64,000 bases of DNA from Octopus sinensis (lineage: Eukaryota): contig NC_043014.1 in NCBI RefSeq assembly GCF_006345805.1, positions 23,808,001 through 23,872,000 of the forward strand, in the 5' to 3' direction. Positions 1 to 64,000 of the stretch are shown piece after piece (position 1 is the stretch's first letter; the number at the start of each line of letters is the position of its first letter). The notes beneath the pieces were generated by a model. It saw only the letters and a program-made list of their open reading frames with translations, was not told the DNA's origin and ran no database searches. The position numbers were made by a program, and so were the translations under genes.

Positions 1-25
1 CATGTCTGTAATTATTTTTACTGTT

Positions 26-27
26 TA

Positions 28-74
<47 letters not shown>

Positions 75-112
75 TATATTATATATATATATATATATCC
101 ATCGTATATATA

Positions 113-152
<40 letters not shown>

Positions 153-209
153 ATCGTATATATCCATTGTATATATTATAATATATATATATATATATGT
201 ATATCCATC

Positions 210-253
<44 letters not shown>

Positions 254-560
254 ATCGTATATACATATATATATCCATTGTGTATATATATATATATATA
301 TATATATCCATCGTATATATATATATATATATATCCATCGTATATATATATAATATATATCCATTGTATATATATATATATATATCCATTGTATATATAT
401 ATATATATATCCATTGTATATATATATATATATATCCATTGTATATATATATATATATATCCATTGTATATATATATATATATATCCATTGTATATATAT
501 AATATATTATATATATATATATCTATATATATATATATCCATCGTATATATATATATATC

Positions 561-596
<36 letters not shown>

Positions 597-896
597 TTAT
601 ATATATATATACCTATATATATACATATCCATCGTATAAATATATATATTTATTTATATATATATACATATATATATACATATCCATCGTATAAATATAT
701 ATATTTATTTATATATATATACATATATATATACATATCCATCGTATAAATATATATATTTATTTATATATATATATACATATATATATACATATATATA
801 TACATATATATATATATACATTTATATATAGAGGGCATTGTATTTATTTATATATACATATATATATACAATATATATATATACATATATATATAC

Positions 897-932
<36 letters not shown>

Positions 933-952
933 TTATTTATATATATATATAC

Positions 953-984
<32 letters not shown>

Positions 985-1131
985 TTATTATATATATATA
1001 TACAATATATATATTTATTTATATATATATATATACATATATATACATATATATATATACATATATATATATATTATATATATATAATATATATTATATA
1101 CATATATATAGATAGATAGATAGATAGATAT

Positions 1132-1194
<63 letters not shown>

Positions 1195-1232
1195 TTATCC
1201 GGATTATATTGAGAGTGTATATATATATATAT
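26..1232. repeat. Compound microsatellite: (TA)n punctuated by CCATCG/CCATTG units, then (TA)n/TACA, then (GATA)n
   Basis: Directly visible; the Y/I-rich ORFs here are repeat artefacts. Confidence 0.97.
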
Positions 1233-2329
1233 ACAACCAACCAAAACCGAGTGTTTTACAGTGGTAAAAAAAAACTAAACATTTTATAAAAGCTACATGA
1301 CGTCTCTAAATCAATTAATTTGTATAAATATATTTCTGTAGTTTCCAAGTATCCAAAAGACCACATAAAAATTAAACATCATCGTTTGAAAAATTTACTA
1401 ACATTAATAAGTACTGTGCCTCTTGAAGAACTAATATACCAAAATGAAAATAATGATTGTGTAGATACATATATAACTTATACATCAGAAAATCGACGAA
1501 ACTGAGTTACTACCTTTATAATTTTACAAGAACTTGAAAGAATTGTTAATGAGAAGGAAAATTATATTAAACGTCAAAAATGAAAGAGACACAAACAGAC
1601 CATGTTTAGTGAATACGAAATTTCGATTTGGGTTATTTCATGACATACAGAAAGAAACGGGAAAGAACAGTGAATAATATTTTACCTTGCAATATCAGTA
1701 TTTAAATATTGTCCATCCTAAGAGGTTATTAACTATCTCATAGTGTTCAGCTTTCAACAACTGAACCTCTTTCCTCCATTAACAACAGGAACGTAGCAAT
1801 AGTTGTTGGATTTAGCCATTCGACTACTACGGGTGCTCAAAAGTGATATATGTATCACTAATACATATATTAATTTACCATCAACTCTCACTTCCTCGTC
1901 ATCATATGAACAAAGATCGTTTTAAAACATAGAGAGACAGAAAGAGGACTCGATGGAAATTCAAATGAGTTGATTCCGAATTCATTTCTTTGTAAAGGGG
2001 AATAAATTCACGGAAGTAATGTTATTACTAAAAAGAAGCTGACTCAATTTGGAGTGACTTTCATTTTAGTCAATCTTAATGAATGGCAGCTAAATAAATA
2101 AATAAATAACTATTTCTAATGCATGAATGAATGGATAAAGATAATATTAAAGTGAACAAAAATAATGTATTTTTATGAACCACTGTTAATTGGTCAATAA
2201 CTAATTGGTTGAAATTGTTTTCTATTAAAACGCAGCTTTTTCCTTTTAGAGTACTACTTAGAATTTTTCGTAAGTATATACATATATGCACACTCGTATG
2301 TGTGCGTGCGTGACATTGTTGTCGTGTCC

Positions 2330-2480
2330 AGTGACCGTGACATAAACAAGGCACCCATGCTGGTGTCACATGAAAGACACCAGTAGATTCTGCAGAGTAG
2401 ATTCTGCAGACGGTCAAACCGTCTTACACGTGCTAGCATGGAAAACAGACGCTAAATGATAATGATGATGATGATGACGA
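2330..2480 (+). mobile_element. RTE-LINE 3' UTR/SINE-like tail fragment
   Basis: catgctagcatggaaaacagacgctaaatgat(gat)n matches the 3' tail of the long RTE copies in this window. Confidence 0.7.
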
Positions 2481-2584
2481 CAATATATAACAAGTACAAG
2501 GGTATTATTAAATCCAAGTTGGATCATAAGTCAGCATTCCTGTGAATACAGCTTAACAGAATGTGCAGAAGTGAAACCATTCGT

Positions 2585-2830
2585 ACAGACTGAAATTCCA
2601 GATATAATGAGTTTTTTCCATGAAGGTCACAGAGAAAGTCATAATCAAAGAGATCCATGAAAGAGTAGACCTATATGAGATGCAATTTGGTTTTGTCCCC
2701 AGCAGAAACTCCAGAGACATAATCTTTCTAGTAAGGTAACAGGACAAGAAATACCTTATTAAGAATAAATCTCTATTCCTGGCTTCTGTTGATTTGGAGA
2801 AAGCAATTGACATGGTACCTGCCACTCGCT
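2585..2830 (+). pseudogene. Degraded RTE reverse transcriptase fragment
   Basis: + frame reads approximately EMQFGFVPSRNSRDIIFLVR*..LASVDLEKA, homologous to the RT at 34952-36322. Confidence 0.8.
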
Positions 2831-3149
2831 GTCCTGCATCCCCCAACTCATGGTTCTTTATTTCACCTGTCTTCAAGCCCTACTCATTCTGGCAGTCTGC
2901 CTTCCCATACAATCTTGCAACCCCCACCCACTCAACCATCCACTCCTAGCCACCTTGTACCTTGCAGGGCCACCTAAGCACCTTATTAGCATTATCTATC
3001 TCTTGTTCTCTCCCACTACTTTTCTCATATTAGATGTGAGTAGTCATGAACTTGATCTGCCCTTCCCCTTTCTCATAGTAATCCCCTTATCCCTTAGCAT
3101 GAAGCTGATCCTCCCACTTCCTTCAGGGTTCGTAGTCATGTGAGCAGCA

Positions 3150-3358
3150 TGGTGACCTTAACATGTACAGGTGCCATAAAAAAGCACTCAGTCCATGCTG
3201 TTAAGTGGTTGGCATTTGGAAGGTCATCCAGTCATAGTAACCATGCCAAAGCAGACATTGGAGTATGATGCAGTCCTTGGACATCATCAGATCTTTGTCA
3301 AACTTCCCAACCCATGCCAACATGAACATTTAACTGAGGATGATGTTGATGATGATGT
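3150..3358 (+). mobile_element. Diverged RTE 3' UTR-related SINE-like repeat
   Basis: aaaaagcactc..gtggttggcatt..ccaacccatgcc..(gat)n tail. Confidence 0.6.
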
Positions 3359-3710
3359 ATTAAGTCCAAGAATTGACTGACATTTATTGGTGTGACATTT
3401 ATTCTTTACTTACATGTGCTTTAACAGTACATGGCAGATATATTTCTTTTCATGAAAATAAATTTAAGTAAAAATATAAATTGTTTGTACAGTTCCAACA
3501 TATTACATATGATCCACATACATCTCTTCAGACAAGATTAAATGAGGGTTAAAGAGAGAGAGGGGGGGTGGAAATAGAGATAGTTACACAGACAAGCAGA
3601 CAAATAGTACCAAAGAGCAAGCTCCTTGAAAATTGAGTTTACATCTCGTTTGATTTCCAGATCTATTCCTTTATTATTTTTTTTTTATTTACACAACTAA
3701 TATCTCATTT

Positions 3711-4815
3711 CTATAACCCCATGGGGATATTCAAGCCGGTAGTCTGGCCCATATGACGTGGGTCTTTGAACTTATGGGGGATACAGTACTGTCTCAGAGT
3801 TGGCACATGCACTGTCATCTCGCACACCATGGAAGAAAATTTGCTCTCAAGGTGGAGTTGATATCCATGAGTGATGTGGACTACCGGGACTACCAGGACG
3901 TAGAGGTTGGGAGAGGAGTCGCGGTGACGGACCTGGCCTACGCAGACAACATCGTACTGATGGGTGCAAGCAAGGAGGATGTCCAAGCAGCTCTCGAAGG
4001 GGTTCAAACAGCAGCAGCCGTGGTTGGTCTCCGAATCAATGCCGCCAAGTCGAAGGTGATGAGGGCGTTGGTTCCGACTGACATCTGGCAGCCAATATCT
4101 CTCACAGGCGAGGACTTGGAGGATGTGAAGTCTTTCATCCACTTGGGCTCAACAGTAATCCCAAACGGTCAGGGTGCAGCTGAGGTTGATCATCACATCA
4201 ATGCTGCTCGATCTGCCTTTGGATGCCTAAAGCAGTATCTGTGGGACCGAAGGGAGATCTTATCGGTGACCAAAGGGCGAATATATCAGGCTGTCGTTCG
4301 TACAGTACTTCTCTATGGCTGCAAAACGTGGCCTATGCGGGTGGTCGATCAACGAAAGCTGGAAGTCTTCGACAATTACTGCCTCTGGTGCATTCTTCAC
4401 TGCCGTCGGGCAGATCAAGTTCCCACTGCCAATCTCCGACTTCGCCTGTCTCTGCGGCCCCTTCCATCTGTCTTTCTGCAACAGCGCTTGCAGTGGTTTG
4501 GCCATGCATGTAGGCGTCCGGTGGGTGAACTGTGCCGTGATGTCCTTCTCCCAACTCCACTTCCCAACTGGCAGAAATGCGCAGGTGGGCAGCTGAAGAC
4601 CTGGGTTGCAACGATCAAGGAGGACCTCTCCGTGCTCACGGGACCGCAGGTGGTCAGCCTCTGCCGATGGAACCATGACTGGCTCGCTATCTCCAGTGAA
4701 CTGGCGCAGGACCGTCGTGCATGGGCTGCCATGGTTCGAGATGCCTCGAGGGTGCTAGAAGAAGCTGACTCAACCTGCCCAGGGTGAATGTCGCCACAAG
4801 TACAAGTAAGTAAGT
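3711..4815 (+). mobile_element. 5'-truncated GC-rich RTE-clade LINE (second family), C-terminal RT ORF 3753-4787
   Basis: 344-aa ORF with LAYADNIVL (YADD), HLGS, VLLYGCKTW, LQWFGH..R, QDRRAW; ends in caagtacaagtaagtaag tail. Confidence 0.9.
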
Positions 4816-5289
4816 GATGTGGTATAGACTAAGAAAAAAAAAGACTTGAACATCATAAATCCTCAACCCTGTTCTTCTCTTGAGGATTTATGATTCTTGG
4901 GTGAGTGTCTTTAGCTGAGTTCATTCTGTTTTAAGTATGATTCAGGTCTCTGGTATGAAAATAACCTCCTTTACATTAGTTACAAGTCCTAAAAAGTCTC
5001 TGCTTTTCATCCTCTAAGTTATTAATACAAAAAAATAAGTAGTCAATAGGACTGATCATCCATCAATGGATACCTGATAAACAAAAGGTTGCGTATTTGA
5101 ATTTTATATACTGCATTATGGAGCAGTACAATATTCATTGATATTAATTTTTGAACATATATAAGGTGGCAGGCTAGCAGAATCATTAGCACACTGGGCA
5201 AAATTTATCCAATAAAGAAACAGTTGACCTCTAATTAAGAAACAATATAACTTCATAGGTATTTAGATAATAATAACTGTATAATGTCA

Positions 5290-5556
5290 CATCACATGAT
5301 CACATGACCAACCAAGCTATCAGATGTTGTTACACATTGCTGGTCACAATGCATTCTGCATTGTTTTAGCCTTCAAATGACACCACCTCTCTGGCTAGGC
5401 AAGCAGGCCAACATTCCCCTCTGATCAAAAGGGGGACTGGAGCAACATGAAGTGAAGTGTTTTCCTCAAGAACACAATGTGCTGCCCAATCAGGGAATTG
5501 AACCCATGATCTAGTGATTGTGAATGCAACAGCCTAACCATTAGGCCATGTGCCTT

Positions 5557-5560
<4 letters not shown>
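5290..5560 (-). mobile_element. tRNA-derived SINE
   Basis: Minus strand has A-box-like TGGCCTAATGG and B-box-like GGTTCAATTCC followed by a CORE-like cattgtgttcttgagg..acacttcac segment. Confidence 0.7.
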
Positions 5561-5603
<43 letters not shown>

Positions 5604-5625
5604 ACATATAGATATACATATATAA

Positions 5626-5656
<31 letters not shown>

Positions 5657-7817
5657 CATATAAACACATGCTTGACTTTAAAGGAAGGTCTTCCATAAAA
5701 GTGTTTTATCCATGTATGTGTAAGCAATAGCATTAATGAATAGTCCATATGGATCAATCAATAGCCACACAATCATTGCACAAGGTGAGAGTAACAACAG
5801 GAGCTTATGAATTTAGTTTTTGAAATATTATATTCTGTCTGAAGAAACAGCTTTGAATGTAGTTCAGGAAAATTTTTCAACATATTGTTCGACATTAAAA
5901 CAGTGGTGCCCCAGCATGACTGCAACTTAAAAACTGAAACAGTTTAAAGAATTTTAAAAATATCAATAGCCAAATACTGAATGCGCCATTTCAGTGCCAT
6001 GGAATCAGACATCAAGAAAGCTTGTACTTGTTTTGAAGTACTTATTCTTGTACTCAGTATTTTTCATATTGTGGGGGTAGCATAGCATTGAGTCCCTATG
6101 GTCTGTAGTTTGTGTACAATTTATCAAGAACTGTTCATGTAGCAACTTCTTTCCTGTGATACACAATATTGAAAGGTTCTTTTTATCCCTTCTTTTTCAA
6201 CCATCTTCTCCATAGACTGCAATGATTTTGGAAATTCTCATTTGGGTTGAGTTGAGTTGGTGGAGTATGTTATGTAAACTATATATATATTCAAGATAGT
6301 TAGATGTGTCCATGATACTTCCACTTAGACTTCTTTTGCTTGATAAAACCATTGCCTGACATTTGGGTGGCTCAAATGTCACCTTTCAGTTATCTAGCAA
6401 GGATTTCACTTAGGCAGAATTCCATTAAAGCTTTTTAGTTTTCAGAATGACATGTTATAAGTTTCTCTCTCTCCCTCTCTCTTTCTCTCGTCAAGATGAC
6501 CAATGTGATTTGAATTTTAAAATTCTACAAAACATATTTTTGATTAGAATATTCACAGGCTTCTCCTGAGCAATGATAGGATTGACTTCAGTCAGACAGA
6601 CTAAGGAAATAGTCACTGATTTATGATTATCTATATCAGCATAGATAGAATAGAAAGCATAAAATGGAATTGTATTGAATCCATATATGTCTGTTATTTA
6701 GTTTATTGATCTTTGCTTGGTCAAAAGGTAATGGCTCTTCTAGTAGAATTAGACTTGTCATACTATTGTATGACAAACCTAATTGTTTTATTAAATGTTG
6801 ATTTATTTTGATCTCAAGAAGGGAATACACTATGCTTGTTTCTATTGCAGTTTCTCTGAAACCACAAAACATTATGTGTTAATGTTTCACTTGAACAAAG
6901 AAAACTATGAGCAGAGAGGAATTCTAAAGAACCAATGTTCTTGAAAAATTCAAAGAAAAAAAAAGGACTGGCCAGTTAATGCAGGGCTTGAGAGAAAAGT
7001 GGAGGTTCACAATATGGGTAATAATAAAAGGAAAGGTGAGTGGGCTGGAAATGCTGAGTGGGGGCCCTCAACCAGCCAGCTCCAAGGAAAAAACATTAAT
7101 GTAGACACTGTAGAAAAGGCAGGGGGAGAAGAATTAAAACGATTGTCCATCACCTCAATCTCACAATCACCCAATGCTTGGGGTGGTTTCAAAAATATTT
7201 AGAGGGTTATGCCAGTTTTACCTTGAAGTGATGTATATAATCCAGGAAATGTGCATATATTTCCATTTTTCTTTCATTTTCTTTGTTTACTGTTGTAAAT
7301 TGCTCTTGTAATGCACAAACACAAACATGTACTTACATACAACAAAATGTACGTACTTGCACACATGTATGCATAGGTAGGTAGGTGGGTTGGTAGTTAA
7401 GTAATATTCTTAAAAATTAAGTCTCTATAAATCAAAGCTTTCAATCCTGATGTGATTTCTACCTTAAACAGTTTTACTTGGCTTTAAATACTCTTGAAAA
7501 TAATATACCATTTCTCCAAAAATGAACTTTGCATTGGTTAAAACAATCAATATCAATTCCTTTTCTTTGTTGCTTATACAACAAATTTCTCTTTTTTTTC
7601 ATTCTCTCCTGGGTTTTACAATCCCAATTACAGCTGAATATCAGTACTATTTTCATGGCGGGTGGAGAGGATACAGTGAGGGAGATAATATTTTGGAAAT
7701 AATTGTTCTGCAGACTAAAGAATCCTGAAAAAACAGGCACTTCTGTGCTTCCATATTTTGCGGTGGAGGTTTTGTTTTTCATTTTTTAGAAATAGTTGGC
7801 CTGAAAGAGATTTTTAC

Positions 7818-7968
7818 CAAAGGATCGATATGTTTGTCACGCTGTTCGTTAAATAACTCGATGCTCTTTGAACAGTGGCGACTTTGTTGCTCTGCAAAAG
7901 AGATGTTGCATGACTCATAGGTCGAAACATTATTGACAAATTCCTTAACGACATACTCAGGAATGTTG
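7818..7968 (-). CDS. Candidate orphan coding exon (NIPEYVVKEFVNNVSTYESCNISFAEQQSRHCSKSIELFNEQRDKHIDPL)
   Basis: 151-nt stop-free frame bounded by tattttag acceptor and gtaaaa donor; no partner exon or domain recognised. Confidence 0.3.
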
Positions 7969-8169
7969 CTAAAATACAGATATAATGTTGTATTGGGAAT
8001 ATATTATTTAGTTAATGTATGTTTTAACAAATACAATCCAAATATAATAAGCAAAAGTAGAACTAATTTAAATAAACGATGTTACTGAGAACTCGTAAAT
8101 GCTTGAAGTGAAACTAACTACATTGAAATGTTACCAAAGCAACCAACACGCGTATTCCCTACCTCAACT

Positions 8170-8178
8170 ATATATACG

Positions 8179-8248
<70 letters not shown>

Positions 8249-8320
8249 GTATATATATGCACATATACATACACACACACATATATATGTGTGTGTGTAT
8301 ATATATTTATATATATATGT
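8170..8320. repeat. (TA)n/(CA)n/(TG)n microsatellite
   Basis: Directly visible. Confidence 0.95.
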
Positions 8321-8698
8321 GGTGAATGCACACGAACATATACATACAAATATACGTCGTTGAATTTACAAATAGGATGAAAAATAGTCTGTATTGTAAG
8401 GAAGTAGACTTTTTACTAAGTATACACTGAGTTTACTCTCTTGCTTATCCAAGTTACGTGATTCTTTGCTAATCACGAAGAATCTGGAGATTAAAGTAGC
8501 AACAGAAAGTAACATACATTTTGTGTATATATGAGACACAGTTTTACGAAGTGAAGTTGTGCTGTAATGATCCTTCTTAGACAACAAAATATAGTGATTT
8601 TCAACGTCTTGCTTGCCTGGCTGAGGCTCACTTTGTTACGTTTATGTATTTATTTTGCAAGATTCCTGATGTGAAATCGTGTGTTGAAACATATTATA

Positions 8699-8926
8699 CA
8701 GGGTGTTCAAGAAATTTCTCCGCAGTAAGTATTTTATTGAAAAATATATACTAATAAGATGGTATAAAACTACAAGACTTTAAAAAATTTAATAAGAGGT
8801 ATTGAAAGTGTCGTCCTTCGTTTTCAGTACACAAGTTAACTCTTCTACACATGTTTTGAAATACATCTTAGAGAGTTTGACGCGGTATGGACCGCGTGAT
8901 TGCGGAGAGACGTTTTGAACACCCTA
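8699..8926. mobile_element. Tc1/mariner-type MITE
   Basis: Imperfect TIRs CAGGGTGTTCAA..TCTCCGCA / TGCGGAGA..TTGAACACCCT(A); TA on both sides. Confidence 0.8.
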
Positions 8927-9075
8927 TATTTCAGAATTATGTTTGCCTATTATCAGAAATAACCCGGGGATTATAGAATAATCTAAATAAAATAACAACA
9001 ATGATAAATCTCAAGTAAAGAACGAATATATAGTGTTTATTTGGCAAAAAAAAAATCTCGAAATATAACAATGCA

Positions 9076-9457
9076 CAGGCGTGACTGTGTGGTAAGAAGC
9101 TTGCTTCAGAACCACATGGTTCCAGGTTCAGTCCCACTGCATGGTACCTTGGGCAAATGTCTTCTACTATAGCCTTGGGCAAACCAAAGCCTTGTGAGTG
9201 GATCTGGTAGACGAAAGCTGAAAGAAGCCAGTCGTATATGTGTGTGTGTGTGTGTATGTGTGTCTCTGTTCCACCACCACCACTATCGGTTAATAACTGA
9301 TGTTGGTGTGTTTATGTCCCTGAAACTTAGTGGCTCAGCAAAAGAGACTGACAGAATAAGTACTGGGCTTACAAAGAATAAGTCCTGGGGTTGATTTCTT
9401 TCACTAAAGGTGGTACTCCAGCATGGTCTCAGTCAAATGACTGGATCATGTAAAAGA
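9076..9457 (+). mobile_element. tRNA-derived SINE (octopus OK/OR-like), internal (TG)n
   Basis: gtgtggtaagaagcttgct..ggttcagtcccactgc head; same family at 31805 and 46323. Confidence 0.85.
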
Positions 9458-10140
9458 GGAAAATACTAGTATGAACATGCTATCTTTAAGATAGCATATT
9501 TTACATTGATTTTATATCATTGTTTCATATATTCCTACAGTGAAAATGCATAATTATACACATGGCATGCAGGTGAGAATAGTGTTCAATGAAGGGTGGT
9601 GTGTGCAGAGCAAATGAAGATAATTGTTTCACTTTTTAGGTATGATTTAAGGAAGATTTGGCTGCTATTGAAAGAGATAATATGCATTATTAAAGTATAC
9701 TGGAATTATTACTGAATATATCTTTCATGTATATTGTTACTGCAACTATTACATGTTATACTTAGGTCTTCTTAGATTCTTGTATAATTCCTAGGTTATT
9801 CCTGACAGGTACATTTGTTTCATTGGAAAATCATACAAATTATGCTCTAAAAGTCTGGCATCTTCGTAATGGTTGTGATGGATCTGCATTGTTTATTGTT
9901 TGTGTGACTGGATAAATATCTATCTGAAAATATCAATAAATGTAAATGAATACTAATTTTGAAAGAAACTGTTAAAATTGATATGAAAAAGTTAATATAC
10001 TTAAAGCAAAAGAAATATATGTACCTGGATGAATATGTTTTTGAATCTATTGCTGTATATTGTTACTGATTATTATGTATCTGCTGAATCTTTTTGTTTT
10101 TTGATGGGGGTAGTTATGTAATTTATTCTCAATTCAAGTC

Positions 10141-10620
10141 ATAATCATCATCATTTAATGTCCATTTTCCATGCTGGCATAGGTTGGACAGTTTGATAGG
10201 AGCTAGTAAGACAAAAAACTATGTCAGACTCCAGTGTCTACTTGGCATGGTTTCTATAGCTATATGCCCTTCCTAATATCAGCCACTTTACAGAATGTAC
10301 TGTGAGCTTTTGATGTGGCAGCAGCACAGTGGCATAGTTTCTTCAGCTGGATACCCCTTGTAATGCCAACCATTTTTACATGACATCAGCACCAGTGGGG
10401 TCTCCAAGTAACTTTCAAGAGCAAGATTCCTTGAGTGGGAAGAAGTTAAAGAATAATAGACGAACAGAGATAAGTGTCTTACTATTGAGGAGATACATGG
10501 TAACTCAGTTAGGAATGAAAGGTTAGAAAGTGAGCGAGAGAGAGAGGAAGATAGGGAAACATAGCTACCCCAATTGGGAAAGCAAACAAAGCGAGAATGG
10601 AGGATAAAGAGAGGTTTGTA
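10141..10620 (-). mobile_element. Composite repeat with RTE-type (GAT)n tail
   Basis: catcatcatttaatgtccattttccatgctggc start; related to 48857-49620. Confidence 0.6.
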
Positions 10621-11020
10621 CACCCAACATATTTGATGGTTCAACTTGTGTTATAGCAGCTTACAATAAGTTAAACTGCTTTCAAATTTCAAATTCACCC
10701 CATGCTTTTTAAATGATTGTTTTGTTGTTACCATATTTTGTAATTTGTGTATGATGCCAAGCCTTATGTGTTAACAAATACAGTTTGTTGTTGTGCATGG
10801 CTGAAATCTCTATTGTTGGTTTCATATTTCATTGTCAGAAGCCTTTCTAAATGAGAATTTCTTAGCAAGTATATTCTTTCTGGAATGTTTGTCATATTGG
10901 TGCACTGTTTGTGGGACTTTCTGAATTAAATTCCTCGATATATAAAGATGAAAACTCAGTATGTAGTGTGTTTTGTTTGATGCAGTATGTATTCGAGTTT
11001 TTGTATTTATATGTCAATAG

Positions 11021-11120
11021 CAATTCTCACTGATGAGCCATAGACAGTTTAATGCATTGATTGATTAATTAATTTAGTGTATTTAATCACTTAGGGCGAA
11101 ACTTCGAAGTACAGGAATGA
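11021..11120 (+). ncRNA. Type I hammerhead ribozyme motif (Penelope/retrozyme-like), decayed stem I
   Basis: CTGATGA 11030-36; stem II GCC/GGC; GAAA 11098-11101; palindromic stem III ACTTCGAAGT; GUA cleavage triplet; stem I caattct(ca)/(ca)ggaatg. Confidence 0.65.
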
Positions 11121-11282
11121 CTAATCATTTTTTAATTCTATCAAATTGCCCTACCTGTCTACATTCAATGTGCCAAAATAAGAATAGCTTTTCATGGTTT
11201 GCGATTTAACTCCCATTTTTAGCATGATGGAAATCCACTTAGTGGCTTTCCCTCAGTGTATAACTCTTATACACACACGCAC

Positions 11283-11318
<36 letters not shown>

Positions 11319-11339
11319 ATTCAATCCTGGAAACCTTGT

Positions 11340-11440
11340 GCACACTCTTAACAAAACAACATACTGTTGTCCGTGTGTGAATACGGGCTTTGGTAAATAT
11401 TAAGCAATTTTTTCAAATGTTTGTCCTTGCCATTGCTAGT
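11340..11440 (-). pseudogene. Helitron PIF1-helicase C-terminal motif, split off by the piggyBac insertion
   Basis: Minus frame QGQTFEKIA*YLPKPVFTHGQQYVVLLRV resembles the SQGQT...VFSHGQLYVA.SRV motif. Confidence 0.85.
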
Positions 11441-11444
11441 TTAA

Positions 11445-13493
11445 CCCTTTCGTTACATTTTTTTTATTTTTTAAATACATCCCTTATGTGTTTCAATTAA
11501 TTTCTACCATAATCATAAATTTAGTCTGGTTTCATTAAACAACTATAACTTTTTTATTTATCAATATATTAACGTAAATTTTGGAAGATAATTTAATGAA
11601 ATGTTCTCAACCAAATTCTATACTATAATTTTTGTCACAAAGTGACTCTAATTGCAGGTAGATACAGGTAAATTCAACAAAATATAAAATTATTAAAATT
11701 TTGTTCAAACATCGCTATAGAAAATGGGTTATTAGCTAATATTCAATTGGGTATACAACAAAATTTTATGATAGAATTTGTTATTCTGGGTAACTTTCTG
11801 ATACCCATAATAATATTTATGGCAAAATAGTCTTAATTTCATTTAAGGTTGTGGGAAACCACTAACTATCCTTTCTTTCACTTTGTTTACATTTAGCGTA
11901 ACGGTTCGTTTCCGCCGTAATGATTTCAAATAGGCTCATTTGAAAAAGTAAAAAGAAATAGTCCAAGGCTTTACTCTTGTGGTGTGAACGATGAAAGAGG
12001 ACAACAGAAAAAAGGAGAATGGAAATACAATCAGGCCTTACCTTGGCGAAGATTAGTTCAGATCCCTCTCAGTCAGCTTGATACGTCTGGTGCCTTCGTC
12101 GTCTCAATTGCAACTTGTCGATCCCACACGTGCGTCGTCGCTCGCCGCTTCCTGCCGTGCATGCGCCCTGCAAGCCCTACTTCCACCCTCCCCAATCTGT
12201 CATCCTCTCATCAACACCTACAGATCTACAGATCACTGAACCGGCTTTCTCACTCGCTCCCTGCTCCCGCACCATAACTGGTTTCATAATCAGCCAACCA
12301 GGGAGGAGGGTGCCATTCCCTCTGTGGTTGCAGTGCGACCCTAGGACTTGTTCCTGGTGTGTTGCTGCTGGCCTCGTCATCCTGTCTACTGCTGTTGTTT
12401 TCGTCTTGCCCACTGCTGCTGGTCCCATTCTCTGAGGCATGGACTATCCTCCGTGCTAAGTTGATCCGTCTCCACCATCTCTAAATATAACGCCAACGCC
12501 GGGCCATCCAAGTACAGCGGCATGAAGCTCGCCAGGTCACCTATACCATGGAGCTTCGCCACCAACTTCACTCTCTTCAACCAAGCGACCACATCTGTGT
12601 CGCCGCAAAGCGGTGTTATAAGTTCGTGTGAAACCCGAGAACTCTGCATCATTTTTATTTATAAAACCAATTGTTTATATGCCGAAATAGCTTGTGGTGT
12701 GAACAATGAAAGAGGACAACTGAAAAAAGGAGAATGGAAATACAATCAGGCCTTACCTCGGCGAAGATTAGTTCAGATCCCTCTCAGTCAGCTCGATACG
12801 TCTGGTGCCTTCGTCATCTCAATTGCAACTCGTCGATCCCACACGTGCGTCATCGCTCGCTGCTTCCGCTTCCTGCTGCGCATGCGCCCTGCAAGCCCCA
12901 CTTCCACCCTCCCCTATCTGTCATCCTCTCACCAACACCACAACTCTCCTGGGAAAGTATGTGGCTTGGTCCAGTTTCTTCAGAAAAATCACCGAAAGAA
13001 ACAGTTTTTAAATTTTCACTCCATTCAGGTGCCAATTCATTTTCTTTATCGCTGTCGGAGCTCTCGGATTCACTGTTTTCACTTTCGGAAAATGAAACAT
13101 CAGATTCATTATCAAATACCACGTGCTTTTTTTTTTCAGTCATAGAGTTAGATTTATGAAGGTCTTCAGTAGAAAATTCTTCGAATTCTGACTCGCTGCT
13201 TGATATAATGAAATTCGTATCCATTTTTTGTCAGAATTACAAATTTTGAAAACACAATAGGAACAAATTTCGGAAAAAAATCTCCCAAAATTCACGGAAT
13301 TAAAATTACATTTCGATTGTTGTACAAAACTGTAGTTGAACTGTTTACGAAGTATAATACGTGTTTTCACGAATGTACTAAATAGATTTGCTCTGATATT
13401 CTCATTTAAATATGAACAGGTAAATACGGGCGGTTTGGTCACATTAACCAAAATTTTTTTCGGGCGGCTTTGGGCGGTTTGGTAACGAAAGGG
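11445..13493 (-). mobile_element. Non-autonomous piggyBac (internally deleted), copy 1, carrying an LTR insertion
   Basis: TIR CCCTTTCGTTAC/GTAACGAAAGGG; flanks TTAA and TTAT; transposase N-terminus MDTNFIISSS..; colinear with 59235-60300. Confidence 0.92.
11978..12942 (-). mobile_element. 965-bp deleted Ty3/Gypsy LTR element (LTRs 11978-12222 and 12693-12942; gag fragment)
   Basis: TG..CA LTRs with about a dozen substitutions and 2 indels; 5-bp TSD ACTCT; gag-like ORF 12386-12652 (DVVAWLKRVKLVAKL..FMPLYLDGPALALYLEM). Confidence 0.93.
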
Positions 13494-13497
13494 TTAT

Positions 13498-16400
13498 CTG
13501 TTGTTTAGCTAATGTAAATGGTAACTTCACCTAATGAGGAAAAGGTAACTCTTAGTATAAATAGGTATATGATGTGGATCTTCAGTTATTATTTTTGCCT
13601 TAATGACTTTTTCTTGAATGTCTTGAATAACTAAGCATATACCATTACAGATGCCATTAGCTTGATCAATTGTATGGAAGAAACTAATTACTGCATTAGT
13701 CTTTAATTTTAATGTAGGTAACAATGATAAGCCTGAAATATTCAGCATATTTAAGTACTCTGTGGTAAATTCCAAGGGGTTACCCTGATGCAAACATTGA
13801 CATGACTTAAGAGAACCTTTTCATCTCCTGGAAACAGTATTTTCTCATTAATGAGATTAACATCAATATTTTGGTGTGCTAAAACAATTTTTGAAAATCT
13901 TTCTGGCTCTGTATGACATTTTTTTCAAAACCAATGAGATGAAGTCATTGAGATCATGAACAATGTTACATTCCTGAGTTGTAATAATTTCATCATTTGC
14001 TTCTTCAACAGAACCATTTCCAACATGAAGTATAAAGTTGTTGAATTGAATTTGGTTGCTTTGATCTTCTGAATTCTATGCATATGATTTTAATTGCATA
14101 TTTTCTGCCAGTTGAATTTTTTTTTTACTTGTTTCCATAAAGATGAATTATTAAAGCCATTGTCTACAATGTGTGGCCTGTTTCCAAGTTTAATGACAGA
14201 TAATATTTGTGAAAAGTCCTCACCAAAAGTTATTACTTTTCCTCCAAATAGAACATGTTCAAACTTGGGGTGAACTGTTTCCATAAGATCTCTCAATGTT
14301 CTACCAAATGCATCTAAGAGGAAACGCTGGGGCATTCATCCTAAATTATAGCATCAGCCTGAATGATGTAAGTTACTTTGTCACTTTGTATAGACACATT
14401 GCATGTGGCATCACAAACTAGATTGAAGGGAGAAAGCAGAATGAACCATTGTGCCCCAACAAGTAGCAATGCAGCTATAGCAGATGATGAAGTTGTTATT
14501 ACAATCTTTCCTTCTTTGTGAATATAGGAGATAATGACACTATAGAGAAAAGTTTTACCTGTCCCACTTGTCTGTCAATAAACAAATTTTAGAAATGAGT
14601 CTTGTGACTGCAAGTATCTACTTTTGAATTGTGAATTGCCTCTTTAATGATCTAGGATGTTGCTTGTTGATCACAATTTAATTTTTTGACATTTTCATCA
14701 AAGAAGCTCTTTGGTTCAATCTATGGAAAATCTCTAAGACCTTGCAGAATGGATGTGTTGCCTGTTCTAATGTTGAACCATTTTCTCTTAAAAGTTCTGG
14801 TTTTATTGTAATGTATGTTGTTGTATGCTATCTTTGATATTGTCTGCTTCTAAAGTAGTCATTTGATTTTCTGAAAGTTGCCTTTCAAATGCTGTAAATA
14901 ATTTGTCAGAGCATTTACAATTTGCTGAAACATTTACAAACTCCATAATTACATAGTATTCACAGTCATCATGTGCTAAGCCCAGTTTCATTGCAGCCTC
15001 TAAATATAGAAAACTATACCATTAATAGTTCTTATATCTTCAAATGATATAGCTCCAGGATTATGATGCAATAAAGCTCTCAGAATTGCTCCTGTTCCTT
15101 TGGTGAAACAAAGTAGATATACCCAATTGCATGAGTATTATTTTTTCTGAAATACCACATTTTCTAATTATTTTTCCATGTGTGAAATTCAGGGAAAGGT
15201 TCAAATGACTTAGCTGGTTAACTCACATCCATTCAGCGAGGGTGGACTTGCCGTATATTGTCATCATCATTAAAGTAAATGTATTGCTGTTGGGGTAAAT
15301 GAGCCAGATGCTGTTGGACTGGAGGATAGAATCATGTAATTTGAAACCCCAAATCCTCGAGACTGCCTCTGATGAGGATACGTAATAGCCATTAATATAA
15401 TTTTCAATTACATCTTTGTATGTTTCTGTGTATTGTGCATTAGTTTGTCCACTAATATTGGCTGTCACCCAATTACAACCTTTATGAATATATTTGCTAA
15501 TATATTTAACTGATTTTACAGCCACACATATCTCTACATTTATAATGACTCTGTATTTGACTAAAAAGAAGGTGAATATGGTACTACTGAACAATTATCT
15601 AATATAACATTTGACTTTGTAAATGTAGGACCATTATTTCAACATCAGAAAAATAGCTGTTATAACTGTGTTTTGTATATTCCTGAAAGTCTTTAGGGAA
15701 ATGTTGTATTGGATTTATCTCTCCCACATGGTGGCGTGTTGAGATAGAATTTGATGTGTTTGTGGATTTGGAAGTTCTGCATAAACAAAGTTTTCATAAT
15801 GTTTTGGATCTAATATGAACAACGTGACAACGGGGAAGGCCATGTTTTTGAAACTCCGTAGACTATTTGTACCCTGCAATCTATCCCAAAATGTTCTCCA
15901 AAATACCATGTAAGAGATCCCTAAGTTACATATTAAATATTTTGTCAGTTAAGTCTGGTCTATCAGGTGGTATCTGTCTGTCTCTTTTTCTCTCCACTGG
16001 GGGTTACAGGTGAATGTAATGAAGAAATTTGGTTTCCCTAACTTTTGAATAATTGCCATTGAATCTTGGTATAGTTTCTGCATCCATCGTAGACCTCCTA
16101 TGAATGTTGGAAGTATAATTATTCTTTTGCCTATATTTGAGCTATGGGAATATATGTAACCATGAATATTTTGATACATTTCTGCCCTGATTTTTATTTT
16201 ATTTTATTTTTTTTATTATATCAAATCTACTGTAACCTTACTTCTTCAACCTTGGAATACATATCACAGAAATCTGAATTGTGAAGGAAATGAAAATTAT
16301 GTTCCTGAACAATGAGCCTATATTTGTAAAAATCCATCTGTGATATTTTATGACTCTTACCTCTAACATTAAAAGTTGACTCTATATCTCCTATCACCAA

Positions 16401-16800
16401 ATGGAAATAGCAATGAGAACGGCAGTGAGTCATAATTTGGATGCATCGAGTTGATTACTGCATATCCTTTATGCAGTGTCAGGAGTCTCTGTGGTTGTAG
16501 TTTCAAATTCGCATGTGGCATAATTACTGCAACTTCTGCAGCGAGACAATTGCATGTTTGTCAGATGTAGGAATGTTTGTCTTTAAGAATACCCATTGAG
16601 AACTCTTGTGTATTAACAGTGTCTAAATATTCTGCACTGTTATTTTGCTGAGGCTGAGACTTTTGAGAGGTCCTGGTCCTTTGTCATCTCATCCTATAGT
16701 CCTGAGATCAACCTTCACCACTTCATTCCAGTCTCCCAGTAAGGTGTGTTTTAAAGGAGATTTGGTTGCTATTTTTAGCGTGTTGAGTGACCATATAGAG
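13498..16800 (-). mobile_element. Decayed autonomous Helitron (Rep + PIF1 helicase pseudogene)
   Basis: Fragments GKRIILPTFIGG..KLGKPNFFITFTCNPQW, INVEIC..KSVKYI.KYIHKG, YVSSSEAV.RI, FGGKVITFGEDF.QIL, EYLN.LNISGL..LKLK. Confidence 0.92.
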
Positions 16801-16944
16801 GTCTTACATGTTGATGTGTCTCTGTTAGATCAGGGTTAATGTACCGTACCCATTTGAAATTTTTTAAAATTATGTTAATGGAACATGCAATTATAAAGCA
16901 AGGGATGGACATCGCAGTTAGGAAGCACCAACAAGTTGGAATTT

Positions 16945-17695
16945 TTCCATTTTGATGGAGTTTTTCAGATTTATTTTTTGACGGTGCCCTTGGAAATAAT
17001 CTGGAGCATCTTTTTAACAAAAAATATTTTTTGGAAAATGCTTTTTTTAACCCCCTGCTCATCTTCATCTCTCTGGACTGATTTTGGTTGATTTCATGAG
17101 CACCACACACAATGACTTTTTGGGAGCACTGTACACTTAAAAATTATACGAGAAGCTGTTAAGGTAAAAAAAAAAAGTAAATATTTTAAAACAGAAAGAT
17201 GTATGATTAAAGAGAGGTTTTGCTGTTGTTTCTAGCATATCCCATGGCCATCTTCCTCGTTTCTTTCTCACTCTGACAAGTATTGATGTTTTTCAATATT
17301 TTCTCTCCATTAATAGCATAAACTCATTCACGGTATTAAAAAAAATTTTCTTGAAAATCTATGACTTTTATCAAACCTAAACTTTACAGGTCATGGAATA
17401 TGCTAGAAACCACAGCCAAATATTCCTTAAATAACACACTTTTACGTCTGAAAATATGTCCATTTGTTTTTACCAAAAACGCTTCTCCTGTAGTTTATAT
17501 GTACATAGTACTAAAAAAAAACCATTGTGCATAATGCCCACAAAATTGACCAAATTCGGTCCAGAGAAGAGATGAGTGGGGGGAGGGTTAAAAAAAAACA
17601 ATTTTTTGAAAAATTTTTTTTATAAAAAAGATGCTCCAGATCATTTCCAAGGCCACTGTGAAGAAAAAATCTGAAAAATTCCCATCAAAACAAAT
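16945..17695. repeat. Nested inverted repeats (foldback/MITE-like)
   Basis: 16945-17135 is a diverged reverse complement of 17495-17695; inner IR at 17221-17250/17389-17416. Confidence 0.55.
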
Positions 17696-17904
17696 CCTTC
17701 GAATTTAACTAAATTCTCTATTATTATGCAGCTGAAGAATGCTCTACATTTTAAATTGATGTAATGTTCAATTAAACGGAGTCGCATGAGACGATTGTAC
17801 TGCATTACCTCTGGATATCCTTGTTGCTTATTTTGATTATAATTTTGGATTATATGGATAATACCATACTAAATTCTGGTGCCTTTAACTTAAGTACCAT
17901 ATTC

Positions 17905-18315
17905 ATCATCATCATCATTTAATGTCCACTTTCCATCCTAGCATATGGGCTGGACGATTTGACTCAGGACTGGGGAACCAGATGGCTGCGCAAGGCTCCA
18001 ATCTGATCTGGCAGAGTTTCTACAGCTGGATGCCCTTCATAATGCCAACCACTCTGAGAGTGTAGTGGGTGCTTTTATGTGCCACCGGCATGAGGGCCAG
18101 TCAGGCGGTACTGGCAACAGCCACGCTCGAAATGGTGTATTTTACATGCCACCTGCACAGGAGTCAGTCCAGCAGCACTTGCAATGACCTCACTCAAATT
18201 TTTTGTTTAACGTGCCAGTGAGGTGACACTGGTAATGATCACACTCAAATGGTGCTTTTTACGTGCAACAAGCACGGAGGTGATTATCACGCTCAAATGG
18301 TGCTTTTTACATGCC
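17905..18315 (-). mobile_element. RTE 3' UTR fragment with tandem sub-repeats
   Basis: catcatcatcatttaatgtcc tail; repeated cacgctc..aatggtg.ttttac.tgcca units. Confidence 0.8.
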
Positions 18316-18450
18316 AAATTTTACTGAACTTATAGATATAAATATTTCAGCATATCTACACAAGTGTGCCCCAATGATTTGATTCTTGCTTTGGATCATG
18401 TACATTCTGATTAAATTGGAATTCATTTCACACCATTAGGCTTTGTTGTA

Positions 18451-18482
<32 letters not shown>

Positions 18483-19879
18483 CTTTATTTAAAAGCAGCA
18501 GAAATTCAACAAAACCTGTTACTTGGAGTTTCACGTTCCCATTCGTTGGACAGTTTTGTTCAAATATATATATATATATGTATAATGTGGGTGTATACAT
18601 ATTGTTTTAATTATATCTTTATACATGCATATGTACATAAAAATCTGGTACACAGTTGGTTACAATGATCACAAATATCCAAAACTTTACCACTCTTCCA
18701 ACTTCCTTTTTCCTCTTAAAAAGAAAGCTTTTGTCTACTTGGATTCAGGCCACCCAATTTCTTCTTGTCTTTCACAATTTTTTGGGTACATATTTCCCTG
18801 CAAAATTCATACGACTGTCTGCTAATATTGCTGATAGACATGCAGCATGTCACTGGCACTTCACCTATAAAGTCCAGGATTATGTGAAAATGTGTGAAGA
18901 CCATTGATTGACTTTTTTCCATAAGGTACTAAAAGAGAATGACTCTCCTCAGACACAACAGAATATGCTTCAACACACGAACTCATATAAAGAATCTTGC
19001 AAACCAAATCCAAAAACGAAAAGTAATAAAAAGTTATTTGGAAATTACAAAGAGAAATGAATGGTAGATTCGGACTGTCCATATTTTAAAACCTTGAAAT
19101 AAAAAAAATAGGAAAACAGCAGAAAGTTTTGGAATTAAGGGTGGAGGATTACAACTCCCAAAAATTTTTTTGCATAATCATATTAATTCCGTTAAGACAG
19201 AATTGAAAAAATTCTGTAAAAATTCATAAAAATAAAAAAGTTATGAAGGTTTTAGCACATGCTTACATCATAACTCTGCTGAGAGAACTTAAGTTTCTAG
19301 ATTTGACTGTTTTGTACTAAAATGAAAGGGTGAAATGAGAAATCTAGAGAAATTAAGCAACTAATTAATTGATTAGAGTACTGAAATGAACTGCTGCACA
19401 GATGCACATCCGAATGGTATAAACTACAAAAAATTTTCACAAATCCATGCGCTTAACAAGCATAAATGTAAATAAAGCAACTTTGGCTACAATATTGTGG
19501 TTTGTAAAAGTAAAAACACCTTACTTTTAGCTACAAATGATTTCTTCTAGTAGTCAATACTTATGTCCATTCAAAATTATTGGTAAATTTTGGAAAGTAC
19601 ACCCACAAGAGTTCCACTAAGAAAAAAAAAAAGAAACCTTGGATTTTTTTGCATGGAATCTAGTACCCCGACCTCCTAACGTGTCGCAAACCCCTTAATT
19701 TTGTTTGGAAAAGAAGGGGTAGTTGGAAACTGGGCCCTCCTCCATCCCATAATCATTGGAATTTTTTTTTTCATTGAAAGAATTACAGTGACCTAATGTG
19801 CCACAAAATACTTTTTTGTCCAGAAAACAGGGTGGGGGTGTTGCAGAAGCCTCAGAAATCCCCCCCCCCCGGTTTTCAA

Positions 19880-20564
19880 AATTTTGCGTGTGGAAACAGG
19901 TAATTCTGAATACTACAACCAGCATTTCACAATCAATGTTTGGGTAGTTTGTCAAAGGCTTTTGATGCAAATGCCACAGGTTTGCCATCTTGTACGATAG
20001 CAGCTCCAAGTCCTTTTAAAGAGTTGTCTACCTCAAGTCTTGTTGATTTCTTTGGGTCAAAGAACCTGATGTTTGTTTTCTCTGAAATGGTTGCTTTAAT
20101 TTTTCCAAAGCAGTGTATGTGGTCTTCAGCCAACTCAAAAGGTATATTTTTTCTTGAGGAGGTTTCTTAATGGTTGTGCTTCCATGCTAAAGTTTGGAAT
20201 GAATGTTGCAAGGTGATTCATCATTCCCAAGAACTTTTGCTTGGTCTGGCCTGATACCATCTTTGGAATAAATAAATCCAAAGAAAGAGATTTCAGGTTG
20301 ACAAATGTGGCATTTGTCCGAGTTGAATACCAATCCAGATTCTTTTGCTTTTTCCATGAGTCTTTGTAGATTTCTGTCATGCTCTTCTTCATCTTTGCCA
20401 TGGGCAGCAATGTCATCATTTATTCCAAAAACCCTTGGGAGCTCTTCAATGATTTCGTCCATTCTAGCTTGAAAGATATGAGATACCTTTAGACCCAATG
20501 GCAATCTAGTCCAAACAGTATCTTCCAAATGGGGTCCTGAAGGTTGTGAGCAGCTGACTTTCTT
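19880..20564 (-). pseudogene. Ty3/Gypsy RT C-terminal half + RNase H
   Basis: QLLTTFRTPFGRYC, RLPLGL, FGINDDI, DKCH, LEVD.SLKGLGAAIVQDGKPVAFASKA, NYPNIDCEML. Confidence 0.88.
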
Positions 20565-21006
20565 AATCACAATACACTGTGATCATGTCACAACAATCGA
20601 AGGCCTGAAAGAAACATACCCAACTCTTTTCAAGAGCCTGGGCAACTTCAAAGAACCCACACAAGTGTACATAAAAGCAGGGTTGGAACCCTTCATTGAT
20701 CCACCTCGGAAATGCTCAGTTCACCTGAAAAATAAGCTCAAGATGAACTCTAGAAGATGGAAGAAATGAGGGTCATCAAGTCTGTGAAACACAGTACAGA
20801 TTGGTTTTCAAGCATGGCATATTCTGTTAAAAAGATGGATCACTTCGCATCTGTATCAACCCACAAAAACTTAATCAAGCACTGAAAAGATGCCCCCACA
20901 AAATCCTAACAGTGGAAGAGTTGAACACTCAGTTTGCTGGTTCTAGCGTTTCAGCAAACTAGATGCAAAGGCAGGATACTGGCCAGTTAATCTGGATGAA
21001 GAAAGT
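20565..21006 (+). pseudogene. Ty3/Gypsy RT N-terminal half (opposite strand to its C-terminal half)
   Basis: PFIDPPRKCSVHLK, GSLRICINPQKLNQALKR, KLDAKAGYWPVNLDEES. Confidence 0.85.
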
Positions 21007-21250
21007 GCCCTGCATACAAGTCCTGCAACTTCTGCAACAAAAAGGGTTACCGGAAAAAATTCTGTCGTCAACGGAACACAAAAGATAGAAAAAGAGTACA
21101 CAAAAAAATTCCACGATTTAGAATCAAGCAACAAGGCTCACACTGACTCAGAAGAGAACTGTGATCCCTACCACTACATACAAATTTCAAGCATACAAAA
21201 TGAAGCACTTGCAACATTGGATATATGTCGACTGAAAGAAAAAGGGATCT
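21003..21250 (+). pseudogene. Gypsy gag zinc-knuckle remnant
   Basis: KCPAYKSCNFCNKKGYRKKFCR fits CX2CX4(H>Y)X4C. Confidence 0.6.
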
Positions 21251-21579
21251 TTTCGGTTTGAACGGCCATCGCCGCAGTGGCGAGCAGACGTGCTGATTGT
21301 GACCATTCTGTAAATTTATATATCGATACTACATTTTCCTGTTTTTAAGGCGATCACTTAGAGTACTCCCTCACCTCGTGGTAGTGATAATGTAGCTATT
21401 GTTTAACCCCAGGTCAGCTTTAATCGAGCAGACCTATGATTCAATGCATTTCAACCGTGACCACCTCGTCTTTTATTCACTGTTCTCGTATTTTCTTACC
21501 TGTTTTAAAGACGTTAGTGCGATTAGAGAGAATTTAGCTGCTATGTCTAGCAGGCGATGGGACCATATAAAAGCTGTCA

Positions 21580-21940
21580 CATAGGCACGTGGTGATAAAG
21601 ATGAAAATACTGCTTCCTTCAAAGTAGATATTAACTTTCAAAGCTAAAATGGCGACATGTCATGTGTTATCCGACATTCTGCTTGAAATTTAATGTGAAT
21701 ATATTAAAACATTCAGTTTGTTAATTTTAATTGTATAAGATTAAAAAAAATTAAAGTACGGTCTCAAACAATAGGTTCTTAGATCTGCTTTATCGAGCAT
21801 GCGCAATTGAAAGGAAGTGCACTGATAGCAAAAACAAAAATAGTTTCCTAGAAATCTGTTTCATTTTCTTTCTGTATAAACAGACATTTATTAATATTGC
21901 GTATACATTTCTATAAACGCTGTTCTCTACACTGTAAGTT
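21580..21940 (+). promoter_or_regulatory. Candidate promoter and non-coding first exon
   Basis: Non-repeat, CpG-containing; CACGTG 21586, AAAATGGCG 21646, GCATGCGCA 21797, GGAAGTG 21813; donor-like act|GTAAGT at 21934. Confidence 0.35.
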
Positions 21941-23039
21941 ATTTATTTATTATTTTAAATCCTTTTGTGAGAAATAATTTCATATTTATCAAGCATGGCA
22001 TTCTCGCGCGCACTCAAGTAAAGTTTCTGGCATTCTTCGAAAGAATGCCCGTGTTTTATGTCTTTATAGATATTCGTTTTCATGTTGCAATAAACAGGTC
22101 ACCGAAATATTTCCAACATTAAGAATACATCAATTTCAATTATAGTTAGCATTTAAAAATCAAATTCAAGAATAAAATACTGAAATTTATATGTAAATAT
22201 ATACCTGAATTTAACAGTAAAAACATGTTGAAACTTCTAAGTATACATTATGTGCTGAAATGAATTGATAGGTCCACATATAACATCTCCAAGTACATCT
22301 TTCTTTGATGAAATTATGCTCATGTCTCATAGATGCAAATTTAATGTACAAATTTGTAATTAAATTATTGAATATTAATTGAAACGGCTATAAGAAGCTA
22401 AGTTGACCAATTTGTTAATAATAGTTAACTTATCTTCATTTTATTTTCTTCTTTTAACTATATATATATATATTGAGAGAGAGTACAGTAAAATAAACGT
22501 GAACTTTCGGCATCTTAATATTAATGTAGTAAAGCTAACTTTAAATATAATAAATTGCCTGAGTTTCAAAAAGACAAAGATCTTTTTAAAAATATCAGCT
22601 AAAATTTTGACAATATTTGAAAATAATGTATAAGATAATACTTTGCATTCTTTCGATATATATATTTTATCTTTCATTTCTTCCCAGTTCTCTACAGGGC
22701 AACGCGTGAGATAGATATAGAATGAAATTCTGTGATGTGATGCTTGGTTTGTTGCTGTATAAACCAGGTCAATTGTACACTTGAGTTTTGTATTTTAGCT
22801 CTATAGTTGTGTTGCTGTCGTTGTATGGGATTTAGTTTCAAAAGTTGTGGCAACACCAGCATATTGTCTCGAGATAAAGAGTGATGCGACTAGCATAAAC
22901 ACATAAAGGCTTATTTCGCCTCTGTACACGTAAACAAACCAGCTGAAACATCATTTGTAAAATTTTCGCGCTGTATTCTTGTATAACCATGTCTTTATAT
23001 TTTGGTAGGCTTTACCCGTAATTCAAACAACATTCAAGT

Positions 23040-23790
23040 TGAAATAACAGAAATTGGCGAAGTTATGCCCAGAAATTATTTGCCAAAAATACGTTACAAG
23101 CATCTCCGAAGATCAAATAAAGGAAAGACTTCGCCCCCCCCCTTTTCTCCCAAATTTGTTTATTTAAAAGATTTTTGGTTTCCAAAAACCGTAACCGTAA
23201 CTGCAGAAATGTTTTGAAACTTTTGTCCGAATCATAATGTCCGTATTTTTCCGCATACTTAGGAAAAAAAAATTCTTAAAAACAAATTTACAAAAATTTT
23301 TGGAAATTTTTTTCAGAATCCTCATCTCCGTATTTTCCCGCATATTTTGAAAAAATAAAATTCTAAAAATGATTTTTAAAAAATGAAGGAAATAGGGGTG
23401 GGGGTGGTAATTTAAAAATGCCGATTTTTACCAATTGTTTTGCAGATTCGTATTTCCCGTAGCCCAAAGGCAGTGGGGGGGGGGGGGTCGAAAAAAAGAA
23501 GAAGAATTTTAAAGAGGGGGACTTTCGGAAAAGTTCACAAGATCCGATTTTCCCGTCATGTATATTGATTTTTTTTTTTTTTTGTACTGAATCCCACGTT
23601 TTTGGTTATGGAGGATGAGATTCTGAAAAACAATTTCAGAAATCGCATTTTCAAAATTTCAATCCAATCCCCTCCCCCTTTCATTTTCCCCTTTTTCTGG
23701 AATTTTCTTTTTTTCTGAAATACGTAGACAAATACGAAGATTACGATAAAAAATTTGTTTGTAAAATTTCAATTTTTCAAAAATATATTT
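23040..23790. repeat. A/T-tract-rich repeat with internal direct and inverted sub-blocks
   Basis: Recurring ccgtattttcccg; cagaatcctcatctcc versus ggaggatgagattctg. Confidence 0.4.
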
Positions 23791-23817
23791 ATGTGTATAT
23801 GTATATATATATATATA

Positions 23818-26503
23818 TCATCATCATCATCGTTTAACGTCCGCTTTCCATGCTAGCATGGGTTGGACGGTTCAACTGGGGTCTGGGAAGCCCGAAGGCT
23901 GCACCAGGCCAGTCAGATCTGGCAGTGTTTCTGCAGCTGGATGCCTTTCCTAACGCCAACCACTCGGTGAGTGTAGTGGGTGCTTTTTATATGCCACCGA
24001 CACAGGTGCCAGACAAGGCTGGTGAACGGCCATGCTCGGATGGTGTTTTTTATGTGCCACCGACACAGGTGCCAGACGAGGCTGGCGAACGGCCACGATT
24101 GGATGGTGTTTTTTATGTGCCCACAGCACGGAGGCCAGTCGATGCGTTACTGGCTACGGCCACGTTCGGATGGTTTTCTTATGTGCCACCGGCACTAGTA
24201 CCATAAAAATACAAATTCCATTGATGTTCATTGATTTTGACTTTGATTTTCACTTGCCTCAACAGGTCTTCACAAGTAGAGTTATGTGTCCCAAGAAGGA
24301 AGGTATGCACAGGTGGACTGACTACATCCCAGGTAGGGGCCATGGGTTATGACCTCACGTGTCCTGCCGGGTCTTCTCGCGCACAGCATACTTCCAAAGG
24401 TTTTGGTCTCTGGTCATTTCCTCGGTGAGACTTAAAGCGCGAAGGTCATTCTTCACCACCTCGTCCCAGGTTTTCCTGGGTCTACCTCTTCCACAGGTTC
24501 CCTCAACCACTAGGATGTGGCACTTTTTCACACAACTATCTTCATCCATTCTTACTACGTGTTCATACCAGCGTAGACGCTTCTCTTGCACACCACATCT
24601 GATGCTTCTTAGGTCCAACTTTTCTCTCAAGGCACTTACACTCTGTCGGGTATGAACACTGACATTACACATCCAACGGAGCATACTGGCATCATTTCTT
24701 GCGAGCTTACGCATATCCTCAGCAGTCACGCCCCATGTTTCACTGCCATGTAGCATGGCTGTTCGCACACATGCGTCATACAGTCTGCCTTTTACTCTGA
24801 GCGAGAGGCCTTTTGTCACCAGCAGAGGTAAGAGCTCTCTGAACTTTACCCAGGCTATTCTTACTCTAGCAGTTACACTTTCGGCACACCCACCCCCGCT
24901 ACTTACTTGGTCACCTAGGTAATGGAAACTATCAACTATTTCAAGTTTTTGTCCCTGGAATGTGGTGGAAGATGGTCTCTGCGCATTTTCAGTCTTTATT
25001 GAACCAGAGCATCTACCACATACAAAAACTATCTTCCTAGTTAGCCTTCCTTTGACATTGCTGCACCTCTTATGTGTGCATAGCTTACACTTGGTGCATC
25101 TTATAGAGTTCCTACCTACGCCTTTTCTACAGATTGAGCAGGGCCATCTACCTGAAGGCATTTGAGATTTGTTTACCTTCCTACTTATTAGGACTTTGGT
25201 TTTAGCTAGATTGACTCTAAGGCCCTTCGATTCTAATCCTTGCTTCCACGCCTGAATCTTCACCTCGAGTTCTGATAGTGATTCAGCAATTAGAGCAAGG
25301 TCATCAGCATAGAGGAGCTCCCAGGGGCATCCTGTCTTGAATTCCTCCGTTATTGCCTGGTGGACTATGATAAATAGGAAGGGGCTGAGGACTGAGCCTT
25401 GGTGGACCCCAACCTCCACCCGGAATTCTTCACTGTACTCGTTGCACACCCTCACCTTACTAAGCTCTCACTAACCATTCATCTATCCCTAGTTTCCTCA
25501 TTGACCACCAGATAAGGAATCGGGGGACCCTGTCAAAGGCTTTCTCCAAGTCAACGAATGCCAGGTACAGAGTTTTATCTTTGGCTAGGTATTTCTCCTG
25601 CAGCTGTCTCACCAGAAATATGGCATCAGTGGTGCTTTTCCCTGGCACAAAACCAAGCTGCATCTCGTCTAGGTTGACTCTCTCTTAAATCAGTTTGTAG
25701 CAGTTGACTATTATGCTACTACACCAGTCATTGGGTATGACTCCTTCGTCTATCACCTGGTTAACTATACGGGTGACTAGGCTATAGCCGACACTGCCAG
25801 ATATTTTGAGCATCTCAGCAGTAATTCCTGATGGGCCTGGGGCTTTCCCTGTCTTCATGCTTCCAATTGCCTTAACTACCATGGAACTGTCAACTCAGAT
25901 AGCTGGTCCCTCTGTTGGGTCGACATTCGGCAGGCTCTCTTTATCCCATTCATTCTCTTTGTTGAGCAACCTTTCATAGTGGCGTCTCCAAACCTCTCTC
26001 TTTGCATCCTCATTTAGCGCAAGTGAACCATCATCCATGCGAACACATTTCTCTCCTACCACATCACGATTCTCTCTCACACACTGTCTTGCAACACGAA
26101 ACACCTCAAGTCTTTGGTCCTCACGGCGCAGAACATTGGCAATGTTTTTCTTATCTGCTTCCCCTCTAGCTAAATATACCTGTCTCCTAGCTTCTCTTTT
26201 CGCAGTCTGATACAATTCCCTACTACCACCTTTCCTCCAGTCCTTCCAAGCCTGTCTCTTGTCTCTAATAGCCCTGTCTACAACATTGTTCTACCACCAC
26301 GTTACCCTGGGACGAGATGGGACTTTGCTCCATCCACAAATCTGGTCAGTGTCTCTCAGCAGATTGTCCCGTAGAAACCTCCAGTTGGCTTCCACATTAT
26401 GTGATGCTATATCCCCTTCTATTTCGTCGAAAGCTTCGAGTAGAACTTCTCTAAATCTTCGTCCATTTACAGGATCTTTAAGTTTCCAGACTCTTCTCCT
26501 CCT
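23818..26503 (-). mobile_element. RTE LINE, 5'-truncated, frameshifted RT (ORFs 24355-26215), 3' UTR with tandem units, (GAT)n tail
   Basis: QLGFVPGKSTTDAIF, FVDLEKAFDRV, GVHQGSVLSP, LLYADD, YLG, RGRPRKTW. Confidence 0.95.
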
Positions 26504-26528
26504 ATGTATATGTGTATATGTATGTATA

Positions 26529-26586
<58 letters not shown>

Positions 26587-26591
26587 ATATT
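26504..26591. repeat. (TA)n microsatellite flanking the Penelope-like element
   Basis: Directly visible. Confidence 0.95.
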
Positions 26592-27588
26592 TAAATAGGT
26601 GAATGAATTATCCTATGTTTATCGTTAGCATGGAAAATTCGTTTAACCGAAACCTGGGTAGCAAATTCACGTCAGAAATACGGTTGGAGCAACCTGTCCA
26701 AGGGTAGAAACTCCGGGTTCATGTACAGAAATTTGTGTGTTGTATATGAATAAATGAAAGAATGGAGTCGAACGAAGATGTTAACAAAATTCCTTTACTC
26801 TCGACATATGTTTCGAAGACGACATGTTTTCATTCCAAAAGAATAAAGGGTGCATTATGCAATCTTATCAGGATCTTTCCTGATGAGAAGATTGCATAAT
26901 GCAATAAAACAAGACAAACAAAAATTTCGATGACTACCTACATGGTAAACAAAGCGATAATGAGTGTTTTTTTTTAAGAAACCGTTAGAAGAATTGACGT
27001 CAAAGATAGATAGTAGGAAGAGAAGGGTTAAAGGAATAATAGGTAGGGAACAAGTGGAGAGGGAAAGGTACGTTGATTGAAAGAATGTTCGAAGGCTTAG
27101 GAAAGAATCTCGCTATAGAAGTGGGGTGGACGTAAAGCTAATTGTTCAAACCACAGTGACTATCGTTATCATTTATATGAGTAGAAAGTATGTTTCTGCC
27201 AGTGTTTACATTTGTATGATTTTTCTATGAGTGTGTTTACTAGGGGAACCTTAGAGAAGAGAATATGGAATAGTTCAGAGTTACAAATGTTACAAAATCT
27301 CCTGCCCTTATCAAAAGGAAAGGATACAGAAGGTATGAACCAATCTAACTTGAAATTTATATTGTTGTCTTTAAGATGCCAAACTAATTTACTTAGCCCT
27401 GTACTATGTCGTTTTTTTACTATCCCTGAATGTTGAATAGTAGTTTGAAATTCTCTTGGATAACTGGGAAGTGGATGCTCCTATATAGAAGAAGATATTG
27501 GTACCGGAAGAAATTCTACACTAGTAAATAGAATTCTTAATCTTAGAATTACTAGACAAAAATTTAATTCTGTTGGGGTTGTCCTCCG
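26592..27588 (-). mobile_element. Inverted copy of the Penelope-like element 3' end + pLTR
   Basis: 26908-27588 is the reverse complement of about 29908-30588; 26592-26870 carries the pLTR/HHR and overlaps 27589-27710 and 30610-30718. Confidence 0.92.
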
Positions 27589-30500
27589 AACCTGGAGGCT
27601 CTACCCTTGGACAGGTTGCTCCAACCGTGAATTTGCTACCCAGGTTTCGGTTAAACGAATTTTCTATGCTGACGATAAACATAGGATAATTCATTCACCT
27701 ATTTAAATATTCTTATACAGTTTCCCTGAGAACCTGCTTACATAACCGATACCGCAAATGGAGTTGTTCAATATTAACGCCTCCCTTAAGGATATCCCTA
27801 TACCACTGAAAAAAGCCTTCCTTAAGGAAATTATTAACAAGACCAATGCATTTATCATCCGCATCGGATGGCTCACCTTCTTCCACGACAATGAGGACCG
27901 AAACGGACCAGTAACGACGTCTCCCTTGAATATAAAAAACTGTTTAAATCGAGGGGAACTCCTCCACCTAATCCTAGATTGAAGAAATTCGAAGATGATC
28001 TTTGGGACATCGTAAAGAATATTAAATTTCATAAATCACCCCTCAGGAATAAGCACTTTAGATACCTCGATAACATCTCTAGAGATATAAACAGCTTGGA
28101 TTCTATCCTGGTCGAATCGGATTAAACCGGCAACACATATAAGCTTACCAAGAGCCATTATTTGGAATTGTTCAAAAAGGAGATACATAAGAATTACAGG
28201 ACCACCAGTAGGAATACTCTCAGGCAGGCCAACTTAGAAACTAAACAGATTATGGAAACATGGATTACAGATGAAGACGAAACCATTGAACTCTAGGCAA
28301 CCCAGATTCATCTTAAAGGACCACAAGCAGAACTTTCATACTAACCCAGCATTGCAGCTTATATGCCCTTCCAGTTCAGACATTGGTACCCTTAGTAAAT
28401 ACATATTAGATAAGTATATCCCTATATTAATTAATAAATTAAAACTTAGCTTATGGTTCAATTCTGTTCAAGTCGTAGATTGGTTTACTTCTATTACTGA
28501 TAAGGCTAACACTAAATTTATCCAATTCGATATATCTAGTTTGTATTCTTCAATCAACCCTATTATACTTAATAAGGCCCTATGGCACGCACACAATAAG
28601 GCAGGCCTCTCCAGGGAGGAAATTAGTGTGATATTGACTGCTAGGAAATCTTTCATCCAGTTCGATAGCAAGTTGTGGGTCCGTAGAGATACCCCTAATG
28701 CCTTTGATGTACTAATGGGAAGTACAGACAGCGCCCAGATAGCCGATTTGGTCGGAATTTATATTCTTTATGAAATGGCCGACCAATTCCCGGACATCTG
28801 TGGAGGTCTGTATCATGACGATTGTCTGCTTTACCTCCAAAACTTTTCGAACCAAAAAATACAGAAGGTTAAGAACAGATTAGTTAGGTTTTTTAGTAGA
28901 ATGGGCTTGCACATAGTTTTTGACGAATTAACTAAAGCCAACTTCTTAGACATTACCCTCAATTTGCAGAATAACTCGTACTTCCCTTATCATAAACCTT
29001 CCACAAATCTTAAGTATATTAGCATTTTCAGTAATCATGCCAGGCCAATTACCGATAATTTAGTTAAAAACATCTCTGAGACTGTCCAAATTATCTGCTA
29101 ATGTCGACATCTTTAACCAAAAGGCAGACTTCTATAACGCCGCCTTGTTAAGAGCCGGTTATAAGGAAAAAGTGTCATACATTGACTCAGCTCATTCTAA
29201 ACCAACATCTGCTTCTCCAGATAGAAAAGTTACTCGTAATAGGAATAATGATTTCAATTCTAATAGTACCAGCAACCCTGTACATAAAATATATTCTTTA
29301 CGGACTAGGGGAGGTAAGCGCCATGCAACCCCAAATTTCCAACCCTGAAATTTTCCCCTTACTATCACAAATAACACTAAGAACAATTCAAAGGCCACAA
29401 AAAACAGTATCTGGTTTGTAATACCTTTCGGAAAACAAATTAAATCGAACCTTCCCTTACAGTTCCGTGAAGCCGTTGCTAGGAACTTTCCCAGAAATTC
29501 TAGATATCATTCCATTATCAATTCCCACAAAGTCAGAATCGCTTTCTCTAACACTTTCACAAATTATATCTTCCCACAATACCAAGCTGCTAAACAAAGA
29601 TTCTTCACCCGGGAGTTCCAACACTAATCTTGCTAATTCCAACCCATCATACAATCATAATAATAGGAATAGAATTAATAGTAACAACATTGGTAGCAGC
29701 GAAAGTGTTAACAATGATAATATTAATAATAGTATTAGTCGTGTTAATAACAATGGTAGTGTTGATGGTAACAACAATAACCGTATTATTGCCGGTTGTA
29801 TTACTGGTTGTAGTACCATTAATAATACTAATAATAATAGAAATAGTGTAGTTGTTAGTGCTAATAATAATAGTAACAACAATCATAACAATAAAAACTT
29901 CATTTCGATCTCGGAGGACAACCCCAACAGAATTAAATTTTTGTCTAGTAATTCTAAGATTAAGAATTCTATTTACCAGTGTAGAATTTCTTCCGGTACC
30001 GATGTCTTCTTCTATATAGGAGCGTCCACTTCCCAGTTATCCAAGAGAATTTCAAACCACTATTCAACATTCAGGGATAGTAAAAAACGACATAGTACAG
30101 GGCTAAGTAAATTAGTTTGGCATCTTAAAGACAACAATATAAATTTCAAGTTAGATTGGTTCATACTGTCTGTATCCTTTCCTTTTGATAAGGGCAGGAG
30201 ATTTTGTAACATTTGTAACTCTGAACTATTCCATATTCTCTTCTCTAAGGTTCCCCTGGTAAACACACTCATAGAAAAATCATACAAATGTAAACACTGG
30301 CAGAAACATACTTTCTACTCATATAAATGATAACGATAGTCACTGTGGTTTGAACAATTAGCTCCACGTCCACCCCACTGCTATAGAGAAATTCTTTCCT
30401 AAGCCTTCGAACATTCTTTCAATCAACGTACCTTTCCCTCTCCACTTGTTCCCTACCTATTATTCCTTTAACCCTTCTCTTCCTACTATCTATCTTTGAC

Positions 30501-30718
30501 GTCAATTCTAACGGTTTTTAAAAAAAAAACACTCATTATCGCTTTGTTCACCATGTAGGCAGTCATTGAAATTTTTGTTTGTCTTGTTGTCGAGAGAGGC
30601 TCCCTTTCTTTCCTGATGAGAAGATTGCATAATGCACCCTTTATTCCTTTGGAATGAAAACATGTCGAGAGTAAAGGAATTCTGTTAACATCTTCGTTCG
30701 ACTCCATTCTTTCATTTA
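27589..30718 (+). mobile_element. Penelope-like retroelement, Naiad type (RT + C-terminal GIY-YIG); ORF 27758-30330 broken by stops and frameshifts
   Basis: D(K>*)TGNTY, ILKDHKQNF, FIQFDISSLYSSI, FDVLMGSTDSAQIADLVG, GLYHDD, FLDITL, IYQC..YIG..RISNH, CNIC..E..C.H; Naiad assignment from remembered motif profile. Confidence 0.9.
30601..30677 (+). ncRNA. pLTR hammerhead ribozyme motif (3' copy, stem II 3' strand deleted)
   Basis: ccctttctttc-CTGATGA-GAAGA..GTC-gagagtaaagg; the missing TCTTC-GAAAC-ATAT-GTC is preserved in the inverted copy at 26803-26819. Confidence 0.7.
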
Positions 30719-31804
30719 TATATATATGTATGTAAATGTTTAGTGCCCAGTCACCAAAAATTTTTTTTTTCACTATGTTTTCAATGACGGAGATTCCGAT
30801 TGCAGGGGAAAAAAAACACATTTTCAAATTTTTAAATTCCATCCCCAAATTTTAAACTTTTATTTTTAATTTTTTTTTCAATCTACATAGGAAAATACAG
30901 AGATAAAGAATATGGGGGTAAAAAGCAGTGTGTGTCCCACTGTCTAAAAGTGAAAATGAACGGCTGTTTTGTCCGTTTCCGACTGCGTAAATGCATAGTG
31001 AAACAGCGAAAGGATCATGGCATGTGAAGCCTTCATCATGAAACTCGATATACTAAAAATAACAGCTAAATATCTAGAGAATTTTTGTGTATGTGTGCGT
31101 GCAACAATTTCTACAGCTTATCTAAATGAACAGAGAAAGAAATGCACAAAATATATTTTACATACCTGTCATATATGTCAGTTTTTTTTTTCTTTTGCTT
31201 TAAAGGTAATCGATTCTGATAGAAGTAATTACCTTATTGTCAATTCATTGGAATAATCCCAACAAAATACTACAAGTTTAGTCACTGGCTCAGCATCTAT
31301 GTCTTTATAATGGTAATTTGTGCCATTTGAATAGTGTTTCTATGAAATTTCATCAATATATATCCATTTTCCTCAAACTTATGAGGGAAAAATTGGATCT
31401 TGTGAATTTTCCAAAAGTCCTTCCCCCGCACATTTGTTTGCGCAAATTTTATTTTTCATATTGTTTTCTACACAGCTTTTAACACCTAGCAGGCTGGGTT
31501 TTTTTGTTTTCGTTAACGGGAGTCTATCTTTATATTAACCCAGTTTTTGCCATTGTGTAAAAATTTCTTTTAATACAACATAAAAATGAAACTAAGAGAA
31601 AAAAGAATGTTTTACTTGCTGCAATTGCCTTTATGTAATTCCCATCGACTTCAATTTTTGCATAACCATTTTTTTCATCTTCCACACATAACAAAAATAC
31701 AAGCATACATCAACTCAGGTCAGCAATCGGTTTCAAAACATGTGGCTTCATTCAAACAACAATGTAACAGGAAAAATTATTTAAAAAAAAAAATTATTAA
31801 GCAT

Positions 31805-32058
31805 AGGACTGGCTGTGTGGTAAGTAGCTTGCTTACGAACCACATGGTTTATGTATGTGTATGTCTATGTTTGTCACCCCCAACATCGCTTGACAACCGA
31901 TACTGGTGTGTTTACGTCCCTGTAACTTAGCAGTTTGGCAAGAGAGACCGATAGAATAAGTACTAAGCTTACAAAGAATAAGTCCTGGGGTCGACTTGCT
32001 TGACTAAAGGCAGTGCTGCAGCATGACCACAGTCAAATGACTGAAACAAGCAAAAGAG
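31805..32058 (+). mobile_element. tRNA-derived SINE (same family as 9076)
   Basis: ggctgtgtggtaagtagcttgctt..gaataagtcctggggtcg..gtcaaatgactgaaacaag. Confidence 0.85.
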
Positions 32059-32744
32059 AGCTTATATTGGGTTTTAATAAATGGTTTGTGCATATTTTCA
32101 CATGTATTTTATTTGATTTTTCCACTTCAGTATTAGTTTTTAGATGTCTTTTGCTTTTAAATTTTTATGCTTTATCTTCATTGAAGTTGATGTAAATTCA
32201 GATAAATCTATTGCAGTTAAGGTATATTAAAAAAACCCCAAAATGGCCTCAATAAAAAAACGAATCCAATAAAATTAAATATTCAGGAACACTGTTATGG
32301 TGCTGTGAGAAAAGGAAATATTTAAGTAGCATTCTTTACTAATCAAATGTTGAATAAATAGGAAATCCTTATTGTGGTCACTTAACATACTTTGTTTTGA
32401 GCTAACAGGAGTGATCCCGCCACCAGTAGTCAAAAACAAAAAATCTTTTAACATGGGCTTAAGAGTGCTAAATAGTGATATACATTGTCCACTAATTACA
32501 TGTAGACTTGACAACTAAGACGTTAATCTAATTACTGGACATTTTGTCGACCAAAGACAAGCATATTTCTAAAAATTGAAAAACAAAAGGAAATTATAAT
32601 CTGCTAGAAATACCAACCAAATTTCCACAAATCATACCCTCTGTCTTAAAACATTGTTTTATGGCATTATTGTGCAGTATAGATCCTATCAATTATTTAA
32701 CTTTCATGTTGAATGTTAAGTCCCTTTATCTAAACGATATATAT

Positions 32745-33465
32745 ATCATCATCATCGTTTGACTGAAGTCTGGAGAGCCAGCAGCTGCACCAGACTCCAA
32801 TTTGATCTAGCAATGTTTCTACAGTTGGATGCCCTTCCTAATGCCAACCACTCTGAGAGTGTAATGGGTGCTTTTTATGTTCCACTGGCACAGGAGCCAG
32901 TCAGGAGGCACTGGCCACAGCTATGATATTGGTTTTATTTGACTCAGCAGGTCTTCTCAAGCAAATCATATAGCCAGACACATCAAGGGTACTCTTAACT
33001 GGGCTGGACATGCATAGCTGTGATCTCACTTTAGTTGCTGGGTCTTCTCAATTACAGCATATCTCCAAAGGTCTCAGTCTCCTGTCATTGCCTCTGTGAG
33101 GCTCAGTGTTCGAAGGTCATGCCACCACCTCATCCCATGTCTTGCTGGGTCTACCTCTTCCACAAGTTCCTTCTACAGTTAGGGATTGGCACTTCCTCAC
33201 ACGGCTGTCCTCATCCATACGTAGTACATGACCATACCAGTGCAATTGTCTCTCTTGCATACCTCATTTGATGCTTCTTATACCCAACTTTTCTCTCAGT
33301 GCGCTTACACACCGTTGTGTATGCACACTGACATTGCACATGCAGCAGATCATACTAGCTTCATTTCTTTCAAGCCTACGCATGTTTTCAGCAGTCATGG
33401 CCTGTTTAACTGCCATGTAGCATGTCAGTTCATACACATGCATCATACAGTCTACCTTTCATTAT
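32745..33465 (-). mobile_element. RTE LINE 3' fragment (older)
   Basis: MTAENMRRLERNEASM..CNVSVH; 3' UTR and (GAT)n tail. Confidence 0.85.
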
Positions 33466-33771
33466 ACACATATATACATATCATCATCATCGTTTAATGT
33501 CTGTTTTCCATGCTAGCATGGTTGGATATATATATATATATATATATTTATCTTTTGAAGTGACACTTTATATATGGTGAATTCAAAATAACCCATTATC
33601 AGGTATATATATATATACCTGATAATCAGCCGAAATTGTGAGGATGATCCAGTTCTTGACTGAAGATTAAAGGCTTAGAATAACCTGTCTGTGTTTTTTG
33701 CATCGTCTTCTGGATGTTTTGCGTTCTTGTCCCATTTTGTATTTCTTTATATTTTATATATATATATAGAT

Positions 33772-36560
33772 ATCATAATCATCATCGTTGTTTAACGTCC
33801 GCTAGCATGGGTTGGATGGTTCGACTGGGGTCTGGGAAGTGTTTCTACAGCTCGGATGCCCTTCCTAACGCCAACTACTCCGTGAGTGTAGTGGGTGCTT
33901 TTTATGTGCCACCGGCATGGAGGCCAGTCGGGGCGGCGCTGGCAATGGCCATGTTCGGATGGTTCTTTCACGTGCCATCGGCACTGGTACCACTACTATA
34001 ATTTCCATTGATTTTTGAGCGATTTCGATTTCGATTCCACTTGCCTCAACAGGTCTTCACAAGCAGAGTTTTCTGTCCCAAGAGGGAAAAGTATGTATAA
34101 GTGGGCTGGCTACATCCCAGGTAGAGGCCACGGGTTATGGTCTCATTTGTCCTGCCGGGTCTTCTCATGCACAGCATACTTCCAAAGGTCTCAGTCACTA
34201 GTCATTGCCTCGGTGAGATCTAATGTTCGAAGGTTGTGCTTCTTTCACAGGTTCCCTCAACTGCTAGGGTGTGGCACTTTTTCACACAACTATCTTCATC
34301 CATTCTCGCCACATGACCATACCAAGGCAATCGTCTCTCTTGCACACTACAACTGATGCTTCTTAGGTCCAACTTTTCTCTCAAGGTACTTACACTCTGT
34401 CGAGTATGAACACTGACATTACACATCCATTGGAGCATACTGGCTTCATTTCTTGTGAGCTTATGCATATCCTCAGCAGTCACGGCCCATGTTTCACTGC
34501 CATGTAACATGGCTGTTCGTACACGTGTCATACAGTCTGCTTTTTGCTCTGAGCGAGATGCCTTTTGTCACCAGCAGACGTAAGAGCTCTCTGAACTTTG
34601 CCCAGGCTATTCTTACTCTAGCAGTTACACTTTCAGCACACCCGCCCCCGCTACTTACTTGGTCACCTAGGTAATGGAAGCTATCAACTACTTCTAGTTT
34701 TTCTCCCTGGAATGTGGTGGAAGTTGTTCTCTTCACATTTTCAGTGTTTATTGCTCCTGAGCCACATACAAAAACTATCTTCCCAGTTAGCCTTCCTTTG
34801 ACATTGCTGCACCTCTTATGTGTCCATAGCTTACACCTGGTACATTTTATAGAGTTTCTACCTATGCCTTTTCTGCAGATCGAGCAGGGCCATCTACCTG
34901 AAAGAGTTTGTGATTTGTCTACCTTCCTACTTATTAGTACTTTGGTTTTAGCTAGGTTGACTCTAAGGCCCTTGATTCTAATCCTTGTTTCCCCACTTGA
35001 AACTTCTCCTCGAGTTCTGTTAGTGACTCGGCAATTGGAACAAGATCATCAGCATAGAGGAGCTCCCAGGGGCCTTGTGTCTTGAATTCCTCCGTTATTG
35101 CCTGGAGGACTATGATAAATAGAAGGGGGCTGAGGACTGAACCTTGGTGGACCCCTACCTGTACCTGGAATTCTTCACTGTACTCGTTGCCAGCCCTCAC
35201 CTTACTGACAGCGTCCCTGTGCACGGCTCTCACTAACCATTCATCTATCTCTAGTTTCCTCATTGACAACCAGATAAGGGATCGGGGGACCCTGTCGAAG
35301 GCTTTCTCCATGTCAACGAAAGCCAGGTACAGGGGCTTATCTTTGGCTAGGTATTTCTCCTGCAGCTGTGTAACCAGAAATATAGCATCAGTGGTGCTTT
35401 TCCCTGGCACGAAACCAAACTGCATCTCATCCAAACTGACTCTTTCCCTAATTAGTTGGGCTATGACCCTCTCCGTGACCTTCATTACCTGATCCAAGAG
35501 CTTGATACCTCTGAAATTATTTGTATCTGAAGCGTCACCTTTTCCTTTGTAGCAGTTGACTATAGTGCTGCTACACCAGTCATTGGGTATGACTCCTTCG
35601 TGTATCACCTGGTTAACTATACTGGTGACTAGGCTAATGCCAACACTACCAGATATTTTGAGCGTCTCTGCAGTAATTCCTGATGGGCTGGGTGCTTTCC
35701 CTGTCTTCATACTCTTAATTGCTTTAACTACAAAGGTACTGTCAACTCGGATAGCTGGTCCCTCTGTTGGGTCGACTATCGGCAGACTCTCTTTCTCCCA
35801 TTCATTTTCTTTGTTCAGCAACCTTTCATAGTGTCGTCTCCAAACCTCTCTCTTAGCAGCCTCATTCAGTGCAAGAGAACCATCATCCATGCAGACACAT
35901 TTCTCTCCTACAATATCACAATTCTCTCTCACACACTGTCTTGCAACACAAAATACCTCAAGTCTTTGGTCCTCACGGAGCAGAACATTGGCAAATTTTT
36001 TCTTATCTGCTTCCCTTCTGGCTAAATAAACCTGTCTCGTAGCTTCTCTTTTGGCAGTCTGATACGATTCCCTGCTACCATCATTCTTCCAGTCCTTCCA
36101 AGCCTGTCTCTTTTCTCTAATAGCCCTGTCTACAACATTGTTCCACCACCACGTTATTTTGGGTCGAGGGGGGAATTTGCACCATTCACAGATCTGGTCA
36201 GTGGCTCTCAGCAGGTTGTCCCTTAGAAACCTCCAGTTGTCTTCTACCCCATGTGAAGCTATATCCCCTTCTACTTCGTCAAAGGCTTCAAGTAATACAT
36301 CTCTAAATCTCTGTCCATTCACAGGATCTTTAAGCTACCAGACCCTTCTTCTCCATGTTGGTCATCCTCTTAGTCCTGATCCTAAAGTCACTAACTACCA
36401 GTCTATGTTGTGGGGTACATTCTTCACCTGGGAAGGTTTTGGCATTTATAAGCAGCCATCTCTCCCTTTTCCTGGCAAGGATGTAGTCAATTTGGCTAGT
36501 ATGTTGGCCCGATCAGTAGGTGGCTGGTAGGTTTCCTGAAGTTAGTGTTGCAAACTAAGA
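33772..36560 (-). mobile_element. RTE LINE: end of APE endonuclease + RT (ORF 34952-36322) + 3' UTR
   Basis: QIDYIL..EECTPQHRL (36400-36530); 456-aa RT ORF with QFGF, DMEKAFD, HQGSVLSP, YADD. Confidence 0.95.
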
Positions 36561-37103
36561 CAGAGTTTAGAGAATACATAGGTGTCTGTGTGATAACACT
36601 TTAATGGATGAATCAATGAATATGTTGGGTTGAGGAAATGCGTGGACTAAGCACCTCTAACTAGGAAGAGGGTCTGCTAATCATGGTTTAACGAGAGACC
36701 AAAAAAATAGGTTTGAAAAATCTGAGAAAGACAAATTTTAGGGAATAGAGAAGTGGCTGTGTGATAAGACTTTAATAGTTGAGAGAATCAACGAATATAA
36801 GGTTATCTTAGGGAACAACAAGGAAGACAAGACTATCGAAAAGTATATTTACATGATGGCATCTTACTGAACTAGACAGAATAATGATCTGTGCAAGAAT
36901 AGTAAGTAGATGAAACGAGGTTGAAAGAAGAATATTCTTATCTTTATCTGTTCATGAGCAACCCGTTATTCTTCGGTAAGGGTTAGGAAGCGAGTGGGAG
37001 TCCCGTTATGCGTTTGCTAGTTTATAATAGGGCTATGGCGGTGGAAGGAGGTCTAGGCGAAGCAAGTGGTTATCGAAAGAGGGAGACATAGTGAAACATA
37101 GGG

Positions 37104-37155
<52 letters not shown>

Positions 37156-37199
37156 TTATATATATATATATATATATATGTAGATGTATGTATACAAGC

Positions 37200-37435
37200 A
37201 GCATCTGAACGTGGCCGATGCTAGTTCCACCTCACTGGCTCCCATGCTGGTGGCATGTAAATAGCACCCACTACACTCTTGGAGTGGTTGGCATTAGGAA
37301 GGGCATCCAGCTGTATAAACATTGCCAGATTAGATTGGAGCCTAGTGAGGCCTCTTGGCTTGCCAGTCCCCAGTCAGACCGTCCAACCCATTCCAGCATG
37401 GAAAACGGACATTAAATGATGTTGATGATGATGGT
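37200..37435 (+). mobile_element. RTE 3' UTR/SINE-like copy
   Basis: ggtggcatgtaaatagcacccactacac..ccaacccattccagcatggaaaacggacattaaatgatg. Confidence 0.8.
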
Positions 37436-37603
37436 GAAAGTGTGCCGCACTTATTCCTGGTTTGGCATTTGTGGTCTCGCTTATTTGCAGAGCTAATCAT
37501 TGTTTACAGAACTGTAAATATTATCTGCGATTTTTTGTTTTCCTCATGGCAATATAGGCAATATATACTTTTCCTCACTTTTTAAGGCTAATTTATTAAT
37601 AAC

Positions 37604-37826
37604 TAGCAGTATCACCCGGCGTTGCTCGGGTTTGTTTCGCCCCCTTAGAATTGGAATTTTTGAAAAGTAAAAATTTTGCATTATGTAGCTTGTTATTCTC
37701 TTTAAGTGAACATTTTCGAAAAATGGCGACACAGCAGTAAAAAAAATCGTAAAAAATCGGGATTTTCATAGAAAAAAAAGCACCTTTATGATGTAAATAA
37801 TTTTTGGTCTTAACATGGTCCAATTT
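37604..37826 (-). mobile_element. Non-autonomous Helitron 3' end
   Basis: Minus strand ends in hairpin CCCGAGCAACGCCGGG, spacer, CTAG followed by T. Confidence 0.75.
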
Positions 37827-38044
37827 GTTTGGGAGATCCAAGGAAACATGGTATGGAGTAGTAAAGGCTGACTTCATGACCCGAGCCTCGTGGAAGTTCT
37901 TGAAAAGACTACCCCTTCTCAGTGGAACTGAGTTCTGGAAGTGATATATATATATTATGTTCTCCATCCACATTACAGTGATTTAAATCCATACATTGAA
38001 CCAAATAACCTCCCATCATGCATAGTGTTCCCCACCTCTTGCAG

Positions 38045-38170
38045 ACTTACTTGTACTTGTGACGGTGTTCACCCAGGGCGGGTCGAGCCAGCTTCTCTGG
38101 TCCTGACAGCATCACAAACCATGGTGGCCCACATTTGACAGTCCTGTGCAAGCCTTTCACGGTTCTTGCA
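38045..38170 (-). mobile_element. 3' end of the GC-rich RTE family (as 3711-4815)
   Basis: LAQD..WATMVCDAVRTREAGSTRPG* plus caagtacaagtaagt tail. Confidence 0.85.
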
Positions 38171-38180
38171 GACTAATTAA

Positions 38181-38399
38181 CCCTTTAGTATTTAAACCGG
38201 CCATATCCGGCCAAAATATTTAATCTGTTTTATGTTCAAACTGACCAGATCCAGGCCCTCACACCTACCCTACAATGTTATTCTACATTAAGTAATTACA
38301 CCATCAAGATCTTGAAGATATGAGATAATGCATGATTAATTCAAATCAATGGGAATCAATAAGCATTATGTTTGATAGAATAATCTGAACACTAAAGGG
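38181..38399. mobile_element. piggyBac-type MITE (219 bp)
   Basis: TTAA|CCCTTTAGT ... ACTAAAGGG|TTAA. Confidence 0.85.
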
Positions 38400-39448
38400 T
38401 TAATCATGTCATCTTTCTCTCTCTCTCTCTCTCACATCCTCCTGTCAACTGTATCATGGTTATTTTGCTGTTTCTTGCCCCCCAACCTGCTCTCTTCTGC
38501 ATCCCTTGATCTTCCCCAATTCACAGCTCATTGATCATCCACCCTTCAACCCTTCCCAATTTTTACAGTTGCACTCTGCTTCTTCATCACCTACTTCCCA
38601 TACAAACTTGCAAACCAACCACCCATCAACCTCTACTCAGATCTCCCTTGAGTGTGGGGGCCACTCAGGCATCTCTTCACCACTAGCTCTTTGTAGTTCC
38701 TACTGATTGTTTCTTTTTCTTTCCCTCTCTTAATAAGTGTGAATAGCTATCAGATCCCCTACAAGAACCTGCTGACACCCACCCCCACCCTTCTTACACT
38801 TTAACCCCCTCATTCTCTAGTATAAAGCTGAACTCCACCTCCCATGGTGTTCGTAGCCCTACAAGCTACATGGCAAGCTCAGTGGTACTGTAGCATGAAA
38901 AAAGCACATTCAGTACACACTGAAATGTTTGGTGTTATCAAGGGAATCCAACAATAGAAATTATATCAAAGCAGACATTGGAGCATGATGCAGTCTTTAG
39001 ACCCATTGGAGCCTGTCAAACTACCCAGCCCCTGCCATAGATGTTAAATGATGATGATGTTATGTCAACTGTGTTGATTTATTACTCTGGGGGTGTCACC
39101 AGATCAGTATATGAACTAAATGAAATATTGTTTTCAAATTTTGGCATATTAGAACTGATTGAATTTGAATGTAAAGACATGAAATGCCACTTAGCATTTT
39201 ACCCAGCTTGCTAACAATTCTGCCAGCTCACTATCTTAGAACCGGTTAAAATATTTAAAGAGCTGCTATCTTGTTACATGCTCAATCACCCCAACTCCTA
39301 CACATTCTATTGTTTATATGACTTGTCAGACATATTCTCTCAATCTCTTGTGATTGTCAGTCTAACTGACAATTCTTTTGATGATTAACAAGTTATGATG
39401 ATATTTATTTTTCTTTCTCTTTGCAGTTGATTCACTTACTATTCAGTC

Positions 39449-39536
39449 ATGGTTTCACAGGAAATTCAAACCCTGTCAGATGAACAGTTAAGATCTACTC
39501 TTGTAGAGTACAATGTAACAGTGGGTCCCATTACAA
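39449..39536 (+). CDS. LEM-domain protein, first coding exon (MVSQEIQTLSDEQLRSTLVEYNVTVGPIT)
   Basis: LEM helix 1 and GPI motif; acceptor ttgcag at 39426, in-frame TGA upstream of the ATG, donor GTAAGT (phase 1). Confidence 0.9.
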
Positions 39537-40339
39537 GTAAGTCTTTTAGTTGTGTCCATATGTTTTGTCTGGCTTAGCCCTGAATGAGCAGAACTATTAT
39601 GAGAGCCATTCTGGCCATTACCTTCTTGTCTTTTGTTTCAGTTATATTAATCTGACATTTTAAATGTAAGTTATACCTATGATTTCAGTTAGCCTCACTA
39701 ATCCTTCAATGAATGCACTGTTATGCAAATTACACTGGCTACTTTAGCAAGATAAGTCCTGGTTTATATTCAGTATAACTATGTCATCTATCTGTTTGGT
39801 GGTACTTGTTCTCTGATGTATCTCCAAATAGAAATTAAACCAGTCAGGACAATCCTAAAATGTCTCTGATTATCCAGTTACCAAATCACACTACTGCATT
39901 ATTAATTCATTGTTCATCAATTATCTAATGCCTTTTTACTTTTAAGATGATATAGTGTGATATGAGTGGGATTCAGCTATTGAGCAACCATTTAGACCCT
40001 TTTTTGTTGGTGTGCATGCACATTTGTATATATGTATGAATATGAAAGTCACAAGAATTGTAATGATGTAGACTGGGAAGGATAATATATTTTTGTACAT
40101 TTGTAGGCCTGGGATTCTTGGTGTGCATATATTTATGTATACAGATGCATAGGTTATTTGCTATTGCTGCCTTTTTCACCATTCATCCTCCTCTCTTAAT
40201 AGGCCACATATTGTGTCCAGTACACTTTACCTTCATCATATCCTGTATTCCCAATCACTCTACCTACCATTATACTCTTGCATCTTTTCATCTGGTTAGA
40301 TTTCCAGGGAAGGAATTACTGGCTGATGTATCAAATAAG

Positions 40340-40409
<70 letters not shown>

Positions 40410-40419
40410 CAAGTTTGTT

Positions 40420-40790
40420 TGCTAGAATAAAAAGTGGCTGGAGAAAGTTGAGAAAACTATTACTCCTGTTGGTAACAAAAGGCCTTTCTCCCAGAGTGAA
40501 TGGCAGATTGTATGATGCCAGCATACGAACAGCAATGCTGTGTGGTTGAGAAACTTTGACAGTGAATGCAGAGGATGTGTAAAACTAGAAAGAAATGAAG
40601 CTAGCATGCTCTGCTGAATGATGATGTGGATAATGATACATGATCTGTGTACAGTTTCTGACTTGTAGAAAACCTTGTCATGAATATCATGTATTTGCAA
40701 GACACTCTTTTTAACTGCACAGTCATCTCTGTGCCTTTCATATAAGTAAGTGATATATGTGGAATCACCTTGAGAGACCATCAGAGGGTA
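40420..40790 (+). mobile_element. RTE LINE C-terminal fragment
   Basis: ARIKSGWRKLRKLL.LLVTKGLS.RVNGRLYDASIRTAML. Confidence 0.75.
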
Positions 40791-41899
40791 TTATCAGCCA
40801 GTGAATGAGCCCCTGTATGTTTCTTTGACTTGATAAAAATAAAGAGCAAATCACAATCTATTGTCTGAAGAAATATCTCTCTCAAATTCGTAAACATTCT
40901 CATCTTTTTTCTCATACTTGCCGTGATTTCTCCAGTGATAAAGTCTCTCTATTTCTTTCTGACTCACTAGTGTCTTTCTATCGTGGGTGCTATTTCCTGA
41001 GGTGGAGCTGACCTTTTAATTGACCGCTTCTGGCTGGAGATTATAAAAAGCTCTTCACACATGGTTTTTCAAATTTTGCATTACTTGCTCTGCTGCTGAC
41101 ACTATTATTCCATATGAAATGACCAGCTAAGCTAAAAAAATTTGTCTAATTTTACTCACTCATCATTCATTCATTCACCTAACTCGTAATACTAACAAGC
41201 TGTAATTTGATTTAAAATAACTTTCAAAACTCGTAATTCTTTAATTCATTAAATTTTTGCAATATTCTCTCTCTGTTTCATAACTGACATGTTTCTATAC
41301 TTTGCCAGGATTTCCCCAGTGATCTTTCCCTCTCTCTCTAAAATTTGTAAACATTCTCACTTTGTTTTATAACTTATGTCTTTCTCATACTTGCCATGAT
41401 TTCTCCAGCAATAAAGTCTTTCAAGTTCCTCTCTCTCTGCCTCACTAGTGTCTTTCCATCGTGACTGCTATTTCATGAGGTGAAGTTGGCCATTACTTGT
41501 CCGCAATGCACCCACTCATTCCTGCCCCCACCACCTATACTGGCAAACCCCTACATGGCTCTGCCTCATTTCTGTACCAGAAGACATGCATAGCTCCACC
41601 CCCCTCCAACAATCATCCACTCTACTGCATGCACCAAAAAAAAAGATGTGTTACTTAGTAAATTAACAAACCACCTACTCCTTTCTCTCTAATATAATGG
41701 ACTAACCAATAGCGGTTCACTTACTTAATTTAAACATTAACATATTTATGTTTGCAGCAATAACACTTATATTTACAATGCTTACATTACACTCTTTCCC
41801 AATTGGGGTAACAATTTTAACATGTTTGAATGATGGTAGGTTAGAGCAAGAACAGCTGATGTGACATGTCTGTTACCAAATGATCATTGAAACCTTCTT

Positions 41900-44800
41900 T
41901 TCAGGTACTGAATACCGTCTCTCCTTTCCATATTCTCTCCCACTTCCCTTTCCCAGTTTTCAGAGTTGGCACCGTCAATGTAGGCACAGTGAAAGGTAGG
42001 TCTAGCAAGATTGTTGAGATGCTTGAACAGAGGCATGTTAATGTACGTTGAATTCAAGAGGTAAGGTGGAGAGGAGCTTCAGCCAGGCTCCTCACTGGCA
42101 AAACACATAGGTATAAAATCTGGGAAGGTAACAGTGATGCGGTTGGTGGTGTGAGTATACTCCTTGCTGAGAAATGGGTGGATAAGGTCATATAGGCAGT
42201 CAAAGTGTGTGGTAGAGTACTTAAGCTCAGGCTAGTCTTGCAGTATAGTATAATGACAATTATCTCTGCCTAGACCATAACCAAGTGGGCCGACCAAATG
42301 ACCAAAAGGGACACTTTTATGATATTCTTATGCAGGCTACCTCAAAGATGAATGACAATGATATCTTGTTCATGGCTGGGGATGTCGGGCAGCAGCCTGG
42401 TATCTTCCATGGTATACACAGAGACCATGGAATTGGTTTCTAAAATGAAGAGGGGACAAGGCTACTAGAGTTCTGTGATGTGAATAACCTATTGATCTGA
42501 AACATCAACTTCAGGAAGCCACCTGATAACCTACCAATCAAGTGACTATGCTAGCCAGATCGATTACATTCTCACCAGACAGTGGGATGCATGGTTGCTC
42601 CTGAATACAAAGACCTTCCCTGATGAAGAATGTACTCTCCAACACAGACTAGTCATTAGTGACTTTAGAGTCCAGGCCAGAAAGATGTCAAGAAGCAGAC
42701 CAATCTGGAAAAAAATTTGGCAGCTTAAGGATCCTTCACATAGTCAGGGATTTAGGGACATCCTGATTGAGAAATTTGATGAGGAGCTACAGACTTGTAA
42801 AATAGAGGCCAACTAGGAATTCTTGTGGGGCAGTTTGCTCAGTGCCACAGACCAAGTCTGTGGCTAGTGCAAAGTCCCATCCAGACCTAGAGTGACGTGG
42901 TTGTGGAACGATGCTGTAGATAAGGCCATTAGAACAAAGAAACAGGTCTGGAAGAGTGGGGATAGCAGGGAACTGTATCAGATAGCCAGAAGGGAAGCTA
43001 GGAGACAAGTATATCTAGCCAAGGAAGAAACAGAAAAGAAGTTTGCCTATGTTCAGCAATGTGAGGACCAGAGACTTGAAGTGTTTCGGATTGCAAGATA
43101 GTGTGTGATAGAAAATTGTGATGTCATAGGAGAGAAATGTGCCTGCGTGGATGATGGCTCACTTGCATTTAATGATTCTGCAAAGAAAGAGACTTGGAAA
43201 TGCCATTCTGAAAGACTGCTGAATGTAGAGAATGAATGGGAGGAGGAGAGTCTGCCACATATTGGACCCCACTGAGGGACCAGCTATCTGAATTGAAAGT
43301 ACCTTGGTACATAATGCAATTAAGGATATGAAATCCCCTGACCCATCAGGAATCACTGCTGAGATACTTAAAATATTTGGCGGTATGGTTATGGTCTAGT
43401 CACCCGAATTGTAAATCAGGTGGTACATGAAGGAGTCATAGTAAAGGTGATGCCTTAGAAAATAATTACAGAGGTATCAAATCATTGGATCTGGTGATGA
43501 AAGTTACAGGGCGGGTCATCATAGCCCAACTAATTAGGGAGAGAATCTAGATGAGATGCAGTTTGGTTTTGTGCCAGGGAGAAGCACCACTGATGCTATA
43601 TTTCTGGTAAGGCAGCTGCAAGAAAATTACATAGCCAAAGATAAACCTCTGTACTTGGCTTTTGTTGACTTGGAGAAGGCCTTTGACAGGGTCCCCCAAT
43701 TCCTTATCTGGTGGTTAATGTGGGGATAGACAAGTGGTTGGTTAGAGCTGTACAAGCCATGTGCTGTCACTAAGGTGAACGAAGAATTCAGAGTACAAGT
43801 AGGGGTTCACCAAGGATTAGTCCTCACCCCCACACCCTCTTGTTCATCGTAATCCTCCAGGCAATAAAAGAGGTATTGAAGACAGACTGCTTCTGCAAGC
43901 TTCTTTATGCTGATGACCTTGTTCTTATAGCTGAATCACTACAAGAACTAGAGAAGTTTCAGGTATGGAAGCAAGGTCTAGAATTGAAGGGCCTTAGAAC
44001 TAACCAAGTAAAAATCAAAGTCTTAGTAAGTAGGAAGGCAGACAAATCACAAATCCCTTCAGGTAGATGGTCCTGCTTGATCTATAGAAAAGGCATAGGT
44101 AGAAATTCAATAAGAGGTGCAGCAATATCAGAGGAAGGTTAGCAGAGAAAATAGCTTTAGTGTGTGGAAGATACACAGGTACAATAAACACCGAGAATGT
44201 ACAAAAAATAGACTCCATCAACTGCTAGGGGTGGGGGTGAGTTAGAGGTAGTAGAAGCTTTCGTTATCTAGGTGACCAAGTTAGTAGTGGAGGTAGATCC
44301 TCTGAGACTGTAGCTGTGAGAATAAGAAGAAGCTTGGCAAAGTTCAGAGAGCTCCTACCTCTGCTGGCAACAAAGGGTCTCTCCCTCAGAGTGAAAGGCA
44401 GAATGATGCCTGTATCTGAACAGCTATGCTACATGGCAGTGAAACATAGGCTGTGACAGCTGGGGACACATGTAAGCTTGAAAGAAATTAAGCCAGTATG
44501 TTTCGCCGGATGTGCAATGTCAGTGTGCTTGTACGACAGTTTAAGCATCTTGAGAGAAAAGTTGGGCATATGAGGCATCAGATGTGGTGTGCAAGAGAGA
44601 TGACTGTGCTGGTATGGTCATGTGATATGTATGGACAAGGGCAGCTTTGTAAAGAAGTGCCACTCTCTAACTGTGGAGGGAACCTGTGGCTGAGGTAGAC
44701 CCAGGAAGACATAGGACGAGGTGGTGAAGCATGATCTTCAAACTTTGGGCCTCATGGCAGTAATGACCAGTGACTGAGACCTTTGGCAGTATGCTGTGCT

Positions 44801-45235
44801 TGAGAGGACCCGTCAAGCCAAGTGAAATTGTAGTCATAGCCGATGTTGGTGTCACATAACTGGCACCTGTGCCAGTAGCACACAAAAAGCACCTTTGAAG
44901 CATTGGATCTCATAGAGGCAAGGTGGCTGATGCCGGTGGCACATGAAAAGCACCTTTTGAGTGTTGCACTTCACAGAGGCAATGACAAATGACCGATCCC
45001 TTTGGCATTATGCTGTGCTTGAGAAGACCCATCAAGCCAAGTAAAATCGCAGTCATAGCAGATACTGGTGTCACGCAAATGGCACCTGTGCCTGAAGCAC
45101 ATAAAAACACCCATTACACTCTCAATGTGGTTGGTGTTAGGAAGGGAATCTAGCCATAGAAATCCTGCTAAATCAAACTGGAGCCTGGTGCAGCATGGAC
45201 AACAGACATTAAATAATAATAATGATGATGATGAA
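41900..45235 (+). mobile_element. Near full-length degraded RTE LINE (APE + RT) in the intron that splits the LEM domain
   Basis: TVNVGT.KGRS (APE start), IDYIL, QFGF, HQG, YADD; duplicated ORF-end/3' UTR block; (GAT)n tail. Confidence 0.92.
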
Positions 45236-45398
45236 TGATGTCCTATTTTTCTTGCACATCAGAAAAGGCCAAGTTGGTCACAGCTGGAATGCCTTTGATT
45301 ATATAGGCCTGTTCACCTCTAGTAGAGATTATGAGGCATTATCATGTATTGTATGTATTTCCTGTTTAAGTAAAAAAAATTTATGTGCTATTTTTCAG

Positions 45399-45473
45399 AA
45401 ACCACTCGGAAACTGTATGAAAGAAAGCTAGCTCGGTTATGGAAACAATTACCGGCTATAAAATTATCTTCTG
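45399..45473 (+). CDS. LEM-domain protein exon (K-TTRKLYERKLARLWKQLPAIKLSS)
   Basis: LEM helix 2 TTRKLYE.KL; tttttcag acceptor, G|gtaatt donor; phase 1-1, in frame with the previous exon. Confidence 0.92.
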
Positions 45474-46322
45474 GTAATTAATCTTTGTTTTCTCTCTCAA
45501 CTGTGATTTGATGTAGTAGATTTGGCTGCTATTTGTAGCATGTTGAGTGACTACATAGAAATTCTTTCATTGTTTTGAATGACTAGAGCAATGGAGAATT
45601 GGACATATTTGTCTAAATGCATATAAGTGTTAGAATAAAGAATCCCCTTTGAATTTGAGAGTTAGTTAACTTATACTATTCTGAAATCACTGACAGCCCC
45701 CACCCTACCCAATTTTTCTAAATCTGAAACAGGTAAATGAAGCTGCCATACAGCATGGTGCCATTTTATGATTGCTTAACCTGTTAAGATTAGTGACCAA
45801 ATTTCCATCAACCTATTCTGTCTGTAAAGAAGGGAGTGTTATATTAGATAACATAAGTGGGGAAGGTGGAGGGAGAATTGTCATAGCTGGAACATCTTTA
45901 ATAATAGGTCTGCTTATTGCAGTCTAACAATCTTTCTGTGATACCCATCAGTTTCACTATTTTTGCTCATATTTTCTATCATTGGTTCCTTGGACTGTCA
46001 ACACATCTTTTCTCTGCATCAGATGTCTGTACCAGTATTGTCACATCTCTAGTATACATCTACTGATATTTATATTGTGCAACTACTGTTTAAGCTGATT
46101 TGAAATCTGCTCTTCAAGATGGTTAGCTTTATACATCCAACATATAAATCTCAGCTTATTTCTTCCCAATCTCTGCATATTTTGACAGTAACCCTACCTC
46201 ATTATGATGTAGCACCACTTTTCTTATACATGCTTCATACTGCTCTGTGCATATGAGTTGTTTGTATTGTCATCACCAGAGGTGGTTACGATAAAGATCT
46301 ATGAATTTTCTTCTATAGGCAC

Positions 46323-46679
46323 AGGTGTGGCCATGTGGTAAGTAGCTTGCTTACCAACTACATAGTTCTGGGTTCAGTCCCACTGTGTGGCACCTTGGGC
46401 AAGTGTCTTCTACTATAGCCTCGGGCCAACCAAAGCCTTGTGAGTGGATTTGGTAGACGAAAACTGAAAGATGCCTGCCGTATGTATGTGTGTCTGTGTT
46501 TGTCCCCTCAACATTGCTTGATAACCGATGCTGCTGTGTTTTCATCCCTGTAACTTAGCGGTTCGATAAAACAGACAAATAGAATAAATACTAGGCTTAC
46601 AATGAAGAAATCCTGGGGTTGATTTGCTTGACTAAAGGCCGTACTCAGCAGTCAAATGACTGAAACAAGTAAAAGAATA
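46323..46679 (+). mobile_element. tRNA-derived SINE (same family as 9076)
   Basis: gtggtaagtagcttgctt..ggttcagtcccactg..gtcaaatgactgaaacaag. Confidence 0.85.
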
Positions 46680-48462
46680 AAATATGCTAGCTTTCATTCT
46701 CTCATTTCATCTAATCTCAGCATTAATTACAGAATTTTCAATTATATCTACTGAACTAAGAAGCTGATGTATTGGTTTGGAACAAAAGTGTATACTGTTT
46801 TTTAAGTAAAGTTCAAGAACAACATTTAGACATTTGTATGTAGCTTTATTCAACTATAGATTTCCCATTTTGTTCCACTACCTGTCACTGTCTTTGAGGC
46901 TGCTTCATGATCCCATCCTTCCAGAAGTTGGCATCTTGGTCATGAACTAGCCTAAGTGGTTTTTACAGTCTTCTGAAGAATTGAAGTTCTTCTCATTAGA
47001 GAGTTTTGTACAGATTGAAATAAATGATAGTCTGAAGGTGCAAGATTAGGTATGATGGGTGTGGTAGGACATTCCAGCCAAGCTGTACTGATTTCTGTCA
47101 GATCTGCAAAGGAACAGGACTAGCATTGACCTGAAGGATAGTGACACCCTTTGATTGACCAATTCTGGATTATTTTTATTAGGTTGCCTCCTTTAAGCAG
47201 TTTTTTTTTAATTATGAGACAACTAAACCTTTTAGTGATTCATGTATCCACATGTTTTTAAATACCTTATAACACTCATATGAGATGTGTGGAGGATCTC
47301 AGTGATGTGTCATGTGGCCCGGATTATTTTCAATTAGCATTTCAATCTGGACATTATTAATGGCTGTAGGCCTGCCAGAATATTCATTTTTTCAAAATTA
47401 AAATTTATTCTCCTTAACCTAGCAAACCACTTGGTCTTCTCAGTTATTGCACCATCTCCATAAGCTGCACATACCTTGTTAGCACAACATTTTTTTCTTT
47501 CCAGAAATAAGAGCTTCAGATGATGAAATTGTGTCTCATTTCCTCCTATTTTAACTTAAAACAGTAAAAATAAACTATCTACACAATAATATAGAAAGAT
47601 GTGTTGAAATACCCCCTTTCAGAAAATATGTCATATGCTTCTGTCACCTGAGAAATGTAAATGCGTTTCAATGCCACCAATTGAAAAACAGTACAGACTT
47701 TTGATCCAGCACAATATATTATTTTATGGGTGTCTATTCTGCTTATTATTTTTGTGGAATTTTAGTTTCTTGTTAGAGATTCCCTTTGACTTTTGTGTGT
47801 TCATTGTTTACGCACAACTTTTCTCTATAAAATAATATATAATGCATTGGGATTTTGTACTTTGGATCCTTGGCTCTTTCAATCTAAATGTAATTATCTT
47901 TCCAGAAATAAGAGTTTCAAATGATGAAATTGATAATTACGCCAAAATTGCAAGCATTACAGTGATGGCAAAATTTCAGCATGCCAAATATGCAATATAA
48001 GTTAGATTTAAGTTTGAGATGGTTTAACATTTTACCTTTTTACTACCTAAGACCACCTCTGGTTCTATGATACAAACCACTTTATGTGGATCTAAACTAA
48101 AATCTTCCATCAAATTTGTTATTTTCAAAACTAATTGAAACAGGATGGTGTATTTCAACAGAAATATGATTACAAAATGGTTAATGCAATTTTTGGGTCG
48201 GCACAATATCATAGCTTTTGAACTGACTTTTCCATGCCTTATTTGATGACAGCAAATTTTTCACTTTTAGCTGAGCAAGTCATTAAGTTAGAGAACATAT
48301 TATTTTGTAAAACCCAACATTTGAAAAATATGCTACAAATTTATTGTTCCATATTTCTATATTATATTGATGATGGTTAATTTTTATTTTATTATAGAAA
48401 ACATTGGATACCTTGATTAGAATTTGGTTTTACTGAAAAGACATTGCTTTTTTTTTTTTTAG

Positions 48463-48508
48463 ATGAAAAGGATGATGAGGAAGAGGAAGAGGAAGAAGAG
48501 ATAAAACA
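48463..48508 (+). CDS. LEM-domain protein acidic micro-exon (DEKDDEEEEEEEEIK)
   Basis: Poly-T acceptor, phase 1 in / phase 2 out, open frame; weak donor gtaaca. Confidence 0.75.
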
Positions 48509-48856
48509 GTAACAATTTTTTATTGGCTTTCTTTTCAAAGACTTGTAATGTTCTGTTTTTCATTCATGTTTACAAGTTTGTCATATGATTTCAGATAGGA
48601 TACATTGCAATGGTTTTTCAATGATTTCTACAGGTAGGCATGAAAACTAAGAATTTTGAAAAAGAAGGAAATTAGAAGTGTGTTATTCATGACCTTTTCA
48701 TATGCATCTGATAAATATAAGTTTAGTGAAATGATATAACTGAGAACCTAAACTCAGTAGCAGACTCATTGCTGGTGCTTGATCCTCTGTTTTTTTCTTT
48801 TTATTTATCCCTTTTATTCATGTTGATGATGATTTTTGTTTTCCTAATTTCTAAAG

Positions 48857-49620
48857 ATCATCATCATTGTTTAATGTCCATCTTCGATGATGGTTCACAG
48901 GAGCTGGCCAGGTCGAAAAATTACCCTATACTACTGTGTCTATTTTGGCAGGATTTTTACGACTGGATGCCCTTCCTAACACTAACCACTCTGCAGAGTG
49001 GACTCTGTGCTTTTTACGTGGCACTAGCACAGGTGAAGTTAGTTTTGGCAAGATTTTTACAGCTGGATGCCCTTCCAAATGCCAACCACTTTACAGTGTG
49101 GACTGGATACATTGTACATGGAACCAGCACTGGCAGGGTCACCAAGTAACTCGCAAGACAAGGAATTATGAGGGGGGCAGGTGCATTTGAGGAGGGGAAC
49201 TCATGTCATAGTTAGATGATGACAAAGAGACAGAAGCAGAAACAGGTGTCTTGCTATAATGGAGAGGGCATTGGGGGAGGTGATCCAGTATCAGCTGATG
49301 AAAGGTTAGAGAGTGACAGAAATAAGTGTCTTGCTATAGAGGAAGTACATGGTTACCCAGTAAGAAAGAGAGAGAGAGAGAGAGAGCAACCAAGAATGAG
49401 GGCAGAAATAGGTGTGCTGCTCTAGAGGAGATACATGACTACCCAGCCAGGGGAAAGAGAGAGAGAGAGAGAGTAGGAAACAGCAAAAGTATAAGAGAGA
49501 GTAGGAAACAGCAAAAGTGTAAGAGAGAGAGAGATGGTGAAGTGCCACTCACTAGTAACAAGGATCAGAGCATAAATGTGATGGTGGAGTAAAGAAAAGA
49601 GAGATAGAAAGGTTGTAATA
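48857..49620 (-). mobile_element. Composite repeat with RTE-type tail and purine-rich sub-repeats
   Basis: Related to 10141-10620; repeated gtgtcttgctatagaggaag.acatg..taccca units. Confidence 0.55.
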
Positions 49621-51378
49621 TACACAGTCATGTGTTGCCAAGAAGGTACAAGTAGGGAGTGGGAATTGCAGTGACTGGCGCAAACCTGGGTAGAGGGCAG
49701 TAGTTTCGCTTTATGCTGTATTGAATGCTACATACCCTTCATAGCAGGAGCTCCCCAATATCTACATGCCTGGGGTAATTTCCCCCTCTGCACCCATATA
49801 AAGCTGGTTCTGAATAGAATGACAAACTATGCCATAGGGTCTTTGTTTTTAAGTGGTAAACTTAATCAGTTTCCTGGTTTAATGCTGTCCACCCACTTGG
49901 ATGGTAGACTGAGTCCACCACCCAGCCAGTTCAAATCACTACTTGACCTGTGTGCCCTTTTAGCAGAGTTCACTCTGTTATAAATATTCAGGCTAGGTTT
50001 TTGATCTAAAATTAACATCCTTCTGCCAATCTTGAAAGTTTTTAAAAAAAGGTCATGAACAATGATCTACCTCTCCTGAGGTACACTTTGTGTGTGAGTT
50101 TATTGCATATGGTAGAATTGTAAGCTTTTAAATATCATCTTATATATTAGTGAAGGCTTTCATTGAATGAAAAGAAAGAAATATAGGTAGAAATAAGTGT
50201 ACATAGAAGTTGTTGTTGTTGAAGATTTTTGACAGACCAAGGAAGACTACAAACTAATGTGATTTGACCTTTTTGATACCAACCAGCCTGGAACCACACT
50301 CAATTCTGTGATACAAACACTGTATTAAAGTGATCTTAATTATAACCTTGCATCAACATTTCATGCTAATTCATATTCGAAATACCTACTTAATTTTCAT
50401 TAATTCTTTATTTTCAAAATTAATTGAAACAAAAAACTTTCTACAAAAATGTGGTAACAAAAGGGTTAGCTTTATGATAAAGTCTTCAGCAAATAATTTC
50501 ACTACTTTGTATTTCAGTTTTCCTATAGCTAACTATATTGGATTTAACAAATTTAGGTCAAGGAGAGAAGTGATGATGATATTTCATTATACTTCTCAGT
50601 TAATGGAGGAAAGAAAGAAAAATACTTGACAGAAAATAACTTGCTTTATTTGCTTTATTAATTACTCCATTTTTATTGTTTGAGTGCAATATGATTATTT
50701 GATTCTTCATGGCACCCTGGGTCAACCAAAGAGTAGGTTTTGTAGGCAGAAACTGAATGAAACTGTGTGTGTATGTGTGTTTTATTGCCTCCTTAACTTG
50801 ACTTCATGTTATAACTGAAAATGAAGGACACCACTTGCATGACAGTGATAATAATTTACAATCTTCTGTGAACATGTTTGATCATGGGGAATATTACCTT
50901 GCTTAAAAAACAGGTGGGGGTTTATAACAGGAAGGGCATCTAGCTGTAGGAAATCTCTCAACAAATTCTGTCCAACCTATGGAAAAGTGGAAGCTAAACG
51001 ATAATGAACAATAGCATTGTTGCTTGGCAGTTTCCAACAAATCACTAGTTCAATGCATTTATGATGGGAAAAGTAACAATGAATTGTTAGTGCAACTCAA
51101 GTGAAACAAATACCATAAGAGATATTTGATAACTCTGTTTTATTAATTTTCTTGCTGATGCTTAATTCTTTCACTGAAAGATTATGCACATGAAAGGCTA
51201 TTACCAAATTCCATTCAAAAGCATTGGTCAGCTGAAGGCCATTGTAAAAGACAACTTGACCAATATGCTGCACAATGAATTCTAGCCATATAGTTGCAAA
51301 TTAAACTTCCTTAATCATGCAGCCATACCTGTATCCATATCCGCATACCTTTTTGAAGCAAGTGATTTTACAGTTGGG

Positions 51379-53367
51379 TGTTTTTTATATCTTTCTATAT
51401 GTTGGATATACAGATTTCATGAAGCTAGGATAGGTACAGCTGTCTTCACACAATGTACTCCAACTTATTCCACTAAACACGCTACTTCAATAAATACAAA
51501 CTCTCAATGATCTGAAGGACTTCCTATAACTTCCATGAACTCTCAATGACTCCTACCAATTCTTGTCTCAACCAATACACAACACTTTATAAGAATTCAG
51601 CTAGTCCGTTCTTCTAATCCCATAGGGGTGTCAATGATTCTTACCACATCTTCTCCTTTGAGATTTACTTCCTGGGGAAATTTGATATTTCCTCTGTTTA
51701 GGTAGTGTTTCCAACTGTTCTGTTTGTTTCCTCTTTTTTGTATTGTTATGCCTAAGTTCAACTTCTTGTGGCGTTGGAACATCAAAGGTGTCATAGAACA
51801 CTTCCAAGTGTATCTCTCTTCTTTTTTCCCTATATTTATTTCTTTGCTGGTTTAAATGTCTTTTGTATTTCCAATTTTTGCCTCTTATCATATACGTAAT
51901 TTTGCTTATTTGTTTTGTTACTACTCCGTCTTCCCAACTTTCTCTTCTTTTTTTTTTTTTTATATATTTTGAAAAAACACCTTGTCAACTGTTATAAAAT
52001 ATTTTGTCATATTTTTAGTGTTTTCCCTATTTTTTTTCCTTACTGGTAACAGCTTGTGAAAAATTTCAAGCAAGCATTAGTTCCACAGGCGACTTGCCTG
52101 AACAAGTGTTTGGGTTTGGTGTTATCCTATAAACCCTCCAGAATTGTGTCAATGCTGCATCATTGACTAGTTTGTTTCTTGATTTCTTTAATGCTCTTTT
52201 AAATGTATGCATGAACAGTTCTGCTTGCCCATTTGATCTTGGGTGATATGGCAGAGTAGAGATGTGTTCAATTGCATACATTCTGCAAAAAGTTTTAGAC
52301 TCATACGCCATCAACTGCGTACAGTTGTCGGAGACTATGGTGTCCGGGATACCAAGGAGTTCTTGAAGAAATTCTTGAAACATCCTGCCATGTTACCATA
52401 GAGGTTGATTTCCTACATCCACATATTTCTAGCCACTTCGTATAACTATCTACTACAATCAGGTAATACGTGCCATTTACTGGTCCAGCAAAATCTATAT
52501 GAAGCTTAGTCCGTGGATTGTCGGTTTTCGGCCACAGTTGGCGTTTTACCAGTAATGACTTGGCTTCAAGGGCACAACCTCTGCAAGATTTCACCGATTC
52601 TTCAATGTCATGGTTCATTGTAGGCCAATATATGTAACTTCTCATTAATGATTTCCTTCTCGGAATCCCTGGCTGACCAATATGAAATTCCTTTAATAAA
52701 TACTTTTGTAGCACAGCTGGTACTAAGACCCTGCCTACATTAACACATTGTCATATAGAAATGGTTCACATTTATGTTGTGCGTATTTTTATTTGCTTTA
52801 GCCTTCAGTTTTTCTTTCATTTTTATCATGAATTTGTTCTCCAATTTTGATTTTACTAGCAGTATGACCAGGCTTTGCCTGGGATTAAGTTAGGATTATT
52901 AAGCTAATCAAGTTCTTTATTTCAAACCAAACTAAGTAACATCGACGTCAGATGTGGGCGAAATCCGTTGAAATTGGTTTATATATATATTATATAAAAT
53001 CCGTTCTGTCTTTGTGTGTCTTCTAGGATCTCGGGCATCGTCATCGTCCATCTGATTGCGCTCAAATTTGATATGTAGATACTGACAGTATCAGGGCCTG
53101 TATAATCCTTGAAAAAATTACAAAAATCGATTCCAGGTGAGAATGCGATCGATAAAGCCAAGGGAATGTGCATTTGTATGTGCAAGTACATCAGCTGTTG
53201 TGATCGATACTACGCGCACATGAAAAAAATGCACGGTGTCTCAAATTTAGGTTAAATCAGTGCTTCTCAAAGGCACCTATGGGACGGTCGGACAAGTTGT
53301 TTTGAGAAAATTTGGTTTGACAACTCAGCACCATCCATTGAACTTGGGTGGGGGGGGCGTTTTGCTC

Positions 53368-53419
<52 letters not shown>

Positions 53420-56400
53420 GCAACACACACACACACGTACATGTTTTTTGTATGCATACATGTCCGTGTGTGTTACCCATATATAAACAAAACACTTTTT
53501 TTCCTCGATGGAAAAAAAAAAAATAGAAGTCTTAACAAAAATTTTTTGTCGCTAGAAGGGGACTTAACTCCTGTTTGCAAACAATGATTTCTCCAACTTG
53601 AAAATTGTTAAAAGTTTTGGTTGAAAATTTATTTTTACTGCTATTCGCTAGTGCCTCTGGTAAAAATAAGTTGACGAAAATGTCCTAAAATTAGAGTGAT
53701 ATGCGTGCTAATTTGTGGATGTGCATAAATTACATTCACGTACACATACATCCTTCCTTTTATATATACAGATGTTTGGTAATGTTTGGCAGTTCACAAG
53801 TGATGTTACACAAAACATTTTTAATTTCATTTTCTGCTTGCAAAGCAACAATCACAGTATCTTTGAATGGTTCTGCATTTTTCAAATCAATCTTGATAAG
53901 CAGTCAGCATGGTCTAATTTCTTCGATGGTATATACTTTCATCTTGGAATTGTAGTGTAATAATATCATAGCCCAGTGTTGTAATTTATTAGTAGTATAA
54001 GTAGGAATTCCATACTCAGAAGTGTCTGAAGCTACAACAATCCACTGCAGGATTGAAGTGAACTAACAACAAATCATATTAATGTTTTTTTTTAATTTTG
54101 TCAAACCCCTTTTAGTAATTTTCTGACCAATTGCATTTCATATCTTTTTTCAGCATATTATTCAGTAGAGCCCTAACCTTGTGCATATTTGGGATATAAT
54201 TTTGGTAATAATTTGCCAGTCCTAAAATGCTTGTAAGGTTGCTATATTAGTAAAAGGAGACATTTTTAATTGCATCTACCCTTGACAGGTCAGATCGTCA
54301 TCCATTTCTGTCAATGACTTGTCCTAGATATCTTATTTCTGGTAAGAAAATTCACTTTTCTTCAATCAAGGTAATCCTGAATTTTTTCAAATACATATTT
54401 TACATGTCCAGCAGGTTGATCCCTGGATTCGCTTTTAATGAGTATATCATCCCGATATGGAATTGTGAATTCAGTCCGCTAACATTGCATCCATAATCAT
54501 TTGAAAAATTGCATGTGCGATTTTTAAACCAAATGGTAACCTGTTGTACTTTCACAGTCCTGTATATGTGTTAACCGTTAAGTATTTTGAGCATTCATTG
54601 TCTATTCTAATTTGTAGGTACGCATCAGAGAGATTCATTTTCGCAAAAATATTCTCTGGAGTAGGTAGCAGACAATGGCATGTTTTAAGACATTCATTTA
54701 AACCAGTGGATTTTATTATTCATTTTCTTAATATACACAGTTGATGCTGCCCATTTAGAATATTCCACTTTTTGGATAACTCCAATTTTTTCTTGTCTCT
54801 CTCTAGTTCTTCATTGACTTGCTTCATCACTATGGAAGGTAGCATTTGTTTTGGTTTAAATACTGGTGTGATGTTTTCTTTTATTTAAAAACATGCCTTT
54901 GTCTTGATACACAGACCTAGTTTATTTGACAGAACTTCAGGAAAAATATTTTTATTTTCACTTTGATTTGTTTTTACAGAACAGATTTATGGGGTGGTCC
55001 CATAAATTAAACAATTCCATTCAGTCTGTACCAAACAAGTTTGTTGCATTATTTAACACAAAAATTGTAGCTATCAAGGTTTTACCCCAAAATGTAACCT
55101 CAGTAATTATATCGCCCAAAAAATGTAATTTTCTTCCTGAGACACCTTTCACAATTTTTAAAGTTTCCATTAATGTAGGCTTTCTTATTTTTTTTCTATG
55201 TGTCCATGTTAATAATAGTAATATCACTGCCTGTATCTAGCTGTAACTTCAAGTTCACATTAATTTTTATGTACATAAACTTTCTTTTGTGAGCCTCGCC
55301 TAGACTTTCTGTTGAGAAAACCTTTCCAGAATTTTTTTTGTTCAACCTTCTTTTTACTCTGCAATGTGAGCTTTTATGTCCATTTTTTTTGACAGTTAGA
55401 ACATTTTAGATTTTTAAAGTCATTTTTAAAATGTAAACCTCCACATCTAATAGCATGGATTGTGTCTTGATCTTCATTTTCCTACACGTCGACATGCATT
55501 TATGTGAGAGTAATCCTTTTCTTTGATTTTATTTGCATCATGTCATAGATTAGTAATTCTCTGACATTCCTCTGCCACTGCTTGCAGAATCAAATTCTGG
55601 TCCTGTTCTAATTTTGTCAATATCTGGGCATGTATCTCTGCTTCTTTGCTTGCAGTTAACCCTTGAACAAAAATTCCGAGGTTAATTCTTTTAGGTTGAA
55701 TTTTTCGCATTCTTGATTGACGACTCTGACAAATGCTCTGACAAAATCTTCATCTTTTTTTACTAAATTCAAACACTCCCAATAAGTATTGAACAGGTAA
55801 CTTCTCTCACTGAAAATTTTCGAAAACAATTTGTTTCATTAAAACAAATTTCACCAGATATCTTTTTTTTTTTTTTTTTTTTTTTTGGCAGAATGTATTT
55901 TTTATCGTGTTCGGCAGGGGATAATTTTCTTAAAAGTAGTTGTACTTTTTCATTGTCTGTCTAAGTTTTGCATTCCTCTTTGAAGATTTCTTCATATCTT
56001 TGGAAATATGTAGAAAAAGTAATACCTTCTTCTGGGTTATAACTAAATTCTGCAGTTGTGTTTGCTACACCATATGGCGAGAACGAATCTGAGGTATTTT
56101 TGGACTTCAACATTAATTCCAGCAACTGTTGGTATTGTTGTAGCAATTGCTGCTGTAACTGTTGTTACTGTTGCAACTGCACCAAGGAGACTAATAAGTC
56201 TTCCATGTTAACTAATTTTACTTTGATTTTGTATCAAAAGAAAATGTTAGCATCCAATGTAAGCTTTGAATAAATCCATTGCCAATTTTATATCCTTCTA
56301 TACATTGCATATACAGATTTCACGAAGCGGGGATAGACACAACTGTCTTCACATGATGTACTACAAATTACTCCACTCAACACGTTTCTCCAATAAATAC

Positions 56401-56513
56401 AAACGCTTGACGACTCCTACTGCTTTTCATCTCAACCAGTACGCTACTCTTTATAAGAGTTCAGCTTGTCCATTCTTCCAATCCTACAGGTGTCAATGAC
56501 TCTCACCCCAACA
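51379..56513 (-). mobile_element. Decayed full-length Ty3/Gypsy LTR retrotransposon (LTRs about 51379-51648 and 56285-56513)
   Basis: gag FSYNPEEGITFSTYFQRYEE; protease ..NLFGTD; RT YRDDILI near 54440; integrase H..C..C, LHIDFAGP, IVSDN, YHPRSNGQAE; PPT AAAGGAGAAGA; TGG PBS; TSD not recoverable. Confidence 0.9.
52975..53370 (+). mobile_element. Probable non-autonomous Helitron/Helentron-like insertion inside the Gypsy element
   Basis: tatataaaatccgttctgtctttgtgtgtc start typical of such elements; interrupts pol; ends not resolved. Confidence 0.35.
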
Positions 56514-56599
56514 GTGTTATTAGTATTGCTCATGAATTAAAAAAAATACTGTCTTCTTTACGTCCATTAGTCACACTTGTTATTCCAGGAGTGCCAGTA

Positions 56600-57130
56600 A
56601 TGTTCTTTGTTGGAAACATCTTGGTACCACTTGATGTTCTCTGGTTCCCAGGGCTCTGCTATCAAAGCTGTTGATCCTCTTTGCCAAGGTCTTCAGGAGG
56701 GTCCATATTTTCTCCATAGAGGAGGATGGGGAGGACCGATGGGTTTCCAACAAAGAACTGCATGCACATATGTATCAGCCTGCAGCCTCCAATCTTGTAG
56801 CTGTCTGTTGCATGTGCTGGTACAAACATTTCTTCCGCCTCCCGCTAGATCATCCTACCAGGGCTTTACTATCATTGGACGCAGCTTTTGTGGGTTGGAA
56901 GAGGCCTCATGGCAGGCCATGCACCAAATGGCTGGATATGATTGGTGAAGATGTCCAGAAGCTCAACATTACTTGGAGGATGCAGAGGGGCTGGCATGGG
57001 ACTGCCAGCAATGGAGAGCACTGGTAGACTTGGTTGGCTCTATACCTGATGACACCTCTGGAATCACTAACTTGGAATGACCCCAGCCTCGTCAAGCATG
57101 AAGCTAGCCAGCTAAGCAAGCAATATGCTT
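56600..57130 (+). mobile_element. RTE-like LINE 3' fragment (diverged)
   Basis: WKRPHGRPCTKWLDMIGEDVQKL resembles the RTE C-terminal RGRP..W motif. Confidence 0.65.
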
Positions 57131-57399
57131 TGCATAGCTGTTGTGCACAATGGTTTTAGCTATGTTATTCTCTTGTCTTTACTTTAAATCTCATTGACAC
57201 TAACACTTTAAATGATAATGCATTTAATTACAAATTTTACTGCAAATGAGTAATTTCTTTAGAGTATTTGGTTGCATCTGTTGAAAATGTGTACATAAAG
57301 CAAGTGGAATGGAAGAAGAATAGAGTTAGTTTACAGAATTATCATTAAAAATATAATTCCTAATGAGTGGAATTTTAGAGCAAGGCTGGTAAAATTATC

Positions 57400-57450
<51 letters not shown>

Positions 57451-59039
57451 TAAAGATAAAGCTAACATATGAAAAAGTGGACGTTGTCATAGACACTCAC
57501 TACATCAACTAGTTTAGTTGAGTAAAAGGCCTGTTTATCACTGAAACATTTGTACTGGTTGAAAATGAAAACATTTTTGTTTGTTTTTACATACATTTTT
57601 CTATACTTACATGAGTTAGATGAATATATTATTTAGGCAATGTTTTACAGCTAGATACCATTCCTTTGGCTAATACTTGTTTTTCAATTAAGGGATTTTT
57701 TATTTCACACATCTTTGGATGATTTATTGACAAAAATGCTTGTAGCTCAGTTATTTTCAGAGAAGTGCAAATTCACACACACAGTCTTCTTTTAGATTTC
57801 TTCTACCAAATCAACTCACAAAGCTTTAGTTGGTTCAATGTTGTAAAAGCAGACATTTGTTCAAGTGTCATGTAGTAATACTGAACCCAAAACCTTGTAG
57901 TTGTGAAGCAAATTTGTTAACTAAGCAACCATCCTTTGCCTACTAAGAAACTATTCCTTAGAGAAATTGCATCTTCAAAACAAACCTAGGTATCTGATCC
58001 TTTATTGAATCAACAGCAAACACATGCTACAAGTGCAGCCCCATTTAGCTCACTTAATATGAAATGCATGTGTGCATGTATTTCTCTCTGCTGAATAATT
58101 TTTTTTTATAGAGTGGTAACTACATGAGTATTGATTTTTTTTCTTTGAATATTTTGGCCCAAATATTGGATTTGAATGTTCTTGAGATGATCATTGCTGC
58201 TGTTCTGCAATCTTTAACCTGTAATAGAGCAAAATTTAATGGTGACGGGACATACTACCACATCATTGCTGACTTATTGTTTGGTACTTCTGTGTTAACT
58301 TCCAACAGCGAGATCATTATCATGACACTGATACTAATAACTTACTGTGGATTAGTTGTCACCTATTACTGATAGACTTTTAAGTTCTAATCCATGAAGA
58401 TGTTTACAATAGCAAACTGCTCAGGAATGCCTGCTCTTTCTTGCTTCTTTCTTAATTTAATCTCAGCAGAATCGAATTAGGTGGTTCCAGTGCTTTATAT
58501 TTTTTCCTGAAAAGTTGCCAGCATCATGGCAAGGATACAGAATCAAATCTCTTGAACATAGAGCATTTCATACTTTGATTTGTATTTCTGAAACAGGAAA
58601 TGTTTTGCTAGTATTTATTTTATTAACTACAAATATTTCAAGCATTGACATCTGTTTCTCTGTCCTTCCTCTATAGTTCTGTTGCTCTTTTCCTTCCCAA
58701 TCTCCACTTACATCTAAGGTACAGATAAAGCTGCTGTTGCTGCTGATCCAATTAATAATTTCTTCTTTTATTCTTCATTTCAAAAAGCAAATTTGAATGT
58801 TATATAACCTGAGATCACACAGTTTTTAACAAGCTGAATGTCCTCCCTATTATTAATGATTTAGTCATTGCTGGAGTGATCCTTATGAGTTAAGCAAAAT
58901 GAAGCAATTAAAATACCCATATATTCTATGCAGTGTCTTAAGATGGGATTTATACATCAAGAGAAATACAATGAGTGTAAAGTTATTCTCAAGTAGAATG
59001 TTCTAAAATAATAATTCTTTCTAATTTTGGCACAAGGCT

Positions 59040-59228
59040 AGCAATTTTGAGGAGAGATGGCAAGTTGATTACATCGACCCCAGAACTTGATTGATACCCA
59101 TTTTATTCACTCCACCAAAAGGGTGAAAGGCAAAGTTAACTTCAGTGAGATTTGAACTAAGAACATGAAGAGCCAGAGGAAATGCTGTTTAGTGTTTTGT
59201 CTGCACTAATAATTCTGCCCACTCACTA
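59040..59228 (-). mobile_element. tRNA-derived SINE (different family), degraded
   Basis: gattacatcgaccccag..gaaaggcaaagttaac..tttgaact..aattctgcc; head fragments also near 5165 and 39180. Confidence 0.6.
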
Positions 59229-59234
59229 CATTAA

Positions 59235-60300
59235 CCCTTTCGTTACCAAACCGCCCAAAAAAAATTTTGGTTAATGTGACCAAACCGCCCGAATTTACCT
59301 ATTCATATTTAAATGAGAATATCAGAGCAAATCTCTTTAGTACATTCGTGAAAATACGTATTATACTTCGTAAACAGTTCAACTACAGTTTTGTACAAAA
59401 ATCGAAGTGTAATTTTAATTCCGTGAATTTTGGGAGATTTTTTTCCGAAATTTGTTCCTATTGTGTTTTCAAAATTTGTAATTCTGACAAAAAATGGATA
59501 CGAATTTCATTATATCAAGCAGTGAGTCAGAATTCGAAGAATTTTCTACTGAAGACCTTTATAAATCTAACTCTATGAGTGAAAAAAAAAAGCATGTGGT
59601 ATTTGATAATGAATCTGATGTTTCATTTTCCGAAAGTGAAAACAGTGAATTCGAGAGCTCCGACAGCGATAAAGAAAATGAATTGGCACCTGAATGGAGT
59701 GAAAATTTAAAAACTGTTTCTTTCGGTGATTTTTCTGAAGAAACTGGACCAAGCCACAGACTTTCCCAGAAGAGTAAAGCCTTAGACTATTTCTTTTTAC
59801 TTTTTCGAATGAGCCTATTTGAAATCATTACGGTGGAAACGAACCGTTACGCTAAACGTAAACAAAACGAAAGAAAGTATAGTTAGTGGTTTCCCATAAC
59901 CTTAAATGAAATTAAGACTATTTTGCCATAAATATTATTATGGGTATCAGAAAGTTACCCAGAATAACAAATTCTATCGTAAAATTTTGTTGTATACCCA
60001 ATTGAATATTAGCTAATAATCCATTTTCTATAGCGATGTTTGAACAAAATTTTAATAATTTTATATTTTGTTGAATTTACCTGTATCTACCTGCAATTAG
60101 AGTCACTTTGTGACAAAAATTATTGTATAGAATTGGTTGAGAACATTTCATTAAATTATCTTCCAAAATTTACGTTAATATATTGATAAATAAAAAAGTT
60201 ATAGTTGTTTAATGAAACCAGACTAAATTTATGATTATGTTAGAAATTAATTGAAACACATAAGGGGTGTATTTTGGTCAAAAATATAGTAACGAAAGGG
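59235..60300 (+). mobile_element. Non-autonomous piggyBac, copy 2 (1066 bp, uninterrupted)
   Basis: TTAA|CCCTTTCGTTAC..GTAACGAAAGGG|TTAA; ORF 59494-59886 with ALDYFFLLF..IITVETNRYA, then frameshifted WFPITLNEIK..IMGIRKLP. Confidence 0.93.
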
Positions 60301-60636
60301 TTAACCTTATTGCACTGTGTTTCCAGTATAGTGAGAATAGCCAAAATATTATCTCTACAGGATTCCTGTTAAAGCAGTAATGAACAACACACATAGAAAA
60401 AGGAAGATAAAATACTAAAAATAGACAACTAATCACATGGCAGCATTGTAGTCAAGTGTGTTTATGACTCCTTGTTAATGATGTTCCCCATTGCTATAGT
60501 TTAATTTTGCTGTTAATCAGAAAGAAAAAAAAAAAGAAATGGATTTTTGCAATGAAATGAGCACTTTGCCTAGTAAACAAGAAAGGCCTAGGTTCTTTAC
60601 AATTGAGAAAATTATTGGTGATATTTTGTTCTTCAG

Positions 60637-60732
60637 ATACAACGTTTACCCATATGCAGACAATGAAAGTGACCCAGATAATGAAACTGGTCAAATTAAT
60701 GAAGAAAATAGTGATTTGGATGAAAAAATATG
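60637..60732 (+). CDS. LEM-domain protein exon (YNVYPYADNESDPDNETGQINEENSDLDEKI)
   Basis: ttttgttcttcag acceptor, TG|gtagtt donor; 96 nt, phase 2-2, in frame with both neighbours. Confidence 0.65.
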
Positions 60733-61296
60733 GTAGTTGAGAGATAGGTCTGTTAGTTATTCTGAAATTTTTTTTTATTCTATCTATTAGTTTGGCTGCA
60801 ATCATTACACTTAAGCTGTGTATGCAACTTTTTTTCCCCCTCAAGAGCCAAGTTAGAGTGTAAGGTTAGACATAAAGGCCCAGGTCTGACAGTTAATAAT
60901 AATAATCACTTATCAATAAAAATATCCTTGCGTTTAACAAATTTATAAATAAGCAACTTCTATTCAATTACAGTTTTGGTATTCAGGTTTAAACTATTTA
61001 TTTATCGTATGTTTTCACCCACAAATTATTGCCCACAAGCTCATTCATGTTACTGATTTAAAATGATATCTGTTCGATGATATTTACATCAGTTGAAATT
61101 ACTTCAAAGCTATCTAGTTTTGATTAAGTAGTTCATATCATTTAATAGTATCAAAAAAGATAACATAAGAAGGTAAATTGGAATAAGTCTGTATCCCTTG
61201 CAGGGAGAGAGAAGTTTTTTTTTATCTTGATGCTTGGTGCTACAGTATTCTCTACAGCATACAAACTTATCTAGACTTATGAACTTTATTACATAA

Positions 61297-61600
61297 CTAG
61301 CTGGCCCCGTGCCATCAAAAATGATGGCTAATTGCAGTATTTTATGTATAAATAAGGTACAAAATAAGGGACATAATAGTCACACATACAAACATTCACA
61401 TAATTCTTTTGTACACACACACACATATACTTACACGGAGTTGAAATGCTGTTTGATTTCTCTTTTCAGCCTACTTCCATTGCACATACATAGACACACA
61501 CACACAAACATTCACATACCTCCCTTTTACATACATATATTCACAGAGATGAAACACTGACTTTTTTTTCGCTGTAGAATTTATATTATCCCACTATCAG
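61297..61600 (-). mobile_element. Non-autonomous Helitron 3' end
   Basis: Minus strand: hairpin GCCATCA-TTTT-TGATGGC, 10-nt spacer, CTAG followed by T. Confidence 0.6.
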
Positions 61601-62627
61601 TCTGCCATCACCCCTTCCTTCCTTATTCATCTATCACCCCTTTCTCTCATTCATATGTTGTGACAGAAAAAACATAAGTATTATTATAGTAGATTTTTGT
61701 TGATATAATCCACACCAAGCTTTTTTGGACTCTGGATTTTTTATGTAATAAAGGGAAGAATATTTAAAACCATTCTATATACTAAAAACATGTCCCACCA
61801 CCGTTCACTCTTCACTGTTTGCACACAATCACAACATTCTTCACATGTAGCCTAGACAAATTTTGGTAAGCATGAATTTACATTTATGAACAGGGACCTT
61901 GAAACATTCTGCCATGGGAACTTTTTCTTGATACTATAGATTACGACTATAGTAAACATGTTATGGAAATATATTCATGTTATACTCATATGTTCATGAA
62001 CAACACAGAACTAAACTCATCTTCAAAACTCAACAGATACTAGGTTTAGTCATCTATGATGACTTTTTCAGTGTTCATGAAAGATCATGATTGCATCTCA
62101 GAAGCTGGACTTCCTCCTTAGAACCAGAAAAAAGGCCACTTGATTGATAGGCAACTTTTCATTCACTAACACACTGCACAAGCATTGATGTATTATATTT
62201 TCTTTATGTCTCTTTGAATGTTACTGTAATAGTTTCTGCTTTTCTAAATGAGTATGTTGTCTACTACCCATGTTCACTGAATTTACCTGCCTTTCTTCCA
62301 ACTGTATTTCATCCCCTATACCCCTTACTAAACACTTTTGCTTGTTTATTTCTATCCAGAGCTGTATACCTCCAGGGTTCTTTAATTCAAACTGAGCATT
62401 AATCACATTAGCTCAGATTAACTAAAAAAAAAAAATGCTTTCTCTTGACAAAATGGAAAAGGAAACAGATTTTTTTTTCTTGTCGTTATTTAAATTTTCT
62501 ATTCATTTTGTATTTCAAAATTAGTTTTTATTCACTGGAATAAGATTGTAATTTCCCTGTATATGATTTAAGCATTTCACTGAAAATATTTTCATTGTTG
62601 CATTTTGGTTTTGTAATGACTTCACAG

Positions 62628-63488
62628 GTGTCGATCATCAGCATTTAGTACATCTACAATGAAGAATATGAAAGGATATGCTCATGTAAATAAACATTCT
62701 GAAAGAAAGCGTCCCAGAGTTTTGCATAGAAAAATGTCTTCTACTGTGTCAAAGATCAGCAAGGCAAATAATTTGTTAGACTACTCAAATTATCAATATA
62801 GCCAATTAGAAGTTCCATGCGATGCTCATATGACTGACTGTTCTACTGATGTGAATCCTGTATCTGAAGACAGCCAATCCACTGAAGAAAGTTCTGTGTC
62901 CAAATATAGGCAGTCTACTGCTAACGATACCACTTCACAAAACGAGTGGATTTCTAACATGCAAAATAAAAATATAGATTTTGGGAATATCTTAGGGTTA
63001 ACTTTTAAAAGGCCTGACAAAAATTGTTCTGGAAAGGTTTTGCAGGTAGACAAACCTAAAACCAAATTGAGCTGGAATGTTAAATCAAATTCAGATGTTA
63101 AAAATAATTTGAACAATTTAAATAAAGACTATTTCACTGAAGAAAATATTTCGAGCCAAAAACATTTCGACTATTCTGCCTTGCAGCAGCCAGTAACAAC
63201 TATAAAAGGCAGTGATTTCGTTTATGGTATATCACCAATACCAGAAAATGTTTCTGGCAGGTATAGTTTTGCAGTACCTCGGATTGCATGGAAATCACTT
63301 GACAAATCCATGCACACCAACTTGCCTTATCAAACTGTTTCTTCATTAGACAAAAATTGTAATCCTGTTAGGAAAATGTTGCCTCAGTATTATAATCAGA
63401 GTGTAGATGCTGCTGTAATATCAGCTGAAAATACTCGTGAAATAAGGCAACACTCTACCACTAATACAGGTGTTTTGCAGCAAAACAA
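62628..63488 (+). CDS. LEM-domain protein large S/N/K-rich exon (861 nt)
   Basis: ttcacag acceptor in frame with ORF 62659-63492; GTAAGT donor at 63489; phase 2-2. Confidence 0.85.
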
Positions 63489-64000
63489 GTAAGTTTCAAT
63501 TTCTAGTCTCTTTCAAAGAGTTACAACTGACAATTTCTATTCTGTATTGTATAACATGTAACAAATTATTCAAACTCACATTTTTTATATTTATCCTTTC
63601 ATCTTGCAAATATATTAAATATGCATATCTGTGAAGTTTTCTCATTTCCTATAATTTATATACTTGTATCTACAAAATCTTGCAAGTTTTTATTTTTTAG
63701 CTGTATTTAAATGAAAGCCTGGCACTCATTCTATTAAAATCAGTTTCTTTGACTTTTTATGTTCTTTTATGGCTACACTTATTTTATGTCTTTTACTGTT
63801 AGTATCCTTTTGTATGTGGATACAAGCTGTAAAATCTCATGTTATGACACCTTGGTTCCTCCTTAATTCATTAAAAAAGAAAAAGAAAGTAAGAATTCAA
63901 TATTATTATAGGCCAGAAACTTGGAAGGTGGAATTAACAAATGACATTGACTCCAGTATTTGACTTGTACTGTATTTTATTGCTTAGTGGCCAAGATAAT

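What the first reader, a model, noticed from the sequence alone, without database searches (positions are those of the whole stretch)
11978..12942. Mini LTR retroelement whose PBS and PPT positions both match tRNA-Phe
Seen: abutting the 5' LTR (element on the minus strand), the + strand reads GCCGAAATAGCT (12681-12692); there is no TGG-type PBS. Abutting the 3' LTR there is no polypurine tract; the + strand reads GATCTACAGATCACTG (12223-38) then CCGGCTTTC (12241-49). Knowledge: metazoan tRNA-Phe(GAA) begins GCCGAAATAGCT (12/12 match, from its mature 5' end), and after the anticodon reads GATCTAAAGGTCCCTG (13/16) and later CCGGGTTTC (8/9). Inference: element RNA could pair with one tRNA-Phe at both ends. 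Minus-strand priming could use a 5' tRNA fragment ending at nt 12, and the second duplex could replace the PPT or bridge the RNA ends. I recall a Gypsy lineage (Ronin) described with tRNA-Phe homology at both internal ends, so this may be a non-autonomous member rather than wholly new; that recollection is unverified. Retention of both tracts in a 470-bp internal region that lost all of pol suggests they are the cis-required signals.
Basis: partly seen in the sequence, partly recalled or inferred. Interest (0 to 1): 0.8.

Follow-up and report, generated by a model that had tools for sequence, protein, structure and literature searches.

The report
Decayed retrotransposon with tRNA-Phe 5'-end primer site
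This is an old, internally deleted, one-off copy of a 4.2-kb retrovirus-like jumping gene. Its primer site really does pair with the first 12 bases of the host's phenylalanine tRNA, but the supposed second tRNA match at its other end is an ordinary conserved hairpin next to a purine tract that this copy has lost.

Summary

**Primer site: real.**
- The 12 bases abutting the 5' LTR are an exact complement of nt 1-12 of the host tRNA-Phe(GAA).
- The same 12-mer is present in both families of the host genome that I saw.
- About 34 distant relatives keep the form ACA|AGCTAT-NNN-GGC.
- No element carries an internal complement of its own site, so an outside RNA is the likely primer.

**Second tRNA-Phe tract: not supported.**
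- Its similarity to tRNA-Phe is at chance level (P about 0.08).
- It is a stem-loop whose stem changes by paired substitutions across relatives, independently of primer-site type.
- In all eight lineages with independently mapped LTR starts, this stem-loop is followed by exactly 8 G-rich bases (the polypurine tract) and then the LTR.
- The window copy has lost that tract through a 9-bp deletion.

**"Mini element": not a family.**
- It is a 3.2-kb deletion with a 6-bp microhomology.
- Its junction is unique in the 2.7-Gb genome.

The scan has already reported the tRNA-Phe 5'-end primer site at least eight times on other DNA of this genome. I found no published description of it.

The parts
11973..11977 (.). 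Target-site duplication ACTCT, left copy
   Evidence: Identical 5-mer at 12943-12947, directly outside both LTRs
11978..12222 (-). 3' LTR of the element (245 bp). Reads TGTAGG...CACCACA in element sense. Its first bases are altered compared with the 5' LTR.
   Evidence: Direct repeat with 12693-12942. 95.1% identity, K2P 0.051, two indels.
12222..12223 (-). Place where the family's polypurine tract (AGGGGGGCG in element sense) is missing from this copy
   Evidence: Full copies read ...GTGATCTGTAGATC-AGGGGGGCG-TGTGGTG, and 109 genome places match this. The window reads ...GTGATCTGTAGATC-TGTAGGTG.
12223..12235 (-). Pre-PPT stem-loop (element sense TGATC-TGTA-GATC, closing A lost).
   Evidence: The stem covaries across relatives: TGATC/GATCA, TGATG/CATCA, GAAC/GTTC, AGCTTT/AAAGCT, AGCAGCG/CGCTGCT. 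It is always 8 nt before the LTR.
12236..12448 (-). Remainder of the family's roughly 470-nt region between the pol stop and the 3' LTR
   Evidence: blastn to full copies: element positions 489-965 match L061 4222-4705
12449..12454 (-). Deletion junction: 6-nt microhomology ACGGAG (element sense) joining gag codon ~66 to the 3' non-coding region. About 3.2 kb is missing.
   Evidence: The blastn segments overlap. A 34-mer across the junction occurs once in the genome at up to 3 mismatches.
12455..12652 (-). Gag remnant, first 66 codons
   Evidence: 61/66 identical to the 253-aa Gag of full copy L063
12653..12680 (-). Short leader between the PBS and the gag ATG
   Evidence: Read directly from the sequence
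12681..12692 (-). Primer-binding site AGCTATTTCGGC (element sense), complementary to nt 1-12 of host tRNA-Phe(GAA)
   Evidence: 12/12 to the host tRNA. Conserved in all copies and, with a variable middle triplet, in relatives.
12693..12942 (-). 5' LTR of the element (250 bp). Reads TGTGGTGT...ACACCACA in element sense, an 8-bp terminal inverted repeat.
12943..12947 (.). Target-site duplication ACTCT, right copy

Best explanation
Window 11978-12942 is an old, dead, internally deleted copy, on the minus strand, of a 4.2-kb autonomous LTR retrotransposon family. The family encodes Gag and a Pol with protease, RT, DUF7047, RNase H and integrase. It belongs to a large lineage found in cephalopods, crustaceans and environmental samples. 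Shown: the 12 bases after the 5' LTR pair perfectly with nt 1-12 of the host's main tRNA-Phe(GAA). The conserved block starts at the LTR end and stops at the tRNA's mature 5' terminus. Shown: the family's plus-strand signal is a 5-7-bp stem-loop, then 8 G-rich bases, then the LTR. This copy keeps the stem-loop but has lost the G-rich tract, so the 'second tRNA-Phe match' is that stem-loop and not a tRNA pairing site. Shown: the short form is a single deletion event, not a propagating mini-element. Inferred: minus-strand DNA synthesis is primed by the 5'-terminal 12 nt of tRNA-Phe after a cut behind nt 12, or behind nt 10 if the integrase trims the AG after the terminal CA. The model is the RNase H cut that frees the 11-nt self-primer of Tf1. 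Plus-strand strong-stop synthesis would then run off the tRNA's 5' end, which would set the 12-nt length of the PBS. Inferred: the stem-loop marks the 5' edge of the polypurine primer.
For: Anatomy: LTRs, TSD and orientation. Full copies and the deletion with its microhomology; the junction is unique. Gag remnant 92% identical. LTR divergence K2P 0.051. Host tRNA-Phe sequence, with at least 150 gene copies. Among the sampled host tRNAs only Phe starts with this 12-mer. PBS conserved in about 30 fetched copies, including subfamilies at about 80% identity. It occurs in 48 genome places, including a second family with 69% Pol identity and a different LTR end. It occurs in Argonauta. With the middle triplet varying (TTC, CGC, CAC, CCC, CTA, TAC, CCG) it occurs in 34 relatives, always directly after ...ACA, while the base after it varies freely. 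No internal complement of the PBS exists in any of the 34 elements. PPT present in 109 genome places. Hairpin + 8 nt + TG in all 8 lineages with independently mapped LTR starts, against a 6.5% base rate for a stem of 5 bp or more. A U-G wobble variant (TGATTT/AGATCA) fits pairing in the sense RNA.
Against: No experiment or read data shows the primer. The cut at nt 12 is pure inference, and a 12-nt primer is unusually short. The tRNAs that would match the non-Phe PBS types could not be checked, because I could not search those host genomes; this applies in particular to GCCTAGATAGCT in crab and mantis shrimp. One subfamily (L136, L150) has a G:U-rich 11-12/12 complement 39-46 nt upstream of its PBS, so an intramolecular contribution there is not excluded. 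Whether the 3.2-kb deletion arose before or after insertion cannot be told.
Confidence: 0.75

Rival explanations
1. One tRNA-Phe pairs with the element RNA at both internal ends (nt 1-12 at the PBS, nt 37-69 before the 3' LTR), and the second duplex replaces the polypurine tract or bridges the RNA ends, as in the bipartite PBS of Ty3.
For: 13/16 and 8/9 identities to the host tRNA-Phe at 12223-12249. This copy has no purine tract.
Against: The similarity is at chance level (P = 0.08; 33 of 365 control windows). The family has a PPT, and only this copy lost it. The core of the match is a near-palindromic stem-loop whose stem covaries among relatives. Elements with the Phe-type PBS carry unrelated stems (L103 AGCAGCG/CGCTGCT, Argonauta TGATG/CATCA, L128 ATGATAA/TTATCAT), and elements with other PBS types carry TGATC/GATCA. 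The CCGGCTTTC part is absent outside the octopus families.
Confidence: 0.04
2. Tf1-like self-priming: the PBS pairs with the 5' end of the element's own transcript, and the match to tRNA-Phe is incidental.
For: There is no TGG, and the 12-nt duplex is about the size of Tf1's 11-nt duplex. In the L136/L150 subfamily a G:U-rich complement lies 39-46 nt upstream.
Against: No element of 34 holds a complement of its PBS at up to 1 mismatch anywhere. Allowing G:U pairs, the best LTR match is at chance level in 31 of 33 elements. A 12/12 match to the host tRNA-Phe ending exactly at its mature 5' end is about a 1-in-10^5 coincidence, even allowing for about 50 tRNA types and both tRNA ends.
Confidence: 0.04
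3. The conserved AGCTAT-NNN-GGC block is a protein-binding, packaging or integrase-end signal, and the true primer is something else.
For: The flanks (AGCTAT, GGC) are invariant across very distant relatives, and no primer has been observed.
Against: The block varies only at the positions where tRNA acceptor stems vary (nt 4-6). Its two edges coincide with the LTR end and with tRNA nt 1. In the one host that could be checked it equals the major tRNA-Phe exactly. Two octopus families with 31% Pol divergence keep it identical.
Confidence: 0.12
4. The 965-bp form is a functional non-autonomous (TRIM/LARD-like) element mobilised in trans.
For: It keeps the LTRs, TSD, PBS and the 3' non-coding region.
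Against: The junction 34-mer is unique in 2.7 Gb at up to 3 mismatches. The PPT is missing. The LTRs are 5% diverged.
Confidence: 0.03

Closest known systems
Tf1/Tf2 self-primed LTR retrotransposons of fission yeast (own knowledge: Levin 1995; Lin and Levin 1997)
   Same: There is no TGG PBS. The primer duplex is 11-12 bp and involves the very 5' end of an RNA. A cut at the end of the duplex would have to create the 3' OH.
   Different: In Tf1 the partner is the element's own transcript. Here no internal complement exists, and the partner matches a host tRNA 5' end.
copia, 1731 and Ty5: priming by a cleaved fragment of initiator tRNA-Met (own knowledge: Kikuchi 1986; Ke, Gao and Voytas 1999)
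   Same: The PBS pairs with a part of a tRNA other than its 3' CCA end, so the tRNA must be cut to give the primer end.
   Different: Those elements pair with the anticodon stem-loop region of tRNA-iMet and give a primer of about 39 nt. Here the pairing is with nt 1-12 of tRNA-Phe, in a lineage with PR-RT-RH-IN order.
Ty3 bipartite primer-binding site (own knowledge: Gabus et al. 1998)
   Different: Here the candidate 3' contact fails the tests of statistics, conservation and covariation.
Ordinary internally deleted LTR retrotransposon copies; TRIM/LARD non-autonomous elements
   Same: LTRs, TSD and PBS are kept and the coding region is lost.
   Different: TRIM and LARD elements form multi-copy families with a shared internal region. 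This junction is single-copy.

Membership tests
LTR retrotransposon (general) | Two direct LTRs with TG...CA ends and terminal inverted repeats, flanked by a short target-site duplication | tested here: met
   LTRs at 11978-12222 and 12693-12942, ends TGTGGTGT/ACACCACA, 5-bp TSD ACTCT
LTR retrotransposon (general) | Family members encode Gag and a Pol with PR, RT, RNase H and IN | tested here: met
   L063 has a 253-aa Gag and an 841-aa Pol with gag-asp_proteas, RVT_1, DUF7047, RNase_H/RVT_3 and rve. Many copies have open frames.
LTR retrotransposon (general) | Polypurine tract abutting the 3' LTR | tested here: met
   Met for the family: AGGGGGGCG in 109 places. Not met in the window copy, which has a 9-bp deletion there.
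   This order is shared with BEL/Pao elements and retroviruses, so it is not diagnostic.
   RVT_1 scores below its Pfam cut-off, and there is no RT_RNaseH, RT_RNaseH_2 or chromodomain hit. A Pol profile hits retroviral IN, RT and PR in the PDB, with no Ty3 chain among the best 60. No reference RT set was available for a tree.
BEL/Pao | Peptidase_A17 protease and DUF1758/DUF1759 Gag signatures | tested here: not met
   Absent from the Pfam scans of five family Pols
Tf1-like self-priming elements | The start of the transcript (R) is complementary to the PBS | tested here: not met
   No complement at up to 1 mismatch in 34 elements. The LTR scan is at chance level in 31 of 33. Transcript starts were not mapped.
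Ty3-like bipartite PBS | A second tract near the 3' end, complementary to the same tRNA, conserved and changing together with the primer tRNA | tested here: not met
   There is also no extra complementarity in the 200 nt after the PBS.
tRNA-fragment-primed elements (copia-like mode) | PBS complementary to a non-3'-terminal part of a host tRNA | tested here: met
   12/12 to nt 1-12 of host tRNA-Phe
tRNA-fragment-primed elements (copia-like mode) | The cleaved tRNA fragment is found as the primer in particles | not testable with these tools
   Only assembled contigs of public runs were available
TRIM/LARD non-autonomous LTR elements | Several insertions share the same short internal region | tested here: not met
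   The junction is unique in the genome

The most novel reading that the evidence does not exclude
A whole lineage of small LTR retrotransposons of marine invertebrates starts reverse transcription from the 5'-terminal 12 nt of a host tRNA (tRNA-Phe in cephalopods). This would be a further priming mode beside tRNA 3'-end priming, copia-type internal-fragment priming and Tf1 self-priming. The lineage also uses a fixed stem-loop + 8-nt G-tract module for plus-strand priming. The window copy is only a dead witness of this.
Probability: 0.5. Interest if true: 0.8.

Novelty: new variant of a known kind. Interest (0 to 1): 0.55.

Why it matters
How LTR retroelements choose and shape their primer sets their dependence on host tRNAs. 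It also sets their exposure to tRNA-fragment-based silencing, which so far is known to target PBS sites that match tRNA 3' ends. A lineage that pairs with a tRNA 5' end would escape that control. It would need a defined cut in the D stem, and it would tie PBS length to the tRNA's own 5' terminus. The specific new claims of this finding do not hold: there is no bipartite tRNA-Phe site and no mini-element that preserves cis signals. Its value is therefore as one more, degraded, instance of the primer site, plus the recognition of a conserved pre-PPT stem-loop.

Tried and rejected
- **Bipartite tRNA-Phe pairing:** rejected by shuffle statistics, by the family PPT and by stem covariation that is independent of PBS type.
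- **Self-priming:** rejected.
- **Extra tRNA-Phe complementarity downstream of the PBS, like the Ty1 boxes:** none. Scores are at noise level and hit different tRNA parts in each element.
- **Amplified mini-family:** rejected.
- **ARAGORN on the window:** no tRNA gene.
- **Literature:** seven searches found no description of a PBS complementary to a tRNA 5' end. The 12-mer appears only as a tRNA-Phe northern probe. DUF7047 is not mentioned in any paper. The library lacks most subscription-journal papers, so this is not proof of absence.
- **Public reads:** every run offered was held as assembled contigs, and whether it was RNA was only guessed. The contigs cover the element in short pieces at 90-99% identity. 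They show neither transcript ends nor primer junctions, so they gave no evidence either way.
- **Fetching the second octopus family (69% Pol identity):** Its two junctions were read from pattern searches instead.
- **Assigning the non-Phe PBS types to tRNAs:** could not be done, because the host genomes of the relatives are not searchable here.
- **My hairpin scan:** it selects for hairpins. For that reason the claim rests on the eight lineages whose LTR start was mapped independently.

Full report
**Observation**

- LTR1 is 11978-12222 and LTR2 is 12693-12942. Both run TGTGGTGT...ACACC(T)ACA on the + strand.
- ACTCT lies directly outside both LTRs (11973-11977 and 12943-12947), a 5-bp target-site duplication.
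- The repeat finder reports the same repeat pair.
- The LTRs are 95.1% identical (K2P 0.051) with two indels, so this is an old insertion.
- GCCGAAATAGCT is at 12681-12692, GATCTACAGATCACTG at 12223-12238 and CCGGCTTTC at 12241-12249.

**Family and orientation**

A search of the window's own 2.7-Gb genome finds many relatives. In them the two halves of the window element lie about 3.7 kb apart.

Full copies are about 4.2 kb. On the strand that corresponds to the window's minus strand they encode:
- a 253-aa Gag;
- an 841-aa Pol with protease, RT, DUF7047, RNase H and integrase, in that order.

The window copy keeps the first 66 Gag codons (61/66 identical to a full copy). It then jumps, across a 6-nt microhomology (ACGGAG, window 12449-12454), into the non-coding stretch before the 3' LTR. 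About 3.2 kb is missing. A 34-mer across this junction occurs once in the whole genome at up to 3 mismatches. The 'mini element' is therefore a single deletion event and not a propagating non-autonomous family. What it retains says nothing about cis requirements.

**The primer site**

The host has the canonical metazoan tRNA-Phe(GAA), which begins GCCGAAATAGCT. At least 150 places match its first 31 bases. Among the other host tRNAs sampled (Lys, Thr, Ala, Cys, Arg and a variant Phe), none starts with this 12-mer.

In element sense every fetched copy reads ...CACA|AGCTATTTCGGC. This includes subfamilies only about 80% identical in DNA. Only three variant 12-mers were seen, each with one base changed, and they look like post-insertion changes.

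A pattern search finds 48 such junctions in the genome. They include a second family whose Pol is only 69% identical and whose LTR end differs.

The same 12-mer follows the LTR in an Argonauta element with 61% Pol identity. A crab element and a mantis shrimp element read AGCTATCTAGGC at that place.

Among 80 environmental contigs that encode relatives (35-57% Pol identity), about 30 reach the site. All of these read ACA|AGCTAT-NNN-GGC, with NNN = TTC, CGC, CAC, CCC, TAC or CCG, and the base after the block varies freely.

The conserved block therefore has three properties:
- it begins at the LTR end;
- it ends where a mature tRNA begins;
- it varies only at tRNA positions 4-6, where acceptor stems differ between species and tRNA types.

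This is what pairing with a tRNA 5' end predicts. I could verify the tRNA only in the octopus-like host.

**Not self-priming**

None of 34 elements contains a complement of its own PBS at up to 1 mismatch. With G:U pairs allowed, the best LTR match is no better than in shuffles in 31 of 33 elements. The exception is one small subfamily (L136, L150). The 200 nt after the PBS hold no consistent further complementarity to tRNA-Phe.

**The 3' tract**

Full copies read ...GAGAAAGCCGGTTCAGTGATCTGTAGATC-AGGGGGGCG-TGTGGTG. In the genome, 109 places match hairpin + 9 nt + TGTGGTG, and almost all have AGGGGGGCG in the gap.

The family thus has a short G-rich polypurine tract. The window copy has lost exactly these 9 bases and has a slightly altered LTR start (GATC|TGTAGGTG). 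Because the 5' LTR of the same copy starts normally, this is most simply a later mutation.

The part that resembles tRNA-Phe is a stem-loop, TGATC-TGTA-GATCA. Eight lineages have an LTR start that I could map independently of the hairpin: two octopus families, Argonauta, crab, mantis shrimp, L100, L102 and L103. In all eight a 5-7-bp stem-loop ends exactly 8 nt before the LTR. The base rate for a stem of 5 bp or more at a random place is 6.5%, and 2% for 6 bp or more.

The stem changes by paired substitutions:
- TGATCT/AGATCA
- TGATG/CATCA
- AGCAGCG/CGCTGCT

A hairpin-selecting scan of further contigs adds GAAC/GTTC, AGCTTT/AAAGCT, TAGTTCC/GGAACTA, TTGATT/AATCAA and others. A TGATTT/AGATCA variant keeps pairing only as U-G in the sense RNA.

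The stem does not follow PBS type. L103, Argonauta and L128 have the Phe-type PBS with unrelated stems, while elements with CGC or CCC sites carry TGATC/GATCA.

Taken on its own, the 50 nt next to the window's 3' LTR align to tRNA-Phe with score 17. That score is reached by 8% of dinucleotide shuffles and by 33 of 365 windows elsewhere in a full copy. The PBS scores 24, the maximum for the element.

The second tRNA-Phe duplex is therefore rejected.

**Mechanism**

Shown:
- the pairing potential with tRNA-Phe nt 1-12 and its conservation;
- the absence of a self-complement;
- the stem-loop + 8-nt G-tract + LTR module.

Inferred:
- The tRNA's acceptor and D stems open and nt 1-12 pair with the PBS.
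- A cut behind nt 12 gives the 3' OH. The cut would fall behind nt 10 if the integrase removes the AG that follows the terminal CA, as retroviral integrases remove two bases.
- The nearest model is the cut by Tf1 RNase H at the end of an 11-bp RNA duplex (own knowledge).
- Plus-strand strong-stop DNA would run off at the tRNA's 5' end, which would explain a PBS of exactly 12 nt without any need for a blocking modified base.
- The stem-loop may set the 5' limit of the polypurine primer.

I put about 0.5 on the priming model.

**Classification and literature**

The Pol has the domain order of Metaviridae, Belpaoviridae and Retroviridae. It lacks the Pfam signatures usual for Gypsy (RT_RNaseH, RT_RNaseH_2) and for BEL/Pao (Peptidase_A17). 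A profile of 14 family Pols hits retroviral integrases, RTs and proteases among solved structures, with no Ty3 chain in the best 60. A language-model look-alike search also ranks retroviral Pol clusters next after the family's own cluster. I therefore leave the lineage unplaced.

'Ronin' appears in the library only as a Repbase name for pufferfish Gypsy elements.

Seven literature searches found no description of a PBS that pairs with a tRNA 5' end. The library misses most subscription journals.

**Earlier notes of this scan**

At least eight follow-ups on other pieces of this genome reported the same tRNA-Phe 5'-end primer site and also found it undescribed. I reached the PBS result before reading them and re-tested it here. 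They add no independent support. None of the notes shown mentions the pre-PPT stem-loop or the 3' tract.

**Limits**

- Public runs were available only as contigs and were uninformative.
- The hosts of the relatives could not be searched for tRNAs.

Noticed in passing
G000:C15:43562502-43582194 (not in the window; seen in the listing): About 90 exact copies of the tRNA-Phe 5' 31-mer lie at a regular spacing of about 200 bp on one strand. This is a large tandem array of tRNA-Phe genes or of a tRNA-Phe-derived repeat. Many tRNA-Phe copies are followed by the same TCCGGTG.
   Followed up: no
L033-L039 (G000 contigs C8591, C8615, C8740, C9587, C9733): A second, 72-nt tRNA-Phe(GAA) variant begins GCCCAAGTAGCT and scores 74.6 bits with the Rfam tRNA model. 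It does not match the element's PBS.
   Followed up: partly
window 12948-13340, minus strand, read together with 11860-11977: With the element and one TSD copy removed, a 132-aa acidic, serine-rich open frame on the minus strand spans the empty site. Further open frames downstream include a stretch (FGGKVITFGEDFSQ) that recalls Pif1/Helitron-type helicases. The retrotransposon may therefore have inserted into another repeat or gene.
   Followed up: no
L136:1939-1950 and L150:1185-1196 (metagenome contigs): In this subfamily a G:U-rich stretch 39-46 nt upstream of the Phe-type PBS can pair with 11-12 of its 12 bases. This is above shuffle expectation, unlike all the other elements.
   Followed up: partly
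L063/L065 (G000:C9313:20287-24482 and C10:82745470-82749665): Two full copies have 100% identical Pol and the same flanks rich in ATT and CTT microsatellite. They probably represent one locus assembled twice (a haplotig), not two insertions.
   Followed up: no
L071 4370-4460 (G000:C2:153946390-153946480): This copy has a duplicated, rearranged start of its 3' LTR (GGGGGGGGTGTTGG, then a second partial LTR start 70 nt later).
   Followed up: no
window 11268-11320: A compound (CA)n(TA)n(TG)n microsatellite forms a long palindrome.
   Followed up: no
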